Shown here: piece by piece, positions 1 through 46,402 of the stretch
Numbering within the stretch: position 1 is the first letter of the stretch
Layout: every line of letters begins with the position of its first letter
NCBI GenBank assembly: GCA_031362565.1
Contig: JANLSU010000118.1
Coordinates: 1 to 46,402, forward strand
Direction: 5' to 3'
DNA from: a bacterium
Lineage (GTDB): Bacteria; Krumholzibacteriota; Krumholzibacteriia; G020349025
DNA: 46,402 bases
Position numbers and translations under genes: made by a program
The notes under the pieces: model-generated
Seen by the model: only the letters and a program-made list of their open reading frames with translations
Database searches by the model: none
Told to the model about the DNA's origin: nothing

Positions 1-419
1 GCTCATCACCCGCTACGCCCAACGAATGCTCATCGAGAACGCGCTCTCCGACGCCGTCCGATTCTTTCACATGAATGCCCTGTCCTCTGCCGTCGGACTC
101 AAGGTCGACTTTGACATGGCGTTGCTCGTGGTCGCGAGCGGGCTGTATCGACTGCTCGCTCGCAGGATGCGTGGCTACTCGGACGCTCAAGCCAGGCAAA
201 TCTTCCGAGACCTTGTCGATATGCCCGCACGCGTCGACATCACGGACCGCGAAGTCCACATCAAACTCGACCGCCGCGCTCACCTGCCCATCGTCTTGGC
301 CTCAGGACTTGTCGATGTCCCGGTCAGCGTGCCATGGTGGAATGGACGGGCGCTCCGCATCACAGGCTGACGAAAACCCGGCCCGGCGTTAGGGGAACTC
401 TGGTCCGTGGAAATCCAGG
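1..419 (+). mobile_element. Right part of an insertion sequence
   Basis: Ends GGAAATCCAGG (409-419) followed by CTAG (420-423), similar to the ATAATCCGGG|CTAA end of the IS1380 at 33404; left end is outside the window. Confidence 0.55.
2..370 (+). CDS. DDE transposase, C-terminal part (IS4/IS1380-like); runs off the left edge
   Basis: Frame open from base 2: LITRYAQRMLIENALSDAVRFF resembles the Y-x-x-R-x3-E motif around the catalytic Glu of IS4-clan transposases; an IS-like end follows. Confidence 0.7.
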   Translation, partial: LITRYAQRMLIENALSDAVRFFHMNALSSAVGLKVDFDMALLVVASGLYRLLARRMRGYSDAQARQIFRDLVDMPARVDITDREVHIKLDRRAHLPIVLASGLVDVPVSVPWWNGRALRITG

Positions 420-1589
420 CTAGCGCAACATCTCCAAGCGCAACACACCACCCTGAAGCAGACCGACGTATCCGGTGTGCCCATGCCAGGCGAGACCGCG
501 TGGGCTACCATCGACGTCGCAACCGCCGACCTCGCCACCGTTCGTGAGATCAAGCACGATGATACGTCCCGGGTAGCCCACGAGAGCCTTGTTGTCCTGC
601 AGTGCCGGCCGGAACGTCGACCAAGGCTTGTGTGCCTGGTACACCCACACCCTTTGCCTGAAGTCCGGCGTCCAGGCCGTGAGACGATTAATCTCATTCG
701 TATCCGTGAGCAATAGGACGATGCTTCCCGCTCTTACGATGTCCCCAAATGGCATCCCACCGACGTCGGCTCGTGGCAATTCCATGCCGTCACCAAGACG
801 CAGCTTATGAATGAAGCCGTCCAGCGTGCCAACCATTACGGTGTCTGCTTGTAGGTGCACTGACGTATTTACTGGGCTCAGAAGTGGTGTTCGCTAAAGG
901 ACACCTCCGGACTTTACGTCGAAGGCATCCACCCACCCAGCGCGCCAGCCGACGACCAGGCGTTCCCCCGCGACCACCGGATCAGAAATGTTGAAGGCAG
1001 GTTCGGTGTCGGGCGGGCCATGGCCATGCCACCGGATCGTGCCGCTCGCGATGTCGACGGCCACGATTTCCGTGTTGCCTGTCATCGCAAATGCGGTTGA
1101 GTCACGCGAGACGATCTGCGAAGGGAAGCCGCCACCTGCGGCGTGTTTCCAGAGCACTGCGCCGGTAGCGCGGTCGAAGGCGTAAAGGTGGCCAATGGAA
1201 TCGGTGTCGGTACCAACAACAAGGATGTTTCCCGCAAGCAGCGGGTCGCCATGGAACTGCGCCGCCGGTCCATCACGCGTGGTGTCGTACGACCAGAGAA
1301 CGTCTCCAGTCGAATCTGCGAGGGCGAAGAGCTTGCCCGAACACGAACCCACGAATACTTGGTGGCCTGCAACTGCAGGCGTGGTGAACACTCAGCCACC
1401 GGTGTCGCGGCGCCACTCGAGTGAACATTCCGTGGATGCGTTGGTGTTGACCGTTGCCCCGAAGAGCAAGTTTGTCACGAACAAACATGGGAGCAGGATT
1501 CGGAGCTGGACCTTCGCCGCATTCGTTGGGAGCGATGTGTTCCATCTCTCAAGGATACGTGCTGGGCTGCAGGCTATGCCGCTTACCAT
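420..1589 (-). CDS. PQQ-like (BamB-type) beta-propeller protein with in-frame TGA (1392-1394, candidate Sec) and in-frame TAG (894-896); may be a pseudogene
   Basis: ORFs 1392..1589, 894..1391 and 420..860 share one frame; propeller repeats (ALADSTGDVLW, AFDRATGAVLW, AVDIASGTIRW, AFDVKSGGVL*); hydrophobic N-terminal stretch; start uncertain. Confidence 0.75.
1365..1394 (-). promoter_or_regulatory. Candidate bacterial SECIS element
   Basis: Minus strand reads UGA, 11 nt, then GCCUGC-AGUU-GCAGGC: perfect 6-bp stem with GU in the apical loop. Confidence 0.55.
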
Positions 1590-1873
1590 TGCTGACCCCT
1601 GAGGAGAACTCTAGACTTCTCCTGCTGGAATGGTCAACGGCAGATCACACGCTGCGCCTCAGCGAGGCGCAGGAGAGCGAATTTCCAACAGCTGCGCAAC
1701 CCGCAAGAGGGAAGTTCGCTTGAACGGACGTGCGTCACTACAGGACTCTGCTCCTCGGCTCGGAATCGGTCCGCACCTCTTGTAAACGGCTTCGCGGGAG
1801 CGTTGGGGCGCAAGGTGCTCCACGACCATTGATGTCTTGACAACCTCCGGAGGGCCCGGCAGAATCCCGCGCC

Positions 1874-2254
1874 ATGAGAGGATACCCACGCAAACGCGCG
1901 ATCCTTGGAACTCTGCTCTGTTGGGCCGTGGTGAGTGTCCTGTCTCCACTTGTCGCGCTGCACGTGGCGTTCGAACACGACGGGCACAGCGACCACGCGG
2001 TTGCGGCTCCTGTTCCGCACGACGACGAAGCCAGCGCACTGGGGCACGATGGCTCGAGCCACCACCATCCTCAGATTGCGGTGGGGCTTGCATCGGCGCG
2101 CTTCCGCCCCGAGATCGAGCCGCTGAGCGCCCTGGATATGGCGAGTACCTGCAGCAATCACGTAGTCGCATTCGCCCCGCGCTCGATGCTCCGACTCCGC
2201 CTTGAGCCGCGAAGTAGCCCGCTCCACTCACGAAGCCCCATCCTGCTGATCTGA
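1874..2254 (+). CDS. His-rich small exported or membrane protein, CzcI/DUF2946-like leader of RND operon 1
   Basis: N-terminal hydrophobic segment, HDGHSDH and HDGSSHHHP, C-terminus SSPLHSRSPILLI; directly upstream of the adaptor gene. Confidence 0.6.
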   Translation: MRGYPRKRAILGTLLCWAVVSVLSPLVALHVAFEHDGHSDHAVAAPVPHDDEASALGHDGSSHHHPQIAVGLASARFRPEIEPLSALDMASTCSNHVVAFAPRSMLRLRLEPRSSPLHSRSPILLI

Positions 2255-2443
2255 ACTTGAGCCTGTCGCGATGACTTTTCCGCCCCAGCTGGAGCGGAAG
2301 TGCTGTCGCATGGCAGATCTGTGATTCAGAACGCGGTGGGTCTCTCGAGCCCACACATCATCGATTGCAGCACGTTGCGTTCAATCCCGAACTTCGTGAC
2401 GTGCTGACCATTTGCTGCGCGGAGTCTCTGTGCCGGAGGTCGC

Positions 2444-3592
2444 ATGCGCCGTTCACGCCGAGTCGCCATGTTCTCGCTGTTGCTCCTTTTATCGCCTTCC
2501 TGCAAGAGCAAGGAGGCGGCAAAACCAGCGGCGGAATCCGAAGCTGGGGTGGTCCTTCTGACTCCCGAGCAAGTATCCCACGCGGGATTCACCACGGCCG
2601 TCGCACAGAGGCGCGAGGCCTCTGAAATCGTGAAGCTCCCGGGCATGCTCGAGGTCGACCCGCATCGCACGTGGCGTGTATCTCCCGTTGTGGAGGGTGT
2701 GGTTGAAGAAGTCGGGGCGATGGCCCACGACGCGGTCCGCAAGGGCCAAGTGCTGGCGCGTTTGCGAAGCACCGCTCTCGGAGAGGCGCAGGTTGCCTGG
2801 CTCGACGCGCGCGCAAATCTTCGACTCGCGCACGCCGACCGCGAACGCAATCTGGCGCTTCGAAAGGACGGTGTCGTCTCTGAGAGCCAATGGCTCCGAG
2901 TCGACACGGAGTTCCAGCGGGCTCAAGCGGCATTGGCGCAGGCCGATCGCAAACTTCAGCTGGCCGGTCTGTCGCCGCGCCAAATCGAGGCGCTCGAATC
3001 ATCGGAACCCCACCTCGGTGAGATGACGCTCACGAGCCCCGCCAGTGGTGTTGTACTCGCGTCGGCCATTTCGCGAGGTCAGTCGCTTGGTGCCGGCGAG
3101 GATGCCTTCCAGGTCGGCGACCTCTCGACGCTCTGGGTCACCGTTCACGTACCGGTGGCAAGACTTTCGCAGGTTGTGCCAGGAGCGAAGGTGACGGTGC
3201 GCGTATCAGGGAGTCCGGGGACAGGCTGGGACGGCAAACTCGGATCACTGGGCGGCAAAGCGGACGCGGCGGATCAGACGGTTGAAGGACGGGTTGTTGT
3301 CACAAACGAAGGCGGTTTTTTGCGGCCCGGCATGTATGCCGAGGTAGAAGTCGTTGGAGCGCCGCTCCAATCGCTCATGGTGCCGTCTGGAGCCGTTTTC
3401 ACAGTCGGAAACCAGTCGTACATCTTTCAAAAGCTAGCCGCGGGGCGGTACCGGCCCATCGAGGTCAACGCCGGCGCTCCCATGGCGGACTGGACTCCGA
3501 TCGCAGGGCCGAGCGCCAATGCCGGCATGGAAGTCATCGTCGGTGGACTGGCCGAGCTCAAATCACAATGGCTCTACAGCGAGGGCGAATAG
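2444..3592 (+). CDS. Efflux RND periplasmic adaptor (CzcB/CusB family), probable lipoprotein
   Basis: LLLLSPSC signal, lipoyl halves flanking a helical hairpin, DLSTLWV, LRPGMYAEV. Confidence 0.93.
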   Translation: MRRSRRVAMFSLLLLLSPSCKSKEAAKPAAESEAGVVLLTPEQVSHAGFTTAVAQRREASEIVKLPGMLEVDPHRTWRVSPVVEGVVEEVGAMAHDAVRKGQVLARLRSTALGEAQVAWLDARANLRLAHADRERNLALRKDGVVSESQWLRVDTEFQRAQAALAQADRKLQLAGLSPRQIEALESSEPHLGEMTLTSPASGVVLASAISRGQSLGAGEDAFQVGDLSTLWVTVHVPVARLSQVVPGAKVTVRVSGSPGTGWDGKLGSLGGKADAADQTVEGRVVVTNEGGFLRPGMYAEVEVVGAPLQSLMVPSGAVFTVGNQSYIFQKLAAGRYRPIEVNAGAPMADWTPIAGPSANAGMEVIVGGLAELKSQWLYSEGE

Positions 3593-6500
3593 ATGATCGC
3601 CTCAATCATTCGAGCGGCGCTCGTTCAGCGCGTCATGGTGCTCGCGGCCGTGCTCGCGATCGTGGCCGGCGGCATCTGGGCATTTCGCGGCTTGACGATC
3701 GATGCGTTCCCCGACATCTCGACCACCCAGGTGCAGATCGTCGTGAAGGCCCCCGGCATGTCTCCGACCGAAGTCGAGCAGCGCATCGCCATGCCCATCG
3801 AGCGCGAAATGCAAGGAATTCCGCATCAGACGGTGCTGCGGTCCACGACGAAGTTCGCGATCACCAACATCATCATGGATTTCGAGGATGGCACCGACAT
3901 CTACTGGGCTCGGAGCCAAGTGACCGAGCGCCTCAATGCCCTGTGGGGCGACATGCCCGAAGGGGTTGAAGGAGGACTCGGCCCGATCACCAGCCCCCTC
4001 GGCGAGATGTTCATCTACCGGGTCGAAGGAGAAGGCTACTCCAAGGAAGAACTGCGCACGCTGCAAGACTGGGTCATCCGGCCGCGCCTGCGCGCGGTGG
4101 ATGGCGTCGCCGACGTGAACTCCTCCGGCGGGCGGGTACGCGCCTATGAAGTTGTGGCGGACCCCGATCGCCTTGCGGCCCGCGGGCTCGGGCTCGCGGA
4201 GCTCGAGAGCGCGCTCGCGTCGAACAACCGCAATGCCGGCGGTGGCCGTATCGACCGGAACAACGAGATGATTCTTGTTCGAACCGTGGGGAACCTGCGA
4301 GGTATCGAGGACATAAAAGAGGTCACGGTCGCGACGCGTGACGGGATTCCCATCCACGTCGAGGATGTTGCCACGGTACGTATCGGGGCGCTCACCCCAA
4401 ACGGCGGCGTCACCGCGGACGGCGAGGGTGTCGTCGTCTCGGGCCTCGCGCTTTTGCGGAAGGGCGCCAACACCCGGGCAGCCGTTGACGGCGTCAAACG
4501 TGAGGTCGAGCGCCTGGCGTCGGTACTGCCCAAGGGCGTGCACATTGTCCCGGTTTATGACCGCACCGAGTTGATCGAGTCCGCAGTCGGCACCGTGGAG
4601 AAGGCGCTCGGCGAGGCCGTGGTGCTTGTCCTACTGGTACTGCTCATCATGCTCGGGAACCTGCGTAGCGCGCTCACTGCCGCTCTCATCCTGCCGTTGT
4701 CGGTGTTGTCGACCTTCATCCTCATGCGAGTGTTTGGTGTGACCGCGAATTTGATGTCGCTTGGCGGTCTCGGCATTGCGATCGGGATCCTGGTGGACGC
4801 CGCAGTCGTCATCGTCGAGAACGTCCAAACCCAGCTCGCGCGCGCGCCCAAAGGAGTCGACCGACTGCACGTGGTCTTCCGGGCCGCGACGGAAGTCGCT
4901 GGGCCGGTCGTGTCGGGCGTTCTCATCATCATTCTTGTTTTCCTGCCGCTCTTCAGCCTGACGGGGTTGGAGGGCAAGATGTTTCTCCCGTTGGCGCTAA
5001 CGATCTGTTTCGCTCTGGGCGCGTCGCTCCTTCTCTCGCTGACGGTCATCCCGGCGTTGGCGAGCGCGCTGATGCGTGGTGAGGGTGAAGAACACGGCCG
5101 TGTGCAGCGCTTCCTGGGTGGCTTGTACGCACCGGTGGTCGATTGGGCGCTCCGGCGCCGCGCCATTGCCGTCCTCGGCGGAATCGCCGGGCTGGTGCTC
5201 GCGGCCGTGTTGTTCACGCGCCTCGGTGGGGAATTCATGCCGACGCTGGACGAAGGCTCGACCATCGTCATCATCGAGAAACTCCCGAGCGTTTCGCTCG
5301 ATCGTTCGCTCGAACTCGACGCGCCGTACCAAAAGGCAATGATGGAGTTGCCCGAGGTGACTGGTGTCTTCTCACGCACTGGTGTCGACGAACTGGGCAT
5401 GGATCCCATGGGGTTGTACCAGACGGACAACTTCGTCATCACCCGTCCCCGCTCTGAATGGTCGATCACCCCGGCGGAGTTCCAGGAGAAGATTCGCAAG
5501 AAAATGGAGGGGTTCATCGGCATCGTGTTTGCTTTCACGCAGCCCATCGACATGCGCGTTTCCGAGATGCTGACCGGCGTGCGAGCGGCGATGTCGATCC
5601 GCCTGTTCGGCGACGATCTCGCCGTGCTCGAAGAGAAGGCCAAGGAGATCGAGGCAATGCTCGGGAAAGTGGACGGCGCGGTGGACATCTTCCGCGGGCA
5701 AATCTTCGGACAGTCCTACTTGCAGATCGACGTCCGCCACGCTGCGATCGCGCGTTTTGGATTGAGCGCGGAAGACATCAATCGCCTGGTCGAGACGGCG
5801 GTCGCGGGCCGCCGGGTCACGGAAGTGCTCGAGAATGAACGCCAGGTCGGTGTTCTGTTGCGGTACCCCGAAGAAGCTCGTGCAACGCCCGAGGCGATCG
5901 GCGCACTCCTCGTCACGACACCGACCGGCGAACGGGTGCCGCTGAGTGCGCTCGCCGACCTCCATGAAGTGGACGGACCGGTGCAGATCACGCGCGAAGC
6001 CGCACGTCGCTCCGTGGTCATTCAGGCCAACGTCGAGGGCCGCGATGTGGTGGGCTTTGTAGCAGAGGTCCGTAAGCACCTGGCGCAAGACATCACACTG
6101 CCGCAGGGATATTACGTTACGTTCGGTGGACAGTTCGAGAACCAGCAACGCGCCGCCGCTCGACTCGGAATCGTCGTACCACTATCGATTGGTCTGATCT
6201 TCCTCATGTTGTTCGTGAGCTTTGGATCTGTGCGCCACGCCGGCCTCATCCTGTTGAATGTGCCGTTCGCGCTCATCGGTGGTGTGATCAGTCTCGCCGT
6301 ATCCGGACTGTACCTCTCCGTGCCGGCTTCGGTCGGGTTCATCACCCTCTTCGGCGTTGCGGTGTTGAACGGCGTCGTGATGGTGACGTATTTCAATCAG
6401 CTCCGTGCGTCGGGCCGGAGTATCGACCAAGCGGTGCGCGAAGGTGCGGCGCGGCGGCTGCGCCCCGTTCTATTGACAGCGATGATTGCGAGCTTGGGCC

Positions 6501-6676
6501 TGGTTCCGATGCTGATCGCCACCGGACCGGGGTCCGAGATTCAGCGCCCGCTCGCGGTCGTCGTCATCGGCGGTCTGGCAAGTTCCACGCTGCTTACGCT
6601 GGTCTTGCTCCCAACGCTCTACGCTTGGCTCGAGGGGCGCGCGGCGCGGCGCATTTCCAATCGGAGCACGACTTGA
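3593..6676 (+). CDS. CusA/CzcA family heavy-metal RND permease (RND1)
   Basis: 1027 aa; IDAFPDIS, TM4 AIGILVDAAVVIVEN, GGQFENQQRA, RLRPVLLTA, GSEIQRPLAVVVIGGL. Confidence 0.96.
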   Translation: MIASIIRAALVQRVMVLAAVLAIVAGGIWAFRGLTIDAFPDISTTQVQIVVKAPGMSPTEVEQRIAMPIEREMQGIPHQTVLRSTTKFAITNIIMDFEDGTDIYWARSQVTERLNALWGDMPEGVEGGLGPITSPLGEMFIYRVEGEGYSKEELRTLQDWVIRPRLRAVDGVADVNSSGGRVRAYEVVADPDRLAARGLGLAELESALASNNRNAGGGRIDRNNEMILVRTVGNLRGIEDIKEVTVATRDGIPIHVEDVATVRIGALTPNGGVTADGEGVVVSGLALLRKGANTRAAVDGVKREVERLASVLPKGVHIVPVYDRTELIESAVGTVEKALGEAVVLVLLVLLIMLGNLRSALTAALILPLSVLSTFILMRVFGVTANLMSLGGLGIAIGILVDAAVVIVENVQTQLARAPKGVDRLHVVFRAATEVAGPVVSGVLIIILVFLPLFSLTGLEGKMFLPLALTICFALGASLLLSLTVIPALASALMRGEGEEHGRVQRFLGGLYAPVVDWALRRRAIAVLGGIAGLVLAAVLFTRLGGEFMPTLDEGSTIVIIEKLPSVSLDRSLELDAPYQKAMMELPEVTGVFSRTGVDELGMDPMGLYQTDNFVITRPRSEWSITPAEFQEKIRKKMEGFIGIVFAFTQPIDMRVSEMLTGVRAAMSIRLFGDDLAVLEEKAKEIEAMLGKVDGAVDIFRGQIFGQSYLQIDVRHAAIARFGLSAEDINRLVETAVAGRRVTEVLENERQVGVLLRYPEEARATPEAIGALLVTTPTGERVPLSALADLHEVDGPVQITREAARRSVVIQANVEGRDVVGFVAEVRKHLAQDITLPQGYYVTFGGQFENQQRAAARLGIVVPLSIGLIFLMLFVSFGSVRHAGLILLNVPFALIGGVISLAVSGLYLSVPASVGFITLFGVAVLNGVVMVTYFNQLRASGRSIDQAVREGAARRLRPVLLTAMIASLGLVPMLIATGPGSEIQRPLAVVVIGGLASSTLLTLVLLPTLYAWLEGRAARRISNRSTT

Positions 6677-6978
6677 AGAAACTCGCAATGATCGTCAGCT
6701 CGAGCGTCTATCAGGCCGTCACGGATCAACTTCGCGCGCTCGGAGTTGCCGGGTTCACGGTTTCACACATCGAAGGACACGGCCCCCATACCGACGAAGA
6801 TCAGTTCGTATCGGCACGTGATCGCGTCGTTGGGTTCGTCCCGCGCGTTCGCGTCGACATCGTACTCCCGGAGGAACAAATGACGACCGTTCTCGATGCA
6901 CTCTGCAGTCCGGGTACCGGACTCGCCGGGCATGGCGTCTTTTGGGTGTCGTCCGTTGAACGTTTCGGTCAATTCTAG
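6673..6978 (+). CDS. P-II family (GlnB-like) protein
   Basis: TTG start overlapping the RND1 stop, GGAG upstream; MKKLAMIV..LRALGVAGFTVSHIEGHG..PRVRVDIV..GHGVFWVSSVE follows the P-II pattern. Confidence 0.82.
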   Translation: MKKLAMIVSSSVYQAVTDQLRALGVAGFTVSHIEGHGPHTDEDQFVSARDRVVGFVPRVRVDIVLPEEQMTTVLDALCSPGTGLAGHGVFWVSSVERFGQF

Positions 6979-6997
6979 GCGCCGACGGAGGATATGA

Positions 6998-8158
6998 ATG
7001 TTTCCACTCTTGGCTCTCCTGATGTTACTCACGACAGCCACCGCGCTGACGCCCGAGGACGCCGTACGAGCTGCGTTGCTGCACGACCCCGCGCTCGCTG
7101 CACGCGTTGGCGAACTCGATGCAGCAACCGGCTTGCGCCGGGAGGGCTTCCTCTTGCGCCACAACCCCGAAGTCGACGTTTCGGTCTCGACGGATGGCAC
7201 TCGGCGCACGGGTGCCGTCGTGCAACCGCTGTCGATTACTGGTGAGGGCATCAATGCGGCCAGGCATGCTCGCGCCAACCTCGATGCCGCGAAAGCTTCT
7301 GCCGACCGCGCCCGCTTCGAGACCGCGGCGACGACGCGGCGCGCCTACGCCCGCGCCGTACTGGCCCGAGAGTTACTCCGTTTGGCGGACGAGGACCGGA
7401 CGCTGCTTGCGAGGCTGCGTAGCGTCGCCGAAGCAAGAGTCGCCGCCGGTGAAGGCGTCGACCTGGACTTGCGACTGGCGCGACTGGAACAAGCTCGCGC
7501 GATGGCAGCTTGGCTCGATGCGCAAGCCCAAGCGTCCGCGGCCGACGCGGAACTCGCGGCGCTCACCGGAGTCATCCCAGGTGAATTGGCGCGAGATCCA
7601 CTCACGGCCGGTCGAGCGGAGGTGGGGGATGCCAACCCTCGGTCTGATCTGGTCGCGGTCAAGGCCGCAACCCGCGCCGCACGTGCGGCGGTCGGTCGCG
7701 AGCGCGCCGCGGTTCTTCCCGCTATCGGGTTGGGCGCCTTCTACGAAAAGGATTCCGGCACGGAAATCTTCGGACCGTCCGTTACGGTAGAGGTGCCGCT
7801 CTGGAACTGGAACCGCCCCGGACTCGGCGTCGCGCGTGGCAATCTGCGCCTTGCCGAGGCTGTGGAGGCCTCGACAGCGGCACGAGCGGCGACGGAGGAA
7901 GCGCGCGCCGCGGAACGGTTGCGCGTCGCCGAGGAATCACTCGCGACACTTGCTCCCGACATTGGCGCCGAAGCAGCGCCTGCGCTCCGCGCGATCGAAG
8001 GCCTCTTCACGTCCGGTGAAGCGAATTTGGCGGACACGTTGCTCCTGAGGTCTCGCATCGTCGAAGGCGAGCGAGCATGGATGGAGGCGCATGCCGCAGT
8101 TGCGGTCGCGCGGATCGACGTCGCGCTGACCAGGCAGTCGGCAAGCTTGCTCCCGTGA
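6998..8158 (+). CDS. TolC family outer membrane efflux protein
   Basis: GGAGG RBS, signal peptide, LTPEDAVRAALLHDP, VEVPLWNWN, Ala/Arg-rich helices. Confidence 0.88.
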   Translation: MFPLLALLMLLTTATALTPEDAVRAALLHDPALAARVGELDAATGLRREGFLLRHNPEVDVSVSTDGTRRTGAVVQPLSITGEGINAARHARANLDAAKASADRARFETAATTRRAYARAVLARELLRLADEDRTLLARLRSVAEARVAAGEGVDLDLRLARLEQARAMAAWLDAQAQASAADAELAALTGVIPGELARDPLTAGRAEVGDANPRSDLVAVKAATRAARAAVGRERAAVLPAIGLGAFYEKDSGTEIFGPSVTVEVPLWNWNRPGLGVARGNLRLAEAVEASTAARAATEEARAAERLRVAEESLATLAPDIGAEAAPALRAIEGLFTSGEANLADTLLLRSRIVEGERAWMEAHAAVAVARIDVALTRQSASLLP

Positions 8159-8272
8159 CCCCTCAGACCAGGCGCTGGGAGGGGACGCGATGATCCGCAG
8201 TCTCGTGGGGTTCGACGCGTTTCTACCGATACCCTTGCCTTTCAAGGTTCTACTACAGTACCGTGGCGGGCG

Positions 8273-8749
8273 ATGAAGTCCCTGGGTAGCATAAGCCGCA
8301 CGGTTACGAAGGTCACGACGCTCGCCCTGGCGATGCGTCTCGTGGCACCAGTGGGAGTCGTCTGTCAGCTGAGTGACCACGAGACTGCGTCCGAGCAGAC
8401 GGAACACCACGATTCGGACGCCCATCACCCGGAGCACCACGACTCCGACGTCGAGCAGCACGCCCACCATGGGGTAGACCGAGGTCAAGAGGCTCCGGAA
8501 CATCCCTGTCACGACGCCGACGGCAACTGCGGTTGCTCGCTAACCTTTGTCCCAGAGGTCCAGCCCTCGCGGAGCGTGGAGAGCGTCGAGCTTCGCGGGT
8601 CTAGTGACTCGGGCGTGGTCATGCCACGCTTGTTGGCGCTTGTGCCCGATGTCGTCATCCATTTCCACCTGCACGAGGTCTTCCATCCACCGCGTAGTGT
8701 TGGGGTCAAATGCGCCGGTCCTACTCGCGGCCCTCCTAGCCTCGTCTGA
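8273..8749 (+). CDS. His/Cys-rich leader protein with C-terminal RGPP motif (DUF2946/CruR-like)
   Basis: Hydrophobic N-region, EHHDSD twice, HPCHDADGNCGC, FHPPR, ends TRGPPSLV; upstream of the TolC-adaptor-RND operon. Confidence 0.7.
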   Translation: MKSLGSISRTVTKVTTLALAMRLVAPVGVVCQLSDHETASEQTEHHDSDAHHPEHHDSDVEQHAHHGVDRGQEAPEHPCHDADGNCGCSLTFVPEVQPSRSVESVELRGSSDSGVVMPRLLALVPDVVIHFHLHEVFHPPRSVGVKCAGPTRGPPSLV

Positions 8750-8962
8750 GCTTCACGACGAACGTTCGTTCGTCGCTGTTGCATCTTTCCCCTGTTCGAC
8801 GATAACTGCGGAACTCGGTCCACACCGTTCCGCGGTCAAACGCGTGCGTTGCTGACGTCCAGCTGGCTTCTTCGCCACTGAACTGCAGAGCGCATGGCTT
8901 AGGTATGCCGCGGGCTCTGAAGAGGGCCGAGTAATGCGATTGATTCGAGAAGAGGTGTACGC

Positions 8963-10390
8963 GTGGACTCTGTTCAGAATCGAACCCGTGGGTGGAACCA
9001 ACCGGTTCGCGTCCTGGCGGTCGCGCTCGGCGTGGCGTTCGCGCCGGCCAGCGGGCAGGCTCAGCCGACGGCCGGAACGGAACCAGCGCGCGTGACTTTG
9101 ACGCGAACATCGCGAGCGGCGGTCCCTACGCTGCCCTCGCCCCTCGCGGTAAGCGCCGCCCAGGAATTTGCCCGGCAACACCACCCCGACCTTCAGATGT
9201 CGCTCGCGGATGTCGAGATCACCCGCGCGGATTCCTTTGCCGCAACGATTCGCCCCTTCAATCCGGAGTTGGAACTCAGCCTATCCCGCGGCGGAGAATC
9301 ACTCACTTCCCGCGAAGAAGGGTCTGTGGCCGTGAGTGTGAGCCAAGAGTTCGACCCCTGGCGCAAGGGGCGCTCTCGGCGGGCGTTAGCTGCCGCGCGC
9401 CTCCGAACTGCGGAGGCTCAATTGGCATTGCGCCAGCAACAACTCGAATCGCAAGTCCGGAGTCGATTCCAGAAGGCGCTATTCCTCCAGAACCGTGTTC
9501 AACTTCTCGCGTCACTCGCTCAACAAGAACAAAAGATCGTCGCGGCGACCCAATCCCGCGTGCGGGAGGAATCGGTGACGCCGCTCACTGGTCGCCTCAC
9601 GGAGTTGGACTGGGTGCGGATCGAGAAGGAATTGCTAGTGGCCCAAGGCGATTCACGGCAGGCCGTCTTGGCTCTCGCGGCCGCAACAGGTGGCATTCCC
9701 CCTGAGGGCATCCAACTCGTCGGGACATTCGAACCCGACAGTCTCGGCGTAGGCGAAGACTCCCTGGTGGCAATGGCAGTTGTGAATCGGCGCGACTCGA
9801 AAGCCCTGGAAGAGCGAGTCGCGGACCGACAAGCGGAATTGCGTTTCGCGCGCGTCGACGGACGCCCGAATGTGCGCCTGAGCGCCGGAATTTCGCGCGA
9901 GAGAAGCGGCTTCCGTGGCTCGGATTTCACTGGCGATCCGGCCGTTATTGGCGGAATTGACGCGCTGGAAGCGATCGACCATCACTTCGAGGCCAGGGTC
10001 TCAGTGCCGCTTCCTCTTTGGCAGCGAAACCAAGGCTCGCAAGCGCGCGCGGTCGCCGAAGTCAACCAGGCGCAGACTGCGCTCTTGCGTTCCAGTTTTG
10101 ATATCGAAGTCGAAGTCCGCGCTGCTGCCCGCGCATTCGACGACGCACTGCGACTCTACCGACTTTACTCCCGCCGCGCAGAGCGCACGCGTAGTGATCT
10201 TGCGCTCGTACGCGGCGCGTACGCCGACGGCAGGATCTCCTTGGATTCGTATCTCACACAGAAGGGGCGCCTCGTGGACACGCTGCTCGATCAGCTCGAG
10301 GCGGAAGACCGCTACTGGGAAACGCGCGGGCGCGTCGAGGTCGCGACGGGAGCGGACTTCGCGACGCTTGTCCGTGGAGGTTCGAAATGA
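8963..10390 (+). CDS. TolC family outer membrane efflux protein
   Basis: Signal peptide, NPELEL, VSQEF, SVPLPLWQRNQG; stop overlaps the next ATG. Confidence 0.9.
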   Translation: MDSVQNRTRGWNQPVRVLAVALGVAFAPASGQAQPTAGTEPARVTLTRTSRAAVPTLPSPLAVSAAQEFARQHHPDLQMSLADVEITRADSFAATIRPFNPELELSLSRGGESLTSREEGSVAVSVSQEFDPWRKGRSRRALAAARLRTAEAQLALRQQQLESQVRSRFQKALFLQNRVQLLASLAQQEQKIVAATQSRVREESVTPLTGRLTELDWVRIEKELLVAQGDSRQAVLALAAATGGIPPEGIQLVGTFEPDSLGVGEDSLVAMAVVNRRDSKALEERVADRQAELRFARVDGRPNVRLSAGISRERSGFRGSDFTGDPAVIGGIDALEAIDHHFEARVSVPLPLWQRNQGSQARAVAEVNQAQTALLRSSFDIEVEVRAAARAFDDALRLYRLYSRRAERTRSDLALVRGAYADGRISLDSYLTQKGRLVDTLLDQLEAEDRYWETRGRVEVATGADFATLVRGGSK

Positions 10391-11874
10391 GACGGCCCTC
10401 ATTGAGTCTTGCCGTTTGCGTGGCGCTTCTCGGCGCCGCGAGTCTCGTGTTTGCGCACGAAGGGGAAGAGCACGGGGCGGCAGCCGCAAAGCAAGCCGCA
10501 GCTCCAGCGATTCACACCCTCACCGCCACCTCTGAAGACTTTGAACTCGTGATGAAGAACAAGCCGTTGGTTCCCGGCAAGCAGGGTCAGGTCAACTTCT
10601 ACCTGAACGAATTTGCGACGAATGAACCCGTCGCGGGAGCCTCGATTCAGATCCGAATGAACGGACAGGACGACAGCCACCCACTTTGGAGCGGTGACGC
10701 CGCGGCGACTGTGTCACCAGGCATCTACACCGCCCAGGTGACCGCCGCGGACACGGGGTCCACGACTGTAATCGTTGCGATCCAGGTGGGAGCCCGGCAT
10801 GACGACTTCGCACTCGCGGGGCTCGAGATCGGAGTCGCGGGGAACGCGTCCGCGCTGCCTAACGGGCGCGTTGGAACGATTGTGGCTTGGGTTGGCGCTG
10901 GTCTCGTGTTGATTCTCACAGTGGTCGGCCTGTGGCGGCGCCGGCGCACGCACCCTGCCGCAGTCCTGCTCTTTGCCCTCATATTCCCGCTCGCCGAGGG
11001 ACGCGCGCACGAGGGACACGACGACGCCCCCACTGCCTCGAGTCAGGCGCTCGAACCGGGGGCTGTGGTGTACATGGCCAAGGAGTCGCAGTTCCTTCTT
11101 GGCGTGCGAACCATGCCGGTCGCGTTCGAGGACATCCAGAATTCGCTGCACGTTCAAGGCCGGGTTGCGCCGCGGAGCGGCGGGGAACTCGAAGTCGTCG
11201 CGCCGCAGTCAGGCCGGATCTACTTTCCGGGCGGCCGAGTCCCTCTACTCGGCGCCCATGTAAAACGTGGCGATGTTGTCGCGACGCTCGTCATCGTCGA
11301 TTCACTCCACATTCGAGCTGCGATTGCGGGCGTCGTCACGGAGGCGCCCCTGGTCAACGGCCAACTTGTAGAAGCCGGGCAGCGGATTCTGCGCATTCTC
11401 GATTCCTCCGTTCTCTGGGTGCACGCGGATGTTTACGAGCGCGATCTAGGAGCCGTCGAAGCCTCCAAAACCGCACTCATCTCGTCCCCCGGGTTTCCAG
11501 GGCAAGTCTTTCCCGGCCGGCGTGTTGCTGTCGGGGCGAGTCTCGGGGAAGTGCAAGGCACGGTAGAGACCTACTTCGAGACCCCGAATCCCGGCGGCCG
11601 GCTGCGCGTCGGGATGTTGGTGGATGTTCAGATTCAGCAAGGGGAATCCCGCCCGACGCTCGTCGTGCCACGCTCCGCGTTGAGCGAAAAGGATGGGCGC
11701 AAACTCGTCTTCGTGCACACGGGGCCGGAACGTTTCGCGGCGCGCGAAGTGCGAATCGTGTCCAACCTAGGAGATCGGGTCTCCGTCGACGGCACGCTCG
11801 CTGCCGGCGAACGCGTCGTCACCTCTGGTAGCTACCAACTGCTGAGCGCACCTGTCCTCGGTCTCGCAGAGTAG
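10387..11874 (+). CDS. Efflux RND periplasmic adaptor with N-terminal extra domain
   Basis: KESQFLLGVRT, APQSGRI, LWVHADVYERD, LRVGMLVDV, VVPRSAL, GERVVTSG. Confidence 0.88.
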   Translation: MRRPSLSLAVCVALLGAASLVFAHEGEEHGAAAAKQAAAPAIHTLTATSEDFELVMKNKPLVPGKQGQVNFYLNEFATNEPVAGASIQIRMNGQDDSHPLWSGDAAATVSPGIYTAQVTAADTGSTTVIVAIQVGARHDDFALAGLEIGVAGNASALPNGRVGTIVAWVGAGLVLILTVVGLWRRRRTHPAAVLLFALIFPLAEGRAHEGHDDAPTASSQALEPGAVVYMAKESQFLLGVRTMPVAFEDIQNSLHVQGRVAPRSGGELEVVAPQSGRIYFPGGRVPLLGAHVKRGDVVATLVIVDSLHIRAAIAGVVTEAPLVNGQLVEAGQRILRILDSSVLWVHADVYERDLGAVEASKTALISSPGFPGQVFPGRRVAVGASLGEVQGTVETYFETPNPGGRLRVGMLVDVQIQQGESRPTLVVPRSALSEKDGRKLVFVHTGPERFAAREVRIVSNLGDRVSVDGTLAAGERVVTSGSYQLLSAPVLGLAE

Positions 11875-11885
11875 GCGGAGGAGAG

Positions 11886-14800
11886 ATGTTCGACAAAGTC
11901 ATCGCACTCTCGCTCCGCAACCGTCTCGTGGTTGTTGCGCTTGGTGTTCTGCTGCTGATCTACGGTGTCAGGGTCATCGTGGGGCTCCCCGTCGACGTGT
12001 TTCCCGATCTCAACCGGCCCACGGTCACGATCTTGACCGAGGCGCCGGGCCTGGCCCCCGAAGAGGTCGAAACCTTGGTCTCGCTGCCGATCGAAACCAC
12101 GCTGAACGGCGCCCCGGGCGTGCAGCGTGTCCGCTCGAGTTCCGGAATCGGCCTCGGCGTTATTTCGGTCGAGTTCGGCTGGGACACCGACATCTACCGC
12201 GACCGTCAACTCGTCAGCGAGAAGCTCCAACTCGCCACCGATCAGTTGCCGCGGGGCATCGTTCCGGTGATGGGCCCGGTCTCATCGATCATGGGCGAAA
12301 TCATGCTCTTGGCAATGGAAAGCTCGAACGGCGCAACCCAACCGATGGAAATGCGGACGCTTGCGGACTGGGTGATCCGCCAACGCCTACTCACCATCCC
12401 AGGAGTGTCTCAAGTCATTCCCATCGGTGGCGGGGTGAAGCAGTACCAGGTGCGCGTTCATCCGGAGCGACTCACAGCGCTCGGTATTGCGCTGGAGGAT
12501 GTCGAGAAAGCCGTCTCCGGGAGCAACTCCAGCACGACAGGTGGGTATCTGGAGGCGCAGTCGCAGGAGTACCTCATTCGGAACATTGGGCGCATTCAGA
12601 GGCCCGAGGATCTTCTGAATACGGTCGTCGCCACGCGCAACGGCGTGCCTGTGCTCTTGCGCGAAGTGGCGGACGTGGAGCTTGGCATCCTAGCGAAGCG
12701 GGGGGATGGCAGCGTCGACGGCAAACCGGCCGTCATTCTGTCGGTTCAAAAGCAACCGGGTGCCAACACGATCGACCTCACGCACGAGATCGAAAAAGCG
12801 ATTGCAGAGCTGCAGACGTCGCTGCCGGCTGACGTTCGACTCCGGCCCGTTTTCAAGCAGGCAAGTTTCATCGAAGCGGCAATTCACAACGTCGAGCAGG
12901 CGCTTCGGGACGGCGCGATCCTCGTTGTGCTCATCCTATTCCTCTTTCTGCTCAACTTCCGGACCACCGCCATCACCCTGACGGCGATTCCACTCTCGTT
13001 GGTTAGCACAGCCGTCATCATGCACCTCTTCGGAATCACCATTAACACGATGACACTCGGCGGGTTGGCGATTGCGATCGGCGAGTTGGTGGATGACGCT
13101 ATCGTCGACGTCGAGAACGTCTTCCGCCGGCTGAAGGAAAATCGCCACGCGGCGCATCCGCGGCCGGCGATCGAGGTCGTGTACCACGCATCGTCCGAGG
13201 TCAGAAACTCGATCGTTTTCGCAACGGTGCTGGTCGTGCTCGTCTTCTTGCCACTCTTCGCGCTGGGGGGAATTGAGGGGCGTCTTTTCGCACCGCTCGG
13301 TGTCGCCTACGTGGTGTCGATCCTGTCATCGTTTGTCGTCTCAATGACCATTACACCGGCGCTTTGCCTCTACCTCTTGCCGCGCGCAAAGGTCATGGCC
13401 CGCGAGGCAGACTCCATCGTGGTGCGGTGGCTCAAAAGGCTGGACACCCGCCTCCTCGCTTGGACCCTGCCGCGGCCGGGGTGGGTGATCGGCGGGGCGG
13501 CCGCGCTCGTGTTCGCGGCGGTGGCCCTCGTTCCGAGCATGGGTCGTGAGTTCTTGCCGCCTTTCAACGAAGGCACGGCGACGATCAATTTGATTGCCGC
13601 CCCAGGGACATCGCTCAGCGAGTCGAACCGGCTCGGCACGATCGCCGAGCGCGTTCTGCTCGGTGTGCCCGAGGTCGTGTCGACGGGGAGGCGTACGGGT
13701 CGGGCGGAGCTCGACGAGCACGCGGAAGGCGTGAACTACACCGAAATCGACGTGGATTTTCGGCGATCGAATCGGCCGCGCGAGGTCGTTCTGGACGACG
13801 TCCGTGCCCGGCTTTCGCAGATCCCTGGAGTTGTCCTCAACATCGGACAGCCCATCTCACATCGGCTCGACCACTTGCTTTCCGGAGTGCGGGCGCAGAT
13901 CGCGGTAAAACTCTTCGGAAACGACTTGAGCGTGCTGCGCGCGAAGGCCGGTGAGATCGAGAAGGCGATGGGCGCAATCGATGGGGTGGTGGATCTGCAG
14001 GTCGAAAAGCAAGTCCTAGTGCCGCAGATTCGCATTCAGCCTGACCGCGAGGCACTGGCGCGCTATGGGTTGAGCGTCGGCAGTCTGACCGAGATGCTCG
14101 AAACCGCCCTCAACGGCCGGGTCGTGTCGCAGGTGCTCGAGGGTCAACGGACGTTCGATCTCCTCGTGCGCTACGACGAAAAATCGCGCGAGAGCGTGGA
14201 GGCGATTCGCGCCACACTGATTGACACCCCGTCCGGGGCGCGGATCCCACTCGGAATCGTGGCCGCCGTCGAAAACTCGACGGGCCCGAATATCATCCAG
14301 CACGAGAACGTCCAGCGCCGCATCGTCGTTTCGGCGAACGTTCGCGGCCGCGATTTGGGGAGCGTCGTCGGGGACATCCAGAAGAGTGTTCGCGGCCAGG
14401 TGAGGCTTCCGGTCGGCTACTTCGTCACCTACGGCGGACAGTTCGAAAGTCAGGAGTCGGCGACGCGCCTCATTGGGCTACTCAGCCTTTTCTCGTTGGC
14501 CGCGATGTTCCTCGTGCTCTACATGCACTTCCGTTCAGTGCCGATCGTCCTTCAGATCCTTCTCAACATTCCGCTCGCGCTCATCGGCAGCGTCGTCGCG
14601 GTGTTCCTGACGGGCGGGACATTCTCAATCGCCTCACTCGTGGGATTCATCACGCTGACCGGGATCGCATCCCGTAACACCATCATGATGATCTCCCACT
14701 ACCTGCATCTCATGAAGGATGAAGGAGAGGGTTTCGACGCCCAAATGGTGGTCCGCGGATCCTTGGAACGCCTCGTACCGGTGCTCATGACCGCACTCAC

Positions 14801-15065
14801 CGCGGGGCTTGCCCTCATTCCTCTGGTGTTGGCGAAGGGAGAACCCGGCAAGGAAATACTCTACCCGGTCGCGACGGTGATTCTGGGTGGGCTCATCAGC
14901 TCCACTCTCCTGGACACCATTGTGACCCCGGCAGTGTTCTACCGCTTCGGCCGCCGCTCGGCCGAGCGTTATTTGGCGCGGGCGCGCGAGCCGCAGTTCG
15001 AGTTGGTAGCAGCGTCCCCGTTGAGTGCAGCAGGTTCGTTCGCAGACAAAGGAGATCAGTCATGA
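11886..15065 (+). CDS. CusA/CzcA family heavy-metal RND permease (RND2)
   Basis: 1059 aa; VDVFPDLNRPTV, TM4 AIGELVDDAIVDVEN, GRAELDEHAEGV, ERLVPVLMTA. Confidence 0.96.
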   Translation: MFDKVIALSLRNRLVVVALGVLLLIYGVRVIVGLPVDVFPDLNRPTVTILTEAPGLAPEEVETLVSLPIETTLNGAPGVQRVRSSSGIGLGVISVEFGWDTDIYRDRQLVSEKLQLATDQLPRGIVPVMGPVSSIMGEIMLLAMESSNGATQPMEMRTLADWVIRQRLLTIPGVSQVIPIGGGVKQYQVRVHPERLTALGIALEDVEKAVSGSNSSTTGGYLEAQSQEYLIRNIGRIQRPEDLLNTVVATRNGVPVLLREVADVELGILAKRGDGSVDGKPAVILSVQKQPGANTIDLTHEIEKAIAELQTSLPADVRLRPVFKQASFIEAAIHNVEQALRDGAILVVLILFLFLLNFRTTAITLTAIPLSLVSTAVIMHLFGITINTMTLGGLAIAIGELVDDAIVDVENVFRRLKENRHAAHPRPAIEVVYHASSEVRNSIVFATVLVVLVFLPLFALGGIEGRLFAPLGVAYVVSILSSFVVSMTITPALCLYLLPRAKVMAREADSIVVRWLKRLDTRLLAWTLPRPGWVIGGAAALVFAAVALVPSMGREFLPPFNEGTATINLIAAPGTSLSESNRLGTIAERVLLGVPEVVSTGRRTGRAELDEHAEGVNYTEIDVDFRRSNRPREVVLDDVRARLSQIPGVVLNIGQPISHRLDHLLSGVRAQIAVKLFGNDLSVLRAKAGEIEKAMGAIDGVVDLQVEKQVLVPQIRIQPDREALARYGLSVGSLTEMLETALNGRVVSQVLEGQRTFDLLVRYDEKSRESVEAIRATLIDTPSGARIPLGIVAAVENSTGPNIIQHENVQRRIVVSANVRGRDLGSVVGDIQKSVRGQVRLPVGYFVTYGGQFESQESATRLIGLLSLFSLAAMFLVLYMHFRSVPIVLQILLNIPLALIGSVVAVFLTGGTFSIASLVGFITLTGIASRNTIMMISHYLHLMKDEGEGFDAQMVVRGSLERLVPVLMTALTAGLALIPLVLAKGEPGKEILYPVATVILGGLISSTLLDTIVTPAVFYRFGRRSAERYLARAREPQFELVAASPLSAAGSFADKGDQS

Positions 15066-15571
15066 GAATGAAACCATTCGCGATCGCAGCTGTGACCGCG
15101 GTCCTGGGCCTCGTGTGGGCCACAGGATGCAGCAAGTCCGAACCGCCGAAAAGCGCCTCCCCCTCAGCGGACTCGAAACCGCAAATGGAGCCGCAAGCGC
15201 CGCCACCGGCAGCCCATGAGCCCGGCCACGCTGAAGCGCATGAGGCAGTGACGCCCACCGGATCCGCGCCGGAACTCTGGAGCCAGATCGCGGCGGAGCA
15301 GACGAAACTCGAGGAAGTGATTCGCACTGGACGTCTGGCCGAGGTACACCATCTCGCCTTTGCCATCCGCGACCTCAGTGTCGCGGCGGCGGGCAAGGCC
15401 CCATCGGCTGCGAACGCCGCGACGGTCGAGGCGACGCTGACCCAGATCAAGAAGAGCGCGAGCGCCCTTGACGAATTCGGTGACGCCGGGAATCTGGGCG
15501 GCGTGAAACGGGAGTACGCGAGCTTTCAGCAGGAGCTTGCAACTCTCAAGTCGTTGGCGGGTGGACTGTGA
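15062..15571 (+). CDS. Putative lipoprotein, helical, possible metal binding
   Basis: Lipobox-like WATGC, Pro/His-rich linker, EVHHLAFAIRD; start and stop overlap both neighbours. Confidence 0.75.
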   Translation: MRMKPFAIAAVTAVLGLVWATGCSKSEPPKSASPSADSKPQMEPQAPPPAAHEPGHAEAHEAVTPTGSAPELWSQIAAEQTKLEEVIRTGRLAEVHHLAFAIRDLSVAAAGKAPSAANAATVEATLTQIKKSASALDEFGDAGNLGGVKREYASFQQELATLKSLAGGL

Positions 15572-16608
15572 TGGCGGGGCGACAGGTCTTGCGGCTGTGC
15601 GGCGTACTCGCGACGGGGCTCGTCCTCCTATCGGGCGATCAGGCTCTGGCGCAAGACACACCTGCCAAGGGTAAACACAAAAATCATTCGCCCGCGGTTG
15701 GCGCTCAAAAGACTGCGGATGCGTACCAGTGCCCCATGAAATGCGAGGGCGCCAAAACCTACTCGGCGCCGGGCAAATGCCCAGTGTGCTCGATGAACCT
15801 CAAAAAGATCACCGCCGCGAAGTACGCGGTGGAGGTGAAGGCGACACTACCAATTCGTGCCGGCGAGCCAGCCTCGCTCGTGATCGCGATCAAGGATCCT
15901 CAGGGCAAGCCCGTAACCAAGCTGGAGACGGTGCACGAAAAGATCCTGCACTTGCTCGTGGTGTCGAAGGATCTGTCGTGGTTTGCCCACGAGCATCCGG
16001 AGCTGCGACCCGACGGCACACTCCGGGTTGCATTCGCATTTCCCGCGCCCGGTGAGTACATGCTCTATCACGACTTCACTCCGCCGGGTGTCGGCCAGCA
16101 AGTGGTCCGCGCAATGGTGTCGGTGCCAGGAACAGCGCCGAGCCCGGTGCCTCTGACGCTGGATGGACCCGGAGCAAAGGTTGTGGACGGGTATTCGGTG
16201 ACGCTTCGGACCAAAAAACCGCTGCGGGTCAACGAGGAAGCGGAGCTCGACTTCGAGGTCTCGAAGGATGGGAAGCCCGTAACAGATCTGCAGCCGTACC
16301 TTGGCGCCATGGGCCACCTCGTCATCATCAGCCAGGATCTCGAGCATTTCGTCCACAGCCATCCGCTCGAGAAGAGCGGGGCCGCCGGGCATTCAGACGC
16401 CAAGCCGGGGGCACATCAACACGGAGCCAGCGCGGCGGCGGCGGCGGCCGGCGGTCCGGAGGTTCGTTTTCACGCCCACTTCGAAGCGCCCGGACTCTAC
16501 AAGGCCTGGGGCCAGTTTCAACGTGGAGGCAAGGTCCTCACCGTGCCCGTGGTGGTGAAAGTCGAGGAGTCTGCGTCACCGGCGAGTGGTGGCGCGCATC
16601 AGCACTGA
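15568..16608 (+). CDS. Exported heavy-metal-binding-domain protein
   Basis: Signal peptide; YQCPMKC..PGKCPVCSMNL domain; two related Ig-like repeats with FAHEHP and FVHSHP, LQPYLGAMGH. Confidence 0.85.
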   Translation: MMAGRQVLRLCGVLATGLVLLSGDQALAQDTPAKGKHKNHSPAVGAQKTADAYQCPMKCEGAKTYSAPGKCPVCSMNLKKITAAKYAVEVKATLPIRAGEPASLVIAIKDPQGKPVTKLETVHEKILHLLVVSKDLSWFAHEHPELRPDGTLRVAFAFPAPGEYMLYHDFTPPGVGQQVVRAMVSVPGTAPSPVPLTLDGPGAKVVDGYSVTLRTKKPLRVNEEAELDFEVSKDGKPVTDLQPYLGAMGHLVIISQDLEHFVHSHPLEKSGAAGHSDAKPGAHQHGASAAAAAAGGPEVRFHAHFEAPGLYKAWGQFQRGGKVLTVPVVVKVEESASPASGGAHQH

Positions 16609-16638
16609 GGCGCGCAGGTTCGCGGTCTGGGAAGGAAC

Positions 16639-16668
16639 GCCGCGGCCCAAGAAGAGGAGGGCCGCGGC
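16639..16668 (+). terminator. GC-rich hairpin after operon 2 (no poly-U tract)
   Basis: GCCGCGGCCC / GGGCCGCGGC perfect 10-bp stem. Confidence 0.4.
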
Positions 16669-16749
16669 TCTGTGTCGGGCCTTACAGACACTCGAGGAGC
16701 CAACCGTGGGAGACCTCGCTGGCAACGATCACGAAATGAGGGAAGCAGT

Positions 16750-17883
16750 ATGGCCTTGACGTCCCGAGGCACCTGGTTCATGCGCGTAGTGTTGTCGTTC
16801 GTGCTCTGGGGAATGCTTGCTACGCTGGCAGCCGATCCACTGCCGCGACCGAGTGACCCGTGCCCCGCTCCAGCAGGCAGCGCCGAAGTGAATCTTCATG
16901 CCGGTGGTGACAAGCTGTACCTGAGCTGGCTGCGGAAGGCTGAGCAACGCTACGCTCTCCAGGTATCGGTCTTAGCGAATCAAAAATGGTCTGATGCTAG
17001 CACGGTGGTCGAAGGCGAGCAGGTTTTCGCCAATTGGGCAGATTTTCCTTCGGTGGTCGAACTGGCGGACGGATCCTGTGTTGCGCACTGGCTATGGCGG
17101 AGCGGATCAGGACACTACGCCTACGACGTCATGGTTGCAAAGTCGACAGATACAACCACCTGGGACACACCTCTTCGTCCTCATCACGACGGCACACAGA
17201 CTGAACATGGCTTTGTTTCGCTCGTGACGGAAAAGCCCACGGGTTTCAGCCTCGTCTGGCTCGATGGTCGCGCATTCGCAGGCAAGGAGGCAGGCGATTC
17301 GAGCGCGGAAATGCACCTCATGTGGACGCGATCCTCGAATACTGGCCTCGAGACAGAAACGCTTCTCGACGCGCGCGTCTGTGACTGCTGCCAGACAGCC
17401 GCCGTGGCGACGCGCGGAGGCGTCCTGGTCGCGCATCGGGATCGTTCCGCCGACGAGGTACGTGACATTTTCCTCGTGCGAAGGGATTCGAGCGGGTGGA
17501 CGAAGCCATACCCGCTCGCGAAGGATGACTGGCGGATTCCCGGCTGCCCCGTCAATGGTCCAGCGCGTGACGCAATAGAGGATCGAGTCGTAGCAGCGTG
17601 GTTCACCATGCGGGGCAAGCAGCCGGTGGTGCAGCCCTCCGGAGGGGCACTCGTCGTCTGGATGGAAACCACGAACACGGGAGAGGCGTCGATTCTCGCA
17701 CGTCGCGTCGGCGAACGCAGCATGGATCCGTGGTTTCTCGTGGCTGGGGCTAGTGCAAAGCGATCCAGTGGTTTCCCGCGAGTGGCGCGTTGTCGCGATA
17801 CGCTGTACTTCGCATGGACCGATGACGGTGAACCCTCGCAGGTTCGCTTGGCTGCTCTAGAGATGCCACGCGCGTGGCGGTGA
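16750..17883 (+). CDS. Exported sialidase/BNR-like beta-propeller protein, possibly with an internal deletion
   Basis: FANWADFPS, TEHGFVSL, VWLDGR, VCDCCQT, GCPVNGP, SGFPR motifs; signal peptide; start at 16750 or 16780. Confidence 0.8.
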   Translation: MALTSRGTWFMRVVLSFVLWGMLATLAADPLPRPSDPCPAPAGSAEVNLHAGGDKLYLSWLRKAEQRYALQVSVLANQKWSDASTVVEGEQVFANWADFPSVVELADGSCVAHWLWRSGSGHYAYDVMVAKSTDTTTWDTPLRPHHDGTQTEHGFVSLVTEKPTGFSLVWLDGRAFAGKEAGDSSAEMHLMWTRSSNTGLETETLLDARVCDCCQTAAVATRGGVLVAHRDRSADEVRDIFLVRRDSSGWTKPYPLAKDDWRIPGCPVNGPARDAIEDRVVAAWFTMRGKQPVVQPSGGALVVWMETTNTGEASILARRVGERSMDPWFLVAGASAKRSSGFPRVARCRDTLYFAWTDDGEPSQVRLAALEMPRAWR

Positions 17884-18028
17884 TGACGGGCTGTGCCGTG
17901 AGAAAGGCGAGAAGGCACGACATCCAGGATGAACAAGGTGTCACCCCAGCTTCATGGAGGCGTCATGGTCATCCGCGTAGCGTTCTTCATTTCACGAGAG
18001 ACGATAGGTCGTCGGACAGGCTGATGCT

Positions 18029-19372
18029 GTGCTGATGAAACGCGACCGGTTCGATGTGGTTGGCACCGCCATCCTCAGTCGCGCCACGCAGTGCAAGTTG
18101 TGGCAAGACCCGCGGCTGAAGGTCGCGCTGCGGTCGTGGCTTCTCACGGGGTTCGTGGGGCTATCGCTCGCGGGCGGCGCATACGCTCAAGAGCCATCGC
18201 CAATGTCTCTGGATGCCCTCATCCGCGAGGTCGCCGCCCGCAACCCGGGCGTCGCGGCGGAGGCGCAACGGACAGAGGCGATGCGCCAGGCGATTCCAAG
18301 AGCTCGCGCCCTGGACGATCCTCAGATCACGCTCATGACCGAGGACGTTCCCATGACCATCACCGGCGGCATGCCGATGCTGCGGCTGCAGGCCAACCAG
18401 ATGTTGCCTTGGCCCGGCAAGCGGAAGCGGATGGCGCGCGTAGCTGAACGCGAGTCCCAGGCCGCCGGGGCGAGGGATAGGGCCGTCTTGCTCGACGCCG
18501 TCACGCAGGCAAAGCGGATCTACTACGGCCTCTATCTCAACATGGCGGCTCGCCGTGTCAACCGAGAGCAACGCGCGATCACCGACGCGCTCGTCGACGT
18601 CGTGACCGGCCGGCTCGCTGCGGGAATGGCGATGCACCATGATGTCCTGAAGATGCAGACCGAGGCCAGCATGCTGGACGACGAACTGGCCATGCTGGAG
18701 GCCGAGCGGCGCGAAATGGTAGCAATGCTGAACGCGCTTCGCGACCGTGCCGCCGACGAGCCCGTTGGGGAGCCTTTGGAGGCTTGGTCCGCGGAAGTCC
18801 CGTTTGAGCGCGCCACGCTGGTGTCGCGGGCGCTCGCGCAGAGGCCCGAGGTCCAAGAGATGGCCGCCATGGCGGCGAGCCAGCGAGCAATGGCGGATCT
18901 GTTCCGGCGCGAGTACTACCCGGATTTCATGCTCGGGGCCTTCTACGACGCTCGTAGAGGCGGGGAAGACATGGTTGGTGGAATGGTCACCGTGAGTGTC
19001 CCGCTGTGGCTTGGTCGCAAGCAGCGCATCGACGTCGCAGTAGCAGACCTTCGCGCTAGCGCCGCGGATCGGGACCAGAACGCCATGGAGGCCATGGTCC
19101 GGGCCGAGGTGGAGCAGGCCCTGGCGCGTCTTTCACGGGTGAAACGTCGCTCGGAGATCCTCGAGACCGAGCTGCTCGATCGGGCACAGCAGACTTTCGA
19201 TGCGGCCCTGGCGGCGTTCCCTGCCGGCAAGTCCAGCACGCTCGAGGTCCTGGATGCCTTGCGCGTCGTCTCGCAGCGACGTCTGTCGCGAACAACCTTG
19301 AGCGTGGAGCGCGAGTTGGCGCTGGTCGATCTGGCTCGAGCGGTCGGCGAGCAGTTGGAGATTTCACGATGA
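18029..19372 (+). CDS. TolC family protein (CusC-like, Met-rich)
   Basis: ARALDDPQI, QMLPWPGK, YYPDF, SVPLW; first gene of the cus-like operon; start uncertain. Confidence 0.88.
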   Translation: MLMKRDRFDVVGTAILSRATQCKLWQDPRLKVALRSWLLTGFVGLSLAGGAYAQEPSPMSLDALIREVAARNPGVAAEAQRTEAMRQAIPRARALDDPQITLMTEDVPMTITGGMPMLRLQANQMLPWPGKRKRMARVAERESQAAGARDRAVLLDAVTQAKRIYYGLYLNMAARRVNREQRAITDALVDVVTGRLAAGMAMHHDVLKMQTEASMLDDELAMLEAERREMVAMLNALRDRAADEPVGEPLEAWSAEVPFERATLVSRALAQRPEVQEMAAMAASQRAMADLFRREYYPDFMLGAFYDARRGGEDMVGGMVTVSVPLWLGRKQRIDVAVADLRASAADRDQNAMEAMVRAEVEQALARLSRVKRRSEILETELLDRAQQTFDAALAAFPAGKSSTLEVLDALRVVSQRRLSRTTLSVERELALVDLARAVGEQLEISR

Positions 19373-20604
19373 GATTTTGGATGACCGGTGCAGGGCTCGC
19401 TCTGCTGCTAGGGGTCGCCGCGTGCGGTGATCGGGGCGAACAGGGCGAAGCGGCAACCAAGCCTGCCGCTACCCGGGGCAGCACACCAGAGCACAGTCAG
19501 CATGGCGAGGCGCCTGCGGGCGGCAAGGGTAATCCTTCGGCGCCGGTCAACGGCGAGGGCATTCCTGGCTACGCCCCGGTTCAGGTGGACGACAGTCGTC
19601 GGCAACTCCTCGGCATCCGGACTGTAGCCGTGTCGCGCACCCAGCTCAAAAAGACCATCCGCACGGTGGGTCTCGTGAGCGCGGACGAGACGCGGGCGTC
19701 GCAGGTTCACGTGAAGTTCGAGGGTTTCATCGAGCGGATCTTTGTGAACTACGTCGGCCAGGAGGTGGAAGAGGGCCAGCCGCTTTTCACCATCTTCAGC
19801 CAGGACCTGCTGGCGGCCGAGCTGGAGTATCTCGCGTCGAAGGCCGCGCTCGGGCGGATTCCGGAAGGAGAGGTGGCAGACCCCGCGCGCAAAGCATCGC
19901 GGGGTCTGGTCGCGGCCTCGCGCCAACGACTCGAGGTGTTCGATGTGCCATCGGGCGTGCTGGCAGACATCGATCGAACGGGGAACGCAGTTCGCTATAT
20001 CACCATCACCTCACCGCGCCACGGGACAGTGGTTGAGAAGCGCGCCCTGGCGGGTATCGCGGTTGACCCGATGACGCCGCTCTACGTCATCGCCGACCTA
20101 GGGCGAGTCTGGGTGTTTGCCGACGTGTACGAACGCGACATCTCCCAGGTGAAACTGGGTCAGGAGGCGCGCCTCTCAGTCGATGCGATTCCAGGGCGCA
20201 AGCTCGCAGGAAGGGTGACCTTCGTGAGCCCGACAGTCAGTGACGCCACCCGCACCGCGAAGGCCCGGATCGAGTTCGACAACGCCGCGGGGCTTCTGAA
20301 GCCGGGCATGTACGCCACGGTTCTGATGGACGTCGACCTGGGCATAGGCCTCGCAATTCCCGAGGACGCCATCATCGACACTGGCGAGCGCAAGATTGTC
20401 TTCGTCGCGCATGATGGCGGCCACTTCGAACCGCGCTCGATCGAAGTCGGCACCTCCATCGACGGATCGGTGCAGGTGCTTTCGGGGCTGAAGGAAGGCG
20501 AGTCCATCGCGGAGACCGGGCAGTTCCTGTTGGATTCCGAGAGCCGCCTCAGAGCCGCCGCGGCCGGGGGCAAGAGTCCCGCTGCCGCCCACCAAGGTCA
20601 CTAA
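19369..20604 (+). CDS. cusB: CusB-family RND adaptor
   Basis: Lipobox VAAC, KFEGFIERIFVNYVGQ, IADLGRVWVFADVYE, LKPGMYA, FLLDSESRL. Confidence 0.9.
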   Translation: MRFWMTGAGLALLLGVAACGDRGEQGEAATKPAATRGSTPEHSQHGEAPAGGKGNPSAPVNGEGIPGYAPVQVDDSRRQLLGIRTVAVSRTQLKKTIRTVGLVSADETRASQVHVKFEGFIERIFVNYVGQEVEEGQPLFTIFSQDLLAAELEYLASKAALGRIPEGEVADPARKASRGLVAASRQRLEVFDVPSGVLADIDRTGNAVRYITITSPRHGTVVEKRALAGIAVDPMTPLYVIADLGRVWVFADVYERDISQVKLGQEARLSVDAIPGRKLAGRVTFVSPTVSDATRTAKARIEFDNAAGLLKPGMYATVLMDVDLGIGLAIPEDAIIDTGERKIVFVAHDGGHFEPRSIEVGTSIDGSVQVLSGLKEGESIAETGQFLLDSESRLRAAAAGGKSPAAAHQGH

Positions 20605-20607
20605 GCA

Positions 20608-23600
20608 ATGGGCATTCTCGAGCGCATCATCGACACGTCGGCGAGGAAGAGATTCCTCGTCTTCCTCGCGACGGGGCTGCTGCTCGCGGGTGGCATCTAC
20701 TCCATCGTTCACACGCCTCTTGACGCTCTACCAGACCTCTCGGACACCCAGGTGATCGTCTTCACCGAGTGGATGGGCAGGGGGCCGACGCTGGTGGAGG
20801 ATCAGGTCACCTATCCGCTGGTCACGACTTTCCTCGCCGCTCCCAAGGTGAAAGTGGTCCGCAGCTTCACGATGTTCGGCATGTCCTTCGTGTATGTCAT
20901 CTTCGAGGACGGAACCGACATCTACTGGGCGCGCTCGCGCGTTCTCGAATACCTGTCCAAGGTCCAGGGACGTTTGCCGCCGGGCGTGACGCCACAGATG
21001 GGGCCGGATGCCACCGGAGTTGGCTGGGTCTTCGAGTACGCGCTCGTGAGTCGATGCAAGGAGGGAAACCAGCCGCCGTGCGCCACCCTACAGGAACTGC
21101 GGAGCTTCCAGGACTGGTTCCTGCGCTACTCCCTGGCCTCCGTTCCTGGAGTGGCGGAGGTAGCGAGCCTCGGAGGCTATGAGAAGCAGTACCAAGTTGA
21201 AATCGATCCCGTTCGGCTCCAGGCCTATCGCATTTCCCTGGCCGACGTCGTGACAGCGATTCGCATGTCGAACGGCGACGTTGGCGGGCGCGTGCTGGAG
21301 GTCGCTGGTCACGAGTACGCCATTCGCGGTCTCGGCTACGTCACAAGCAAGGAGGACCTCGAGGAGATCGCAGTGGCGACCGACGCGCGGGGTACTCCCG
21401 TCCGCCTCAAAGATATCGCCAAGATCCAGGTGGGCGGCAACATCCGGCGCGGCCTGGCGGAATTGGACGGTGAGGGAGAGGCCGTCGGCGGCATTGTCGT
21501 GATGCGCTACGGAGAGAATGCGCTTGCCGTAATCGATCGCGTCAAGGCCCGCATCGAGGAGCTGCGCCCCGGGTTTCCACCCGGAGTGGAACTCGTTCCG
21601 ACTTACGACCGCGCTCCACTGATCCGTGGCTCGGTTCGGACGCTCACCAGCAATCTCACCTTGGTCATGGTGACGGTAGTGCTGATGATCGTCCTCTTTC
21701 TCTTCCATGTGCGCTCGGCGCTCGTGGCGGCCATCACGCTCCCCGTCGCCGTCGCCGCTGCGTTCATCCCCATGTACTTGATGGGCATGAGTGCCAACAT
21801 CATGTCTCTTGCGGGCATCATCATTGCGGTCGGCGACATGGTGGACTCGGCCGTCGTGCTGGTGGAGAACGCCCATAAGAAGCTCGAGCGCGAGAGCGGA
21901 CGAAAAGACCGCACTGAGGTCGTGATCGAGGCAGCGCGTGAGCTTGGACCTTCCATCTTCGGGTCGCTACTCATCATCACGCTGGCGTTCCTTCCCGTGT
22001 TTACCCTCGAGGCGCAGGAAGGCCGGCTCTTCAAGCCCCTCGCTTACACCAAGTCCTTCTCCATGGCTTTCGCGTGCTTGCTGTCCGTTACGCTGGTGCC
22101 GGCGCTGATGGTCACTTTCGTTCGCGGGCGCATTCGTCCTGAGATGAAGAACCCCATCAACAGGCTCCTCGTCTCGTCCTACCGGCCGGCTCTCCGGCTC
22201 CTGATACGGGGCAGGTACGTTGTGGCTCTGGTCGTGATAGCCCTTCTCGTCGTGACGATTTACCCGTGGAGGAAGCTCGGCTCGGAGTTCATGCCGCCTC
22301 TCGAAGAGGGCTCCATCCTCTTTATGCCCATTACCGTTCCGGGCATCTCCATCGAGGAGGCGAAGCGGCTCGTCCAGACCCAGGACCAGATTCTGCGACA
22401 GTTCCCAGAGGTGGAGCGGGTCTTCGGCAAGGCGGGCCGGGCCGAGACCCCCACCGACCCCGCACCGCTCTCCATGATCGAGACGGTCATCATGCTCAAG
22501 CCCCCGAAGGAGTGGCGGCCCGGGATGAGCAAGGATCGACTGGTCGCGGAGATGTCGAAGGCTCTCGAGTTTCCCGGCATTCAGAACGCCTGGACGATGC
22601 CAATCAAGGCGCGCGTCGACATGCTCACGACGGGAATCCGGACGCCGGTCGGGATCAAGGTCTTTGGCAAGGACCTGAAGGATATCGCCGCCGTCGCCGA
22701 AAACCTCGAGCGGATCCTCAAGGACGTCCCCGGAACGCAATCGGTGTACGCCGAGCGGGAGCTCGGCGGCTTCTTCCTCGACTTCGTGCCGGACCGCGCC
22801 GCCATCGGGAGGTATGGCCTGAAGCTGATGGACGTCATGCAGGTCGTGGAGACGGCCATTGGCGGTATGAATATCGACACGACCGTGGAAGGGCGCGAGC
22901 GGTACACGATCAACGTCCGCTACCCGCGGGAGCTTCGGAGCAGCGTGGAAAAACTGCGCGGGGTGCTGGTGTCAGTCTCTCCGCAGGGCGGGTCGCCGGC
23001 GGCAGGAGCAGCCGACATGGCACAGGCCGCTCCGAGCGGGGCCGGTGGTATGGGGTCGAGCCCCGCGGCGCAGATACCCCTGGGGCAGCTCGGTGAGTTC
23101 AAGGCCACCATGGGGCCGCCGATGATCAAGAGCGAAGGGGGACTCCTCACGGGCTGGGTGTACGTCGACATCACGGGCCGAGACATCGGCGGGTACGTGA
23201 AGAACGCCAAGGTGAAGGTTGCCCGGGAGCTCGAGCTCAAGCCGGGCACGTATCTGAAGTGGACGGGGCAGTACGAGTTCCTGGAGCGCATCCAGGCCCG
23301 CATGAAGATCGTTGTCCCGCTGACGCTGCTTCTCATTTTCGTGATCCTCTACCTGAACTTCCGAGGGTTGACCCAGGCGATGATGGTGTTGCTCTCGGTG
23401 CCCTTTGCCGCTATTGGCTCGATCTGGCTCATGTACGCGATGAAGTTCAACACGTCTATGGCGGTGTGGGTCGGCATGATCGCGCTTCTGGGCATCGCCA
23501 CCGAGACCGCATCGATCATGATGGTGTACCTCGATCAGGGCTACGAAACCTGGCGCAAAGAGGGGCGCTTGCGGTCGCTGTCCGACTTGATCGAAATGAC

Positions 23601-23874
23601 CGTGGAGTCCGCCACCCTCAGGGTCAGGCCGCTGGTCATGACCGTGGGCATGAACATCGTGGGTCTCCTGCCAGTGATGCTGGACAAGGGTGTCGGATCG
23701 GACGTTGCCAAGCGCGTGGCAGCGCCGCTATGGGGTGGACTCATCTCGCTCACCATCCTCACACTGGCGGTGATTCCCGCGTTCTACGTCATATGGCGTG
23801 GGTTCCAGCTCCGCCGTGCGTCCGCTGGCAGCCCGCTCGTAACCGAGGCGCCTCTCGCGGGAGGCGTTCCATGA
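20608..23874 (+). CDS. cusA: Cu(I)/Ag(I) RND efflux permease
   Basis: LDALPDLSDTQVI, GPDATGVGWV; Met triad equivalents of E. coli CusA (LFMP, PLSMIET, RVDMLTTG). Confidence 0.94.
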   Translation: MGILERIIDTSARKRFLVFLATGLLLAGGIYSIVHTPLDALPDLSDTQVIVFTEWMGRGPTLVEDQVTYPLVTTFLAAPKVKVVRSFTMFGMSFVYVIFEDGTDIYWARSRVLEYLSKVQGRLPPGVTPQMGPDATGVGWVFEYALVSRCKEGNQPPCATLQELRSFQDWFLRYSLASVPGVAEVASLGGYEKQYQVEIDPVRLQAYRISLADVVTAIRMSNGDVGGRVLEVAGHEYAIRGLGYVTSKEDLEEIAVATDARGTPVRLKDIAKIQVGGNIRRGLAELDGEGEAVGGIVVMRYGENALAVIDRVKARIEELRPGFPPGVELVPTYDRAPLIRGSVRTLTSNLTLVMVTVVLMIVLFLFHVRSALVAAITLPVAVAAAFIPMYLMGMSANIMSLAGIIIAVGDMVDSAVVLVENAHKKLERESGRKDRTEVVIEAARELGPSIFGSLLIITLAFLPVFTLEAQEGRLFKPLAYTKSFSMAFACLLSVTLVPALMVTFVRGRIRPEMKNPINRLLVSSYRPALRLLIRGRYVVALVVIALLVVTIYPWRKLGSEFMPPLEEGSILFMPITVPGISIEEAKRLVQTQDQILRQFPEVERVFGKAGRAETPTDPAPLSMIETVIMLKPPKEWRPGMSKDRLVAEMSKALEFPGIQNAWTMPIKARVDMLTTGIRTPVGIKVFGKDLKDIAAVAENLERILKDVPGTQSVYAERELGGFFLDFVPDRAAIGRYGLKLMDVMQVVETAIGGMNIDTTVEGRERYTINVRYPRELRSSVEKLRGVLVSVSPQGGSPAAGAADMAQAAPSGAGGMGSSPAAQIPLGQLGEFKATMGPPMIKSEGGLLTGWVYVDITGRDIGGYVKNAKVKVARELELKPGTYLKWTGQYEFLERIQARMKIVVPLTLLLIFVILYLNFRGLTQAMMVLLSVPFAAIGSIWLMYAMKFNTSMAVWVGMIALLGIATETASIMMVYLDQGYETWRKEGRLRSLSDLIEMTVESATLRVRPLVMTVGMNIVGLLPVMLDKGVGSDVAKRVAAPLWGGLISLTILTLAVIPAFYVIWRGFQLRRASAGSPLVTEAPLAGGVP

Positions 23875-26333
23875 GCATCGCCCCTTCATCAGAAGTCACG
23901 GCACCTCTAACGGGGTTGAGTAGCGCCGAAGCAAACCGCCGCCGCGCCGAGCACGGCCCGAACGAGATCCACCGCGACAAGGCCGCTTCGCCGTGGGCCA
24001 TTCTCGCGGCGCAGTTCAAGGGCGCAATGATTTGGCTCCTGCTCGGAGCGGGTGTTGTATCGGCCGTTTTAAGAGAAGTGGCGGACGCCGTCGCCATTGG
24101 AGCCATCGTTGTTCTCAACGCGCTTGTGGGCTTCTTTCAAGAGTATCGGGCGGAAAGAGCGGTAAACGCCCTCCGGTCAATGACCGCGCCACGGGCGCGC
24201 GTGCGGCGCGACGGTGCAGCCGTCATGATTCCCGCAACCGACGTGGTTATCGGTGACGCATTGGTCCTGGAGGCCGGGGACATTGTGCCGGCCGACGCAC
24301 GGCTCCGCCTGGCCCACGCCCTGAGGATCAACGAAGCGCCACTGACCGGCGAGAGTGCGCCCGTCCAGAAGCGGATCGCACCCGTAGCCGCAGATGCCCA
24401 CCTGGCGGAACGCACCGACTGCGTCTTCATGGGGACATCTGTAAGCGCGGGGACGGGCGCAGCGGAAGTCATCGCAACAGGCATGGGCACCGAGCTGGGC
24501 AAGATCGCCCACTTGCTGTCGGCAGTGAAGCAGGAGGCCACGCCGCTCCAGCGGCGGCTCGACAGCGTCGGCAGGACACTGCTCTACCTCTGTCTTGCCA
24601 TCGTGGCGCTGGTGGCGATTCTCGGTTTCGCGCGGGGCCTGCCGTGGATGGAGATCCTTCTGTCGTCCGTCTCTCTAGCCGTGGCTGCGGTGCCCGAGGG
24701 TCTCGCGGCCGTGGTGACGATTGCATTGGCTCTCGGGGTCCAGCGCATGGCGTCGCGCCACGTCCTCATCCGCACGCTGCCTTCAGTGGAGACACTTGGC
24801 TGCGCCACAGTCATCTGCACCGACAAGACCGGTACTCTCACGACCGGTGTCATGGTGGTCCGCGAGCTGTGGGGGGGCGATCACCAGGCCCTCCTCTTCG
24901 GTGCATCCGCTTGCTCCGACGCGGAACTCGCGGCGGACGGACGGAGCGGGACGGGGGATCCTACGGAGCTGGCTATCCTAATGGCCGCTGCGCCGCGCGG
25001 TATCGATCGTAAGGCGATTGAGAACGAGCGCCCGCGGGTGGCGGTCGAGCCGTTCGATGCGGACACCAAGCGCATGTCCATCCGACGTGCCGACGGCAGG
25101 CTTTACGTGAAGGGTGCCGTCGAGGTGGTCCTCCCCATCTGCGCGTCCGGCAGGGAGAAGGCGGTAGAAGCCAACGCGGGCATGGCGCGGCAAGGGCTCC
25201 GCGTCCTGGCGGTCGCGGTGGGAGAGGGCCCCGCGGAGGGCAACCTCACCCTGCTGGGCCTCGTCGGCATCGCCGATCCGCCTCGCACCGAGGCGATCGA
25301 GGCCGTCGCTCTCGCCCGTGCCGCGGGCATCAAGACGGTCATGATTACCGGCGACCACCCAGTGACCGCAGAGGCGATCGGCCGTGAGCTGGGCCTCTTG
25401 ACACCCGCGGACGACCCCGCAGAGGTTGTCCATGCCCGCGCAACTCCGGAGGACAAGATCCGCATCGTGCGTGAATGGAAGGCGCGCGGTGACATCGTCG
25501 CGATGACGGGAGATGGCGTGAACGACGCGCCGGCTCTGCGGGAAGCGCACATCGGCATCGCGATGGGGCAAGCTGGCACCGAGGTCACGCGCGAGGCCTC
25601 GGACATGATCCTTACCGACGACAACTTCGCGAGCATCGTCGCGGCCGTGCAAGAGGGTCGCGGCATCTACGACAACATCCAGAAGACACTTGTGTACCTG
25701 CTCGCCGGCAACGTCGGCGAGCTCACCGTGATGCTTGGGGCCTCCGCCGTTGGTCTCCCGCTTCCTCTCTTTCCGCTCCAGCTCTTGTGGATCAACCTGG
25801 TCACCGACGGACTTCCCGCGCTGGCACTGGTTGGGGATCCCATATCGGACGACCTGCTTCGCCGGCCCCCACGAAAGCCGGACGAGCCCATGCTCGGGAA
25901 ACTGCAGTGGACCACCGTCATCGTGACGGGCTTGCTGCAGGCCGCGGTCACGCTCGTCGTTTTCGCGTGGGCGCTCCACTCGCGGGGGCTGAGCGAAGCT
26001 AGGAACCTGGCGTTCTCCGTGATCGTGTTCTCGGAGCTGTTCCGCGCCTTCGCAGCCCGAAGCACCACGCGGCTCTTCTGGGAGGTGGGTGCGTTCACCA
26101 ACCTGCGTCTCGTGGGCGTCGTCCTTGTATCAAGCCTGGTCCAATTGGGTCTGCACCATATTCCGCTCGCCCAGAAACTCCTCGGCACCAGTCCCCTTTC
26201 CGCATCGGATTGCGCCCTGTCGGTCGCTCTGGGGCTGATCCCCGTCTCCGTGCTCGAGTGCTCGAAGTTGGTACGTCGGTTCCGTGGGCCGCAACCGGAC
26301 AGCACGAAACCAAGCCCGGCAGCAGTCGAATGA
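23871..26333 (+). CDS. Cation-translocating P-type ATPase, P2 (Ca2+-type)
   Basis: ATG overlaps the cusA stop (ATGA); LTGES, VPEGL, DKTGTLT, GDGVNDAPAL, QLLWINLVTDGLPALAL. Confidence 0.93.
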   Translation: MSIAPSSEVTAPLTGLSSAEANRRRAEHGPNEIHRDKAASPWAILAAQFKGAMIWLLLGAGVVSAVLREVADAVAIGAIVVLNALVGFFQEYRAERAVNALRSMTAPRARVRRDGAAVMIPATDVVIGDALVLEAGDIVPADARLRLAHALRINEAPLTGESAPVQKRIAPVAADAHLAERTDCVFMGTSVSAGTGAAEVIATGMGTELGKIAHLLSAVKQEATPLQRRLDSVGRTLLYLCLAIVALVAILGFARGLPWMEILLSSVSLAVAAVPEGLAAVVTIALALGVQRMASRHVLIRTLPSVETLGCATVICTDKTGTLTTGVMVVRELWGGDHQALLFGASACSDAELAADGRSGTGDPTELAILMAAAPRGIDRKAIENERPRVAVEPFDADTKRMSIRRADGRLYVKGAVEVVLPICASGREKAVEANAGMARQGLRVLAVAVGEGPAEGNLTLLGLVGIADPPRTEAIEAVALARAAGIKTVMITGDHPVTAEAIGRELGLLTPADDPAEVVHARATPEDKIRIVREWKARGDIVAMTGDGVNDAPALREAHIGIAMGQAGTEVTREASDMILTDDNFASIVAAVQEGRGIYDNIQKTLVYLLAGNVGELTVMLGASAVGLPLPLFPLQLLWINLVTDGLPALALVGDPISDDLLRRPPRKPDEPMLGKLQWTTVIVTGLLQAAVTLVVFAWALHSRGLSEARNLAFSVIVFSELFRAFAARSTTRLFWEVGAFTNLRLVGVVLVSSLVQLGLHHIPLAQKLLGTSPLSASDCALSVALGLIPVSVLECSKLVRRFRGPQPDSTKPSPAAVE

Positions 26334-26605
26334 TCGACTCTCAGCAAGCGCTCCACGATCATGCACATCAAGCGCCGGGTGAAACGCATGCGAGCGTGGC
26401 GAGAGGAGCACTGAAGCTACACCCCACAATTGCGATGATACTCAACCAGCCGACCTGGATAGCTGCTGATCTTTCGTTCTGGGGCATCGCGAGGGTCGCA
26501 TCGAACCGATCCCTCGCCTTGCCGGGGGAAAGGTGCGCCCCGCATTGTGGGAAGTGCAATATGACAACAGCCGATGTCCTTCGGTCGAGAGAGGCCCTGA
26601 GATGA
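26330..26605 (+). CDS. Possible 91-aa hypothetical protein
   Basis: ATG overlaps the P2-ATPase stop and its TGA overlaps the copA ATG; HDHAH and CAPHCGKC; no recognised family. Confidence 0.3.
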
Positions 26606-28821
26606 ATTACACTTGCCCGATGCATCCCGAGATCAGCCAAGCGAGTCCAGGCGCCTGCCCGAAGTGTGGCATGGCACTCGAGGCCGACACTGCTTCAGCG
26701 CCGTATCGTACGACTCAGTGGGTGTGCCCCATGCACCCGCAGATCGTCAGAGACCAACCCGGAACATGCCCCATCTGCGGGATGGCTCTTGAGCCGAGAG
26801 ACGGAGAAGGGGAGGAGGCGACCCCCGAGCTCCACGTCATGTCCCGTCGCTTCTGGTTTTCAGTTGCGCTCGCGGCGCCGCTGCTTGTTCTCGCGATGAG
26901 TCACATGCTGGGAGACATCGTGTCGCGATTCTTGTCGCCGCGCGCGCGCACGTTTGTGGAGCTGGCACTCGCGACGCCTGTCTGTACGTGGGCGGCGTGG
27001 CCGTTTTACGTGCGGGCCGTCAATTCCGTGCGGCATCGAAGCCTGAACATGTTTACGCTCATCGGTCTCGGCGTGTTTGTAGCGTACACCTACAGCCTCA
27101 TCGCAACACTCCTGCCGGGCGTTTTCCCCACCGGTTTCCGAGATGGGGACGGCGAGGTCGCAGTCTACTTCGAAGCAGCCGCTGTCATCGTTGCGCTGGT
27201 TCTTCTGGGGCAAGTTCTCGAGCTCAAAGCGCGGAGCCAAACGAGCAGCGCAATCAAGAAACTCCTCGGCATGGCGCCCGCGTCCGCTCGGCGCGTTGCC
27301 GATGACGGGGCAGAGGACGACGTGCCGCTGGATCAAGTCCACGTCGGCGATCGTCTCCGAGTCCGGCCCGGTGAGAAGGTGCCAGTGGATGGCGTCGTGC
27401 TCGAGGGGACGACCGCAATCGACGAATCCATGATCACGGGCGAGCCCATGCCGGTTCAGAAGCAAGCAGGTGACCGAGTGGTCGGCGCGACTGTCAACGG
27501 TACCGGGTCTCTCCTCATGCGCGCGGAAAAGGTTGGTAGCGAGACGCTTCTCGCGCGGATTGTGGCCATGGTCAGCGAAGCGCAGCGCAGTCGTGCGCCG
27601 ATTCAGAAACTCGCGGATATTGTGGCAGGCTACTTCGTGCCGATCGTAATCGGTGTGGCGGCGGTGACCTTCGCCACGTGGAGTCTCGTCGGGCCGGAAC
27701 CAAGACTCGCGCACGCGCTCATCAACGCCGTGGCGGTACTCATTATCGCCTGCCCGTGCGCCTTGGGGCTTGCGACACCAATGTCGATCATGGTCGCGAC
27801 GGGGAAGGGCGCCACGATGGGCATCTTGTTTCGGAACGCTGAAGCCATCGAGTTGTTGCGCAAAATAGACACGCTCGTTGTGGACAAGACGGGCACCCTC
27901 ACCGAAGGCAAGCCACGTCTTGTCACCGTGATCCCAGACGCCGGGCTCGATGAGCAGACCTTGCTGCGGCTCGCGGCGAGCGTGGAGCGGGGAAGTGAGC
28001 ATCCGCTAGCCGCCGCGATCGTGAGGGGTGCCGAAACGCGTGGCGTGGCGCCGGTTCAATCCACCGACTTTGCGAGTGTCACGGGGAAGGGCGTCCGCGG
28101 CACCGTCGACGGGCGAGCGGTGGCGCTGGGGACGTCGGCTCTGATGGCCGAAATGGGCGTCGACCTCGGAGCGCTCGAGTCCAAGGCGGAACCCTTGCGA
28201 GCTGGCGGTCAGACGGTGATGTACGTGTCCGTCGACGGGAAACCGGCGGGGCTCCTCGGCGTCTCGGACGTCATTAAAGAAACCACACCCGAGGCGATTC
28301 GCTTCCTCCACGATGAAGGTCTCCGCATTGTGATGCTAACGGGCGACAGCCGCCAGACCGCGGAGGCCGTTTCTCGCGCGCTGCAGATCGATGAAGTCAT
28401 CGCGGACATGCTGCCGGCTCAGAAAGTCGAGGTTGTGAAGCGTTTGCAGGCAGAGGGGCGCGTTGTTGCGATGGCCGGGGACGGCATCAACGACGCACCA
28501 GCGCTCGCGCAGGCCCAGGTTGGAATCGCCATGGGGACCGGCACTGACGTCGCGATGGAAACGGCTGGCGTGACGCTCGTCAAGGGAGACCTGCGTGGCA
28601 TCGTACGAGCGCGGCGCTTGAGCCGCTCCACGATCGCCAACATCAAGCAGAATTTATTCTTCGCATTTCTGTACAACGTGGCGGGCGTGCCGGTCGCGGC
28701 GGGGGTGCTGTACCCAATCTCGGGGCTACTCCTGAGCCCGATGATAGCGGCTGCGGCGATGAGCATTAGCTCAGTGTCCGTTGTCGGCAATGCGCTACGA
28801 CTTCGTGGCAAGAAACTGTGA
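26602..28821 (+). CDS. copA: Copper-translocating P1B-type ATPase
   Basis: Two CPMHP..CPxCGM domains, [30 protein letters not shown]. Confidence 0.95.
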
Positions 28822-28884
28822 GAGCTTTCTTGCTTTGGGAAGTCCACACGGGCCACCGCAATCACTCTCAGCTCACTTCAGCCG

Positions 28885-30885
28885 CTATCTAAGCCGGACG
28901 ATCCTAGATGTCCAGGTACCCGACTCGTGGCGTAGCCGGGCCCAGTACACGCCCGTCGGCAGATTGCCGCCGTCCCTCGCTCGGCCGTTCCAAAGCACAT
29001 GGTGCCAGCCCGCGCGCGTCTGGGATTGCTGGGCTGTGAAAACGGCCCGGCCCCGGACGTCGTAGACGGCAAGGGACAAGGGGCTTGGCGTCGGTTGGTA
29101 CCATTCGATACGCGTCTCTGGGCCGAACGGGTTTGGCCATACGGCGCCGACTAGCCGGCGGGGTGGAGCGTCATCAGCAACAGCCGAAGGAGTTGAGCTC
29201 GCGATTCTTACGATCACGCCCTTGGATGGAATGTCGTCGACCATGGCGAAAAGCATGTAGTAGCCGACGGGAGCGGTGTTCTGATTCGCCGGAATACTGA
29301 CCGTGAGTGTGCCATCCTGCTCTTGGTAGGGGAGCGAGAGCACCCGCGGGATTCCACCATCGGCCCAATGAGTCACTGAGTTCGTCCCGATGAGAACAAC
29401 GCTCGTAACACTGTCGGTTTGAGTCACGCCCAACTGGAGCGAGGCACCGTTCAGGAAAGTGGTCGCGGAGATCGTGTCGATTCGCGGCCGAACTCCTCGG
29501 AATAAGTAAGGCGGCTCGAACGCTTCCACATCATTGCTGATTCCTGGTGCGGCCGGTCCGCCAGTTCCCGCAGTGGTCACCACTCGTCCATCAGGGACCA
29601 ACACAGTTACCGCGTGATACTCGCGGAACCAAGCCATGTCCGCGCAGCGCCGCCAGCTGTTCGCCAGAGCGTCGTAAATATCGGTGAGGCGAGTCTCACC
29701 GAAGGCGTTGGTCGGTACGGACGGATTGTTGTCCTCGAGCTTTCCTCCGGCGACAAAGACCTGGCCGGTCGGCAGCATGACGACTTCCGCCTGCGAGCGT
29801 GTCACCAGAGCGTTGGCTCCCAGCGACCACGTTTCAGTGTTTGAGTCGTAAAGTTCGATCATGCTGGGCGCCGGGAGCGTGCCTCGAACGATGCCTACCG
29901 CGCAAGCACGACCGTCCGGGAGTAGCACGAGGGAATGATCACAGTGACCTGGCCAGAAGCGATTCGTCTGAACCATAGGACCCGTGTTCACCCATTGTCC
30001 GCTCTGGGTGTCGAAGAGTTGCGGCGGCCACCAAGATCGAAGCACCTTGCCACTCATGAGAAGGACGGCCGGAGGATAGTCGGAGGGGTTCGACATCGAA
30101 CCTGTTCTCGCCCACGAGTTGGTGACTGGGTCGTAGATCTCGCAAGTGGGCGTGCGCTGAGCATTCGGACGTTGGCCACCTCCCATGAGCAGCAGTCGTC
30201 CATCTGCCAATCGCGCCAAGCCAGGATACCAACGCTCCTCGTACATGTCAGGCAGCAAGGCCCAGCCGTTGTTGGTGAAGTTGTAGGTCTTGGCTGTCTT
30301 GACCGCGTCGCGAAAGTCGCCCGTGTTCTGGCCGCCGATGAACATGAGGCGGCCGTCGGCGAGGAGTGTCGGAATGTGGCATCCCTGCTGCGACGGTGAA
30401 CTCGGCGGAAAGGTCTTGGCGCCGGTCGTTGGATCGAAGATAACGGGCTCTTCGGTATCGTGGCAGTAAAAGATGCGACCGTCCGGCAGCAGGCTCCCGG
30501 AGTTCGAGGCGTACAAATTCTCTGGGTTGGTGTCGCCTATGATTGTCCAGCGTCCGGGGTGGACGTCTGGCCCGAGAGCGAAATCTCTCACGACATCGCT
30601 CGCAGCGACTGCGAGAACGACCTCGACATACGCGCGTGTGATGCGCGAGGCGCCCACGGTCCAGGTGCCGGCCGGCACGCCGTCGAACCGGTAGTCGCCG
30701 CCGGAACTGCTCCGGGCCTCACGCACGATCGAAGCGTCACCGTTTACTAACGTGAGACGCGCTCCGGCAAGTGGCGATCCTTGGGGAGTGCGCACGAATC
30801 CGCGCACTTGGGCTGCTGGAGCTGGCTGTGGTTGCATCAAGGCGAATGCGAGGAAGGCGGGACGAAGGACTCTGATGAGGAGCAT
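28885..30885 (-). CDS. Galactose-oxidase-like kelch protein with N-terminal carboxypeptidase-regulatory-like domain and C-terminal FlgD-like Ig domain
   Basis: GGAGG RBS before ATG 30885, signal peptide, kelch repeats, RWYP, REYH, SVTH, WPNPF..VYDVRGR..WNGR..GVYW. Confidence 0.85.
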   Translation of the reverse strand: MLLIRVLRPAFLAFALMQPQPAPAAQVRGFVRTPQGSPLAGARLTLVNGDASIVREARSSSGGDYRFDGVPAGTWTVGASRITRAYVEVVLAVAASDVVRDFALGPDVHPGRWTIIGDTNPENLYASNSGSLLPDGRIFYCHDTEEPVIFDPTTGAKTFPPSSPSQQGCHIPTLLADGRLMFIGGQNTGDFRDAVKTAKTYNFTNNGWALLPDMYEERWYPGLARLADGRLLLMGGGQRPNAQRTPTCEIYDPVTNSWARTGSMSNPSDYPPAVLLMSGKVLRSWWPPQLFDTQSGQWVNTGPMVQTNRFWPGHCDHSLVLLPDGRACAVGIVRGTLPAPSMIELYDSNTETWSLGANALVTRSQAEVVMLPTGQVFVAGGKLEDNNPSVPTNAFGETRLTDIYDALANSWRRCADMAWFREYHAVTVLVPDGRVVTTAGTGGPAAPGISNDVEAFEPPYLFRGVRPRIDTISATTFLNGASLQLGVTQTDSVTSVVLIGTNSVTHWADGGIPRVLSLPYQEQDGTLTVSIPANQNTAPVGYYMLFAMVDDIPSKGVIVRIASSTPSAVADDAPPRRLVGAVWPNPFGPETRIEWYQPTPSPLSLAVYDVRGRAVFTAQQSQTRAGWHHVLWNGRARDGGNLPTGVYWARLRHESGTWTSRIVRLR

Positions 30886-30969
30886 TGCATCCCCTCCGGG
30901 TGTGACCATGGTTGAAAAGCCCCCCCGGAGTTTAGGTATCGAGTCGCCGCGATGCAAGTGAGACCGACC

Positions 30970-31665
30970 TCAGGGGCATTGGCCGCTGAGGAACGACGCC
31001 ATGGCGGCCACCTCAGACGCGTCGATCGCGCCGTCCTCATTCCAATCAGCGCAGATCGTGTACGTCCCATCGCCTATCTGGGAACCCACCAACGGGGCAA
31101 GCGCTGCTAGGTCGCCGGCATCCACTACTCCATCGGCGTCCAGGTCCGGACTGTTGGTCCGGATTGCGAGGACGGTCATCTCGAAACCATCCACGAACAG
31201 ACGCAATGAAGTGACACAGCCGCCGGCCGAAAGAACTCCAGTGCAGGACGTGCGCCCCTGGATGTCCGTGTGTGTGTCGGCGATGGTTCCACCAGGGCAC
31301 GCAAACAATCCACTATTCGAGAGCACCATCTCTTGCCGAGGGATTCCAGCCGCCGGCGCGCCAGATCCGTTCCTCAACTGAATATCGACGCGAATCCCGT
31401 TTGATTCCAAAGTTTCGCTGCTACCGCCGGGTACGACGGTTACGATATCGCGCGTTTCGCCAGTACGATATGCGCCCGTAAAAGTTCGGCTCATAGTCGT
31501 TGTGATCCGCGACGAGTCCGGGCAGGGAACTCCGTCGCAACCGCCGTCGCAGCATCGCGTCGCAGAGCGGTGCACCTCGTCGGAGCTGGCCGCAAAGGCC
31601 GCGACGATCATGTTCAGTGAGAGCAAGCAAAGGGCGCCAAGCGATCGCAGAAGAAGCCGTCTCAT
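30970..31665 (-). CDS. Secreted Cys-rich protein with C-terminal dockerin/EF-hand-like pair
   Basis: GGAGG RBS, signal peptide, DLDADGVVDAGD and DWNEDGAIDASE loops. Confidence 0.75.
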   Translation of the reverse strand: MRRLLLRSLGALCLLSLNMIVAAFAASSDEVHRSATRCCDGGCDGVPCPDSSRITTTMSRTFTGAYRTGETRDIVTVVPGGSSETLESNGIRVDIQLRNGSGAPAAGIPRQEMVLSNSGLFACPGGTIADTHTDIQGRTSCTGVLSAGGCVTSLRLFVDGFEMTVLAIRTNSPDLDADGVVDAGDLAALAPLVGSQIGDGTYTICADWNEDGAIDASEVAAMASFLSGQCP

Positions 31666-31713
31666 GATTTCCTCCGAGGGGCGTGCGACTCTGCCAGGGG
31701 ATACTCACTCTAA

Positions 31714-33404
31714 CCCGGATTATTCATAAAGTTGAAGACGAAAAAGCCTCCGCGTGTTAGAAATCGCTTGTTCTACGAGCAATTTCAGCACGACAGGAGG
31801 CTTTCTCTTGGGTACGAATCCTACGCCAGAGTGTGTTCTGTTTCCAGAGCTTTTTCGGCGACCGGTTATGGTGCGGTTTGACGAGCCGTCGATGACGTCG
31901 GATGGCGGTCTCCCGCTCCTGAAGGCCGTAGACGAGAAGCTCGGGCTGACGCAGCAGGTCGCGCAATTCCTGCCGGACAGTCGTGATCCGTCCCGAGTCG
32001 AGCACGACATCCTGGCGATGCTCCGGCAGCGCGTTTATGGGCTGGCGGCCGGATACGCGGATTGCAACGACGCCGCTCGCCTTGGCGGCGATCCTGTCTT
32101 CAAGATGCTGCTCGGCCGTGACCCAATCCGAGGCGCTGACTTGGCGACACAGCCGACGCTGTCGCGTTTCGAAAACTCATTTAAGGTGCAAGACCTCCGT
32201 CCGCTTCACGATGTGCTCCAGAACGCAGTGATCGAGAGTCATCGACACCGGCGTCGGGGTCAGGCGCGCGTGATTACGATCGATCTCGACACGACCGTCG
32301 ACCCCACACACGGTGCTCAGCAACTCGCACTCTTCAACGGATTCCACGGGACCTGGTGTTTCCGGCCGCTCCTTGGCTTCATTAGTTTCGACAAGGAGCG
32401 TGACCAGTACCTTTGTCTGACGATGTTGCGCTCGGGTCGCGCGCCAGATAAATGCGGTGTGCTGTGGGTGCTCGAACGCCTCGTCCCAAAGCTCCGGAAA
32501 GCATTTCCCAAGGCCCGCATTCGAGTCCGGCTCGACGGGGGCTTCAGTGCACCCGAGATCCTGAACTTTCTCGATGCGACGCCGCGACTGGAGTACGTCG
32601 TTGGAATGGCTAAAAACAAGCGTCTTTTGGCTCGGGTGCGCGGCCCGATGGCCGAAGCACGGCGTTTGTCGAAGACAAGTGGCGAGAGCGAACGTGTCTA
32701 CGGTGACTGCATGTACGCGGCGCGCAAGTGGTCCGGCAAGCGGCGCCTCGTGGTCAAAGCCGAGGTCGTCCGCCTCCAGGGCCGTGAACCGAAAGACAAC
32801 CCACGCTTCGTCGTCACCAACATGACCAAGTCCCCGGCGTGGATCTATAAGCATGTCTACTGCGAGCGTGGCGACTCGGAGAACCGGATCAAGGAGCTGA
32901 AAAACGATCTTCAGATCGATCGCACGAGCTGCTCTAGCTTTCTCGCGAACCAGTTTCGCGTCTTCATGGCGGCGATCGCTTACATCCTCATGCAAGAGCT
33001 CCGACTCTCTGCGCGACGCACGGGTCTGGCGACCGCGCAAATCGGAACGCTCCGCAACAAGCTCTTCAAGATCGGCGCGCGCGTCGTCGTCTCAGCGCGA
33101 CGAACGGTCTTCCACTTTCCGGCACATTTTCCATATCGCGCCGAGTGGACACGTCTCGCCCTCGCACTCGGCGCTCTTACATAGCAAGCGACGAACTCTC
33201 CACATCCGGGCATCACTCCGGCCGACTTGAAGCGGCGTGCCCTGCCATGTCACGCTCCGCTGTACGGGGCGCTGAACGATGCGGATGCGGGGTCAACTGA
33301 GGCCACCGCCGTCAAATGGGGTCACGTCTGCATACCGACCACTGCCCATAGCGCACCATTTCGCCAGAACTGGACTCACATGCGCCCGTCATGAATAATC
33401 CGGG
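31714..33404 (+). mobile_element. Complete IS1380-family insertion sequence (1691 bp)
   Basis: Perfect 14-bp IRs CCCGGATTATTCAT (31714-31727 and 33391-33404); CTAA direct repeats at 31710-31713 and 33405-33408. Confidence 0.95.
31808..33184 (+). CDS. IS1380 family transposase
   Basis: TSDGGL, GYADCND, QPTLSRFEN, IDLDTT, RLDGGF, YCERGDSENRIKELK; TTG start after GGAGG. Confidence 0.95.
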   Translation: MGTNPTPECVLFPELFRRPVMVRFDEPSMTSDGGLPLLKAVDEKLGLTQQVAQFLPDSRDPSRVEHDILAMLRQRVYGLAAGYADCNDAARLGGDPVFKMLLGRDPIRGADLATQPTLSRFENSFKVQDLRPLHDVLQNAVIESHRHRRRGQARVITIDLDTTVDPTHGAQQLALFNGFHGTWCFRPLLGFISFDKERDQYLCLTMLRSGRAPDKCGVLWVLERLVPKLRKAFPKARIRVRLDGGFSAPEILNFLDATPRLEYVVGMAKNKRLLARVRGPMAEARRLSKTSGESERVYGDCMYAARKWSGKRRLVVKAEVVRLQGREPKDNPRFVVTNMTKSPAWIYKHVYCERGDSENRIKELKNDLQIDRTSCSSFLANQFRVFMAAIAYILMQELRLSARRTGLATAQIGTLRNKLFKIGARVVVSARRTVFHFPAHFPYRAEWTRLALALGALT

Positions 33405-33407
33405 CTA

Positions 33408-34390
<983 letters not shown>

Positions 34391-34977
34391 ACGGGAAAGC
34401 TACCCGATAGCTAAACGTATGTCAAGTAGTTTTCATTGAAACGCGGTGTCGCGGGGGCGCCTTGTGCGCGCGTTGGATCTGCTGGTGTGCTCACGCGGTC
34501 TGCTTGTGTGCTCGCGGATCGGGAGTCGAACAGCGCGGCGTCCGTGCCGGCGAGGCCAACGACCACGCGCCGCGATGCATGCGCGCGACATCGGGGCTGG
34601 CCATTCCGGAGATCGCGCCATGCGAAGAGCAAATCCGATTGCAGGCGCACTCGCCAAGATCCCGAACAAGAATCCCACGAATCTCATAGCGATCACCACC
34701 TGGTCTAGAGGCAGGCGTGAGATCGTGCCGTGACCCATCGACCCTCAAATCCGCCTCGGAACGACTTGAGTTTCGCAACAACCACACCTCGACTGCGCAG
34801 GCGATCGACGACTAGCCTCGTCGTACTGCCCGTGAGATCCAAAGGCTTCGCGATGCGTGCATGCAACCCGAGCGCCGCGGCGCTCATCGCTGTGTTGGCG
34901 GCCTTCTGCGCCGATGCCGCGACCCTCACTTTGCGGCGGCGCGGGGTAGAAGATCGGCTAGAATCCGCTGCCGTTGA

Positions 34978-35400
34978 ACGTCCGAGATCGTGCGCCGACA
35001 TCCGGAAGTGGTAGGCGGGGAAGCGTGAGCGCTCCGATTCAAGTTGGTAGTAGCCATCGGCCGATGCGTCCGCGGACTCGCCTTGGCCAGGTGGCGGGAC
35101 GATGCGGTTGCGGTAGTCGAGCATGCCGAGCGGCCGGGCGATCCGCGCATCAAAGGCGTCGTAAATCCGTGCGCCGCTGACCTGCTCGAAGGCGCGCCCG
35201 GCGACATTAAAATCCCAGTTGTTGTAGTAGTAGTACGTGCCGGGTGCGTGGCTACCACGCTCGGGCCGGGTGCGAGCCATGCCGTCGGATTCCGCCGCGG
35301 CGGCGTGATACACGCCGGAGCGCGATTGCAGGACTTGCCTGAGCGTCGCCGTCTTCTCCGCCGGTGTAAGCGACGGCGCGATGTCGTCGATGCCCAGGTC
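34978..35400 (-). pseudogene. Internal fragment of a serine hydrolase (class C beta-lactamase-like)
   Basis: ATLRQVLQSRSGVYH, PGTYYYYNNWDFN (YxN), IARPLGM, FRMSAHDLGR; no SxxK N-terminus and no C-terminal domain. Confidence 0.8.
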
Positions 35401-35444
35401 GGGCATGCGGAGAGGGGTCTAGGACCCCCAACAAGCAGGCAAGC

Positions 35445-36650
35445 TCATTCCGACTGTTCGGGGAACAGCCCCGGCATCCAGCGCGCGGCGAGGGTTGCAG
35501 GAAACACCAATCGTAGAGCGCCACGCGGACTGTCGGATGTCAGCACACCGCGATCGATGAGTGCAGAGACAATCCGGCGCGCCTGGCGGTCGCCGGTGCC
35601 GACGACCGCGTCGACCTCGCTGCGCGGCACCGTGCCTCGATACAGCATTGCATCGAGCACCCGCCCGGATTTCGCCGGCAGCAGACCGAGCCGGGTTTCT
35701 TCTTCGACCCAAAGATGCACCCGCGTCTGCAGGCGCGCAGGCTCGACAAGGCTCTCCATAAACGCGATCTGGTCGATGCAGATCTCAAGGAAAAATCTCG
35801 TGAACTCCGCAAGCGCCTCCTCGCTCAGATTGCCTCGACCATCAACATCGTTTCGGCGCGTCAGGTCGCATCGAGCGAGCAGCTGTTTGTACGTCTCCAC
35901 CTTGCGCGCAAGTCCACGCGCGACGGACCACACCGCCGAAGCATCGAGCGCGTCCGACAACATCGCATGCGATACGAGGCGCGCGACCCGCCCATTGCCG
36001 TCGGTAAACGGGTGAATCCAAAGCAGGCGATGATGCGCAGCGGCCGTGGCCAGAATCCATTCGGTCTTGCCGAGCCCCGCATAAGCCGCTTCGAAGCGCT
36101 GCACGAAGCGCGGGACGGCGCCAGGACTTATCGCAATGTGATTCCCGACTTTGACGTCGCGGCGCCGCAGCTTTCCTGGCTCGACGCGAACCCGCTCATG
36201 TGCAACCGGATCCTCGACAGAAAGCAGCTCCTCGGGCAGCATCGCGCAGAATCGGCGGTGAATCTCCGCGATCGCGTCCGCACTTACCGACGCGCGCGCG
36301 CGCAAAGCACCGCCATCGATCCATTCCTGCACCGCGATGTGCGCCTTCGCCTCTAGCTGGAGGTTGCGTTTCGCTTTGTCCTGGCTGTAGTCGTTGCGTA
36401 GGGCACGCTCGATCTCGATGGGATGCGTGTTGTGCCCTTCGATCAGGTTCGAGTAGTAGCAGTTCATCGACCGTACGAGGTTCGTCAGCGAGTCCAGCAG
36501 GGCGGGGGGAAGACTTCGCTGGAACCCTGCAGATTTCTGCCCGAGCTCCACGACGAGATCCGTCAGTGGCCCGCGATGGCGTGACGACTCGGTCAAGAGC
36601 ATCGGCTCCATCTCGGACGTTAGTTCGCCCCGGTCGTCAGCCGCCTCCAT
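35445..36650 (-). CDS. Fic family protein
   Basis: HPFTDGNGRVAR catalytic motif, upstream SNLIEG motif, GGAG RBS before ATG 36650. Confidence 0.93.
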   Translation of the reverse strand: MEAADDRGELTSEMEPMLLTESSRHRGPLTDLVVELGQKSAGFQRSLPPALLDSLTNLVRSMNCYYSNLIEGHNTHPIEIERALRNDYSQDKAKRNLQLEAKAHIAVQEWIDGGALRARASVSADAIAEIHRRFCAMLPEELLSVEDPVAHERVRVEPGKLRRRDVKVGNHIAISPGAVPRFVQRFEAAYAGLGKTEWILATAAAHHRLLWIHPFTDGNGRVARLVSHAMLSDALDASAVWSVARGLARKVETYKQLLARCDLTRRNDVDGRGNLSEEALAEFTRFFLEICIDQIAFMESLVEPARLQTRVHLWVEEETRLGLLPAKSGRVLDAMLYRGTVPRSEVDAVVGTGDRQARRIVSALIDRGVLTSDSPRGALRLVFPATLAARWMPGLFPEQSE

Positions 36651-37006
36651 GTCCACTCCCATGTCCGATTTTGTCACGCACAAGTCTATGTGTATCATGG
36701 ACATATCCGCAGTACAAGAGCACTACTTCCGCTGCAATGTCCGGTAAAATGCCTGGTCGGCCAGCGGTCACTCGTGCAATTGACGTCCCGCATGGCGGCA
36801 CGCGACCTCGATGGCCCGCGACCCAGGAGGGACGTGCCCTGTGGGAACCGCGCCTGCGCGCGCGTCGAGCTTTTGCCCGACACTCGCGCTCGTTGACATG
36901 TTCCCATGGCCAGGTTATGGTTCGTTCGAAACACGACAAGGGTCTGGAAGCGATGGGCAGCAGCCCATTGCTGCACGTCGTTTGTCCTCAACACCCGGGA
37001 GTATTT

Positions 37007-37597
37007 ATGAGATCTCTTGCTGTGGTGTTATTGCTCGCTGCCGCGGTGATGCCGTCCACCACTTCGGCCGTGTTACAGAGCGTCAGCGACCCCACCTATG
37101 GGCCCGGCTCCATCACCCGCGATACCGACACCGGGCTGGAGTGGCTGGACCTGACGAATTCCTACAATCAGACTTTCGTCTACGTCGCCTCGCAGTTCGG
37201 GCCCGGGCAAGCCTATGACGGCTTCCGGCACGCAACGTCCGATGAGGTGAAGCTCTACTGGGAACACGGCGGGATTTCGGTTGGCACCGGCTGGAGCGCG
37301 GCGAACTACACGCCTTGCCGCGACTTGCAGCTCATGGTCGGCCATTCCGAGCCATCGCCCGACTTCTGGCAAACCGTCGGCTTTACAGTCGAGAGCCCAG
37401 CACCCGGGTACCGTAACCTGGCATACATCAACACGAACACGGGTCCGAACCCGGACGAAGGGGCCGCGGAATCATCCGGGGCCTACGATTCGGATTCGAG
37501 CAGCGCACCGGACCTCGGCCATTGGCTCGTCCGACCCATGCCACCGATCGGCGTCGAAGCGACGACGTGGACAGCCATTCGTCGCTTGTATCGCTAG
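37007..37597 (+). CDS. Secreted protein with C-terminal TW..YR tail
   Basis: GGGAG RBS, signal peptide MRSLAVVLLLAAAV, ITRDTDTGLEWLDLT domain, ends VEATTWTAIRRLYR. Confidence 0.8.
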   Translation: MRSLAVVLLLAAAVMPSTTSAVLQSVSDPTYGPGSITRDTDTGLEWLDLTNSYNQTFVYVASQFGPGQAYDGFRHATSDEVKLYWEHGGISVGTGWSAANYTPCRDLQLMVGHSEPSPDFWQTVGFTVESPAPGYRNLAYINTNTGPNPDEGAAESSGAYDSDSSSAPDLGHWLVRPMPPIGVEATTWTAIRRLYR

Positions 37598-37758
37598 CCT
37601 CGATCTTCGCGACTTTGGTCACGGCGTGGGCGAAGGGACCGGCACTACGATGGTCCTGCGCAGGAGCACCGTGAACTCGTCCGCGAGCCGGAACACAGGT
37701 GGGGGTGGCGCGCGGTCGAGGCAGGACCGCGAGCCACTTCCGCATTGAAGCGCTGATA

Positions 37759-38568
37759 TTACCGGTAGGCGGCCTTCACGTTGCTCCACGTGCGCGGCTC
37801 GACGCCGATCGTGAAGGCGGGTTTTACCTGCACGATGCCACGCAAGAGGTGACCATCGTACATCGAGGTGAAACGGCAAAGCGTCGCGGGCCCCGAAGCG
37901 ACATCGGGAAGATCGATCTCCATGGGCGGTGCCCCCGGAGCCAACACCACGCCGCCCGGAGCCGGAACCGCGGGCGACCACGGCAGCCCGTTGAGATCGG
38001 GTGAACTCCAATCGAGTTGCGAAGCCGGCAATGGATTCGTGGAGACGAGCTCGAGCGAGAGGATTTCGATCGGCAGCGGGCCGTCACTGGACACGCGCAA
38101 CCTTAGGTCGTGCAACACGTCGGTGGACACTTCGAACCGGGGCCCTTGGCCGGCAAGACACGTCGGCGGCTCGTCCGGCCCCCATGGCTGGGTATAGAAA
38201 AAGAAGTTCGATGTGCTGATGACGAACTGGTTGGACGTCGCGACCTTGGCCTTGTACTTGAGCGTCACAGCGTCGCCCAGATTCACGGCAGCCAGATTCG
38301 CGACGATGCGAAATGAATTGGTCGATGGGATGACCGTTGGGGTAGGGATGACGTTCGAGGAACCCCCGAGGTATTGAACGTCCGTGACGGTGCCGTTCAC
38401 GCTCACGAGGGCTTGCATCGCGACCGCGTCGTCGGTGCACGACGTGGTTTCGAGAACCTCCTCGACCTCCATCATTGGAGCTCCACACCCGCTGAGCCCG
38501 GCGGCCAGCGCCAGCACGCACAGGGCAGGCAGGCGTCCGTACTTGAAACTACCCAGTCGCAATCGCAT
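37759..38568 (-). CDS. Putative lipoprotein or secreted protein with C-terminal TW..YR tail
   Basis: GGAGG RBS, lipobox-like LAAGLSGC, beta-rich body, ends VEPRTWSNVKAAYR. Confidence 0.75.
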   Translation of the reverse strand: MRLRLGSFKYGRLPALCVLALAAGLSGCGAPMMEVEEVLETTSCTDDAVAMQALVSVNGTVTDVQYLGGSSNVIPTPTVIPSTNSFRIVANLAAVNLGDAVTLKYKAKVATSNQFVISTSNFFFYTQPWGPDEPPTCLAGQGPRFEVSTDVLHDLRLRVSSDGPLPIEILSLELVSTNPLPASQLDWSSPDLNGLPWSPAVPAPGGVVLAPGAPPMEIDLPDVASGPATLCRFTSMYDGHLLRGIVQVKPAFTIGVEPRTWSNVKAAYR

Positions 38569-38815
38569 CGTCGAGCCTCCAGGAAGATGTCGCAGGACCG
38601 CTTACTCGGAGCCTGCCGCCCGGCACCCGCAGGAGCCGGCGCGGGGGATGGTCGTATGGGGGATACGGGCGATGCGGCTCGGATCTAACACTTGCGGGGC
38701 AGCCGGCCCGTGAATCTGGGGATCAAGGGATTCGGGCGTCCAGCCCTTGCCGCGAACTCATCGCGCGAGTAATCTGTCGTATCCTCGCCAGGATTTCGCA
38801 CCCCATGGGGGCCCA

Positions 38816-40891
38816 ATGACCGACATCAGTCGTCGACGTTTCCTAGCCATGGCCACTGCAATCGGCGCTTCCGTGGCCTGGGGTGGTGTGCGGCTCGTGT
38901 CGGCGCGCGCCGCATGGCGCGAGCGCCGCGATTTGTACCCCGAAGGCGTCGCCTCGGGGGATCCGCAGGCCGACAGCGTCATCCTGTGGACGAGGCGCCC
39001 GTTCGGTGACGGGGCAACGACAGCGCGGCTCGTCGTCGAAGTCGCGACCGACCCGAAGTTCGACCATATCATCGCCTCGGCGCCCGCCGTCGTGTCTGCG
39101 GCGTCGGACTGGACTTGCCGCGTGCTCGTGGGTCGCCTGAAACCGCGCCGCGAGTACTGGTACCGCTTCACGGATGAGACCGGGGCCGGCAGTCGCGTCG
39201 GTCGCACCGTCACCGCGCCGGCGGTCGACGACGACGGCCCGGTCCGGTTTGCCTTCGTCAGCTGTCAGAACGTCAACCAGGGCGCGCAGAACGCCTATCG
39301 ACGGATGATCTACGAGGACGAGCGCGCGCCCGAGGCCGATCGCCTGGGGTTCGTTCTCCATCTGGGTGACTTCATCTACGAGATGGTGTGGTATCCCGAG
39401 GACCGCCCACAGGGCATGTACGACCGGCACTTGATCGACATCGTGCGCTACCCGACCGGCGAGAAGATCTCGGACTACCATATTCCCGTGACGTTGGACG
39501 ATTACCGCGCCGTCTACCGTGCCTATCTGCACGATCCCGACTTGCAGGACGCGCGCGCCCGCTTCCCATTTGTTCCGATGTGGGACAACCACGAGTACTC
39601 GTGGCTCGGACGGCAATCGCTGCAGACGTTCAACGGCAAGACGCGCCCGGCTCAGACGCGCAAGGTCGCAGCCAACCAAGCGTGGTTCGAGTATCAACCG
39701 GCCCGGATCAAGAAGCCGAGCGGCCCCTCTCTCGAGCGCTTCGACGGGCCGAAGGTCGTGGACGCACCGATCGAACACTTCGATGAGCAAGGACTGGGAG
39801 ACGAGCCGAACAACCGCGCCGCCATCGGGAGCCTGACGGCCTACCGAGCGCTCCGTTGGGGTCGCAACATGGAACTTCTCATCACCGACCAACGCAGCTA
39901 TCGTTCGGAGGATCCCACCAGCCGGGACGAATCGGATCCGTTCGGGAGCGCCGATTTTCCGAATCTCGTGCCGCAAGAAGTGATGGAAATCCTCGATGCG
40001 GGCCGCGCCTATGCCGGCGGCGCGCCGCCTGAGACGATTCGCTACGGTGGAACGGACGTACCAAATTTCCGCCGCGCCGAACCGCCACAAACAATTCTTG
40101 GCGCCGAACAGAAGCGCTGGTTCCTCGAACGACTCCGCACGTCGAAGGCGACATGGAAGATCTGGGGCAGCACGACCGGCACGCTCGATTGGCGAGTCGA
40201 TCCGCAGAACCTTCCCGCAGAACTCGGCAAGCCGTGGCCCGGGGCCGGCTACGCATCCTTCGGTGGTGGCGACTGGAGCACCGCCTATTTCGAGCGCGCC
40301 GAGATCTACGACCTCGTGCGCGACCAGGGCATCACGGGTTTCGCGACCGTGTGCGGCGACCGGCATAGCTTCTGGGCGGGACTGGCAGCGAAGGCGTTGC
40401 CGCCGAGTGCGTTCGAACCCGTGGGCGTCGCTTTCATCACCGGCTCGATCTCAGCGCCCGGCACGGTCGAAGCGAACGAGCACCGGTTTCCCAAGGACCA
40501 TCCGCTGCGCGCGCTGTATGTCACCGACCGCCCCGGAGAGAGCAAGCCGCAGCCCGCTGTCAATCTGCTTGGGCATCACGGCGTGCGCTCGTGCCTCGAG
40601 TATCAGAAGACGGGCGACATCGAAGCCGCCCGGCGCCAGTCGAATCCGGACCTGGCGCCGCACCTGTCGTTTCTCGACATGGGCGGCCACGGTTACGCCA
40701 CGGTGCGGATCACGCGCGACGCGATCGAAACCGAGTTCGTATGCATTCCGCGGCCGGTGGAACGCAGCTCGCAGGAGGACGGCGGTCCACTCGTCTATCG
40801 AATCGCGCATCGCGCGGCGCTCTGGAGCAAAGGGGAGCGGCCGAAGTTGGAGCAGCGGCTCATCGAGGGAAACCCGACGCTGTCGCTGTAG
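38816..40891 (+). CDS. phoD: Alkaline phosphatase D family protein, Tat-exported
   Basis: SRRRFL Tat motif, GVASGDP, FVSCQ, HLGDFIYE, WDNHE, GDRHSF. Confidence 0.93.
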   Translation: MTDISRRRFLAMATAIGASVAWGGVRLVSARAAWRERRDLYPEGVASGDPQADSVILWTRRPFGDGATTARLVVEVATDPKFDHIIASAPAVVSAASDWTCRVLVGRLKPRREYWYRFTDETGAGSRVGRTVTAPAVDDDGPVRFAFVSCQNVNQGAQNAYRRMIYEDERAPEADRLGFVLHLGDFIYEMVWYPEDRPQGMYDRHLIDIVRYPTGEKISDYHIPVTLDDYRAVYRAYLHDPDLQDARARFPFVPMWDNHEYSWLGRQSLQTFNGKTRPAQTRKVAANQAWFEYQPARIKKPSGPSLERFDGPKVVDAPIEHFDEQGLGDEPNNRAAIGSLTAYRALRWGRNMELLITDQRSYRSEDPTSRDESDPFGSADFPNLVPQEVMEILDAGRAYAGGAPPETIRYGGTDVPNFRRAEPPQTILGAEQKRWFLERLRTSKATWKIWGSTTGTLDWRVDPQNLPAELGKPWPGAGYASFGGGDWSTAYFERAEIYDLVRDQGITGFATVCGDRHSFWAGLAAKALPPSAFEPVGVAFITGSISAPGTVEANEHRFPKDHPLRALYVTDRPGESKPQPAVNLLGHHGVRSCLEYQKTGDIEAARRQSNPDLAPHLSFLDMGGHGYATVRITRDAIETEFVCIPRPVERSSQEDGGPLVYRIAHRAALWSKGERPKLEQRLIEGNPTLSL
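40831..40891 (+). repeat. 61-bp direct repeat, copy 1 (3' end of phoD)
   Basis: 53 of 61 bases identical to 42050-42110. Confidence 0.9.
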
Positions 40892-40917
40892 TGGCGGCCG
40901 GCGCGGCCGGCCGGTCG

Positions 40918-41955
40918 TTACTGCGCGGCCGTCAACCTACGAATCATCTCCCTGGCAGTGGCGCTGAGTGGGTTGATGGCGGCTGCGCGGCGATAGGTGG
41001 CCAAAGCCTGAACCCCGTCGCCCGAGAGAGCTTGGGCTTCGGCCAAGTACCGCACGGCCCTTGATGAGGTCGGATTGGCCTCCGCATTCAGAGCCAATAT
41101 CTTCAGTGCATCCGGGAGGCGGCCGCGCGCTTCGAGTACGTGGCCAAGGACATTGAGCTGCTCGGGATCGAAGTCGAACGCGTTCGGCTCGTTTGCTTTG
41201 AGCGTCCGATACTGCGCGATGGCCGCGGCTACACCATGACGTTCAAGTGTTTGAGTCACCGGATCCACCACACCGGGCGGCTGACCATTGCTGATCGTAC
41301 GGCCGAGGTCGCCGAGCGTCCGGTCGAGATAGCCCTCCTGCCGCGCGTCAAGCTCCAAGTAGACTTCTACGTCGTCGGAGAGCAAGTTGGTAGCCGGGTT
41401 GAAATCCGGATTGAATTTGTTGGTGCCGGCAATGCCGAAGTCCGCACGGCTGAGGTGCAAGTTCGCCTCCAGCTCGATGCCGTGTCCACCGGCGGTGCCG
41501 ACTTGTGGCAACGGAGTGACGCGCCCTAAAAAGGTGATTCGTCGTGTTACGCCGTGCATCGTCAACGGGCCTGAGACCGTGAGGCCACCTGGCCCGGCAA
41601 CCACGCTGTCACTCTGAAACTCGATCGTTGGGAATCGGTCCGTATCGAAGAAATCGGCGCTTCGCAAGTGATTGTCGCGGAACTCCATGTCGGTGCTGAT
41701 GCTCTTGGCCGCGATGATGGCCGTGACCGAGAAGTTCTCGGCGTGCTGCCCGTCGTACGTGCACGCGACGTCCCACTCGAGAAATCGACCCCGCACTTTG
41801 CCCGCGCCCAGAATGAGCGACGTGAATCCAATGGTGGAGTGCTGCCGATCGGCCTGGAACTGCTGGCTCACCAGCATCGCAGGCGATTCTGCAACCACGG
41901 TCGCAGGCCAACCAACCAGCATCATCAAGAAGGCCACATCGGGCCGACGGATCAT
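40918..41955 (-). CDS. YceI family protein with C-terminal TPR region
   Basis: DRQHSTIGF, VRGRF, RDNHLRSADFFD, GPLTMHGVT, SRADFGI; C-terminal TPR-like helices (LNVLGH..). Confidence 0.9.
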   Translation of the reverse strand: MIRRPDVAFLMMLVGWPATVVAESPAMLVSQQFQADRQHSTIGFTSLILGAGKVRGRFLEWDVACTYDGQHAENFSVTAIIAAKSISTDMEFRDNHLRSADFFDTDRFPTIEFQSDSVVAGPGGLTVSGPLTMHGVTRRITFLGRVTPLPQVGTAGGHGIELEANLHLSRADFGIAGTNKFNPDFNPATNLLSDDVEVYLELDARQEGYLDRTLGDLGRTISNGQPPGVVDPVTQTLERHGVAAAIAQYRTLKANEPNAFDFDPEQLNVLGHVLEARGRLPDALKILALNAEANPTSSRAVRYLAEAQALSGDGVQALATYRRAAAINPLSATAREMIRRLTAAQ

Positions 41956-42049
41956 GAGCGCCTCCCTTCGTCTTCTCCGCGGTCTAGACCGGTATCCGGC
42001 CCAGCCGGGGGGACAGGATAACGCAAGCGAGGGGCTGGCGTCGCGGCAG

Positions 42050-42110
42050 AGGGGAGCGGCCGAAGTTGGAGCAGCGTCTCATCGAAGGGAATCCCAAGCT
42101 GTCGCTATAA
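42050..42110 (+). repeat. 61-bp direct repeat, copy 2 (orphan phoD 3' end)
   Basis: Translates GERPKLEQRLIEGNPKLSL* versus phoD GERPKLEQRLIEGNPTLSL*. Confidence 0.9.
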
Positions 42111-42233
42111 GGGTACGGGATTCCGCCAGGGAATACCGAACACCGCGAACGGCTGTTTTTAGGTATGCTGCGCAGGCAGCGACCAATGGCGTACCGTGCC
42201 CGTGATCACGAAGCGGGTGCTATGGAGGATGAA

Positions 42234-42928
42234 ATGAAGCGCACGTTGACCAGGGTGATTTGGCCGTTCGCGATCGTGGCCGCCGGCTGGGATCGGACGA
42301 TCCGACTGTAGTGCAAGTACCTACCGCGCCCAGGAGCGGTCTCGTCGCGGAGTACACGTTCAGCGGCAACCCCGAGGACAGCAGTGGCAATGCCAATCAC
42401 GGCGTGCTCTCGGGCGGGACGTCGCTGGCGGTGGACCGGTTCGGCACCCCCAACGCCGCCTACTTGCTGGATGGCGTCGACGACGAGATCACGACAGCGG
42501 CCGACAACTTTGCCGCAGTGAACAGAATTTCCGTTTCTGTGTGGTTCAAGGTCCCCAACACAACGACCGGCTTGAGGTTTTTCGCCATGTGCAGCGATTT
42601 CGGCCTGTGGACGAACAACGCCAACGCCGGAATCGCGATCTCGGTTCCATCCACGAACAGTGCCCAGGCCGCATTCACGACAGCCGACGTGTGGCATCAC
42701 ATGCTTGGGACGTACGACGGGTCCGACATTCGTTGCTATCTGGACGGCACGCTGGTCCAGACCGTGAATCCCCCGGGCGCCATCAGCGACCCGAACCGCC
42801 CACTCATATTTGGTGTATTCGCCGGCCACTGGAGCGGCGTGCTGGACGACGTGCGAATTTACAATCGTGTGATCTCGGCCTCCGACGAAGTCTCGGCACT
42901 GTATCACGAGCGCGGGTACGCACAATGA
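42234..42928 (+). pseudogene. LamG-like jellyroll lipoprotein with a 1-base frameshift near 42289
   Basis: GGAGG and ATG 42234 give MKRTLTRVIWPFAIVAAG; the LamG frame (GLVAEYTFSGN..DRFG..WHH..LDDVRIYNRV) resumes at 42290. Confidence 0.75.
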
Positions 42929-43081
42929 GCGTACCGCATGCGTGCCGCTGGTCGGAGTGTGGGGCCGCGAGCCGGGCACGCAGGAAGTCGGCATTTGCGC
43001 TAGAATCAAAACCGGTGCCGGGGTAGTCCGGCGCCCGCCTCATCTGCAACTCGACGGCACCAACGGCCTAGGACAGACGAC

Positions 43082-45751
43082 ATGCGGTCGCATGCTCGAA
43101 GTCTTCTGCTCTGCTCTTCGTTGTTCGTCGCATGGGTGCACCCCGCCTCAGCGGAACCGCTGCTCCAGGCCCCTTACATCTCGTTCAGTTTGGGGACTGG
43201 CGGATCGCGCGCGGGCCTCGCCGATCTCAACGCGGACGGCATGCCGGACATCGTCGCCACGAACAATGATTCGAGCACCATCTCCGTGCGGTTGGGCCTA
43301 GGCTCGGCGGTGTTCGGTGTGCGGCGTGTCTTCCCGGCTGGGTCCGAGCCCCTTGCTCTCGCACTCGCCGATGTCAATGGCGATGGGGCGATCGACGCGA
43401 TCACGACGCTTCACCCGCCGGGTGTCGCCGTCATGCTCGGCGACGGCGACGGTGGTTTCGGGTCTCCGGAGACTTTCCCGACTGCCGGCTACGTCCCGCC
43501 CGTGGTAAGGGTTGGGGATTGGAGCGGGGACGGTCACCCCGATCTTGCCGTAGCCTGCCGGAGCGCAATCACGCTTCTTCACGGTGATGGCACGGGCCAG
43601 TTCGATGGGCGCATCGATCTCCCTCGCAACGCGAACACTCTCGGCCTGCAGGATCTCAACGAAGACGGTCGGGCAGATCTCGTGGCGAACGATTCGACCG
43701 TCGTGCACGTCCTGCTTTCCAACGGCAATGGTACGTTCGAGAACGCCCCCGATGTCAGCCTGCCGAGCGAACCCATCGCGATCGAGTTCGCGGACCTCGA
43801 TAGCGACGGCCACATCGACGTCGGATTCGCGTGTAGTGACTCCGGCGTCGTTTCGCTGTTCCATGGTGGGGGAGACGGCTCTTTCGGTGCCCGCCGCGAT
43901 GTGCGGTTCGGCCCCTATCCTGGCGAGTTGACCTTCGGGGACATGAACGGCGATCGTGTTCTCGATCTGGTCGTTAGCAGCTTCGTCACCTCCACAGTGG
44001 CCGTGGCGCTGGGACGTGGCGATGGCTCCTTCGCCGAGCCCGTCGAGTACCGCACGAACGACCTACCCGTCTCCGTCATGGCCGCCGATCTGAATGCCGA
44101 CGGCAGACTGGATCTCGCCACCACGACGATGTATACGGTTGGCGTCGCGGTGCTGCTTCAGAACGCCGATCATTCCTTTGCATCGAGACTCACAACCTTT
44201 GAAACCCCACCAGCGACCGGCGAGCTGATGGGACGGGATATCGACGCCGATGGCACGCTCGATCTGGCTCTGATCTCGTTCGATAGCGTCTCGCTGCTCT
44301 GGGGGCACGGCGACGGGAGCTTCGCACCACCCGTCAATTACCAACTCCCGAGTGCCACCGACCTGGAGCTTGCCGATCTGAATGGCGATGCGCTTCCGGA
44401 TCTCGTGGTGACGAGACGCTTGGCAAACGTTGTTTCGGTCCTGCTGCAACAGGCCGGCGGCGTCTTCGGCCCGCCGACAGATTACTTGGTCGGTCGAGAA
44501 CCGGCCCAAGTCGCGATTGGGGATGTGAATTCCGACAGCCGGCTGGACCTGGTCGTCGCGAACCGCCTGTCGCCATTTTCGATCCTTCTGGGCAACGGCG
44601 ATGGCAGCTTCGCTGCCAAGGTCGATCGAGGCCGTGCGGCAGACACCGTGACGCTTGCCGACCTGAACTCCGACGGCAAACTCGATCTGGTCTATAACGG
44701 TTATCCCGATCTTCTTTTCGTTCGGCTCGGACTCGGGGGCGCTTTCTTCGGGATCGAATACAGCTATCCCGCCGGTCCAGGAGCGACCCGACTTCTCGTC
44801 GCGGACGTGAACCGAGACAACCGGCCGGACGCGGTGACCAACAGCCGGGGGAATCTTGTTTCGGCGCGTATGGGAAATGGTGATGGGACGTTCGGGGAGC
44901 GGCTCGATTTCGAAGTCGGATCTGAACCCGTTGACATCGCGCTTGCGGATCTCGATCTGGATGGACGGCTCGACCTCGCCTCCGCCTGCTACACTGCCAA
45001 GGTCGTCACCATCCTCATGGGACGGGACCAAGTCATCTTTGGAAACCGTCTCGACTATGGGATGGGTGGAACGCCGGTCTCGATCGCGATTGGCGCCTTC
45101 GATGCCAACGCCAGCCCCGATATCGCCGCATCGAACGCCTTCAGAACTGCGGGCACGCTGCTCTCAAATCAGGATCGTCGGACCCCCATCGCGGTCTCGG
45201 ATCTGCGAGCTGAGAGGTTGGACGGTGGGGTTCGAGTCTCGTGGAGGCTCGCGCCGGAAATGTTGGCGCGGATTGGGGATTTGAGACTCGAGCGCAGCCA
45301 TGCTCCGAACGGACCGTACATCGACTGTGGCATGCGCCTTCCGCTCGGACCTGTGATGATCTATGACGACATCGACGCGCCCGTGAACGCCGAATCCCGG
45401 TACCGGTTGGTGTGGTCGGAGGGTGACGGAAGCGAGCATTTCGCAGGTCCGATCGGCATCGAACCGGGCGTCGCGCGGGGCTTGGAGATCGAGGTACGTT
45501 CGGGGCCTGACGGTCGAGTGGACATTCGATACGGGATCCCGCGAGCATCGTCCGACGTCCGCCTCGCTCTTCTCGATGTCCGCGGTCGGCAGGTGCGGAT
45601 GCTGGATCGCGGCGCTCGCAGCTCGGGATCTCATCGCTGCGGCTGGGATCGGCGTAACAACGCCGGCAGTACCGTAGCGCGCGGCGTCTACTGGGTTCAG
45701 CTTCGAGCCGACGGACGCCAGGTAACGAGGAAACTGATCGTCGCTCGATGA
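43082..45751 (+). CDS. FG-GAP/VCBS repeat protein with C-terminal FlgD-like Ig domain
   Basis: Signal peptide, many (A/G)DxNxDGxxDL repeats with GxGDGxF, DVRGRQVR..WD..GVYW. Confidence 0.9.
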   Translation: MRSHARSLLLCSSLFVAWVHPASAEPLLQAPYISFSLGTGGSRAGLADLNADGMPDIVATNNDSSTISVRLGLGSAVFGVRRVFPAGSEPLALALADVNGDGAIDAITTLHPPGVAVMLGDGDGGFGSPETFPTAGYVPPVVRVGDWSGDGHPDLAVACRSAITLLHGDGTGQFDGRIDLPRNANTLGLQDLNEDGRADLVANDSTVVHVLLSNGNGTFENAPDVSLPSEPIAIEFADLDSDGHIDVGFACSDSGVVSLFHGGGDGSFGARRDVRFGPYPGELTFGDMNGDRVLDLVVSSFVTSTVAVALGRGDGSFAEPVEYRTNDLPVSVMAADLNADGRLDLATTTMYTVGVAVLLQNADHSFASRLTTFETPPATGELMGRDIDADGTLDLALISFDSVSLLWGHGDGSFAPPVNYQLPSATDLELADLNGDALPDLVVTRRLANVVSVLLQQAGGVFGPPTDYLVGREPAQVAIGDVNSDSRLDLVVANRLSPFSILLGNGDGSFAAKVDRGRAADTVTLADLNSDGKLDLVYNGYPDLLFVRLGLGGAFFGIEYSYPAGPGATRLLVADVNRDNRPDAVTNSRGNLVSARMGNGDGTFGERLDFEVGSEPVDIALADLDLDGRLDLASACYTAKVVTILMGRDQVIFGNRLDYGMGGTPVSIAIGAFDANASPDIAASNAFRTAGTLLSNQDRRTPIAVSDLRAERLDGGVRVSWRLAPEMLARIGDLRLERSHAPNGPYIDCGMRLPLGPVMIYDDIDAPVNAESRYRLVWSEGDGSEHFAGPIGIEPGVARGLEIEVRSGPDGRVDIRYGIPRASSDVRLALLDVRGRQVRMLDRGARSSGSHRCGWDRRNNAGSTVARGVYWVQLRADGRQVTRKLIVAR

Positions 45752-45794
45752 GGGAACGCCGGCGACCGCGGCGCAGCAGCATGGAGGAAGCGGT

Positions 45795-46260
45795 ATGAAT
45801 CAGTCTCCGAAACCGCCGGCCGGCCTGGAAGGAAAGCGCGCAGCTGCGTCTCGCCGCGGGTGCCCGAGGCTCGCACTCTTCATCGTCATCGCCTCGACCA
45901 GCGCGGTTTGGACCACTTGGACCGCGACCGCGCTCGCTGAGCCGGCCCGGGAGCGACTTCGGCCCGGCACGGATTTCCGGCGCCCGAGCGTCGAGCAGTT
46001 TCTCGCCCCGGATGGACGCTTCGACCTGCAGGCCGCGCGCCGATCGGGATATCATGGCGGGCTCGATCTTGGCGGCTTCACCGGTCACATTGACGGCCGC
46101 GGCGGCGGTCTGGCGTTCATTGCGTCGGACGAGCACCCGAGCGCTGCCACGCATCCAAACCCGGTCTCCTCGCCCGACGATTTCAAATGGAACGCGACCT
46201 TCGGTCGGCCGGGGTTCGATGACCGGGTGACGGCGGTCGCGGTGTTCGATACCAGCCTAG
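45795..46260 (+). pseudogene. N-terminus of a secreted protein, probably truncated by an IS
   Basis: GGAGG RBS, signal peptide; reaches what looks like a first propeller strand (PGFDDRVTAVAVFDTSL) and stops a few codons after CTAG. Confidence 0.6.
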
Positions 46261-46402
46261 TCCCTGAACAAGCGTGATTCGCGGGCGCAAATAGTAGAAA
46301 GAACTCGAAATGCCCTGTCTGAGGGGATATGAAGGAGGTAGCAAACAACCCCACATCTCCATCAGGAGGGCATTTCAAGTGAAGAGAGAAAACCACAGGC
46401 GG
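46261..46402 (+). mobile_element. Probable left end of another IS1380-like element
   Basis: Starts after CTAG (46257-46260); lower GC; inverted repeat ACTCGAAATGCCCT / AGGGCATTTCAAGT overlapping GGAGG and GTG 46379, same layout as the IS at 31714. Confidence 0.55.

Follow-up and report, generated by a model that had tools for sequence, protein, structure and literature searches.

The in-frame TGA at positions 1392–1394 (minus strand) of the window, the whole 46,402-nucleotide stretch of DNA analysed here, is very probably the selenocysteine (Sec) codon of an uncatalogued family of exported eight-bladed PQQ-like (BamB-like) propellers. In this reading, the hairpin that follows the TGA is its bacterial SECIS (bSECIS) element, and the copy of the gene in the window is most likely a pseudogene. 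The case is built on the conservation of the codon and of the hairpin among homologs, together with the Sec machinery of the window's genome. Judged from the homologous sequences, the family belongs to the Acidobacteriota (Thermoanaerobaculia, Holophagales and soil lineages).

The read-through ORF and its homologs

The read-through ORF of the PQQ-like eight-bladed β-propeller occupies positions 420–1589 of the minus strand. Its 390 codons count in three stops: the TGA (codon 66), a TAG (codon 232, 894–896) and the terminal TAG (420–422), which closes an ORF of family length. Around the TGA the frame reads ...ECSLEWRRDTGG-TGA-VFTTPAVAGHQVFVGSCSGKLFAL. The longest start option is the ATG at 1589–1587, and alternative TTG or GTG starts lie 25–30 codons ahead of the TGA. 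Pfam PQQ_2 matches the read-through ORF at 1.4e-25, while Pfam PQQ scores 28.2 bits, barely above its cut-off of 26.7, with no single stretch significant alone. Codons 1–55 (1425–1589, minus strand) form an N-terminal signal-like segment, modelled with a pLDDT of about 50, at which the homologs carry Sec-type or lipoprotein-type signal peptides, some of them lipobox-like. The initial annotation had placed the TGA inside a propeller ORF with a hairpin 11 nt further on; this frame was confirmed at 1394–1392 and 1380–1365, and its Sec interpretation was supported as well, but the second in-frame stop, the TAG at 896–894, had been overlooked.

All 90 homologous loci have TGA at the aligned codon (86/86 loci anchored by regular expressions and the remaining 4/4). 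The search was built on a 14-sequence alignment (A2), and its patterns lie downstream of the TGA codon, the codon itself being left out. The loci come from Acidobacteriota MAGs and metagenomes, with identities down to about 27%, and they yield 68 unique sequences at 27–76% identity; the TGA codons are therefore not artefacts of one contaminating sequence. On the 5' side of the TGA, the motif W-x-[FL]-[DE]-T-x-G is conserved together with the signal peptide, and on the 3' side the motif F..P.V.G...GSC is conserved. The Trp codon that the initial annotation had named as the finding that would speak against Sec, TGG, is present in none of the homologs examined, the aligned codon being TGA or, rarely, Cys.

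The same break recurs throughout the protein databases, where about 100 entries begin at the residue right after the TGA, at [M/V]F.TPAVAG. Among the 58 representatives of the family at 50% identity, 55 start after the TGA, two are full-length with Cys (P0202, ..AKGCIYSSP..; P0228, ..AGGCIFVTP..) and one is full-length with Ala. Forms truncated at U thus outnumber the Cys forms by 55 to 2 and, since Cys forms are so rare, Sec appears from these sequences to be almost obligatory in the family. The annotation error is systematic: gene callers cut each observed member at the TGA, and the resulting database entries are missing both the signal peptide and strand one.

A conserved hairpin downstream of the TGA

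On the minus strand, the TGA is followed by 11 nt (1391–1381), a 5' arm GCCTGC (1380–1375), a loop AGTT (1374–1371) and a 3' arm GCAGGC (1370–1365). The element therefore spans 1365–1380, with a 6-bp stem GCCUGC/GCAGGC and an apical loop AGUU that begins 17 nt past the UGA. In the E. coli fdhF SECIS, the upper stem-loop likewise starts 11 nt after the UGA and has GU in its loop. ViennaRNA folds the window hairpin, with a z-score of -0.96 for its 71-nt context, and 26 of 200 shuffles match its stability; energy alone therefore does not raise the hairpin above chance, whereas its conservation does. Across the aligned sequences, conservation of the hairpin is accompanied by compensatory changes: 83.2% of cells are paired, versus 70.9% in shuffles, and double changes occupy 46 cells, versus 18.8 in shuffles, neither value being reached in any of 500 shuffles. 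Slid registers pair in 40–64%. The conservation of the hairpin that the initial annotation had asked about is thus seen as covariation above the shuffled background.

In 65 of 69 unique sequences the loop reads GGUC; the window's own clade has AGUU. The Val codon within the loop is GTC in 65/68, GTT in 3/68 and GTG in 0/68 sequences. The stem overlaps the conserved peptide TPAVAG, so that part of the nucleotide conservation reflects coding constraint; conversely, the stem forces the amino-acid pairs A/A, E/S, V/T and T/V at residues +6 and +8.

Bacterial SECIS elements are described as stem-loops directly 3' of the UGA, within the coding region, whose small apical loop opens with G followed by G or U (PMC13188914). 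Those features of the published model that we drew upon are a loop of 3–9 nt, a stem of at least 4 bp, a G at loop position 1 or 2, a distance of 16–37 nt from the UGA and an MFE of at most -7.5 kcal/mol (PMC13188914). The window hairpin, which the initial annotation had proposed for such a comparison, lies within all four constraints scored from these features, with a 4-nt loop whose second base is G, a stem of 6 bp and a hairpin-region MFE of -11.3 kcal/mol. On the same four constraints, 53 of the 68 unique family sequences pass and 15 fail; 14 of these 15 miss the -7.5 kcal/mol limit alone (a soil subclade with 4–5 bp and a GGUCA loop), and the remaining one, from locus L098, misses further constraints too. 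An E-value scan of positions 1200–1600 against Rfam returned a chance miRNA match at E 2.6 and nothing else.

With its AGUU loop, 6 bp and 17-nt spacing, the window element resembles the bacterial SECIS model. Compared with the bacterial SECIS consensus, the family element is very short and near-invariant (7 bp plus GGUC), is held at a fixed 17 nt, and is dual-coded with TPAVAG. Such a short element would show how an RNA structure can dictate amino-acid covariation in the overlapping peptide, and bSECIS models for Acidobacteriota could be refined with it. In the mechanism that we envisage, the SelB-GTP-Sec-tRNASec complex would bind the apical loop, be it the GGUC of most members or the AGUU of the window's clade, and the position of this loop, 17 nt past the UGA, would lead the ribosome to insert Sec and not to terminate.

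Sec machinery of the carrier genomes

The window's genome (G000) contains selA (501 bits), selB (350 bits) and tRNA-Sec (78.8 bits), and selA, selB, selC and selD all score over their cut-offs, so the search for the four sel genes that had been suggested found every one. The selD gene of this genome itself has one in-frame TGA and a hairpin with a GGUCU loop. selA is over the cut-off in 8 of the 10 examined genomes that carry the propeller gene; of the other two, G067 has selB and tRNA-Sec over the cut-off, and G062 has selB as fragments only, below the cut-off. Together, the TGA at 90/90 loci, the covarying hairpin and the presence of the machinery support the original proposal that UGA encodes Sec here.

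Predicted structure and a candidate Sec/Cys/His site

The AF2 model is an eight-bladed BamB-like propeller (pLDDT 90.2, pTM 0.84), and its best Foldseek matches are BamB. DSSP assigns a strand to residues 56–62, a loop to 63–71 and a strand to 72–74, so that U66 falls in the loop leading into strand A of blade 1. The conserved strand 56–62 is encoded 5' of the TGA and closes blade 8 in the model.

The codon for Cys83 (TGT, 1341–1343, minus strand; GSCSG, B–C turn of blade 1) lies 17 residues past the TGA, giving the motif U-x16-C. This Cys had been put forward as a Se–S partner, and it remains the candidate resolving partner of Sec: it is invariant in the 69-sequence alignment and is lost together with Sec in 8/8 non-Sec/non-Cys relatives, where A or S takes the place of Sec and V, R or T that of Cys83, a co-loss that represents one or two related clades. 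F112 and H113 are also invariant in the 69-sequence alignment, and the His is kept even in the non-Sec relatives; the codon for His113 (1251–1253, minus strand) belongs to an FHGD motif in the D–A loop between blades 1 and 2. In the model, Sec66, the invariant Cys83 and the invariant His113 are all placed in loops of one propeller face.

Alternative readings of the two in-frame stop codons

Gene callers in effect annotate two genes here, a short upstream ORF that ends at the TGA and a propeller gene that starts at the next GTG. The database proteins do begin at [M/V]F.TPAVAG, and the codon after the TGA is GTG both in the window and in 31/68 unique sequences. In the other 37/68, however, the next codon is ATC, GTC, ATT, GTA, ATA or CTG, none a common start, and the upstream part bears the signal peptide and supplies the conserved strand that closes blade 8 in the model, while the full-length Cys forms are single ORFs; a split into two genes is accordingly very improbable. 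We give hardly any credence to a plain nonsense mutation, in which the TGA would be equivalent to the TAG, the gene would be decaying by the contig end and the hairpin would be a chance palindrome. The second stop in the same ORF, a hairpin context no more stable than shuffles and a truncated ORF at 2–370 that runs off the window start agree with such decay, but it leaves unexplained the TGA at the same codon in every one of the 90 loci, among them 62 copies with a normal 319–355 aa after it, as well as the compensatory changes in the hairpin and the lack of TGG in any homolog. The chance that TGA (or TAG) has been reassigned genome-wide to an ordinary amino acid is negligible: nothing besides the two in-frame stops speaks for it. 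Against it, TGA closes 17 of the 31 window ORFs that are 300 aa or longer and TAG closes 10, the Pfam-confirmed CusA/CzcA and OEP genes being among them; in many family genes TGA serves both as the Sec codon and as the stop that ends the ORF; and the genome has selA and selB together with a dedicated tRNA-Sec.

The TAG at 896–894, in strand D of blade 4, stands in place of a near-invariant Trp codon, TGG, from which it differs by one base, and because of it the window copy is not an otherwise intact ORF. Among the 66 copies that are complete at the 3' end, just the window and L049 are shortened. From run X1, a Logan contig of 3515 nt (k-mer depth 12), built separately and probably from the same sample as the window's assembly, has no differing letter over 420–1700; that of X2 covers 1185–1489 only and so does not reach the TAG, and X3 yielded no matching contig. 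Given this identity at depth 12, the window copy is probably a recent pseudogene. Past the TAG, the frame continues uninterrupted to its end and preserves all of the invariant residues. An error of assembly or sequencing, or a minority allele, would also account for this; the gene might then be intact in the organism and the window might encode a working selenoprotein. The single-base distance from TGG, the division of the genome assembly into 133 contigs and the nature of the read data, which are contigs only and probably from the source sample, lend this alternative some weight, but the identical X1 contig argues against it and we regard it as rather unlikely. No second copy of the propeller gene was found in the window's genome. 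We retain the interpretation that the window copy is probably a recently inactivated pseudogene, judged by its sequence, and probably not expressed as a full-length selenoprotein: a TGG-to-TAG change at Trp232 would stop translation in blade 4. For the window, the practical outcome is that the annotation should be one selenoprotein pseudogene and not two small ORFs.

Relationship to known proteins

The closest structural relative is BamB, the eight-bladed PQQ-like propeller lipoprotein that acts as an outer-membrane protein assembly factor. The fold is the same (Foldseek TM 0.72–0.82, rmsd ~3 Å, 20–21% identity to E. coli and Klebsiella BamB), and both BamB and the propeller family are exported. 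The likeness is one of fold only: membership of BamB was rejected at 98.1 bits against the TIGR03300 cut-off of 285.2 and 55.9 bits against the NF008351 cut-off of 423. Many family members are labelled BamB by JGI. A PQQ-dependent dehydrogenase was likewise rejected, at 39.2 bits versus 480 for TIGR03075 and 15 bits versus 833 for TIGR03074. The generic PQQ repeats examined (P0109, P0110) carry Ala or Arg where the propeller family has Sec, and the FHGD motif is this family's own. Tetrathionate hydrolase of Acidithiobacillus ferrooxidans is a cofactor-less eight-bladed extracytoplasmic PQQ-like propeller (TMq 0.71; 6l8a, 7cqy), but it shares 15% identity, is without Sec and is alike in general fold only. 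This hydrolase acts on sulfur compounds, and a PQQ-like fold is thus capable of chalcogen chemistry without PQQ.

The initial annotation knew of no characterised selenoprotein with a propeller fold, and its view holds against the current catalogue: no propeller, PQQ or BamB-like family is found in Table 1, which covers 119 prokaryotic selenoprotein families and subfamilies (Zhang et al. 2026, PMC13188914). NCBIfam release 20 has no specific model for the propeller family, and our literature search, run alongside Table 1 and NCBIfam as the two family lists consulted, found nothing on a propeller, PQQ or BamB selenoprotein. The family is missing from both the 2026 catalogue and NCBIfam. It resembles the catalogued selenoproteins in having a single Sec in each protein, Cys homologs that are rare, a neighbouring Cys suggestive of a redox pair and a canonical bSECIS; it differs from them in its U-x16-C motif, which falls outside the UxxC and CxxU types listed there.

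Thioredoxin-like folds, or redox folds similar to them, are found in most known selenoproteins. An exported β-propeller with Sec would bring to selenium biology both a fold and a cellular compartment that are new to it.

Possible function

The presence of a signal or lipoprotein peptide indicates that the protein acts outside the cytoplasm. There, Sec66, Cys83 and His113 may constitute a selenol/thiol redox centre or a chalcogen/metal-binding centre. We tentatively propose, as one possibility among others, a new extracytoplasmic selenoenzyme class in the periplasm of soil and sediment Acidobacteriota: a cofactor-less eight-bladed propeller whose top-face centre of Sec66, Cys83 and His113 might serve in selenol redox chemistry or in the capture of small sulfur, selenium or metal(loid) compounds. 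The family would in that case be a candidate for new enzyme chemistry in abundant soil and sediment bacteria.

No RNA runs containing the propeller gene were found. The 108 neighbouring ORFs at loci flanked by 1.8 kb or more include no universal partner. A Peptidase_S13 gene upstream and a CoA-transferase III gene downstream were considered for naming the function and set aside, as they occur in one soil subclade only and are probably inherited synteny. Among the scattered hints in other neighbourhoods, the methanethiol S-methyltransferase gene MddA lies directly upstream in L100, class-I SAM methyltransferases adjoin five loci, and CopA, ArsR and CusA/CzcA-type efflux genes adjoin others.

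The in-frame TGA of the propeller gene and its homologs

The propeller gene of the window is a single minus-strand frame of 390 codons, from an ATG at 1589-1587 to a TAG at 422-420, interrupted by a TGA at codon 66 (1394-1392) and a TAG at codon 232 (896-894). The initial annotation had described an in-frame TGA with a hairpin beginning 11 nt past it, and the sequence around the TGA is exactly as given there. The hairpin (minus strand; GCCTGC at 1380-1375, loop AGTT at 1374-1371, GCAGGC at 1370-1365) folds in ViennaRNA, and the stability of its 71-nt context is not raised over dinucleotide shuffles (z = -0.96). In Pfam, the read-through protein has a match to PQQ_2 (1.4e-25); its scores lie far under the cut-offs of the NCBIfam BamB and PQQ dehydrogenase models. 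The window has a G+C content of 63%, and among its 31 ORFs with 300 aa or more, TGA is the stop of 17 and TAG of 10; a reassignment of either codon is thereby ruled out.

When the window's own genome and 60 relatives were searched (61 genomes), matches below 1e-30 were found only in the former and in genomes G004 and G021, each of which has one TGA inside the match, aligned to window codon 66 (..SLDTGG-U-LFCTPEVSG.. and ..FDDTGG-U-IFITPEVSG..). Genome and metagenome collections were scanned with peptide patterns placed downstream of the TGA, which yielded 7 and 80 family loci; regex matches on the opposite strand of two loci, L113 and L129, were due to chance and were excluded. The proposal that the UGA is read as Sec agrees with the aligned codon of the homologs, which is TGA in 86 of 86 loci located by the regex anchor and in 4 of 4 that the regex missed, thus in 90/90 loci, representing 68-69 unique local sequences with 27-76% protein identity. 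In all complete loci, the sequence ahead of the TGA encodes a peptide of signal or lipoprotein type together with the motif W-x-[FL]-[DE]-T-x-G.

A separate gene might be thought to begin right after the TGA. The codon at that position is GTG in 31/68 unique sequences, and about 100 database homologs (310-365 aa) start at [M/V]F.TPAVAG, the residue following the TGA. However, the remaining 37/68 sequences have ATC, GTC, ATT, GTA, ATA or CTG there, and an independent gene start is therefore not tenable. An exhaustive profile search newly listed 147 best matches, from which 89 longer multi-repeat proteins were excluded; 55 of the 58 family-sized matches (at most 620 aa) begin at or beyond the residue after the TGA, and the full-length ones have Cys (P0202 and P0228) or Ala (P0224) at the Sec site. 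Three proteins outside this count (P0005, P0053 and P0085) are likewise truncated forms. The source databases name the members "PQQ-binding-like beta-propeller repeat protein" or "BamB". At the level of the family, we hold the reading of the TGA as Sec with high confidence.

Conservation of the hairpin

Of 69 unique sequences, 65 have a 7-bp stem that starts 10 nt past the TGA and carries the loop GGTC; AGTT is the loop in the clade of the window (the window, L056/L057 and L060). Pairing is kept in the stem variants CCCCCGC/GCGGGGG, CCCCCGU/ACGGGGG, CGCCGAC/GUCGGCG, CUCCCGA/UCGGGAG and CCCCGGC/GCCGGGG. Over 68 unique rows, 83.2% of cells are paired, compared to 70.9 ± 1.0% after shuffling, and 46 cells are changed on both sides, compared to 18.8; none of 500 shuffles reached either value. 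Sliding the partner by 1-3 columns lowers the pairing to 40-64%.

The stem (window 1365-1382, columns 20-37 of the family nucleotide alignment A4) also encodes the peptide T-P-x-V-x-G (T-P-A-V-A-G), and the conservation of this "protein" motif is thus in part an RNA constraint. Counted from Sec, the codons of residues +6 and +8 pair mutually through their first two bases, which accounts for the amino-acid pairs A/A, E/S, V/T and T/V. The Val codon in the loop is GTC in 65/68 sequences and never GTG (0/68), though GTG is the commonest codon directly after the TGA, and it is therefore under nucleotide-level selection.

The published bacterial SECIS (bSECIS) model requires a loop of 3-9 nt with G in the first two loop positions, a stem of at least 4 bp, a spacing of 16-37 nt and an MFE of at most -7.5 kcal/mol (PMC13188914). 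The hairpin, which had been called SECIS-like, passes all four constraints (AGUU, 6 bp, 17 nt, -11.3 kcal/mol), as do 53/68 family sequences. Among the 15 failures, 14 belong to a soil subclade with CCAC-GGUCA-GUGG-type hairpins, short on energy alone; the remaining one, L098, misses the loop and spacing constraints too. Rfam gave no match at the hairpin region.

Selenocysteine machinery

The genome of the window encodes selA (501 bits), selB (350 bits), tRNA-Sec (78.8 bits) and a selD with one in-frame TGA, so that all of selA/selB/selC/selD, which the initial annotation had named as a check, are present. This selD (L010:975, contig C6) is itself a selenoprotein gene, with its TGA in G-U-A-C-K (..SHGAG-U-ACKLQ..) and a hairpin, CGCGCA-GGUCU-UGCGCG, about 29 nt downstream; GGUC is common to its loop and that of the propeller family. 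Of ten examined genomes carrying the propeller gene, eight have selA over the cut-off. In G067, a Thermoanaerobaculia MAG, selB (342 bits) and tRNA-Sec (70.6 bits) are present and selA was not found; G062, a small MAG of 2.4 Mb, has selB as fragments only, under the cut-off.

The second stop and the state of the window's copy

The TAG at codon 232 is aligned with a Trp conserved at 90% or more. The close relative L056, whose gene is intact, has ..GNVLWRRSL.. in place of ..GGVL*RTPL.. in the window. In the AlphaFold2 model, codon 232 falls in strand D of blade 4, and the product would therefore lack half the propeller. Among 66 loci with the 3' end on the contig, the length after the Sec codon is 319-355 aa in 62 and greater in two; truncation is limited to the window, at 165 aa, and to L049, which is frameshifted, at 105 aa. 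No further copy of the propeller gene was found in the window's genome.

Past the TAG, the reading frame stays open with every invariant residue retained, which points to a recent change, a minority allele or an error. An error or polymorphism is nevertheless unlikely: a Logan contig of sequencing run X1 (3515 nt, depth 12), possibly the source sample, is identical to the window over 420-1700. The window's copy is probably a fresh pseudogene.

In L049 (from position 4048, in G067), the TGA and hairpin are kept and the frameshift lies about 65 residues past Sec. The other two of the 66 loci, L047 and L099, are longer fusions with 595 and 521 aa after Sec, versus the usual ~330; C-terminal extensions of 120-270 residues beyond the propeller occur in both (L047:4021, L099:486) and in P0170, P0178, P0182, P0211 and P0252.

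Fold and a proposed Sec/Cys/His centre

The AlphaFold2 model, built from a 69-sequence alignment (pLDDT 90.2, pTM 0.84), has eight four-stranded blades, with the N-terminal strand 56-62 closing blade 8. BamB structures are the best Foldseek matches (TM 0.72-0.82, ~20% identity), whereas tetrathionate hydrolase ranks lower (TMq 0.71). Cys83 (GSC.G), Phe112-His113 (FHGD), Asp128 and the blade Trp/Gly positions are invariant or nearly so. By DSSP, two of the three key residues belong to blade 1, Sec66 to the loop that leads into its strand A and Cys83 to its B-C turn; His113 is in the D-A loop leading to blade 2. In the usual topology of propellers, the D-A and B-C loops lie on one common face.

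Both Cys forms keep Cys83. Eight full-length relatives carry Ala (5) or Ser (3) in place of Sec; all of them lack Cys83 (V, R or T) and keep the His; as they fall in one or two clades, they count as one or two events, which lend genetic support to the idea that Sec66 and Cys83 may form a functional couple. These relatives (P0224 and P0269-P0275) form a sister clade of lipoprotein-type propellers, all full-length and with an FH.D His, and resemble a naturally occurring "redox-dead" form of the family.

The analysis shows a TGA conserved at one codon, a hairpin that is conserved and covaries, Sec machinery, export signals, a propeller fold in the model, and a Cys and a His that are conserved. 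In the mechanism that we propose, SelB would insert Sec at the UGA, directed by the hairpin, the protein would be exported to the periplasm or membrane-anchored, and its Sec/Cys/His centre may perform redox or chalcogen/metal chemistry.

Relation to known selenoprotein families

No propeller, PQQ or BamB-like entry stands anywhere in Table 1 of the 2026 catalogue, which lists 119 prokaryotic selenoprotein families (PMC13188914). In their main texts, that review and the BSepDB and deep-Sep papers do not contain the words "PQQ", "propeller" or "quinoprotein"; "BamB" occurs only in the review, as the name of a reference author. A full-text literature search for a propeller, PQQ or BamB selenoprotein found none, and NCBIfam release 20 has no model specific to the family. 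The mode of Sec insertion is canonical; the novelty lies in the family, a new selenoprotein family, and in its fold, which is new to selenoproteins. This comparison covers BSepDB by the main text of its paper, and on that basis the family is probably, though not certainly, undescribed.

Gene neighbourhoods

Neighbouring genes offer weak hints of function. In the window, a small His-rich ORF with no family match (1874-2254, plus strand) is followed by two consecutive heavy-metal-type RND efflux sets on the same strand, one with a CzcB/CusB-like adaptor, a CusA/CzcA pump (1050 bits) and an OEP gene (2444-8158), the other with an OEP gene, an adaptor and a second AcrB-family pump (ACR_tran, Pfam; 8963-15065). 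A plus-strand ORF running off the window start (2-370), without a Pfam match at 1e-4, stops right next to the 3' terminus of the propeller gene. Elsewhere, copA adjoins the L049 gene, arsR and an MFS gene adjoin L070, and class-I SAM methyltransferases adjoin five loci (L100, L058, L064, L085 and L088). At L100, the methyltransferase precedes mddA (methanethiol S-methyltransferase, NF045656; 2129-2848; 357 bits against a cut-off of 270), which lies directly upstream of the selenoprotein gene.

In one soil subclade (L104, L105, L106, L111, L113, L114, L118 and L135), a gene for Peptidase_S13 (PBP4-type D-Ala-D-Ala carboxypeptidase) immediately precedes the selenoprotein gene in the same orientation. 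In the loci whose contig includes this preceding gene in full (L104, L105, L106, L113 and L118), it runs right up to the start of the selenoprotein gene, and in the subclade a CoA-transferase III gene is often downstream. This subclade has the weaker hairpin CCAC-GGUCA-GUGG and additional conserved Cys residues (..TDxxC.., ..AGNC.. and ..KGC..).
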